Below, one piece after another: positions 1 through 64,000 of a stretch of 64,000 nt of DNA. How positions within the stretch are numbered: position 1 is the first letter of the stretch; each line of letters opens with the position of its first letter. The DNA is taken from the NCBI GenBank assembly GCA_964234715.1, contig OZ174282.1; one strand, given 5' to 3'. Made by a program: the position numbers and the translations under genes. This DNA is from Podarcis melisellensis (Eukaryota). Below the pieces are notes generated by a model that saw only the letters and a list, made by a program, of their open reading frames with translations, searched no databases and was not told the origin of the DNA.

Positions 1-91
1 TCTAGTCCAACTCCCTGCAATGCAGGAACCTTGGGGCTGGAATCCATCACCCTGAGATTCAGAGTCTCATGCTTTATCGACCGAGCTATCC
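1..91 (-). mobile_element. tRNA-derived SINE with CR1-like 3' part (Squam2-like), truncated by the window edge
   Basis: The minus strand reads ggatagctcggtcgataaagcatgagactctgaatctcagggtgatggattc (tRNA-Lys-like head), then cctgcattgcagggagttggactaga (CR1-like tail). Confidence 0.6.
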
Positions 92-743
92 CTTTAGTCT
101 ACCTTTTTCCTGCCCTGAATCTTCCACTATTCAGCTTCATTGGTTGTCCACGGGTTCGTCTATCTAGTGTTATAAAAGAGGGAGAATTTTCTCTCTCTAC
201 TTTCTTCATGAATTGCACAAATCTGTAAACTTCGATCACATTTTACTGGCCTTTTCTCTAAGCTATTCCCCCCCTCCCAAAATATGTGTTATTGCTTCCT
301 GCTACTCTAAGCAAAAGGTAAGAAAAGAAGACTCCCCGCAAATTTGATAATGCAGCCATAACTCGGCCATCATTCAGCCCCTGAGGAGGGGGCAGCCAAG
401 ACAACCGGGAAGCCGAAGAGAAGAAGGAAGAGCCCGGCCGGCCTCCTGAGAAAGGGGCTCGTGGGAGGCGGACAAGGGCGGACCACCTCCGGGCTCTTCC
501 TCCATCCCGCCCCTGAATGGCGTCGCGGTTCCTCGGGCCTCCCTTTCCCCTCCTCTCCGCCTCCGCCTCGCCTGCTGCTGTTCCCGGTGCGGCCTGCAGG
601 CGGCAGCCCAGAAACCGGCCCGACTCTCCTCAGCGGGGCTCCCGGTGGCCGCCTCGTACGAGCCCGGAGGAGGGAACCAAAGCCCAGCAGCCTCGGCAGC
701 CGCAGCAACAGCAGCCGCCCCAGCCCCAGCGGGAGGAGATGCG

Positions 744-8199
<7,456 letters not shown>

Positions 8200-9741
8200 T
8201 GCTGTGCCTATGAGGAGCAGCGATGATGGGGGGCATTTTACCACGGACATGTGTGTAGACAAGGCCCTTTGTGCTGACAGTGGACTGTGCCAAGCAGAGG
8301 TTAGCATCCAGCTTACTACTGAATCTGTCTCTGCTTGGGGCACCCGTTTGGCTGGGGAAGGAAGAGGATGAGGTGACACAGCCTCCATTGCTACTCTGGG
8401 AGATGGACACAAAGGGGAGAAGGCTGAGCCCAGCCCACTCTGGTTTTTTCCCATCCAAACATCCCTGCCTTCATGGTTGCTCTTCCATTCCCCACCCCCT
8501 CTAACGCTGCTTGGCTTGTTTATATACAAATAAAAACAATCCGAAACTTCCACTATACCGCAACCCTTTTTTCCTGAGACCCCTTCCAGCTTCTGTGGAA
8601 GCAACACCTGGTGCCACCCCAAAGAGAAAACCGAACTGGCTTCACCTAAGGCCATTGCATACTCCTTGAAATCTGAAATGCTGCACTTCCAAGCTTGAGC
8701 TGAACTTTGAAGAGTGTGGCCTTCTTCTGGCTCAGCCAAAGTGGCAGGAAGCTCTCCAAGTGAGAAATACACTCCAAGGCTTAACTAATGCTCAGCTCTC
8801 TCCTGGAGTTGAGGTACTCGTGTTGGAAGTGCTGTCCAAGAAGCTTACCTTGCCAAGGCCTGATCTGTTGCATGGTTTGAGGTACAGTATCTGAAAATGT
8901 GCTCTGCCCCACAGGATGCTGTGTTGCTGCAGAATTTGTTGCCCTTCAGCTCTGTAGCGTTTTGCATGTGTGGCACAGAAAAAGCAGAAGGGGAGCAGAA
9001 CAGGGATGAGGAGGGCTGCAGCTCCAAGCCCCTCAGCCTTATCCTGGCACTGTGGCTCAACCCAGCAAGCCTGCTGCTTCTCAGAAAGGGATGACGTCTT
9101 TGCTCTTCCAGCTGTGGCACAAGAGGTGACGTACTAAGGAATGCAAACTGGGCACCTGTCAAGACACAGGTGCTGGCAAAGTCCTGCAAAGGAGATGGAG
9201 CTTTCCCGCCTTTGCAGCTGCAGCAGGTGGGAGATCTGCCTCCCATCCCACCCATGGCTCCTTTGGTCACGGTTGGGCCTCTGCTGGTGTGTCTCTGCTG
9301 CAATCTGGGGCTCTAGAGTGTCTTTTTAAAAAATCCATGCTATGGGGAGGCAAAGGACTCATTTATTCCACCCCATTGGCTCTAGGCAATGGCTCTTGTG
9401 CCACAAGTGGAGGAGGCTGGCAATGCTCAAGCATAGGCTTCTACTTACAGCAGGGTTTTTGCTTCCCTGAAGGTAACTGCTGATTCCTAATTCAACAAAT
9501 CCACCTTTCTCGGCCACTAAAGCTACTTTCGTGTGCTTTAGTCTTCTTGTCTTAGTACTACTGAGGAAGGCATGTAGAGGAGGGTGGGAGCTCTTTGGTC
9601 TCTAGAAATTCAAGTGAATAGCTGTGAGAACCTCTTTAACTGTCAAGGGGTTTAGCGGCCTGTACACCCCCTGCCCCCTATCTTGTCATGTGTACATAAT
9701 TTTGAGTTGATTCCAGTGTGGGGAGGGACAGTTTATGGAAG

Positions 9742-9747
9742 AATAAA
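9742..9747 (+). terminator. Candidate distal poly(A) signal of VPS4A (proximal AATAAA at 8529-8534)
   Basis: AATAAA followed by T-rich sequence, downstream of the stop codon. Confidence 0.5.
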
Positions 9748-10857
9748 GTGTTGAACTATTTGTCTCTTATATATTCAGCTGATTTTTTACAAGCAACATA
9801 CAATGGTACAATTTGTTTCACAGTTTCTCCACAGGAGATGAAGGAAGAGGCAGTAGTCTCCTTTGTTCTGCTTAGTCTTATCTCCTTCCCACACCACAGA
9901 TGCAATCCACATCCCTACAAGTTGAAGGCGCTAGGGCGTTGAGGCCAGCAGCTCTTTGTGCACAATTTAGCTAGCTAGGAGGGGGTTGTGGGTGCATTTA
10001 ATCTATAAATCTCTTTAAGAGGTTTTATTAAAATCAAGAGGTTTATTCTATGAGTTGATTGTTTAATTTCTATACTGCTTAATCTATTAAAAATATCTGC
10101 AAGCGGTGTACAGAAGACTGAAGCAAAAACAGACAACTTAAAACATTACTAAAATACAGTTGCGTATTATGTTGTGAAGTAAAACATGGTGAGGCATTAC
10201 AGGTGAAGAGGTGGTCAATGCCTTTTTATTGTGAATTGCTATGAAGTTTTAGTTGGTGTCTGTTGCTTTTAACAAGTGTTTGCCCACCTTCCCGCATGTT
10301 AGCCTACTTCACTAGTCAAGGTAGAAGTTGGAGAAGGCCATCTCACAGGATCAGCCTTGCTTTTTCTTGAATTTTGCCCCCCCCCCCAAATGAGTGGCTG
10401 GAGAGAGGCCCCATTAGTAGATGATCAAGTTGTTTAGGGTTGGTTTGGAGGGGCTCTGTTTGGAGCTTCCAGTGGCTGAAATTGGACAAAGCCATTTTCC
10501 TTTAAGGTACTGGCCAAGAGAGTGGCATGCAGTAGTTGAAAGATATTGAATTGCGACCCTTTTAACAGCTTCTGCTTTCTTAGTATTCCCCCCCCCCCCA
10601 AAAAAAACTCCTGCAGCACCATGTGGGGTGGGGGAAGGGCATGCTTATGCCCAGCTTACCTGCCCAGCTTCCTCTCCTCATGCCACAAATAGGGAAAGTA
10701 AAGATGTCAAGCAGTAAAAACATCATTGAACCCCCTCACCTTGGAAGTGTCCACCTTCTCTTTCTATTGCCCCTTTCACTGGTTTGGACATACTTGGGAA
10801 CAGCAGACAGAGAAAAAGTGGCCTTTCTCTCCCTGCCCCCCTGGGCCCAGTCCTGCT

Positions 10858-12254
10858 TCACTCATTTAGCTGTTCCCACTGCAGATTCACAAAAGTCCTG
10901 CTATCCATCTTGTCAATATACAATACACCCTGCAGATGGTCCATCTCATGCTGGATGATGCGGGCTGCCCAGCCACTTGCTGGCCAGCTAAACTGCTCCC
11001 CGACTTCATTCAGACCTGGGGAAAGGAAATAGAGGAACTCCAGTGAGAAATGCAGCTCTGGGGGCCTGCCATGCCTTAATGACTCACTCCCCTTGAAGGA
11101 ACATGTATACCTGACTGAACTTTCCCCAAGCTGTTGGCCCAGTGCAGGCTCCCTGCACCCAGAGAATATCTATCTGTCCTTGCTTTTTGCTGGCACTTAT
11201 TGAAACCAGCTATGCCCCTCAGTCCTGTCAAAAATTAGAAATGTGAGACTTATGAAAGATTCCAGAGCAGGACAGCATACGTAAGCAGGAGAAAGTGATG
11301 CCCCTGATGTTCTACCCACCCACTCTCCCCATTCCATTTTTCATACATAAATTGTCGCTTGCTACACCTGTTCACAGTCACACCAAATAACAGAAGAACA
11401 ACATGTGAGTGTGCTACTGATGAAAGGCTTTGGCATAAAAACATGCACATTTTGACAGGCAGTGTGGGGAAAAGTTGTTTGGTGCTTGTGCCATGAGTTT
11501 GTACTTAGCTACATTCCCACAATTGGAATGCATAATGTAGATTCCCCTTTGAATTAATGACACCTTGTAAGATCAACAGAGACCCAGGTTTGAACACCTG
11601 AGGCTCGCCACACACATATACCAGCTCCAAAACTCACACCTCATCCAAGTGTGTTAAAGCTACAAGGAATAACATTGCCAGCTCACCGGAAACTGCCACG
11701 GCTTGGTATCTGGCGACGCAAGCAGAGAATCCACTGATGCTTTTACAGCCCTCGGGGAAAGAGACCAGTTGGGAGTCCAGCACCCTCATGGATGGATTCA
11801 CTACCACATGCAGGGGGAAGGGGGCCATCTGGCAAGCCTGGCGCATACTGGGGGTGTGCTCATGAAAGAGCCTCTCAGGGAACTCGGCCACAAAGATCTG
11901 GAGTGGCACGCCCACTTGGGGAGCACTGAGACCCACACATTGTTCTTTCCTCATCACGCGAACCAGAGTACGGATGAGGGTCTGCACCTCACCACTGGCA
12001 ATCTGTGAGGGCTCCACGGGAGCAGCCTGGGAGCGCAGAATGGGGTCCCCCACCTGGCAGACATGACTGTAGGGTGGGGTGGGAGGTTTCAAGACTTTGC
12101 GCCGCAGATATTGCCAATAGGTGCGCTGCTTCTCTGCCGGAGAGGAACAAGTGTGGCTGCAACTTCTGCATGGTAAAGGTGCCAGGAAAGCTCTGTTCCA
12201 AAGGAGGCTGTCCAGCATCCAGGCCAAGCCAGGCCTTAGCCTACAAACTGCCAT
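10858..12254 (-). CDS. PDF: Mitochondrial peptide deformylase, 2 coding exons, 241 aa
   Basis: Exons 12254-11687 and 11015-10858 (726 nt). Motifs [15 protein letters not shown] and QHEMDHLQG, with an Arg-rich transit-like N-terminus. Confidence 0.95.
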
Positions 12255-13094
12255 AATTGTGCTTCAGCCACAAAGCCATCTGCCCAAAGAACAAATAAAA
12301 CAAAAATAAGATGAGAAAATAAAAATAATGCAAAGACAACAGGTGCAAGCACTCCCAAGGCTTACTGCTGGGAAGTTTCTAAAGTCAAAGGTTGGCCTAG
12401 CTAAGATCACTGGGAGGGGAAGGGCTGGAGGCTGGAGCTCAGGCAGAGCATCCGCTTGGCTTTTGCATGGTCCCAGGTTCACTACCCAGCAGCGTCTCCA
12501 AGTAAGGGCTGGAAGAGACACACAGAGACCCGATAGGAAACCCTGGAGAGCTACTGCCCATCAGCATAGCCAGTACTGAGCTAGATGGACAAAGGATCTG
12601 TCTACTCTGTATGGCATTTTCCTGTGACTCTGCAGAGATGGAAAAAGCAGGCTTCTCTGCAAAAGCAATACAGAAAGGTTCTAAGATTCTGCCAAAACTC
12701 TCAGCCCACATTTGCAGCAGCAAAATTAGGAGGCGGAATGTTCTGTACCCCTTCCAATTAAATTTTGGATACCTCTCTTGTATATATTATCATCTATTTA
12801 TTTCCCTCCAAGCAGCTCACATGGTTCCTTCCCACCCATATTTTAATTCTCCCAATAACCCGGTGAGGTAGGGATATGCTGCGGGAGAATGAAGGGTCCA
12901 AGGTCATCCGGTGAGCATCATGGGAATGAGCGGAGGACTTGAACTCAGCTCTCCCAATGCACTCTTGACCAGCAAAAGGCCGAAACTCTGCTGCTGGGCT
13001 TCTACTTGCAGGGAGGCTCGTTCTAATTTATTTTAACATCGAGGAGGGTTTCAAAATGTGGATCCCCCACCCGCAACCAGGACCTCAGCCCTAC

Positions 13095-13200
13095 CTGACT
13101 CCAAGTCTCAAGTTTCAATGGGGCCGCCCAACTTCCTGTCTTGACAAACCACGCGAAGCGAGGAAACCGGAAGTGCTCGTGGATGCTGGGAGATGTAGTT
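13095..13200 (-). promoter_or_regulatory. Putative PDF promoter and non-coding first exon
   Basis: ZNF143-type ACTACATCTCCCAG (minus, about 13186-13199), ETS CCGGAAGT (13168-13175), donor CAG|GTAGGG at 13095/13094, and a matching polypyrimidine acceptor at 12281-12280. Confidence 0.6.
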
Positions 13201-13799
13201 CTCAAAAACAAAGAATGGCACCACTCCGTGGCAGGCGGGGTCCTTGCAGACGCTTTAGGTCAGCTTTTTCCATAAGAGGAAGCGGTTGTGTAGCAAAGGG
13301 GAGAATAAGATCCCTCTTGAAGTGACAGGTTTTCCCCATCATATCATTGGTAGCGATGCAGCTGCCTCAGGCTCATCTGCTTTACCTCAGCCCTGCTGCT
13401 AAAGTCAACACCAGCAAGTTTTGGCCCTGAATACTTGCTGCACTTCCACACATGCACCCCTCAGCTACCTGCTAGGGGAAAAAATCCTTCCAACCTCTCT
13501 AGACAAAAATTGTTCTATCCTTTTCTATGCAGAGACTTAATCCAATTAAGACTCCCTCACACTTACCTGCTACCTTTTTAGGACTCCTAGACACAGTCCA
13601 CAGTCCACCCTTCTCTCCCTGACTCCTGTCCACTTTGCTTAATATCCCCCCCCCCCCAAAAGGGAGGATTTTGAAGCATTGAAAATCTCACTCACTTGCT
13701 GTCCTGGGCCATTTTAACTTGCCCTGGTGATGGAGCTATTGTTTTAAATTTGTTTATTTCTCTTCTACTAAAGCTCAGACAAACCAGCATCTAAACTCT

Positions 13800-13990
13800 T
13801 CTCCTCCCTGTGGAATGCCATCCCTTCAAATGCCAAGGAGATAAAAGAACTACAGAACTTTTAGAAGACATCTGCGTTTTTAATGTTTGATGTTTTACTA
13901 TGTTTTATATATGCTATAAGCTGCCCAGAGTGGCTGGGGAAACCCAGGCAGATGGGCAGTGTATAAAAATTATTATTATTATTATTATTT
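13800..13990 (+). mobile_element. LINE (L2-like) 3' end fragment with (ATT)n tail
   Basis: Contains gctgcccagagtggctggggaaacccaggcagatgggc…attattatt. A related copy lies at about 37545-37650. Confidence 0.5.
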
Positions 13991-14648
13991 AAACCTCATT
14001 TCTTGGGGTTCAACTGCAGGTGATCTTGGTCTTGGCTAGCAGGTTTTCTCTTCCTGCAGCACCAACTAAAGTAATTACCCTCTTCTGAAGGGCCAGCTAC
14101 AACCCAAAGCAGTTGGTAAGAACAGTGGGATTCCCACACTCAGCAAGTTGGACTTTCCAAAGAAGAAATTCATACCTAGCCTGAGACATCAAGGGAAAAC
14201 TGGCAGACACACATTTTATTCTGCAGCTTAAGGCATCAGGCAATTCCAGAGGAGAGGAAGATAAGGATGACACACAAGCATTTTTGGTGAATGGGGAGGC
14301 CCAGAAAAAACTGGTACTGACTGATACCTAAAGCAACTAGCCTCGGGAGAGAAGATTCAGGGGCCCACTCTCTTCACAGTACAGCATAGTGAGGTACAAC
14401 ACAGAGAACCAAACAAGCAATCAAGTTTATTCAAACCCTGATCCACCTTCACCAAAATTCCTTCCTCCCAGTGTCCACACCCAACTTCCTTCCCACCAGA
14501 GCAATGAAAGCTCAACTCAGTCTGTCCTTGAAGTGCTGAAGTAGAACCCAAAACCAAGAGCTGTGCCTGCCCATGGCAGGAATGAGTCTCTCCTCAGTCA
14601 GGTTCAAGTATCATGGAACCCCGGAAAACAGGCAAAATCCAGTGAAAA

Positions 14649-17600
14649 CTATTCTAGAGGAGCACTCAGCAGCAAGGCATCACCAGAAGCTGCACTGCTC
14701 TCCTCTGCTTCCAGAACAGGGACTGGGGCACTGGGATCTGCTTCCTGCATGGCATCAGGGAGTTCCAAGTCCAATGGAGGAGGTGCTAGGCTTTCTTCAG
14801 TCAGCCTTTTCTCCTCAGACAAGGGATAGACAGTCTCTTTCTCCGGCAGGACTGAGGCCAGGAGCTCCTGAATCAGCTGCTCATCCACACAGCCAAGACT
14901 GCCATATTTGTGCAGCTGTGTTGGGGGAACACCTAGCAGTAAAAAAAGAAAATATATTAAAATGAGAAGTTAAAATCTTACATCAACCCTGAGCTAGAGA
15001 ACATTCCTTGTACTGCTGCCAATTCTCTCTCTCCGTTCCCCTGGCAGTAGCCTGAGCTGTTGAGCACAGATTTCAATGACTTGCAGGCCTACAAGGACCA
15101 CCACCAAGCAACCCCACCCCACCAATGTGCTGTTCACAAAGTCACAAGCAGAAGCCACTCATCCACCACAGGCCAGGGCTCAGCTGCAAGCTCCTTCCCC
15201 ACCAAAAGTATTCAAGCAGCCATACCCAAAGTCTGTGCAATTTGTGCTGGGGGAAAGAGGAGCTGCAGACAACGGTTGAGGTAGGGCACCAAGTCTTCCA
15301 GAAATGCCATGCAGAAGTGAATGAACAGCTCTTGCTCTCGGCTGCTGAAGGCCACAGCCTCTGCCCGGTGGAAAACCAAAATGACCTTTGTCACCTGCAA
15401 AGAGAAAAAGAGAAGCTAGAATTTCTTGGTTTGGTGTCCAAATGGAAGGAAGGGACTGCAGTACTACTCAGCATGCTAGCCTCATCAAATGGTCAAAATA
15501 AAAGCCCAGCTAATCAGTCTGAGACACACCCAGAGGCTGAGTGAAAAGATGTCACATACTACCCTATAGAGCAGGGACTGAGAACCTTTGATCTCTCAAG
15601 TGCTACAGTCTCCTGGCAGGCAATCCAGCAGGGGCCATTTGCTGACTATGGGTGGTTAGAGGTAGTGGTGAGCAAGTTCAGTAGCAAAAACAGGCGAGGT
15701 CAACCACTTTCTCCTTCCTCTCTCTCTCTCTCTCCCAGCCCACCCAAAGCAGGGACTGATTGCTGTTGTCAGATGCCTGAACTGGTTGCTTGCAAAGGGC
15801 TTCTTGAAATAAGGCAGAGGCTCATCCCTGAACAAACAGACAGCAGCAACATGAGAGGGAACAAGCATAAACTCACAAACATGACCTGCCAAGTTGCTGA
15901 AAAGGGCTAGGAAACGCCAAGGAGTATGACTAAAGATAAGGCTGCAAGCAGCTAAAACTCTGCTGCTAGCAAATTTCTGTCCTGTCACCTAGGCATCTGA
16001 AGCATTTTTAATCCAGCCTCTTGGTGCACATGAGCAACAGAGAGCCCCACCTGGCCAAGTGCATCCTCCAGGGTAGCCGCCACGTCTGGGGCAAGAGCCA
16101 CAGGGCAGCAGAGGCGCAGATCGTTGAAGGCTACCAGGATGTTGTTGAGGAAGCAGGCGAGTGGTGGAAAATCTAGCAGCACCATGGGGGGCTGCAGGGT
16201 GCCTGGCTGGGCAGAAGGAGCCACTGCTACAGGGATGGTGCTGCTGTTGCTACCCAAGGCAGTTGGCACAGAGATTAGCGTGTAGGAGTTCATCTCCTCC
16301 TGGAATTTGTTCACAGCTTCCTGCATGGCTCTCTTGAAGGTGACCAGTGCCACCCGCTGAAATATGGGGATGAGCAGGCCCCGGAAATCCGCTCCAACAC
16401 GGCTGAACGAGAGGCCAAAGTACATGCACTGGCCTAGCAGGGAGTCCAGGCGGCTGCCCACACCACGCTGCAAGTCACGCTCAAGCACCAGCAGGAACTG
16501 GGAGACCTTCTGCAGGACCCACCCATGGAAGATGGCACTTTCATTGAGGGTGTCCTGCCCAGGGGGAGGCACCAGCGGCTCCTCGTCAGCAAAAATGGCA
16601 CGGTACTGCGTGACAATGTCAAAGAGGTGCACACGGCAGGCCTCGATGGTCTTGGTAATATGCACATAGGGGTCGTCACCAGGAACAGCAGCAAGGATAG
16701 AACGTAGCCAGATGTCCCGTGCCTGCAGGAAAGTAATTCGTAGCTCAGCCTCAGTGAAGACATCCATGCAGCGAAGGTAGCCAATGATGCGCAAGCAGGC
16801 TGGCAGCTGAATGTTGGTGCGAAGCTGCTGGATCAGCTGCGTAAGCATGAGCTGTGTGGACTGGCGCACTTCTGCCACTATGCCCTGGGAAGGAGAAGAG
16901 AGACAAAATCAACTTCTGTTACTCATGGTTCCCAAACCATGCTGATCTCAATACTGCACAAACTATTTTATTTTCACTACAGTCCTTATGGATCATCCAT
17001 GTGATCACTTATGGAGAGGGTCTACAGGTCAGTGGTAGATATACCTGCTTGATACAGTAGATACACTCTGGCTGCCAGAGTAGACAATACTGGGCTTAGT
17101 GCACAGTCAAACCTGGTATGAGGTAACTGCATTTTATAATGATGTGTACTTTTGGGAACTTTTAAAGAGGCATAACTTGCTGTCATCCTGAGTTCCTTTA
17201 GGAGGAAGAGTGGGATATAAACATGGTAAATAAATAAAGTGTTGTGACCTTAACAATGCATTCTTATTTGCAGATGGAAGAAGGGCTTTATTGGATCAGA
17301 ACAGGGCCTGCCTCATCTCAGCTTTCTGTACAAGAATCCCTGCAACTAGCACGTTAGCCAAGAGTCATTAGTCAGTGATGGGGTGTGGTCTACCTTCTAT
17401 CTATCCCTGCTTTACAGATTGCACTTAAAGAGATCAGTGGCTTGTATCCTGCTCTTGTTGAAAGTCAAAGAAACAGATCCCTACAGCACATGCACAAACC
17501 CTGGCTGCAATAAGCAACATAAGCACTTAGTCAAGAAAAAAGGCAACAAGAGAAGAAGCCTCAGATCTAGAAATATTCTGGCTTCTACAAACAGAACATG

Positions 17601-18599
17601 ACAGCTCATGATGTTCCAGGATTGTGGGCCTTGGGTATCACCTGGATCAAACTTAGGAAACCAGCACAGAAGCCACACCACCTCTGCCTCTGTAAGCCAT
17701 GGCAGAGGAAACAAATGCAAAAGGTTGGAGATGCCTTTCTTCGCTAAGCTTTTGCTCAGGTCCTGAAACTCTAGTAGCAAATAGTTGGGACCTACTATCA
17801 CTGTATGGCTTAAGGCAGCTCTGGCACCTGCCAGGCTCAGAACATGTCTGCACCTGGATGACAGGGATGGTGGCATGCTTCTTCTCCAGGCGGCGGACAT
17901 AGGACACCAGCTCCAGGGCCTCCTCGTAGTAACTGTTGCGGACGCATGTGTCCATCAGCTGGGGGATCTCCAGCACTTCCAGGATCTCTGTGTGGAGGTT
18001 CAGAGTCAGGCTGTTCATACGGCGGTTCTGAGCAATCTGTTCAGCCTCCTGCATGAAGTTCCTGGAGGCAGGAGCAAAAGAAGAAGAAAGCAGGTTAGGC
18101 CAGGAAAAGCAAAGGGGGAAGCCCCCTCTAACCCACCCATTCCAATGGCAGTGAGTTCCATAAGTTAACGCTGGGGCGCCCCAGGATTATTCCTGCCCCC
18201 AAAAGGAGTGTGGCGGCAGCCTTGGCCTCCAACTCCTCCTGCTCACCGGCAGGCCTCGGCGAAGGGTGGGAGGCGGCCCAAGAGGCGGTCGAGGCCCTGC
18301 TCGATGCCACCGAAGCCGCGACGCGTCTCAGCGGTGCATTCGGCGGAGCGGATGAAGGTCTTATAGTGGGCGAAGGCCAAGGCCCGCGTCTGTGCCCCGA
18401 GCTGCGCTCGTTCCTCCGCCAACCGGCCGGGTTCCCTCCGCAAGGCCTCCAGGCCCAGCCCCGCCAGCGCCGACAGGTAGGCCGCCAGCTCTGCGTCCCC
18501 CGCCGCCAGGGGAGGAGGCAGCGGCGCGGTCGCCCCGCGGAACAGCCATGCCAGCAGGCTCGCTTCCTCTAGGTCCGCCGAAGGCTCCGGGGCCGCCAT
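14649..18599 (-). CDS. COG8: Conserved oligomeric Golgi complex subunit 8, 5 coding exons, 615 aa
   Basis: Exons 18599-18247, 18061-17854, 16884-16051, 15394-15226, 14932-14649 (1848 nt). Peptides LAFAHYKTFIRSAEC, EIPQLMDTCVRNSYYEEALEL and LLGQCMYFGLSFSRVGADFRG. Confidence 0.97.
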
Positions 18600-18917
18600 C
18601 GGGCCGCCCTCGACGTGGACCAGGAAGTGATCGCTATGGCAACCGGAGGCTAGTCCTCCGTGGCAGATCCGGGTGCCGCTCTGCCCGAAACCTCTGTGTT
18701 CGTATGACGAGACCGGGAGGTCACGCAACGACGCTCCGACACTTGCACTCTATTGTGACCATAGACATATTTCTGGGTGTCAGCCTAGAGAGGGGAGCCG
18801 ATGAGTGTAGGACACCCGAACTTAGTTTGATGTTGCAACTTCCGCTTCGTGTCTTTGATCCGAGGCTTCCCTGAATTGGAACCACGCGGGTCTCCGGCGT
18901 CTGTCTCGGGAGGTGCG
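18600..18917. promoter_or_regulatory. Bidirectional CpG promoter shared by COG8 and NIP7
   Basis: The two ATGs diverge 318 bp apart. ETS-like CAGGAAGTG at 18621, and an RFX half-site ATGGCAAC. Confidence 0.8.
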
Positions 18918-21448
18918 ATGCGGCCCCTCACGGAGGAAGAAACGCGCGCGCTCTTCGAGAAACTCTCCAAATAGTAAGCGGGGTGGCGGTGGCGGCACTT
19001 GTGTTCTCTGGGTTCATTAGGCTTTATGATTAACCCATGGAACTCACTGACACAAGATATTCGGATCCCCACCCAATGGACTTCCAGAGGGAATTAGAAA
19101 AATCAGTGAAGGAGGGGAAGTCTGTCTCTTGCTGTTGGCCCAGAAAGTAAAATGGAAGCGTCATTGAACCATAGCGGCGGAAGATACCGCAAAGGTCCTC
19201 TAGCCCACCCCAATGGATGTAGAGACTCACAACATTATAGGCAGGCAGCAACCAATGCTCTGCTGTGAGGAAGGGGGCACCCACCTTCTCAGACAGACTG
19301 TACCAGTGTGGAATAGCTCTTCTTGCCACGGAATACCTCTAGCTGGGAGACAACAGCAGGAGAACTAGATGGGTCGTGTTTAATGCAGAAAAATAATTAC
19401 AGGGGTTATAGGGAAGTCAGTACAATAGTTTAAAATTGAAGTCTTCATATATGTACAGAGGCAGTATGTCTTAGAAATGGCTGCTGTTCTCCACCCCTGC
19501 TTGCTGGCTCCCTGCAGGTATTTGACTTGCTTTTGCCAGGAGGAGGAGGCTGAACTAATTGGGCATTTGGTCAAGTCTAGCATAAGAGGGCTGTTCTCAT
19601 GTTTTGTGGGGACTGGCTGACAGTGTGTCTCTTTGTTCCAACCTTTTTAAGTATTGGTGAGAACATCCAGCTCCTGGTTGACCGGCCAGATGGTGCCTAC
19701 TGCTTCCGCCTGCACAAGGACCGAGTCTATTACCTCAGGTGAGGAGGCCCTACATACACCCTGGGGCATGTTATTAATGTTAACACCTTCATCCATAACA
19801 CACATTAAGTAAAAAATAAAAGGATGGATCTTTGAACATGTGTAAGGCTCTCTTCCTCTTCCAGAATGTACCCACGTCTCTGTGGGTGGGGAGAAGAGTA
19901 GAGGCATCTATGGGGGGAAATGCCTGTTTTCTTTTGTAAGATGCTGCTTGTTCTCACTGCAGAGCTGCAAGGTGCTGGGAAAGAGATCTTGTTTCCCTTG
20001 TGTTTTTAGCAGCAGAAGAGCAAAAGATGTAAAAGGAGCAGAACTGAACTAAGGGAAGCTGTACTCATGGACAGTCTTTCATATGCAAATGAAGGACAGA
20101 GAGGAGGGACTTGGTCTCATAATTTAACTCTGAGCTCCCGTCTTGTCTGATCCAGCTTTTGGCACATTTTATCACTTCCAGTGCAAGTGCAACACATTGT
20201 ATTTGGGGACGAGGAGTGGCTATGAGGTCTTGCTTGTTTTAGGGTTGCTTGGATTAAATCCCCAAACCTGCCTTTTCCATCATCAGTATCCCTGATTTGG
20301 TTTAGGTACTTTAAAGCTTCCCATCTCCCCTATGGAAGCATATAACCAAAAAGCCACAATACTGGCTGCAGGTACTTGGAGTGTGCCTCAGGCCACAGCA
20401 TGTTTCAGTGATGCTCTTATGATGACTTCGGAGCTTCTGAATCTGGAGACACAGAGTCCTAATGATAAGCCTTTGCTTTCTGTTTCTTAGTGAGAAGATT
20501 CTGAAGCTTGCTACAAACATCCCCCGGGAGAATCTGGTGTCTCTTGGCACCTGCTTTGGAAAGTTCACCAAGAGCCAGAAGTTCCGACTCCACATCACTG
20601 CCCTCGATTACCTTGCTCCCTACGCCAAGGTAAAGATGGCACAGAGGACCATTTATTTGAGGGGCACTATCCTACCAAAATAGGTACCGCTCTGGTGGGA
20701 AGGTAAATGGCGTTTCCATGCGCTGCTCTGGTTTCGCCAGAAGTGGCTTAGTCATGCTGACCACATGACCCGGAAGCTGTACGCCGGCTCCCTCGGCCAA
20801 TAAAGCAAGATGAGTACTGCAACCCCAGAGTCATCTGCAATTGGACCTAACGGTCAGGGGTCCCTTTATCTTTACCTAGCCTACCAAAAATGTCAAAACA
20901 CCTGTAGTGCTGTGTGGGGTGGGGACCTGCTAGCTGTTTATTGGGAAGGGGGGTATTTTTTCCCCTTGTGCTAATCTAAGGAGGACAAGAAAGGGAACCC
21001 GTGTAGTGGTACATTTAATGTAACTCAAAGAGGATATCTCTCATTTTTTTTCTCATGCAGTACAAAGTGTGGGTGAAGCCTGGGGCAGAGCAGTCCTTCC
21101 TTTATGGGAACCACATACTGAAGTCTGGCTTGGGGCGCATCACAGAGAGCACTGCCCAGTACCAGGGTGTGGTGGTATATTCCATGGCTGACGTCCCCCT
21201 GGTGAGTGACACTTAGTGGGTAGGTGGATGGGTGGGTGGGTTGGATGGTTGGACCTGAGTGAATTTGAAGTTAAGACAATGCCCCTCCAAGGTCTTAATG
21301 ACTTCCTTGTTCCAATTGACCTTCTTAGGGCTTTGGAGTGGCAGCCAAGTCCACCCAGGAGTGCCGGAAAGTGGACCCCATGGCGATCGTGGTTTTTCAC
21401 CAAGCGGATATTGGAGAATACATACGGCATGAAGAGACGCTGACATAA
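18918..21448 (+). CDS. NIP7: 60S ribosome subunit biogenesis protein NIP7, 5 exons, 180 aa
   Basis: Exons 18918-18973, 19652-19738, 20491-20629, 21061-21201, 21329-21448 (543 nt). Protein [19 protein letters not shown]…[16 protein letters not shown], with a PUA domain. Confidence 0.97.
20681..20876 (+). mobile_element. 5'-truncated Sauria SINE (Squam1) with target-site duplication
   Basis: Body catgacccggaagctgtacgccggctccctcggcc and tail ctttatctttacct. Flanks are ctatcctaccaaaa and ctagcctaccaaaa. Confidence 0.8.
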
Positions 21449-22286
21449 ATGGCAGGGCAGAAAGCCCCAAAGACTGACTTTCCCACCCTCCTCAACCAGC
21501 CTGTGCCCCTTTTCATGCAGACTGTGGAAGGCGCAACTGTGTAGGTTGTTAAACTGCCAGCAAAATATCTATCTACCTCCTGATGGCCACAGTGAGACTG
21601 TAGATGAGTCACAAAACTTTGGGATATAGCTGCAGGCCTGGCAGTTCTAGCTACAATTCTGACACAGTAAAGCTATTTCATTTTTCTCCTTTCATTGTCT
21701 TGATTCATCTGATGTTCAGGGAACTGGTTACATTACAGCCTCTCTTATTTTGCCCTGGGCTTTGGGGCTGGCAAACCAGAGGTGTTTCACAAAGCCATGG
21801 AGAACCAAAAACTAGAAGTTCTCTTTTCCTCCCACCTTCCCTGCTGCAGTAGCCTTTGCTTCCAAGCTGGCTGCCTCTAAAGGAAGAGGAAGGAATCTTG
21901 TGTTTGGTGGTGGTGGAGATCATGTGTGTCTGCATGCGCACCCCCATTTACTAATTATGCCCTTAATGTACTTCTTGCTCAATGTAAAAATCTCACATAC
22001 CTATGCTGTGGTTGCAGCAGGACTCCCACATTTTGAGTCATTTTATTTTAACTTGGGGCAGTTTTCATTTCAAGTCAACCAACCCCCTGTGGCTCCTCTG
22101 GAGGAATACTTGGATTTTTCAGCCAACACCCCTCCCCCCACCAAAAAAGAAGCCACACCAACAGGTGGACGTGCCCTTGCTCTCCTTTGCTGCTTGCAGG
22201 TATTTAGTCAGTTGGGTGTTAAGAGGGTGGCAAGGAGAGAGCAATTTGGCTTTTCAGCCTGGCATAAATAGCCTTCTGAAGCAGCC

Positions 22287-26253
<3,967 letters not shown>

Positions 26254-27544
26254 CTACCTGCTGCTTGCCAGACTTCTTGGACTGCAATTCCCATCAGCCC
26301 TAGTCTCAGATGGTTGTGCTGATGTAACCTGTAGTCCAAGAGATCTGGAGGCTAGGACAGGCAGTGGTAAAGTGTTCCTTCAAGCACAAGCCTCTTGCAG
26401 CAGTTGAGCAGCAGAGCACTAGGTCCTGTACAGGTGAGGCAGCCAAGGGGCAGACAGAACATTGATTCCTCACCTTTCCTCCTATGATCTCCAGGTGGCA
26501 TACCTGGTTCCTCCAACAGCATCTTTTTAATAACCACCACCCTGTGAGGTTGAGAGGCTGCCTGGACCAGGCTGACCCAGGGAGTTTTCCTGCTCAATGC
26601 TTTGAACCTGGCTGGAACCAGTCCCTCATAGCCTGACATTCTGGCTAATTCAACCACCACACTGGTACTCTTTGCTGCAGGTTTCCTGTTGGGGCATTTG
26701 GCTGGCCGCTTTGAAAACCAGGTGCTGGACTAGATGGGCCCCTATTTGACCAGATTATTCAGCTGCTGCAGGGCTCTTCTGATGCCTTTATGCTAAAAGG
26801 CAACAGGAAATGGTCATATCTATTCTGTCTCAGACGAAGGCAGGTTACCCAACAGCAAAAAGCACAGCAAAAAGCAGTTTGATTTAAATAGTATCTCTTT
26901 CCTATTAAAGCCCTTTCTTGGGGAAAACTGCCCTAACTAGTTTGCCCTTTTCTTTGCCCAGAGTGTGGCTGCATTCCATTCCACCCACTTCAGCGCAAAT
27001 CCTTCTTGTCTCCTTGTTACTCAAAAGTTCTCCCAAAGCACAAACTCTGCTTGCTTGCAGCAGCTGGTGCTTGAAGGACAAAGTGTGTATCGCAGGAGGA
27101 CGTTTTCCCAGCAGCTGAGATAAGAGAGGAGGGCCCCTCTGGGATAAAATCTGCTCATGGGAAAAAAGGCTAACCACTTTCAAGATCTGTGTAGTTTTGG
27201 TGGTGAGGCAGAGGGAAAGCACAGCCACAACCCATTTTGCACTTGTGTCTGGTTTCATCCACGCTACACAATCAACCGCTTCTTGGACTCACAGAAGCCA
27301 GCATGTCCTCCAACACATTTGAAGTTCAAGCAGTACCACCAGCTAAAAAAAGGAACAGGAAAAGCAGTGGTGACAGGAACAATCTGCCCCAATAGGAGGA
27401 CAACTAGCAACACCTTTGTCCTGCCCCAGAACGCCTGGAATGCTAGTGCCAAACCAAATAGCATGATGGAGATTCCTTTTAATTATCATGGAAGCAGTGC
27501 CTGTTAAAGGAACATGAAATACAGAAGTTGGGGGGGGGGGAACG

Positions 27545-30430
27545 CACTTTGAAACAGGTTCTAATGAAATCCTTAGAAAATTGGAACACAAAAGATCAGA
27601 ATTAGAAGTGTTATATATGGAGAGAATAGGCAAATCCATGCTCGTTGTGAGTCAAAAGTTATATGAACATGGTAAAAAACATTCCAAATGCTAGCCAGGG
27701 CTCTCAAAAGTAAGCAATTTGTTTAAATAATTACTTTAAATATGGAACTTTCACCCATGACTAAAATCAGATTAGCAATATGTTTATAGAGTTTTATAAA
27801 GAGATATATAACCCAAATAACCCTTTACCTGAAAAAAATTAAGTGAGAAGATGTGTTATCAAACCTTTCATAAAGAAAGCACAACAACATTCTGCAGAAG
27901 AAATTGATCAAGCTATTAAAAAAACTGAAATACTGTATATGAGCCCTTGACCTGATGGGCTTGGCAACACATTTTTTAAGAAATACAGAGACCTACCGGT
28001 ACTCACACTTTATATTTGTCAACTTTATCCATCTGGCAAGAGCAATCAGGCGCTGATACATAGGCACTGATCCAGAATAACTGTCCTTCTAAAGCCAGGC
28101 AGAGATAAAGCACAGGTGTGCTCATACAGGCCAAATACCTTATTGAATCAGGACCAGATTATCTTCTTCTCAATTTTAGTTGCACATTTAAATCTAATAA
28201 TTAGGAATTTAATCCATACAGACAAAACATACCTCTTGGGCATATCTTGGATCCCGTAAGACTGTTCTTCTTGGATTTATGTTTCTTAGAAATTTACAAA
28301 GCCTTTGGTGGTTTGGAATGGTGTTATCTCTTAACATTTTGCTGGCATGCCAACTAGGCAATCACCTTATTATAGCAATAGCTAAACTCTACTCAAATAA
28401 TTCAGCTACTCTAAGAATTAATAACATGGACTCCACAGCAATTGCAATCTGGAGAGGGACAAAAAAAGGTTGTCCCTTGTGGCCACTGCTCCTCGTCCTC
28501 TCTTTTGAACCATTTGCTAATATCTTACGTCTTAATCCAAATGTAAAAGGATATTCGAGAAAGGGCGAAGAGCATCTGTTGACAATGTATGCAGATGATA
28601 TTGTTGTAGTGATGAAAGGCCCTAAGGGTCAGCCTGTGCATTAAAGGAAGAATTAACATATTTTTGTGAAGTGGCAGGCTTAAAAATAAACACTGGAAAA
28701 TCAATGATGTTTTTCAGTCTTCCACCACTGATTCAAATACACACTTGTCATATTCTTAATACACCTATGTGCTGCTCTGCATTTGGAGACCTGGGTGTGC
28801 CAATTCTAAAAAACATGAACCATGAATCTAAACTGAATTATCCCATTATTTTAAAAATGAACATGGACTTTAAAAAATGGAACAAATTTAACCTTTCCAT
28901 TTTAGGCTCTATTGCAGCAGTACATATGTTAATTCCCCTTTTCTGTCCCTCTTTCAGGTCCTCCTTACTTTTCTCCAATGTCCAAATGGCAAACTAAAAT
29001 TGTTTCATATTTCAAGAAAAGTCTTCAAGGTTGCCCATGAAATCTTCTTTTCTTTTTTAAATCAAAGTTGTTGGGGTTTACCAAACCTCTCGGTATACCA
29101 TGACATGTTCCAATTGAGACAGCAGGCTTTCATGATTATGAAGGATGGTAAGAAATGGATCAATTTGGAAGAAAAACAAATAGCCCTAGGTCTGCTATGT
29201 GCTTTATCTTTCAAAAACCTTAAAATTATCACCCAAATGAATAACCCATATTTACAAACTAAATTGAGGATATGGAAAAAATTGAGGATATGGACTCTCC
29301 CCAGGTTGTTCACCACTCACTTCTCTGCAGACATATGCCAGTCTGAAAGATGATACTGATACTTTTAAAGCTAAAATAAAGAAAAGGGTAAAATTGGGTT
29401 ATTTCAGACTGTAATTTTTTTTTTTACAGGAGTAAGACCAGTAACTTTAAATGTACCAAAAATGGGAATTAACTTTAAAGAGGCTTCAAATTCTACAAAT
29501 TAAACATTTACTAAAGGATCTGATAGTTAAATTACATGCAACTAATTTTGAATGATCCAAGGTGCCACTAGGTAATGGAGGCAAGGAAGTAGTATCAAAA
29601 TTTTATGGTTACTTAATACAGAACTAATTTGGGGACTTGTCTAGCCTAAAATAAAGATGGGAATATGATGTAAAAGTAACAATGGAAGACTCAATTTAGA
29701 AAGGGGTGTGCATGAAGAAACCCTTTAAGTCAGTGTCTGCAAATATTAAAGAACTTTCACTCAAAATATTCCACAGATGGTATAGGACTCCATCCCAACA
29801 TCACATCAACTATAAGCCCCTTATGTTGGCATGGATGTGACACTAAGGGGACAAATATACATTTTTGGTGGACTTGTTTTTGAATACAAGTTGTTTGGTC
29901 CCTGGATCACATAGAACTAACAGCACTAATAAAGGAAACAACTAAATTCACTCCATAGCTTTTTATTTTAACAATGTTCCAAGGTACAAATAAAAATGTA
30001 CTATCTAAAGAACTCATCACTTTACCAACTGTAGCAAGGCGGTCTATTTTCCAACACTGGAAAGATTTTGTGGTTTAAAAACATGTACAACACTGCAATT
30101 TCAGCAAAAAATTACATTTAGTTTTCAATTAATTCAAGTTGAGGCACAACCTATGGATTTTGGAGCAGTGTGGTGGGATTTTATATAGTATGTTATTAAT
30201 ACTAATTGAAGTAACTTGATTCCACAAGTAAATAAGAATGTTTGCCTATTGTGAGACTGTAAGATGATGTCATCCTGTTTGTGGATAGAATATATCTTAT
30301 TCTACTATCTTTTTACTTTAACCTTATTTATAGCATTTGTACTCCAGATGATTATGGCATAATATCAGTTTATTAATATCACAGCAGACCTACAGTGAAA
30401 AATAACATTTATAAGAAAATAAAAAATTGA
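27545..30430 (+). mobile_element. Degraded L1/Tx1-type LINE (ORF2 reverse transcriptase remnant)
   Basis: Frameshifted RT motifs RGTKKGCPLWPLL, MYADDIVV, AGLKINTGKS and WGLPNL, AT-rich composition, and an A-rich 3' end. Confidence 0.85.
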
Positions 30431-30697
30431 AATGACATATTTTTTATACTGTAAAATGTGCACTTTCCATAGCAATTGTTTACACAAGGTTGAATCTGTA
30501 TTTTCAGTACTGAAAAATAAAAGGAAACAAAATGGAGGGAGGGGGAGAGCCTATGTCAGAAAGCAGAGGGAGAAGCCTCCAGTGATGCTAAGAGATTGTG
30601 GCCATCAGCCTGCTGGTCCAATGCAATACACTGCAAAAGTACCTCTGGCCCACCCTGTGTCCACATAGCGTTGGAGCTCAGGCACTTGCCCCCAGGT

Positions 30698-33600
30698 TCA
30701 CAAGAGCCCCAGATTCTTCATCGTCCGCCATCGGTCCTTGATCGCCACAGGAGTGCGGTTCTTAAAGGGGAATGCCTGGGAAATGGCTTTCCACCTCCCT
30801 TCCCCAAACTTCTTCACGCCTTCCTTAATCCACTGAGACTCCTCTGAAGTCCAGATCTAGAAAGAAGAGGGCATAGGCTCTCATGAGCAACCATCAAGTG
30901 CTGCAAGTCTTGCCCCTTGTCCCCATGACAGAACAACAGGTACCCCACCCTCTGGAGATGGTTTTATGGCTGTTGCTAACAGAGGATTGCCACTGACATG
31001 GGATGTAGCCCAGTAACTCACAGCAGGCAAATATCCAGCCCATATTTCAAGACATTAAACCCAACTTGGTGGCACACTTAGTCCTCCTTCTGCAATATGT
31101 GGGTAATAAAAATAAAATTCTGCCTCCTTAAAGTGTGGTTGAAGAGGCCATCAAAGATAGCAGATATAATGTGCTGAGATTGCCCAGGCTTCTTTGAAAC
31201 ACCTGGGTACCCAAGACCCTTGATTATTTAATTAATTAGGAGAGGCTCCTTAGTCCAGTGGTTGAACATGCAGAAGATCCCAGCTTCAAACCTGTGACAT
31301 CTCCAGGTAGAGCCACAAAAGAGACACCTGGCCTGAAACCCTGTAGCACAGACAATACTGAGCTAGATGGACCAGGATTCAGCATATGGCAGCTTCCTAT
31401 GTTCCCATTAATGGGGATTTCACCAGTTATTTCATTTGGGAGAGGGGGTCCTCATCAACTGGCCTCCATTTAGAGGGGTCTTGTCAAGGCAGGCCTATTT
31501 CTCCCCACTGGAGTGTTCAGCTCCAGACTGGGTGTAGGCTTGGTTACCTTCTTTTTCGAACCAAAGAGGGAAGTGTTGATGCTGCTGCTGCTTTCTTCCT
31601 TCGATTCTGAAACACAAATTCATTTACAAACTTTATGGGATGCATGGAACCACTCGGTAAGCTGGTTATTGCTACCGGCTCAGCAGTTGGGAGGTTTTAC
31701 CACTACTGCACCTCATCAGAAATCCAGGATAGTGGTCAAATTCCACCCAGCCCTTGGCATGATGTGTACAGTCAACTACTGATGGAACTATGTTAGGGTT
31801 GCCATACATCCAGGGCATCCCAGACATGTCCTCTTTTGGGGGGCCAACAGGCCCATCCAGGGGGATTTTTACATTTTAAAGGAAATGTCCGGGGTTGTAA
31901 GGAGGGGTTATTTATTCATTTATTGCTTGGCCAACTCTACACACCACTGCTGCCGCCAGACCAAGCTAGGAAAGGAAGAATGTAGGTGCACTTCCTTCCC
32001 TGGCTCAGGCTGTCCTCTTTTTTGCTGTTCAAGATATGGCAACCCTAAACTATGTGGCAAACAGTCATCCATGTTCACTCACAGTTGCCATCTCATTCTA
32101 GCACGGTTCACAAAATTTATCACTTTGTTTTGCAAGATGTTTAGCAGGTTTTGAGAGTTTTGCTTTTAGCTAGTCTGGGCATTGCCTAAGCAAGCCTCCT
32201 GAAGGACCGCAGTTAACAGTTCTCTTTGCTTGCCATGCTGGCAATGTTTTTCCCCATGTCATTGTGATGTCACTGGGTAATGCAATGTGAGAAGCCATCA
32301 AAACTGCACAGCTGCTTTAATTAGAAGAGTGCATGGAGCTACAATTGAGCATCATGCAGAACAAGAAGACAGTCTGAGGCAAAAGGCAGTAATTTTGTCA
32401 GTGCTGCTGCTGTGCACTTGGGAGTAGGTAGTCCAAATATTTTACTTTTCTGATCCAAGAGCTGTGCCCCCAAATCCCTCTGCTTACTGTATACAGGATA
32501 CTAGCTGCTTACCAAAAAGTTCATCCTCATCACTCCAGACCTCCTTTTCTTCATCCTGACTTAAACAAATTAGTCTCCTCTTTGCTAATCTGAATGGAAC
32601 AGAGAAACACAAGTAAGGAAAGACCTACCCCACAAGGAGATGAGACGGGACTGAGATGCATCAATTAATGTCGCACACAACCAGGATTATGGAGATGCTG
32701 GGTTAAGTATCAGAAAAGGAGTGAGGTTAATTTGTCACAGCAAACACACCACTGCAGAGACCCATGGCAGCTTAAATATGAGCAAATAGCTGGTGGCAGA
32801 AACACAAACCCTTATCCTTGGTACAGACGGAAGGAGGGAGGGGGGAAGAGAAATAACATTTTCTACCTTCCATCTGGCAACTGAAGCTAACATTCCAGGC
32901 ATCTGACAAAGCAGAAACAGGTGTTTCTGTCACAATAAATTTGTTTAGCAATCTTTAATGGGGCCAGAGACCGTATTGTCAATTCTGCTGTTTTTGCAAT
33001 CTGAGTAATAAAAATTAAGACAATCTGCTTCTACTAGATGGGGGAGAAGATGCACAGCGATGCAACCCTACCACTGCAAACCACCTTTGCCTTCCTTGGA
33101 GCTTCTGGGCTGAGGCCTAAGGCCTTCTAATGGATTCCTTGCAAAGGTGAAAGTTGCACCAAATGCCTCATGCTGTGCCAGTTCCCCAGCAGACCCCACA
33201 GCAGTCATAGCCTCTTACCTGGGATATTGGGAGGTATCATCAGGCTGGGTGGGGTTTTGGGGCTGTGCAGGCCGGACAACCAAAGTTGCCACAGGCCTCT
33301 TGGATGGAACTTGGCAGGAAGTTGGGGGGTTCCAACTCTCTGACCCCATAACCAATGTGCTTATGGACACTGAGCGTTCACTGGGGTGTGGCCTGGAGGC
33401 AGCACGGTTCTTCTCTATTTGGCACTTGGCTGCGTGGAAATCAGAAGCCAAACATGGCTTGGGGAAAGTCCAGTCCAACTTGTCCAATTTTGAAAACTCT
33501 TCATCTGCATCTGGGGAATTGGACAGGATCTTGAAAGCATCCCTCAGAGTAGAAAACCCATACGAGCCCATCCTCTTAGGTGAGCATCTGCAAAATAAAG

Positions 33601-36600
33601 AAACATCAGAAGGTTGCTCCACAAGTTTTGCCAATTTATGCTGCTGACCTCACCCCCCAAGACCTTGCTCCCCTGGAAGCAGGTGCAATCTGAGTGCTGA
33701 GAGCCAGAAGTTGTATGGCAAAACAGCATGGCAAAGGGAGTCAAAACTGTAAGAGGCCATAGGCTGCTAACCTGTCAGAGTCACTGGAAACTGCTGAGAC
33801 AGTGGCCACAGAAACCACAGCAGGCTCTGCAGCTCCACTGGTTTCTTCTTCTGGCTTTGAAGCTGCCTGGCACTCATCAACCACTTTAGCAAGCTCCAAA
33901 ACAGCTCCCTTTGCCTCCATCAAAGGCTTTGCAACTGTCTCACGGCCTCCCTCCAGAGACTTTGGCTGTTCTTCCACTGTATTTCTAGGCCCTGCCTCAG
34001 GCCGGGGCTCTTCCAAAGTCTCATCAGATCTTCCCACAGATTCAGGATTATCTGCTGCCACCACCTCTGAGGTTTCTTTCACCATTTCCTCCTTGCTGGC
34101 CATTTCCAAAGGATTGAGCCTGGTCTCTATCTGATCATCCAAATCCCTTTTTGCCATCTTAAACAGAGAATGTGAACACAGTTACTAGAGAACACTTCTC
34201 AACTTTATTTTCTTTTTTCTAGTTATATACAGCAGCCATGCCCAAGCTGGTGCCCTGAAGATGCTTTACCTACAAATCCCCTAATTGTAGGGCCTCATGA
34301 TGCTGGAGCACAGCCTCATGATGCTGGAGCTGTTGGGAATTGCTAGTCCAAAACATTGTCAGGTTACAAGCTTGATATATGTCAAATGTGACATTGGAGT
34401 CCTGTGCTGTTCTGCTGTGGGGTATATTTCCCAAACACATAATAGTTTGGCCAGGGAGGCTTTTGTCTTAAGCCTCAGGTGCTGAATGTACCTTTTTTAT
34501 CACAGTGTTTAGAGGGCAAGAGTTCTGCTGTGGCAATGTAGGTGATATTGAAGTGCTCCAGCAACACACAGAAATATATGAAGAAAGCAAGCTGTCTTTT
34601 GCCAAGCCAGACCAATGGTTCATATAGTTTCCTATCACCACATATTGAGTGACAGCGGCTCTCCAGGGTTTCAAGCAGGGGACATTCCCAGTCCTACCTA
34701 GAGATGCCAGGGATTGACCTTGGGACCTTCTGCATGCAAAGTAGATGTTCGACTACTAAGCTATACTCCCACTACAACACCCCACATCTCAATCAAGCAG
34801 CACTCCACACCCTTGCTTACCTCTAAGAGAAAGGGCTCAGAGTCACTCAAGCAGCTTTCTAAATACAGAAGTATTCTTTGCTGGAAAGCTTTATAGGAGA
34901 AGTTCCAGATGGCTGGATGAGCCAAGTTTTTTTCTCGGATGATGCTCTGGAACATTGACCTCATTTTCTAAGCAAGGGGAAATGTTTTTCAGTACTTGCA
35001 AGCAAATTGCAGCACAGGGCAGAGATAAAAGCAATTTTTGCAGTCATTAGAAGTTTAAACAAAACAAGCCAAACCAGCAGAGCAATCTAGGTAATATAAA
35101 AAATGCATGAAAGTAATGATGACTAGAGATGTGGACCACAATCTGTAGCAACATGGGCTGCTTGTGCATGCAATTTTTCTCATTGCATAAGGGGGACAAT
35201 AAACTCTCAAGTATTTAAGACACTCACTGAATTGGAGAATGTGGGAAGGACAAACCATGACTCTGCTTTGCAGTGAAATGACCCTATAAGAGGCACATTT
35301 CAACAACAACAACAGCAACATGAACTCATACCTGCTGAAAGCTCACCTGGGAACTTGGGTCCTTTGACATGTGTTTCCTCAAGATCCTGCTGGCTTGTTC
35401 ATATTCTTTGTTTTTTAGACAGATTATAACAGCCTGGAGAAGACAAAATAATGGTTTGCAAGGAAGACTTTGGGAGACTGTTCCTAATCTAAGAAGATAC
35501 TGTTCGAGAGATATCCCTCTGGAAATTTTCTAGATCTGCTTCAGATTTTCAACCCAGTGTGTTTTCATTGTGTAATATTAGACCACTTATTAAAGAATTA
35601 AAAAAATCAAGTAAGGCAAGTTACTTAAAAGTCTGTAGGCTAACAACATTGAAATAATGTATGCCTCAGGAGAGTCCAGAAGCCAGTTTTTCCTGGATTG
35701 CCCCCGAAGGAAACAAGTTTTCAAAACATGCTGAGTTCCAATAAACCCAGGCACTTCTGAGGAGACATTTCTCTTTCATTTCATCCCAACATATAGGAAT
35801 CGTGCCTCCTTGCTTCTATTAATTTTTGTGAACTTATTTAAAAGTCCAATTTAAGCATGGAGAAAAATAGGCAAGAATTAATCCTGGCATTGAATTAGCA
35901 CCTTAATTAAACCCTTTCCTAAATATACTGCATTTTGAAACTCAAGACAGCTGTCCTCATACTAACTAGGCTGAGAAACAGTAATCAGTGACTACAGAAA
36001 AGGAAATGCTAACACTTACTGCTTCCTTTATTTTATTTCTTATTTCTTCTATTATATCAATGCCTATGTCCAATTCATTCTTCATCTTATCCAAAAGAAC
36101 AAGGGCATATTCAAGAGGTGTTAACTTGGTCTTGGTATCAATGGTCCAATCTTCTTCAATCCTAGACAGAAGCTGGATAATCCGCAGCTGAATGCCAATG
36201 CATTTCTCTAGCACTAGGGGCCTTGCAAGCACAGCTGGAGAAGAACAAGACAGTCAAAACAGCCACTAAGCAAAATCAGATAGTTCAGCAAACCAGGTGT
36301 AACGAGGCTTGGGTAAGGCACCAAAGCCCTGTCCCATATATTGTATCCCTGGCCATATACAGGCAGATAGCTTCATCCCAACATGCCCTTTGGCCCAGGA
36401 ATCACTTTGCATTTGCTTGTTTTTTTGTGTGTGATCTACAATATCCTTTAGTATCTATATATACACAAACACACACATTTTTTTTTAGTGTCTTAATCTT
36501 TGTGGTGAGAGATCTTGCTGGAGCTCCAGTTTTGTGGGGCAGAAATGCAGTATGTACAGATTTTATTTATAATAGATAATAATAATAATATAATAAAATA

Positions 36601-37962
36601 ATAATAATAATAATAATAATTTTTATTTATACCCTGCCCTCCCCAGCCAAGGCCGGGCTCAGGGCGGCTAACAAGCAATAATAAAAACAAGCTGAATGAT
36701 TACAACTTAAAAACAAAATTAAAATACAACATTAAAATATTGAAACATTAAAATATTTATAGACACCCGGAAGTAATTACTGTGAGAAAATGAATGATAA
36801 AGTACAGTAGTTGAGTTTCTTAGAACTACACTCCAAAGGTGCTAGGCCATTCCTAATGGTTGGCTTCTGGAAACCATCACACTCAACTACAAGCCACACC
36901 AAAAACTCAATAAACTCAATCTCTTAATACACACATCAACATTCTCCAATTTGAAATAGATTTCATGAAGGCTCTGAAGTTTTCAGGTACTTAGGGGGCT
37001 AAAGGCGGCCTGGGGGGGGGGAATCCTAACCCTTCTCCTGACCATCTGTGATGGGCTTAAGGAAGCATTCATTTAAGGGGGGATGTATGTATCCTAACCA
37101 TCTTCCTGAGAATCACAGCTGGCTGTTTTCAGACCTTCCTTCTGGGTTCTGTGCTGTTGGTTAGTTGTACTTTGTGCATTTTCTTTAAAAATCATTATTG
37201 GATGAATTTCCCCCCAAACTGATTTTAGAACTTTGAATTTATTGTTATTCACACTTTTATACTGTATTTTTGTTGTATCACAATTGTTTTAAATTTGTTA
37301 GCCACCCTGAGCCCGGTTTTCTGAACTGGGAAGGGCGGGGTATAAATAAAAAATTATTATTATTTCCCTTAATGTCTAAAGGCAAATGACAAACGTTCCA
37401 GGGACACAGACTGTATTATATTTTAAGTTGCTTTAGGTTCATTATTTCTTAAATGAAAGCACCTAATGACTATTAAATGTAATATGTCACTGTTACTTAT
37501 TTACATTTATATAAGTGGAACCAGGGCTATTACGTGACATATTTTAATGCTTGATGTTTTAGTATGTTCTGATATGTGCTGTGAGCCGCCCAGAGTGGCT
37601 GAGGAAACCCAGCCAGATGGGCGGCGTATAACTAATAAAATTATTATTATTAGTTATTTACACTCACGTTCCTTAGCAGGAAATACCTTTACAGTTATTT
37701 AACCCAGCGAGAATGTTCCCCAAATGCCCCTTTCGTAAAACAAACTGGTCTCCTCACCGTATATGACGTCGCGCAGCTGGCGAAAGTCCTGGCTGCGCCC
37801 GGCCCGGAAAGCCTGAAGGGCTCGGTGGGCGTAGAAGAGGATGGCCCACCGGTTCACCGCCTCCTCCAAGGCCTTTTCGCGAGCCTCCGCGGCTCCTTCG
37901 GGCGATGCAGCAAGAGACGCTCCAGGGCCGCCGCCCGCCATCTTCCCTCTCCCGCGCGCCAT
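30698..37962 (-). CDS. TERF2: Telomeric repeat-binding factor 2, 9 coding exons, 567 aa (alternative ATG at 37941)
   Basis: Exons 37962-37758, 36234-36020, 35433-35347, 34967-34821, 34157-33772, 33587-33219, 32589-32513, 31606-31548, 30856-30698 (1704 nt). TRFH domain (LEEAVNRW…LTPLE), RAP1-binding-like [11 protein letters not shown], acidic WSDEDELF, and telobox Myb [19 protein letters not shown]…IKDRWRTMK. Confidence 0.95.
36576..36760 (-). repeat. (AAT)n microsatellite forming the tail of a retroposon 3' fragment
   Basis: About 45 bp of AAT repeats adjoining tttataccctgccctccccagccaaggccgggctcagggcggctaac. Confidence 0.65.
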
Positions 37963-39400
37963 CCCGCCGGGAAGGGGGCGTTGGCGTAAGTGACGACTTT
38001 AACGGGTCCTTCCCCTGACGTGACGGTGGGCGGGGCAGGAGGGGGGACCGCGGAGGGCAGCGCTGCTCAGAGCCTGGGACCCTGTAGTCTCAGCACCGTC
38101 CCGGTCCCCCGGGGCTCTCTCTGCTCACTCCTCTGCCTGGAGGCCCACAAAGCGCAGAGGGTGGAAGGGAAGGCTATGGGCAGCTCGCCCCTCGCCGTGG
38201 CGCTGCTTGCCCAGGGAAATCAAGGGGGCAGCCGGGCAGGTTCCAACAGACAGAGGCAGAGAAAGCGGACTTGGGGAGGATACAGGACGGAGCACGAGGG
38301 CCGAGACCGGGACACTGTCTCTGGCAGGGGATTTCCAGGGTGATGGCTGCGCTGCACGTGCGAAGTCACCAGAGAGGGGGGATCAAGATGCCCCAACAGC
38401 TGGGGGGTGGGATCATCTGCAGCAGTTGCCAGATGCTCCCGCGTTGTCTCTTGTGCCTCTTCAGCCAATCAAAGGGAGCCGCTGTTTCTCCCTCTCTCGT
38501 TTCATGCTGGCCATCTCCCTTCACGCCTGTGCGGCCTGCCTCGCCCCTTCCAGGAAGGCGCCCTACGCCTCTGCCTCGGGCAGCTTGGGGAACAGGGGTC
38601 CCGGAGATCGGTCCTGCTTGGTTGGCTGGAGGAAGGTGGGGTAAAGCCCCACCTGCGATTTCTGGGTCGGGAGACGGGTTGCATATGGGGCTGGGCTCCA
38701 TAAGGACTTCTTTTGGCTGCCCATAATTTTTCTTCCGTTGTTGATATCCTTTTCTTTTCATATCACTCTGCGAAGTCTTAGCACCCGACACAACATTGCG
38801 GGGGAAAAAACAATGGGCAACTATTCAAACTAGACCAAAGGGAGTGAAGCTGCATTAAAAGCGTTTTATTTTGCATGGGAAATGCGAGCGGTTTTTAAAT
38901 ACTATAAAACGCAACTTCTCGGGATGCACACGGCTTTCGGCTGCTCCTGAGGGCTAGATCTGCAGCCCTGCTGGGATCATTTCGGGGGGGAAAGGCAGAA
39001 TGTAATCGAGGCTGCCCCTAAACTCGGGAATTGAGAGACTATAAAAGAAGACGGAAGTTTTGCCTCTTGTGTGTTTATAGTGCAGCGCGCTTCTTTGTAG
39101 CTCAGTTTCCGGCTCTCTACCGGAAGTGGAGCCCATGTGCATCCTCCTTTTGCTGCCATGGCGGGAGCTGCGGGCGCGTCGCTCTGGGTGAGGAAGGTCG
39201 CACAGTGGGCGGGTGCTGGGCTCAAGGGTGGGCCGTAGCTTCGTGCCAGAGCAGGCATTTTGCAGGTCGAGGTACCCTGTGAAGAAAGTGCCTTTGCTCT
39301 GCCGGGGAGAGCCTGGAGGGAGGCCCGCCTTTGCCAGTCAGAGCAGGCGATACTCGGTGGGCAAATTATTTGCCTCCCGCAGTGCTCTGCGCGCGCGGCA
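37750..39400. promoter_or_regulatory. CpG-rich divergent promoter region of TERF2 and DHODH
   Basis: Head-to-head ATGs at 37962 (-) and 39158 (+). CRE-like TGACGT, CCAAT, and ETS CCGGAAGTG at 39120. Confidence 0.7.
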
Positions 39401-42400
39401 CACCCACCCACCCGTGTTGCTGGTTTGAAGCAACTAATGGGGAAATGCGGAGTGGATTCTTCTGTCTTGAGTCGGGGCTGGATGCGCTGTAGGACGATAT
39501 GCAGTCTTGCAGTTGTGGTTGCCCAGAAACAGGATACCAGCCTCCAATTCAAGGGGAAAGTTGCAACTCCTTCACTACAGTGACACCTATAAAAGCGCTT
39601 AACTCCTCTTACTGCTTGAAAGGGACTAAGCGAAGTTTGCAGGGCTGGTATCATGCCTTCGAGAGAGGAAGGAGCCGATGCCGGTCAGAGCAAGCAGCCT
39701 GACCTAGGTGGTCCAAAAATCGGGGGGGGGGCGGGCGGCGGCGGGAAGCAGCTTCTTGCCATTCCTGAGTGAACCGTGCAGCTTGAACGTAGTTGCTGGG
39801 AGGGCTCCAGTGGCCAGCTGTGAGAGCAAAACCCTTTGGGGTAGGCTGGAGCAACAGCCAAGGCAAGCAGAGGTGGAGCGGGTGCAGCTTTTGCTGAGCA
39901 GCAATGGTTCTCCTGCCTGTCATGCAGCTGCTGAAGGGCTGGAGGCAGATTCCTCTACCAAAAGGCCTCCTGTCAGATCCGGCCAGTCATTACCAGGAGC
40001 CAGTAGTAATTGGAAGCTATGCGTTCCTTGTGTTTTGGCATCTGAAATCCTCCCCTTTTGCCATCCCAGGTAGTACCAGCAGCTCTTCAACAGGATTCCT
40101 GCTGCGTTTAGCCCTTTCAGAGTGCCCCATGCGGACCAGCTGCTTTCTCAGTTTTAGGGTCAGTATTTATCCCAACTGGGATGATGAGGCAGGGTAGCTT
40201 GGCCAGGTCTAGCCAAAGCCAACTTGGAGCTTTAACCTAGATATACCAGACAGAGTTCTGTGGGTGTGTTAGGGTGGAGCAGGGTAGTAGACCTTCCTCC
40301 TCCCGTTCTCCAGGGGTTGGGTGGGCTGTAGGCTTGGGGGTGTATCTCACTCTCTTTGCTCTCCCAGCGACGCTTTAAGGAGGCAACAGTGATTCTCGGT
40401 GGGGGCAGCCTGATCTTCACCTCATACCTGGTGGTCAAGGGAGATGAGCATTTCTACGCTGCACAGCTGATGCCACTCCTGCAGAGAGTGGTGGGCCCTG
40501 AGACAGCCCACAGGCTGGCTGTGCGCTTTGTGGCTCTGGGGATCCTGCCCTGCTCAAGCCAAGCTGACTCGGATGCATTGGTGCGTAAACTATGCAGGTG
40601 ACTGGCGGTAGAGGCTGCTGTGCTTCTGTTTTGGGCTCTGCCTCTCATCCTACTGCTCCTAATCCCTTCCTGTGGGCCCACCATGCCCTTTCTCTCCTGG
40701 GACAGGATGGGGCCTTGCCTGTCTCTTCTGCTGCCTAAGGCTTTCTGCTGGTTAACAGGTGCTTAATTGGCTTCCCAGGCAGTGGAAGTCTTTGGGCGCC
40801 GGTTTCGGAACCCTCTTGGCCTGGCTGCTGGTTTTGACAAGCATGGAGAGGCTGTAGATGGACTCTACAAGATGGGATTTGGCTTTGTGGAGGTGGGGAG
40901 TGTCACCCCAGAGCCCCAAGAGGGGACCCCCAGGCCCCGTGTCTTCCGGCTGCCAGAGGACCAGGCCATTATTAACAGGTAGGAGGCTGGAACAGAGGTG
41001 GGTGGTAAGGGTGAGCCTTTGACAAGCCTCTCCTGCAGTGGAGGATGAGGTGATGTATTGAGGAAGAGAGGGGTGGTGGTATTCACCTGAGCTGTGTCCA
41101 CCACTTTCTAGGTATGGGTTCAACAGCCATGGGCATGCAGTGGTGGAGCACAGACTTCGAGCCCGACAAGAAACTCAGCGTCAGCTCAGCTCAGGTGAGG
41201 TGGCTTGTGTCCTCCCTGCCCATGAGCCATGGAAAATCCCAGCCCCCTTCTTCCCCCCACCCAATTGCTGCTGTACTAGTACATGCTTGTGGCAGTCAGA
41301 TCTGGAGAGGAGCTTTCAGGGAACGTGAAGAGTGGCAAGGAGCAAATAATGTTACAATTGATTAGTGGAGGATTTCTGGATCCTGCCCTGGACCCTTCCC
41401 AGAGCATCTCTGGTCAGGAGCAGTGCCTGCCTGAGTGCCAGTGGCTGCTTTCTTTTACCCAGCCCTAACAGGCCCACTGTGGCCCTGTGCTCTCCCTGGG
41501 GCAATCTCTTATGTGTCTGCCCCCTCACCAGGGATTCCTCATGTAGCAGTCATCTTTGCTCTGGCCTTCCCTGTCTGACTGGCTTCTGTTTGTGCATCCT
41601 CTCCCTTCCTAGCGGGGATGCCTCTTGGAATAAATCTTGGCAAGAACAAGGCCTCTGTGGATGCAGCAGCCGACTACGTGGCAGGTGTGCGTGTGCTGGG
41701 CCCGCTGGCTGATTACCTGGTGGTGAATGTTTCCAGCCCCAACACACCGGGACTGCGGGCCCTTCAAGGCAAAGCCGAGCTGCGCCTCCTGTTGGCCAAG
41801 GTGGGTCTCTTGCCCCAAGAGCATTTCCTGTCCTCTTGGTCCCCTCCAGTAAGCAGCCAGGGCGCCCTCTGGCACACTTTCAGCGCCTGCTCTCTGGGCA
41901 GAGGGCAGCAGCTGCTTGGAGCAAAGGAGAAGCAGCCTACTGCTCCAATTTCACATTTATTGAACAGTGCCTGGCAAAGGAAGGCCAGGGCTTTGCTAGT
42001 ACATTGTTCACACATCCTACTGCATACCTGATTGAGAACCTTGTACAAGTGCGGCAGCCTTGCCTCCAGATGGAGGTGGATCAACAGGAGGCTGCTTCTA
42101 TCTTGCCTTCCTTCCATACCTGCCCTTTGGATCCTGCTGTTGAGCCTCTCTTGCTCTGCAGAGCTCAGCGTCTGTCCCTAGTTCATAGCAGGGGCAGTTC
42201 CCCTCTCCTAGGTGTGTTGTGCTGCGCTCCATGGCTTGTAATCATGTGCCCTTCTGGGCAGTGTGAATGTGATCTTTGGCTGTGTGCTTCTTGGCAGGTG
42301 CTGGCTGAGAGGGACGCCTTGGCATGCAAGCACAAGCCGGCTGTATTGGTGAAAATTGCTCCAGACCTCACGGCCCAAGACAAGAAGGACATTGCCAGTG

Positions 42401-43458
42401 TCGTCTCTGAGGTGATGCAGGGGTGGGTGGGCAGGAGTGGTTCTGTCTGGCTGCTGCCTCAATTATGCCCCGTTGGTTTGGCCTTTTATGCCTTGTTCTA
42501 GAGCAGCTCCCTTAAGTGATCACCTTGCCCCATGTGGGCCTCTTTGATCACTTCCATCTGTGGAACTTGCACTTTTACACCCACCACTCTGCACTCCTCG
42601 CAAGAGCAATCTCGTGAGCATAGCAGCACTTGGAACTCCCTGCCTCTTGATACTGGGCAGGCACCCTCACCATATTGCATTTGGCAAGCGTCCCCAGACA
42701 TGTAATTTAGTCACCTATATCGGCTTTAAATATTTATTGAATTTATCGTTGTTTTGAATTGAGGTGGCTTTACATACCTTTGCTTTTAGTGAACTGTGGA
42801 TTTCAGCTGTGTTTTAGTTTAAGCTATATTTGTATGCTATTTGGGAGATAGATTTTTGATTAAGTGGTTTTATGAATTTCCTTTAAATAAGAGTGAGATT
42901 GGGGTAGGGCTAGACTTTCAGGGCCACCGCGGGCGGTGGGAAGGAGGGCAGTGCATAGGAGGAGGCTGTGGCTCTGAGGCTTGACTGGGCTCCCTTTTTC
43001 CCAGTTAGGCGTTGATGGACTGGTGGTCACCAACACCACTCTGAGCCGCCCCAGCACCTTGCGTGCAGCTCTTCGTGGGGAGGCTGGGGGTCTAAGCGGA
43101 GCTCCCCTGCGAGAGCTCTCCACTCAGCTGGTCAGCGAGATGTACTCTCTCACCCAAGGTAAGGAGATAGAGGCTGGAGGGAGGGAGGAGGGGTTCAGGT
43201 GGGAGGGACTCCAGAATCCCTCCCACTAGCAGCCTCTTCTTGCCCCCCAGGACGGGTCCCCATCATAGGTGTAGGTGGAGTCTCCAGCGGGCAAGATGCC
43301 TTGGACAAGATCCGTGCAGGGGCCTCCTTGGTGCAGATGTACACTGCCCTCACCTACCGTGGGCCACCTGTGGTGGGTGCTGTGAAACAGGAGCTGGAGG
43401 CTCTGTTAAGGTGAGTACCAGGCTGGGCCCAGCTCCCAGCTTCTTGATGGCCCAAACT

Positions 43459-43494
<36 letters not shown>

Positions 43495-44545
43495 GAGAGA
43501 GAGAGAAAGAAAGAAAGAAAGAAGGGGTGCACCTAACAGGCCCTCAATCCAGCTGTGTGTTGCAGATACATCATGAAGTTACTTCAGATTCAAGCAAAGT
43601 TTTGCTGATTAGAAAGCACAGCAGAATGAGATTGCTGCCAGCATGAGATTAGGCTGTAGAGGGAGCTGAGCAGACCACAAAACTGTCTGTCTTCCACCTA
43701 GGTTGTCATGCTGGGCTCCTTATTGCATGTATGCTCTCCATTTACACTGCAAGAAGCTGATCCCTGATACTCTTTACATCAGCTTCAAGTAGCTTGTCCT
43801 CCATGCTTGATGTTCTGTGTCTCTCGCTCTGCCTCTTACACCCATTTCTTCTCTTCCTCCCACATTCTGCTTGCCAGCCAGCCCGCCTTTCCTCCAGACC
43901 TGCTTCCTAGCCCCTGGCACATCTCCTCTTGGAAGCCCCTGCTGCCACCTGTTCTTCCACCTGTCCCTTATCTCCAGTCTCAAATTACCTTCCACTTCCA
44001 CCAAGACAAATTACCTTATCTCCACTACAGTTCCTTTGTGTCATTTTGTGGTCTGTGGAGCCTTGGCGGCTTTGCAGCAATTGATGTCTGGGACAACAGT
44101 AGTCCCAAAACTAGTAAAAACAGACCTTGCTTTCTATTCTTTATACCTGTGCATCTGTTGTCTTATCCAAACAATCAAATATGTACTACGTAGAGGATAA
44201 AGTGGTCTTGATCCTGTGGGTATTTCACATCCTTGGTTTCCTGTGACTCTCCTGCAGGTCACAAGTCCCCTCCCCACAACGTACAAGGATCTGCTCTTAC
44301 AAGCATAAGCTTTTCTGGTTACCTTTTGTAGCTGGGGAGGGAGATGGGGGCCCAAGTGGGGAGCTGGTATCTTAAGCAAATAAGGACTTTGCTTGGGTTG
44401 AGGTTTTATCTTTCTAGGCGCCAAGAAAACTGCAGGGCCAGAGACAGCTAGCTGGTCTACTCACTCTGTGCTGTTTTGTCCTTTGTGCAGGGAGCAAGGA
44501 TTCCAGAGTGTGCAGGATGCTGTGGGTGCAGATCATGGCCTCTGA
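39158..44545 (+). CDS. DHODH: Dihydroorotate dehydrogenase (quinone), mitochondrial, 9 exons, 398 aa
   Basis: Exons 39158-39187, 40368-40580, 40779-40978, 41112-41194, 41613-41800, 42298-42411, 43005-43158, 43251-43410, 44491-44545 (1197 nt). Motifs [34 protein letters not shown] and GGLSG. Confidence 0.97.
43461..43522. repeat. Compound (GT)n(GA)n(GAAA)n microsatellite
   Basis: Directly visible in the last DHODH intron. Confidence 0.9.
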
Positions 44546-45198
44546 GGACTCCTGACATGGGCTTAGTGTGACAGCAGGCACTCTGTGGGCACAGAGATGC
44601 TTGTTTGCCCAGGTCACCATGGTAGCATCCAGCATGTTTCCAGCATGTTTCTGCTTGTAGTCCTGCTGGCCCCCTTGTCTTCCCCTACATGAGGGCAGGG
44701 GGGCTTCCATCAAGATCAGCTTGGTTGTTTTTCCAGCAGGGAACAAAAAAGTGCCTCCCTTAAGAGCTTCGCAGTGTACTTCTTAATGCAAACTTTTGCA
44801 GTCCAGCAGGTACTAAATGTCCCTGGAACAGGATGAGCAAACATTGACACAAGTCAAGTAGGCCAGGCTGGGGCTGGCTTATTTCATCAGAAACTATCAA
44901 GCAACGCAGAGGGCCAGGATCTGTGTGTATCCTCAGCCAAGCCAAAGTCAAGGAATTCCCCTCATCTGCTGAGACCCAACAGAGTCAGGTCTGCAGTGTA
45001 ATTCAGTCCCTCCCAGATGGGATTAAGTAAAATGGGAGTATGGCAGAAATAATTTCTCTGTTTCATCCCAGAGACCACTCTTGATTTTAGGATGCTGAAG
45101 AGGATGGGGGCACGATCAGCATTGCTCTGAGGGGCTGTGGTATTTTATTCCCTGCCTTGCATTCGGCGGGAGGTGGCTCTTTTTCTGGGTGGTCTTTC

Positions 45199-45204
45199 AA
45201 TAAA
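45199..45204 (+). terminator. Candidate DHODH poly(A) signal
   Basis: AATAAA followed by a GT/T-rich stretch. Confidence 0.55.
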
Positions 45205-45410
45205 GCTTTTGTTTATTTGTTTAAACTTGTTTTTATTTTATATTTTTTTAATTATGTTTTTAAATTTGGTATTACAATCCCATATGACAAGTGCATTTCA
45301 CTTGTTTTATGATGGAGATCAGCATACAAAAGGTTAAAAAACATTGCCAATGGTGGGTGGGATTTCTCTTCAATTATTAAAAGTAAATCTAAAGGAGCGC
45401 ATATTGTTTC

Positions 45411-46823
45411 TTTTTTAAAAAAATAATATTTATTACTTTCCCAACAATTTAAACACTACAAAGGAAAAAAAGTTAAACAATACAATACAATACAAAAACA
45501 AAGACACTAAATAACACTAACACTAAAACATTAAACTAACAAAACAAAACAAAAACAATTTAAGACACATTAAACAATTTCAATATCTTATCTTTCATTC
45601 ACTTGTTTCAACGACCTCATCACACCTCCTTTTTTGTATTCCACTTCAGTTAACTGTTTCAGCAATTCCTTTCCATCTTCCTCTGTTTTTTGTCCTGTAA
45701 TTATCTTAACATATTCTAACCTTATTTTTTCCCTTTAATACATTAATAATCTATTTGTACTTAGTTCCTTATAACATTTCTGCTAAAGCCATATAACTTC
45801 ATTCCAACATTTTTCTAACATTCATTGATTTTACAGTATTTCTGTAAATAGTCTTTAAACTTTTTCCAGTCTTCTTCCACCGATTCTTCTCCCTGGTCTC
45901 GGATTCTGCCAGTCATTTCCGCCAGTTCCATATAGTCCATCAACTTCATCTGCCATTCTTCCCGGGTGGGTAAATCTTGTGTCTTCCAATACTTCGCGAT
46001 GAGTATTCTTGCTGTTGTTGCATACATAAAAAAAGTTCTGTCCTTCTTTGGCACCAGTTGGCCAACCATACCCAGGAGAAAGGCCTCTGGTTTCTTCAGG
46101 AAGGTATATTTAAATACTATAATCATTTCATTATAAATCATCTCCCAGAATGTCTTAATCCTTGGGCATGTCCACCAAAGGTGAAAGAATGTACCTTCAG
46201 TCTCATTACATTTCCAACATTTATTGTCAGGTAAATTATAAATTTTTGCAAGCTTGGCTGGTGTCATGTACCACCTGTAAATCATTTTCATTAAATTCTC
46301 TCTTGGGGCATTACATGCCGTAAATTTCATACCTGTGATCCATAACTGTTCCCAGTCAGCCATCATTATGTTATGTCCAACGTCTTGTGCCCATTTTATC
46401 ATAGCTGATTTCACCATTTCATCCTGAGTGTTCCATTTCAACAGCAAGTTATACATTCTTGACAAGTTCTTAATTTTTGAATCTAACAATTCTGTTTCCA
46501 ATTTTGATTTTTCCACCTGGAAACCAACTTTTTTGTCCAAATTGTATGCCTCCATTATTTGGTAATAATGGAGCCAATCTCGCACTTTGTTTTTCAATTT
46601 TTCAAAGCTCTGCAGTTTTATTCTGTCTCCATCTTGTTCCAGAATTTCCCAATATTTCGGCCATTTGGCCTCCATATTGAGCTTTTTCTGTGCCTTCGCT
46701 TCCATTGGTGACAACCATCTTGGGGTTTTCTTTTCTAACAAATCCTTATATCTTAAGAAACATTAAACAATGCTTTTCTAACAATATGGTTTTTGAACGC
46801 TTTATGTGCTTTTACCTTATCAT
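45411..46823 (-). mobile_element. Young 5'-truncated L1/Tx1-type LINE with 18-bp TSD
   Basis: Open 308-aa ORF2 C-terminus (45815-46741) with CCHC knuckle CWKCNETEGTFFHLWWTC, a 3' UTR and an A-tail. The direct repeat AGGAGCGCATATTGTTTC lies at 45393-45410 and 46824-46841. Confidence 0.9.
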
Positions 46824-47899
46824 AGGAGCGCATATTGTTTCACTTCTATGGCCAGGCACAGGCATCTCCCAAGGGTAGAAGTTCTCTCGTGGAGAAGGGC
46901 CCTGCAGCTGCCCTTGGACCCGTGGCTTGAGGAAGAGGTGCCAGCTCCGGGGGTAAATCTGCACAGTTCTGAGAGCTCTGGTGAGGGGGGAGGGGCAACA
47001 TTTGAAGACCCAGTTTGTTTGTATTTCAGTGGTAAGGGGGTTGTGCCCTGGCACCCAATGCAGGCTTTGCAGCAGTGACTGGGAGGTTATCCTAGGAATT
47101 GCACCCATGCAGAATAAAAGGGGGGCAGCTGGACACAAAAGGCGTCAGACGAACCCAACGCCCAAGGAGTGACTCGCAAGGGCGCAAACAGCGCAAATCA
47201 TCCCACCGGACTCTCCAGCCGCGGGAAGGGGGGGCTGATTTGGCTCTGACGTAGGAAGGGCGGGAGGAGACGGACCCAGAGAAGCCCCGCCCCCGGTCCA
47301 AGAGGCTCGTCTGTTGCCGGGGTAACGGGTTATGTCACCCTAGATATAAGAAAGGGTAAGAGCGGCCCTTCTGGTGCGCGGGATTTTCGGGCTCCTGAAA
47401 ACCCATCCGGCTGAAATCCGAGCCGCTTTGGGTAGAGAGCGCGGGACTCGCGTTTGCCCCTTTGTGGGCTGCAAGTGTCCTAGACCCGCAGTCTTCAACC
47501 TTTTCAGTCTCTGGACCCGCCTTTAACCAAACATGCATTTGGGGACCAATCTTGTAATCGTTTACCACATATTTGCACAGTGGTGGCGCTGCTGTTGCAA
47601 CCCATCTCGGATCAGGCCATGACCCACAAGCGGGTCTCGGCCCACCACCACTTGGACTAGATGACCCCCGCGGCCCCTTCCGACTCTACTGTTCCATGAC
47701 CTATGGCTGGGGAACTTCCGGCCCAGCAGAGGATGGATGGACTACAATTCCCATCCTCGTCTCTGGCCACGCTGGCTGCTGGGAGCTGCGGTCTCTAACA
47801 GCACCTGGAGGGCCATGAATGTCCCCGCGCAGCTCCCCATCCCTGCATTAGCCCCGTTCCCGCCCATGATCTCGAACTGCTTTCTCAGCTGTCTGAGGG

Positions 47900-48460
47900 A
47901 GCGGCACCCCCTCCTCTTCTGAGGGGAAACTGCTAGTTCTGCCGCCTTCCGTTCCAGCTGTGCGGAAGTCCGGAATCTCTTCGCGCAGTTTCCTGTGGGC
48001 GGCTTTTACGTTCCCTCCTCTGGGCGGCGGCAATCCGGAAATCCCGCCTCCGCACAAGGACTCGTTCGGTCGGTCTAGGAGCCGCGCTGCTGCACATTCT
48101 ATAACGACTCTATGGCGCGGGGAGAGGCCGTCGCAGCTGCCGTCGCGGGGCATTGTGGGGCGGGCAATGGCGGCGCCCGGCAAGCGGAGGGTCAGGCCTT
48201 GAAGCGGCGGCCGCGCGGCGGCGGAGGGTGAGGCTGAGGCGGGCAGGACTCTGCCCCCGTCTCTGTCCCGAAGGCGAAGCGAGGCCGGGCCAGCGGGTTG
48301 GGCGGCGCTGCTGCTGCTGCTTCCGCTGCCGCTTTCAGCGCGGTGTGTCGTCCAGTGGCAGCCCCTCCAACAGCCCGATTTTCCCCGCCGCCGTTAGGCG
48401 CCACCCCCCTTGCCGCCCGGTCCCCGTCCCGCTGACTCGCGTGCCTCATTGCCTCCCCGC
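47900..48460 (+). promoter_or_regulatory. DHX38 CpG-island promoter and non-coding exon 1 (donor at 48227/48228)
   Basis: Several ETS-like CGGAA motifs, a GG|GTGAGG donor, and an acceptor at 48461-48462 just before the ATG at 48474. Confidence 0.65.
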
Positions 48461-48473
48461 AGAGAGCCCTGCA

Positions 48474-61176
<12,703 letters not shown>

Positions 61177-62837
61177 CCCCTGCTCTCCCAGCTCTGTACA
61201 GAAGACCCTGCTGTGCTTAGTTGGGCAGAGCCCACCTTGGATGGACATGGAAAAAATAATTTTATTGTTTATATAAATGTTGCTGCTTCCTGACCTGATT
61301 TTGAGCAGTTGCTTTTGTTTGGCCTCTTCCTTGGTGCAAGGTTGGGGGTGAGGCTGGAGCAAGGTGTGTTTGGGGTGTACCTGGGGGGAGCCCTGTCCTC
61401 CCTCAGCCCATGAATGGGCTGTAAGACATCCTGCTTTCTGCCACCTGCCTCCCTTTTGCCTTATACATGCTCACAGCACGACGTGTGATTTTTTGGGGAA
61501 AGTGGCTCAGCACGTCCCCATTTATTAGCTTAGTATCTGCACAAGTTCTTTTTTTCTTTCTTCTTCTGCGTAAGAAGTCACATGATTAGTCAATCGGCCG
61601 GTCCCTGTCCAAATATTCACTGGAGCCTGGCGCGGCAGGCACCAAGGTGTGTCCTCTGCTGGGCAGGGAGGGGGCCAGCGTGTGTGGCGAAGAATAGGTA
61701 TCCAGCAGCCATGGCGGGACTAGGACAGGTTCCACTTTGTAGCCAGCACTTTGCTTTGTTTCCGGCTCAAGCAGTGAGAGCTGCAAATGGTAATAAGGAT
61801 CATGATTTGGGGTGGGTGGGGGAGGTACAGCAGGAATGGCTTTCTACATCCATGCTGCTTGACTTGACTAACAATCAGTTTGCTCAGGGAATCTCTATGG
61901 GAGACTGAAAATAAGATGGCATCTATTTGAATGCTATTACTTCATTTTAGACTATTGTACACAGCATTGGTCCTCTTAAGAAAGGGCATGTTTGCACCCA
62001 CCATAAATGATTGAAAGGGAGTGGAAATGGCTTCTGTACACCCAAGGACTAAAGTCAATTCTAGACATAATGTTGGATAAAGAGTTTATATAAATACTTT
62101 TCCCTCCCAATATTGGTATGCAACTCCATTAGAGGTCGGTTGGGGAATTGTGGCCTGGTCTGCTACCGGCCCCTGGCTTTAAGCATGTGGCCCTCTGGAT
62201 GATGATAGATTCCATGAGCCCCAGCCACTATTGCCTGGAGTGAGGGGAGCCAGAACTTCACAATAGCCAGAGGGCTACAAGCTCCCCACCCTTGCAGGAA
62301 AGCTGTGGGGCGGGGGGGGGGGGTGGGATTTGCCCAGGGCTCATCTCACTGGCTGCTGGAAAAAGATTGCTGTATAACAGAACCCCATAGTCTGCTATAC
62401 CAGGCAGTTCCTTACAGAGGCTTCACCACACTGTGCTTTTGCAGGCTTTTCAGGGGTTTCTGGTGCTTTGTGTAGGGTGCTATGATGCCCCAGCCTGCAT
62501 GTGTGAGCCGAGAAAATAACTTTTTAAGCCAAGCTTGTGCAAAGCCAAGCTTGTGCAAAGTGCCTTCCTGCCATCAGAAGAATTCTACATTGCCTCAAAA
62601 GATTGGTCCAGGCAAAAGATTGGTCACTGAAGGAGGTTGTGAGTCAGCAAGTCCCCTGAAGGCAGGGAAGCTCCTTGGTGCTGGCATTGTCCAAGGAGAG
62701 GAGTGGGGGAGAACAGAAGCACTTACTCATCTGCTGGGAACGTAGGCCAAGGCTGTGGTAGTACAGCACCTGGGTCCAAATCACTGCTGTGGAAAGCCTG
62801 CAACGAGAAAGAGGAGACTTTGTGTGTGTGTTATTTC

Positions 62838-63620
62838 CCTTAAGATTTCATTAAGGCTTTTTTTTGTAATACAATACAATACAAAATGAATAGAAACGAA
62901 AAGAGAAAGAATAATCCCAATAATGTCTCAGAGTAGAGGACAACAAGGAAACAAAAGGAAAAAAGAGGAAGGAATATAAAAGGAAAAGAGATGTGAAAGG
63001 GACTTCCGATTTTCTTTCTCTGCCAACTCAGGATGTCCATGGCTTCATTCCATTCCTTCAACATCATAACTCGTGCCATTTGGGTGTTTCATTCCTCTAG
63101 ACACTGGTGCGAAGGACTTCTCCATTTCATTATCTGCTACCTCCAACTCTACCATTTCACTCTCCTGTTCTGGAAATCCTTTTTTGATATTGTTCTCCAA
63201 AGTTTCTGCTCTCTTTAATACCATTTTCCATTTCATCCTTCTCTGGTCCATTTTCATTCACCATTTCATCAATCTCAGCTCTGATCTCTCTTAACTGCTC
63301 ATGCAATATTTGCTGTAAGATGCCAACAGTCAATGGAGTGTCCAACAATGTATTTGCCATACTGAGTGTTCTTAATCTTATTAACAGTTCAATACGCATC
63401 TTAAAAACTTAAGACCTTAAGGTCTTCACAGCATTCCTTATCAAACCACATACTTTCAGTTTGAAGTCAACACTTTTGTCAAAAAAACAGAATTAAAAAT
63501 AAAAGATTTCTAACAATCCGAACACCCTTGATTGTTAAATGATAAACTCTTCTTAAGAAGGTAGCTCACACACCAGAGTAAATTTCAACTGGCAGACAGA
63601 GAACCTCTCAGTTGTAATTT
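62838..63620 (-). mobile_element. Possible non-autonomous LINE derivative with a broken coiled-coil (ORF1-like) frame
   Basis: Two overlapping E/K/M-rich ORFs (63157-63399 and 63045-63257), followed by a T-rich 3' UTR-like tract and an A-run on the minus strand. Confidence 0.4.
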
Positions 63621-64000
63621 ATAGCAGTCTTGAAGGTCATTAGAGAAAGGGAGGCTTTGCTGACCTTATGCCCTGAGGGCTGTTACGTGGTTTGGGGGCA
63701 GGATGAAAATTCTTCTCTAAGTCACTCACCTCCATCTGGGTTCTCAGCTGCTCAGTCTCCAGACATGGAAAGCAGCTTTTCTTATTCACACTATTTTCCC
63801 AAAATAAATTCAGTAGCTAAGATTTATGGCTTTGGCTATCATGAATCACTATGTAATCATCTCTGTTGGTGAACCATCCGCCGTTCCTCCAGCAGTCCGA
63901 GGATCTGTGTTTTCAAGGAGTGGATTTGCCCAACACACAGGCTCTGTGGTCACTACCAGGCACTCCTTGTGGGTTGGATGCTGGAAGCCTACTTCTCTGC

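Follow-up and report, generated by a model that had tools for sequence, protein, structure and literature searches.

Exact and ancient loss of one TERF2 intron shared by lacertid lizards and an amphisbaenian

Three models of intron loss are recognised (PMC3652778, PMC3698931). Recombination with reverse-transcribed spliced mRNA gives exact loss, simple genomic deletion gives mostly inexact loss, and end joining at microhomology, where loss can be exact, is a further route to precise loss (PMC3652778). Microhomology-linked intron loss is documented in metazoans (PMC3698931). For the TRFH domain of human TRF2, the protein relevant to what follows, the mutation F120A abolishes SLX4 binding, and for other TRFH clients its equivalents are said to be critical (PMC4334113).

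We describe here what is very probably an exact, ancient and shared intron loss from TERF2. Events of this kind, in which an amniote housekeeping gene loses a single intron exactly, are known, and the present one adds a new instance; we found no earlier report of a TERF2 intron loss in the literature on TERF2/TRF2 structure, on TERF2 in lizards, on squamate intron loss, or on rare genomic changes in Amphisbaenia and Lacertidae. Intron loss is uncommon in amniotes, and a clean loss that can be dated, from an essential gene as well studied as this one, is informative about loss mechanisms. The evidence for placing amphisbaenians next to lacertids comes almost entirely from sequence-based trees; published squamate timetrees date the split between the two groups to over 100 million years ago, within the Late Jurassic to Early Cretaceous.

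The window, the whole stretch of DNA that was analysed, comprises 64,000 nt from Podarcis melisellensis (assembly GCA_964234715.1, contig OZ174282.1). Queries were single window exons or database proteins. Relatives were found via the 122-residue exon carrying the Rap1-binding motif (exhaustive search, 21 TERF2 representatives), and a full-length skink TERF2 used as query (word search) named 120 vertebrate TERF2 proteins. TERF2 loci with their introns were compared in nine species, each by tblastn of the exon peptide followed by reading of the splice sites. The non-squamate amniotes in this set are platypus and Terrapene; the human gene lies outside it, and human TRF2 is represented by PDB chains only. 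Amphisbaenian gene structure is represented by one species, Rhineura floridana, and gene structures of teiids and gymnophthalmids fall outside the comparison.

The window holds nine TERF2 coding exons and eight remaining introns. The features used below are these:

37759..37962, minus strand: TERF2 coding exon 1, with ATG at 37962, ending ...RDVIY + G in phase 1
36235..37758, minus strand: intron 1, kept, 1524 nt, collinear with Lacerta agilis at ~92% identity
36020..36234, minus strand: fused coding exon 2, 215 nt, part of the TRFH domain (splice sites, open frame, PDB match)
36150..36151, minus strand: former intron site, between G (36151) and AT (36150-36149) of an Asp codon
36140..36142, minus strand: Ile codon ATT, positional homologue of human TRF2 Phe120 (gap-free exon 3 alignment)
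35434..36019, minus strand: intron 3' of the fused exon, kept, 586 nt (splice-site reading)
35347..35433, minus strand: coding exon 3, 87 nt
34821..34967, minus strand: coding exon 4, 147 nt, end of the TRFH domain
33772..34157, minus strand: coding exon 5, 386 nt, variable linker
33219..33587, minus strand: coding exon 6, 369 nt, Rap1-binding motif (Pfam TERF2_RBM, E = 2.6e-16)
32513..32589, minus strand: coding exon 7, 77 nt
31548..31606, minus strand: coding exon 8, 59 nt
30698..30856, minus strand: coding exon 9, 159 nt with TGA stop, Myb domain (Pfam Myb_DNA-binding)

The stretch at 36020-36234 is a single unbroken exon of 215 nt, as a first-pass annotation of the window had it. It is preceded by a polypyrimidine-AG acceptor (...ctccAG, at 36236-36235) and followed by a GT donor (GTaagt, at 36019-36018), and its frame from 36232 runs through 71 codons, VLARPL...KIKEA, with zero stops. 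Exon 1 ends ...RDVIY+G before gtgagg, so that the codon split between the two exons reads G+CT, which is Ala; this boundary too had been read correctly in that annotation, and all of its nine coding exons, including those of 87, 147 and 159 nt, were located in the window. The former intron site lies in the context ...ATT GAA GAA G|AT TGG ACC ATT... of the minus strand. DHODH lies upstream of TERF2 on the opposite strand, and TMED6-like exons lie downstream.

The gene is the intact, orthologous TERF2 of a lacertid lizard, closest to Podarcis among the species compared. The 71 residues of the fused exon align end to end with human TRF2 TRFH chains (phmmer against PDB sequences, E about 2e-7), and the sole gap is of four residues, opposite GENL of the human chains (1H6P, 3BUA, 4M7C, 3BU8). 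In other exons the Rap1-binding motif scores 59.3 bits with Pfam TERF2_RBM (cut-off 27) and the Myb domain 35.7 bits with Myb_DNA-binding (cut-off 24.4). Taken exon by exon, the peptides share 93-100% identity with TERF2 of Podarcis lilfordi and P. muralis, with neither protein fully identical. At the DNA level the identity to the Lacerta agilis TERF2 locus is ~92%, introns included, and a 2.2-kb stretch spanning the fused exon and the intron on either side of it runs collinear with that locus at 91.8% identity. The TMED6-like exons lie 3' of TERF2, as they do in a read-through gene model of Sceloporus (P0008). The window, Lacerta agilis and Rhineura all keep the introns on both sides of the fused exon as well as every other exon, so the gene is not a retrocopy.

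The state of the locus in the nine species compared with the window is as follows, with our locus handles in brackets:

Gekko japonicus (L003): split, 84+131 nt, intron of 469 nt
Tiliqua scincoides (L008): split, 84+131 nt, intron of 1068 nt
Phrynosoma platyrhinos (L001): split, 84+131 nt, intron of 1709 nt
Varanus komodoensis (L004): split, 84+131 nt, intron of 663 nt
Crotalus adamanteus (L009): split, 84+131 nt, intron of 520 nt
Terrapene carolina, a turtle (L007): split, 96+131 nt, intron of 1281 nt
Ornithorhynchus, the platypus (L006): split, 96+131 nt, intron of 813 nt
Lacerta agilis (L002, 2305-2519): fused, 215 nt, assembly GCA_009819535.1
Rhineura floridana, an amphisbaenian (L005, 1756-1970): fused, 215 nt, assembly GCA_030035675.1

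At this intron, between exons 2 and 3, public annotations contain gene-model errors in Phrynosoma, in Varanus and in one bird-like model.

All seven split loci have a phase-1 GT-AG intron at the identical position, within an Asp codon (G|AY) after R-I/L-E-E. An intron loss had been proposed for this exon in the first-pass annotation, to be abandoned if outgroups lacked the intron; platypus, turtle and five squamate lineages have it, with codon and phase matching, which bears the proposal out. The same annotation had given a 96+131 split for human TERF2, a gene outside our comparison; platypus and box turtle have just that layout, with the intron after GENL. In the fused loci of Lacerta and Rhineura the exon/intron layout is that of the window, introns other than the lost one being present, and a 22-nt junction, GATTGAAGAAGATTGGACCATT, is identical in all three.

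The ancestral amniote intron between TRFH exons 2 and 3 has thus been removed base-exactly. Compared with the intron-bearing squamates, zero coding bases were gained or lost (84+131 = 215), and the junction GAAGAAG|ATTGGACC is the spliced junction of Crotalus and Tiliqua, save for ordinary substitutions. Exact excision leaves the spliced mRNA and the protein as they were before, so that the loss is neutral at the protein level and by itself leaves the TRFH domain unaltered.

In the NCBI taxonomy Lacertidae and Amphisbaenia together form Lacertibaenia, which is sister to Teiioidea within Laterata. The event is not specific to a species or genus, as Lacerta and Rhineura share it, and the comparison of gene models that had been suggested for dating it makes the loss, most parsimoniously, a single event that took place no later than in the last common ancestor of lacertids and amphisbaenians. 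Geckos, skinks and three toxicoferan lineages bracket Lacertibaenia and retain the intron, so a single loss is the simplest history; the single origin of the fused exon rests on parsimony.

Two other accounts of the fused exon deny that an intron was lost at all. If it were an artefact, whether of misassembly, of cDNA contamination or of a copy processed in full or in part, it should hardly sit between two kept introns, one of 1524 and one of 586 nt, of a complete nine-exon gene, itself flanked by DHODH and TMED6-like exons, or share the collinearity with Lacerta agilis noted above; moreover, the independent assemblies of Lacerta and Rhineura show the fused state too. We consider an artefact highly improbable, and the concordance of three independent assemblies argues, as a check at the assembly level, that misassembly is not the cause. 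That the fused exon is ancestral, with the intron gained in other lineages, is a formal possibility and even more remote: the intron would have had to be inserted at one and the same nucleotide, with its phase also identical, in monotremes, turtles, geckos, skinks, iguanians, anguimorphs and snakes, and the fused state is limited to one nested clade.

A different matter is whether the loss was imprecise, as the first-pass annotation had claimed in proposing a single deletion of the intron together with the four codons of GENL. When mammals or turtles alone are compared, this much speaks for it: the fused exon falls short of 96+131 by 12 nt, with the gap adjoining the old intron site. However, the intron-bearing squamates already lack GENL, with an exon 2 of 84 nt, and this refutes the one-deletion model; the 84+131 structures of Gekko, Tiliqua, Phrynosoma, Varanus and Crotalus rule it out. 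Only if the squamate loci with the intron were paralogues could it be revived, and their full-length, collinear gene structures argue against that. In fact GENL is missing from all squamate TRF2 proteins examined (more than 20): those of lacertids, Rhineura, Salvator, skinks, a cordylid, an anguid and a varanid, and likewise those of pythons, boas, a colubrid, a viper, agamids, anoles, phrynosomatids and geckos. TRF2 of turtles, birds, platypus, a marsupial and rabbit carries the tetrapeptide. In an alignment of 18 TRFH sequences the only length difference, 195 against 199 residues, is a single gap. The 12-nt change is thus separate from the intron loss, older, and squamate-wide, having arisen while the intron was still present.

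How the 12 nt came to leave the coding sequence is suggested by the exon edge itself. In turtle and platypus the tail of exon 2 reads GAG/GAA G GR GAG AAY CTR G|gt, and in squamates the exon ends after the first G of that tail, the intron opening with GTGAG(T). If GGR became GGT (GGR GAG to G|GTGAG), a donor would arise 12 nt upstream of the old one with the phase unchanged, and either donor, old or new, would rebuild the Asp codon. Consistent with such a shift, the intron start of Tiliqua, GGTGAGTAACTGG, matches the platypus exon tail, GGGGAGAATCTGG, at 10 of 13 positions, and at five of six outside the donor hexamer; in Phrynosoma a GTGAGT is preserved exactly 12 nt downstream of the donor in use. 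The signal is clear in one of the five intron-bearing squamate lineages, and the three besides Tiliqua and Phrynosoma are too diverged. We therefore regard a splice-donor shift in the squamate stem as the probable source of the 12-nt loss; a 12-nt deletion in the DNA of the squamate stem would leave exons of the same length, and is the possible but less probable source.

The site of the former intron lies within the loop that bears a TRFH docking residue, by alignment and by an AlphaFold2 model; that this loop is near the docking surface had been said, rightly, in the first-pass annotation. The model, of the Lacerta agilis TRFH domain (93% identical to that of the window), has a pLDDT of 85.8. 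In it, ...LLSRIE closes a helix and the next 12 residues form a loop. Its top structural matches are human TRF2 TRFH complexes with NBS1, RAP1, TIN2, MCPH1, Apollo and SLX4 peptides, and TRF2 ranks above TRF1 (TM 0.82-0.90 against 0.66-0.76). Exon 3 is 131 nt in all species, and DCSFD of human TRF2 and DWTID of the window therefore align without gaps and are positionally homologous, with human numbering checked against the offsets of the PDB constructs. The position of human C118 is an invariant Trp in squamates, and that of human F120 is Ile in the window (36142-36140), Thr in geckos, and Val in an anole and a tegu. To judge from these alignments, a remodelling of the docking loop has occurred squamate-wide and independently of the intron loss; it would be biologically the more interesting observation. 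A loop four residues shorter, with the docking phenylalanine F120, which human TRF2 needs to bind SLX4 and Apollo-type motifs, replaced by Ile, Thr or Val beside an invariant new Trp, may matter functionally. The change falls on the very residue at which mutation deprives human TRF2 of SLX4 binding (PMC4334113), and it may interest telomere biologists. There is also a practical correction to be made: the TRFH-loop difference belongs to all squamates and arose apart from the intron loss, which is not protein-altering.

As to the mechanism of the loss, its exactness favours the reverse-transcript model. Germ-line TERF2 would have recombined with, or been converted by, reverse-transcribed spliced TERF2 mRNA, over a conversion tract short enough to span this one intron only. 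The excision is exact, as that route predicts; of a 3' bias or the co-loss of adjacent introns, also expected of it, there is no sign, introns 1 and 3 being kept and only intron 2 of 9 lost. This lowers the claim without excluding it, since short conversion tracts occur, and we lean modestly towards the reverse-transcript (cDNA-conversion) route as the one taken. The other candidate is an exact excision at the DNA level by double-strand-break repair, with microhomology-mediated end joining at AG...AG and no RNA intermediate. It fits the disappearance of a lone 5'-proximal intron of short to medium length with its neighbours kept, and the intron-bearing squamates do share a suffix of 1-2 nt (AG) between the end of exon 2 and the end of the intron. 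However, that much is what any consensus splice junction gives, so it does not discriminate either way, and an exact in-frame outcome is a small share of end-joining products, although selection would remove the others. We hold the end-joining route to be a tentative second possibility.

The fused exon is a discrete character, and a candidate rare genomic change supporting Lacertibaenia. A broader reading joins two claims: that the loss is a homoplasy-poor marker of Lacertibaenia (of Laterata, if teiids share it), and that squamate TRF2 recruits its TRFH clients differently or the client motifs have co-evolved. That both should hold is, as we see it, rather unlikely; if true, the marker would give support independent of sequence models for worm lizards next to lacertids.

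Among the closest known systems are the exact single-intron losses catalogued in mammals (Coulombe-Huntington & Majewski 2007, as cited in PMC3652778, and the mouse/rat survey of PMC3652778). As there, the TERF2 loss is base-exact and affects one intron of a gene that is otherwise intact, conserved and broadly expressed, with the neighbouring introns kept and the protein unchanged. The TERF2 case differs in being squamate and old (Lacertidae and Amphisbaenia), and the intron lost is the second from the 5' end, without the 3' bias. With microhomology-mediated intron loss (PMC3698931) our case shares a single exact deletion and a short AG at the junctions of relatives; the AG here is just 1-2 nt of splice consensus, giving that system no specific support.

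The older 12-nt change resembles splice-donor sliding, in which an in-phase GT a multiple of 3 nt away is taken into use: exon 2 measures 84 nt in squamates against 96 nt in both turtle and platypus, with the phase kept, and in Tiliqua the intron opens with bases that look like the old exon tail. It differs in that the sliding would here be read from sequence comparison. Finally, human TRF2 (TRFH structures 1H6P, 3BUA with Apollo, 4M7C with SLX4, 3BU8 with TIN2 and 5WQD with NBS1) has the same TRFH fold at about 58% identity and the same domain order of TRFH, Rap1-binding motif and Myb, whereas in all squamates the loop after the helix ...SRIEE is four residues shorter, and W and I/T/V stand at the positions of C118 and F120.

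Exon 2 of TERF2 is 96 nt long in turtle and platypus and 84 nt in squamates. In Tiliqua scincoides the first 12 bases of the following intron (L008:1788-1805) are similar to the 12 bases that close the exon in the platypus (L006:3841-3859), with 10 of 13 positions identical when the shared G is counted, and also to those in the turtle Terrapene carolina (L007:927-945; 9 of 13, again with the shared G). Phrynosoma platyrhinos moreover keeps GTGAGT (L001:4111-4130) exactly where the old donor stood. Together, these sequence comparisons suggest a splice-donor shift, rather than a deletion of DNA, as the source of the 12-nt shortening in squamates.

The deposited Phrynosoma protein (P0017) joins RDVIY directly to DWTID, leaving out the 84-nt exon 2, which the genome nevertheless carries intact (L001:4028-4111) with a weaker donor, GTTAGT. 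Since skipping this exon preserves the reading frame, P0017 represents either an annotation slip or a genuine exon-skipped isoform. Two further models run on into the exon 2/3 intron, a Varanus UniRef entry (P0018, reading ...RIEEGECGEP...) and a bird-like sequence (P0010, with a 16-residue insertion after GENL); both reflect mis-predicted splice sites at the exon 2/3 boundary.

Around TERF2, the following features were found in the window:

22290-23939, minus strand, TMED6-like exons, directly downstream of TERF2 and sharing its strand
28279-28641, plus strand, reverse-transcriptase fragment (Pfam RVT_1, 26.6 bits, under the 29.6-bit cut-off)
40767-40979, plus strand, DHODH exon (Pfam DHO_dh, E = 5e-22)

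In Sceloporus, the RefSeq entry called TMED6 isoform X2 (P0008) is a TERF2-TMED6 read-through fusion. The reverse-transcriptase fragment, placed between TMED6 and TERF2 in an AT-rich stretch, is probably a decayed non-LTR retroelement. Upstream of TERF2, the DHODH exon sits on the other strand at a distance of ∼2.8 kb from the start of the gene, and the GC-rich stretch between them (GC 0.58 at 38-40 kb) looks like a shared, divergent promoter region.

The TRFH docking loop corresponds to 36137-36160 of the window (minus strand) and to columns 67-79 of the TRFH protein alignment A1. The loop is four residues shorter, lacking GENL, in all squamate TRF2 proteins than in those of turtles, birds and mammals. 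At the positional homologue of the human docking residue F120 squamates carry Ile, Thr or Val, and at that of human C118 an invariant Trp.
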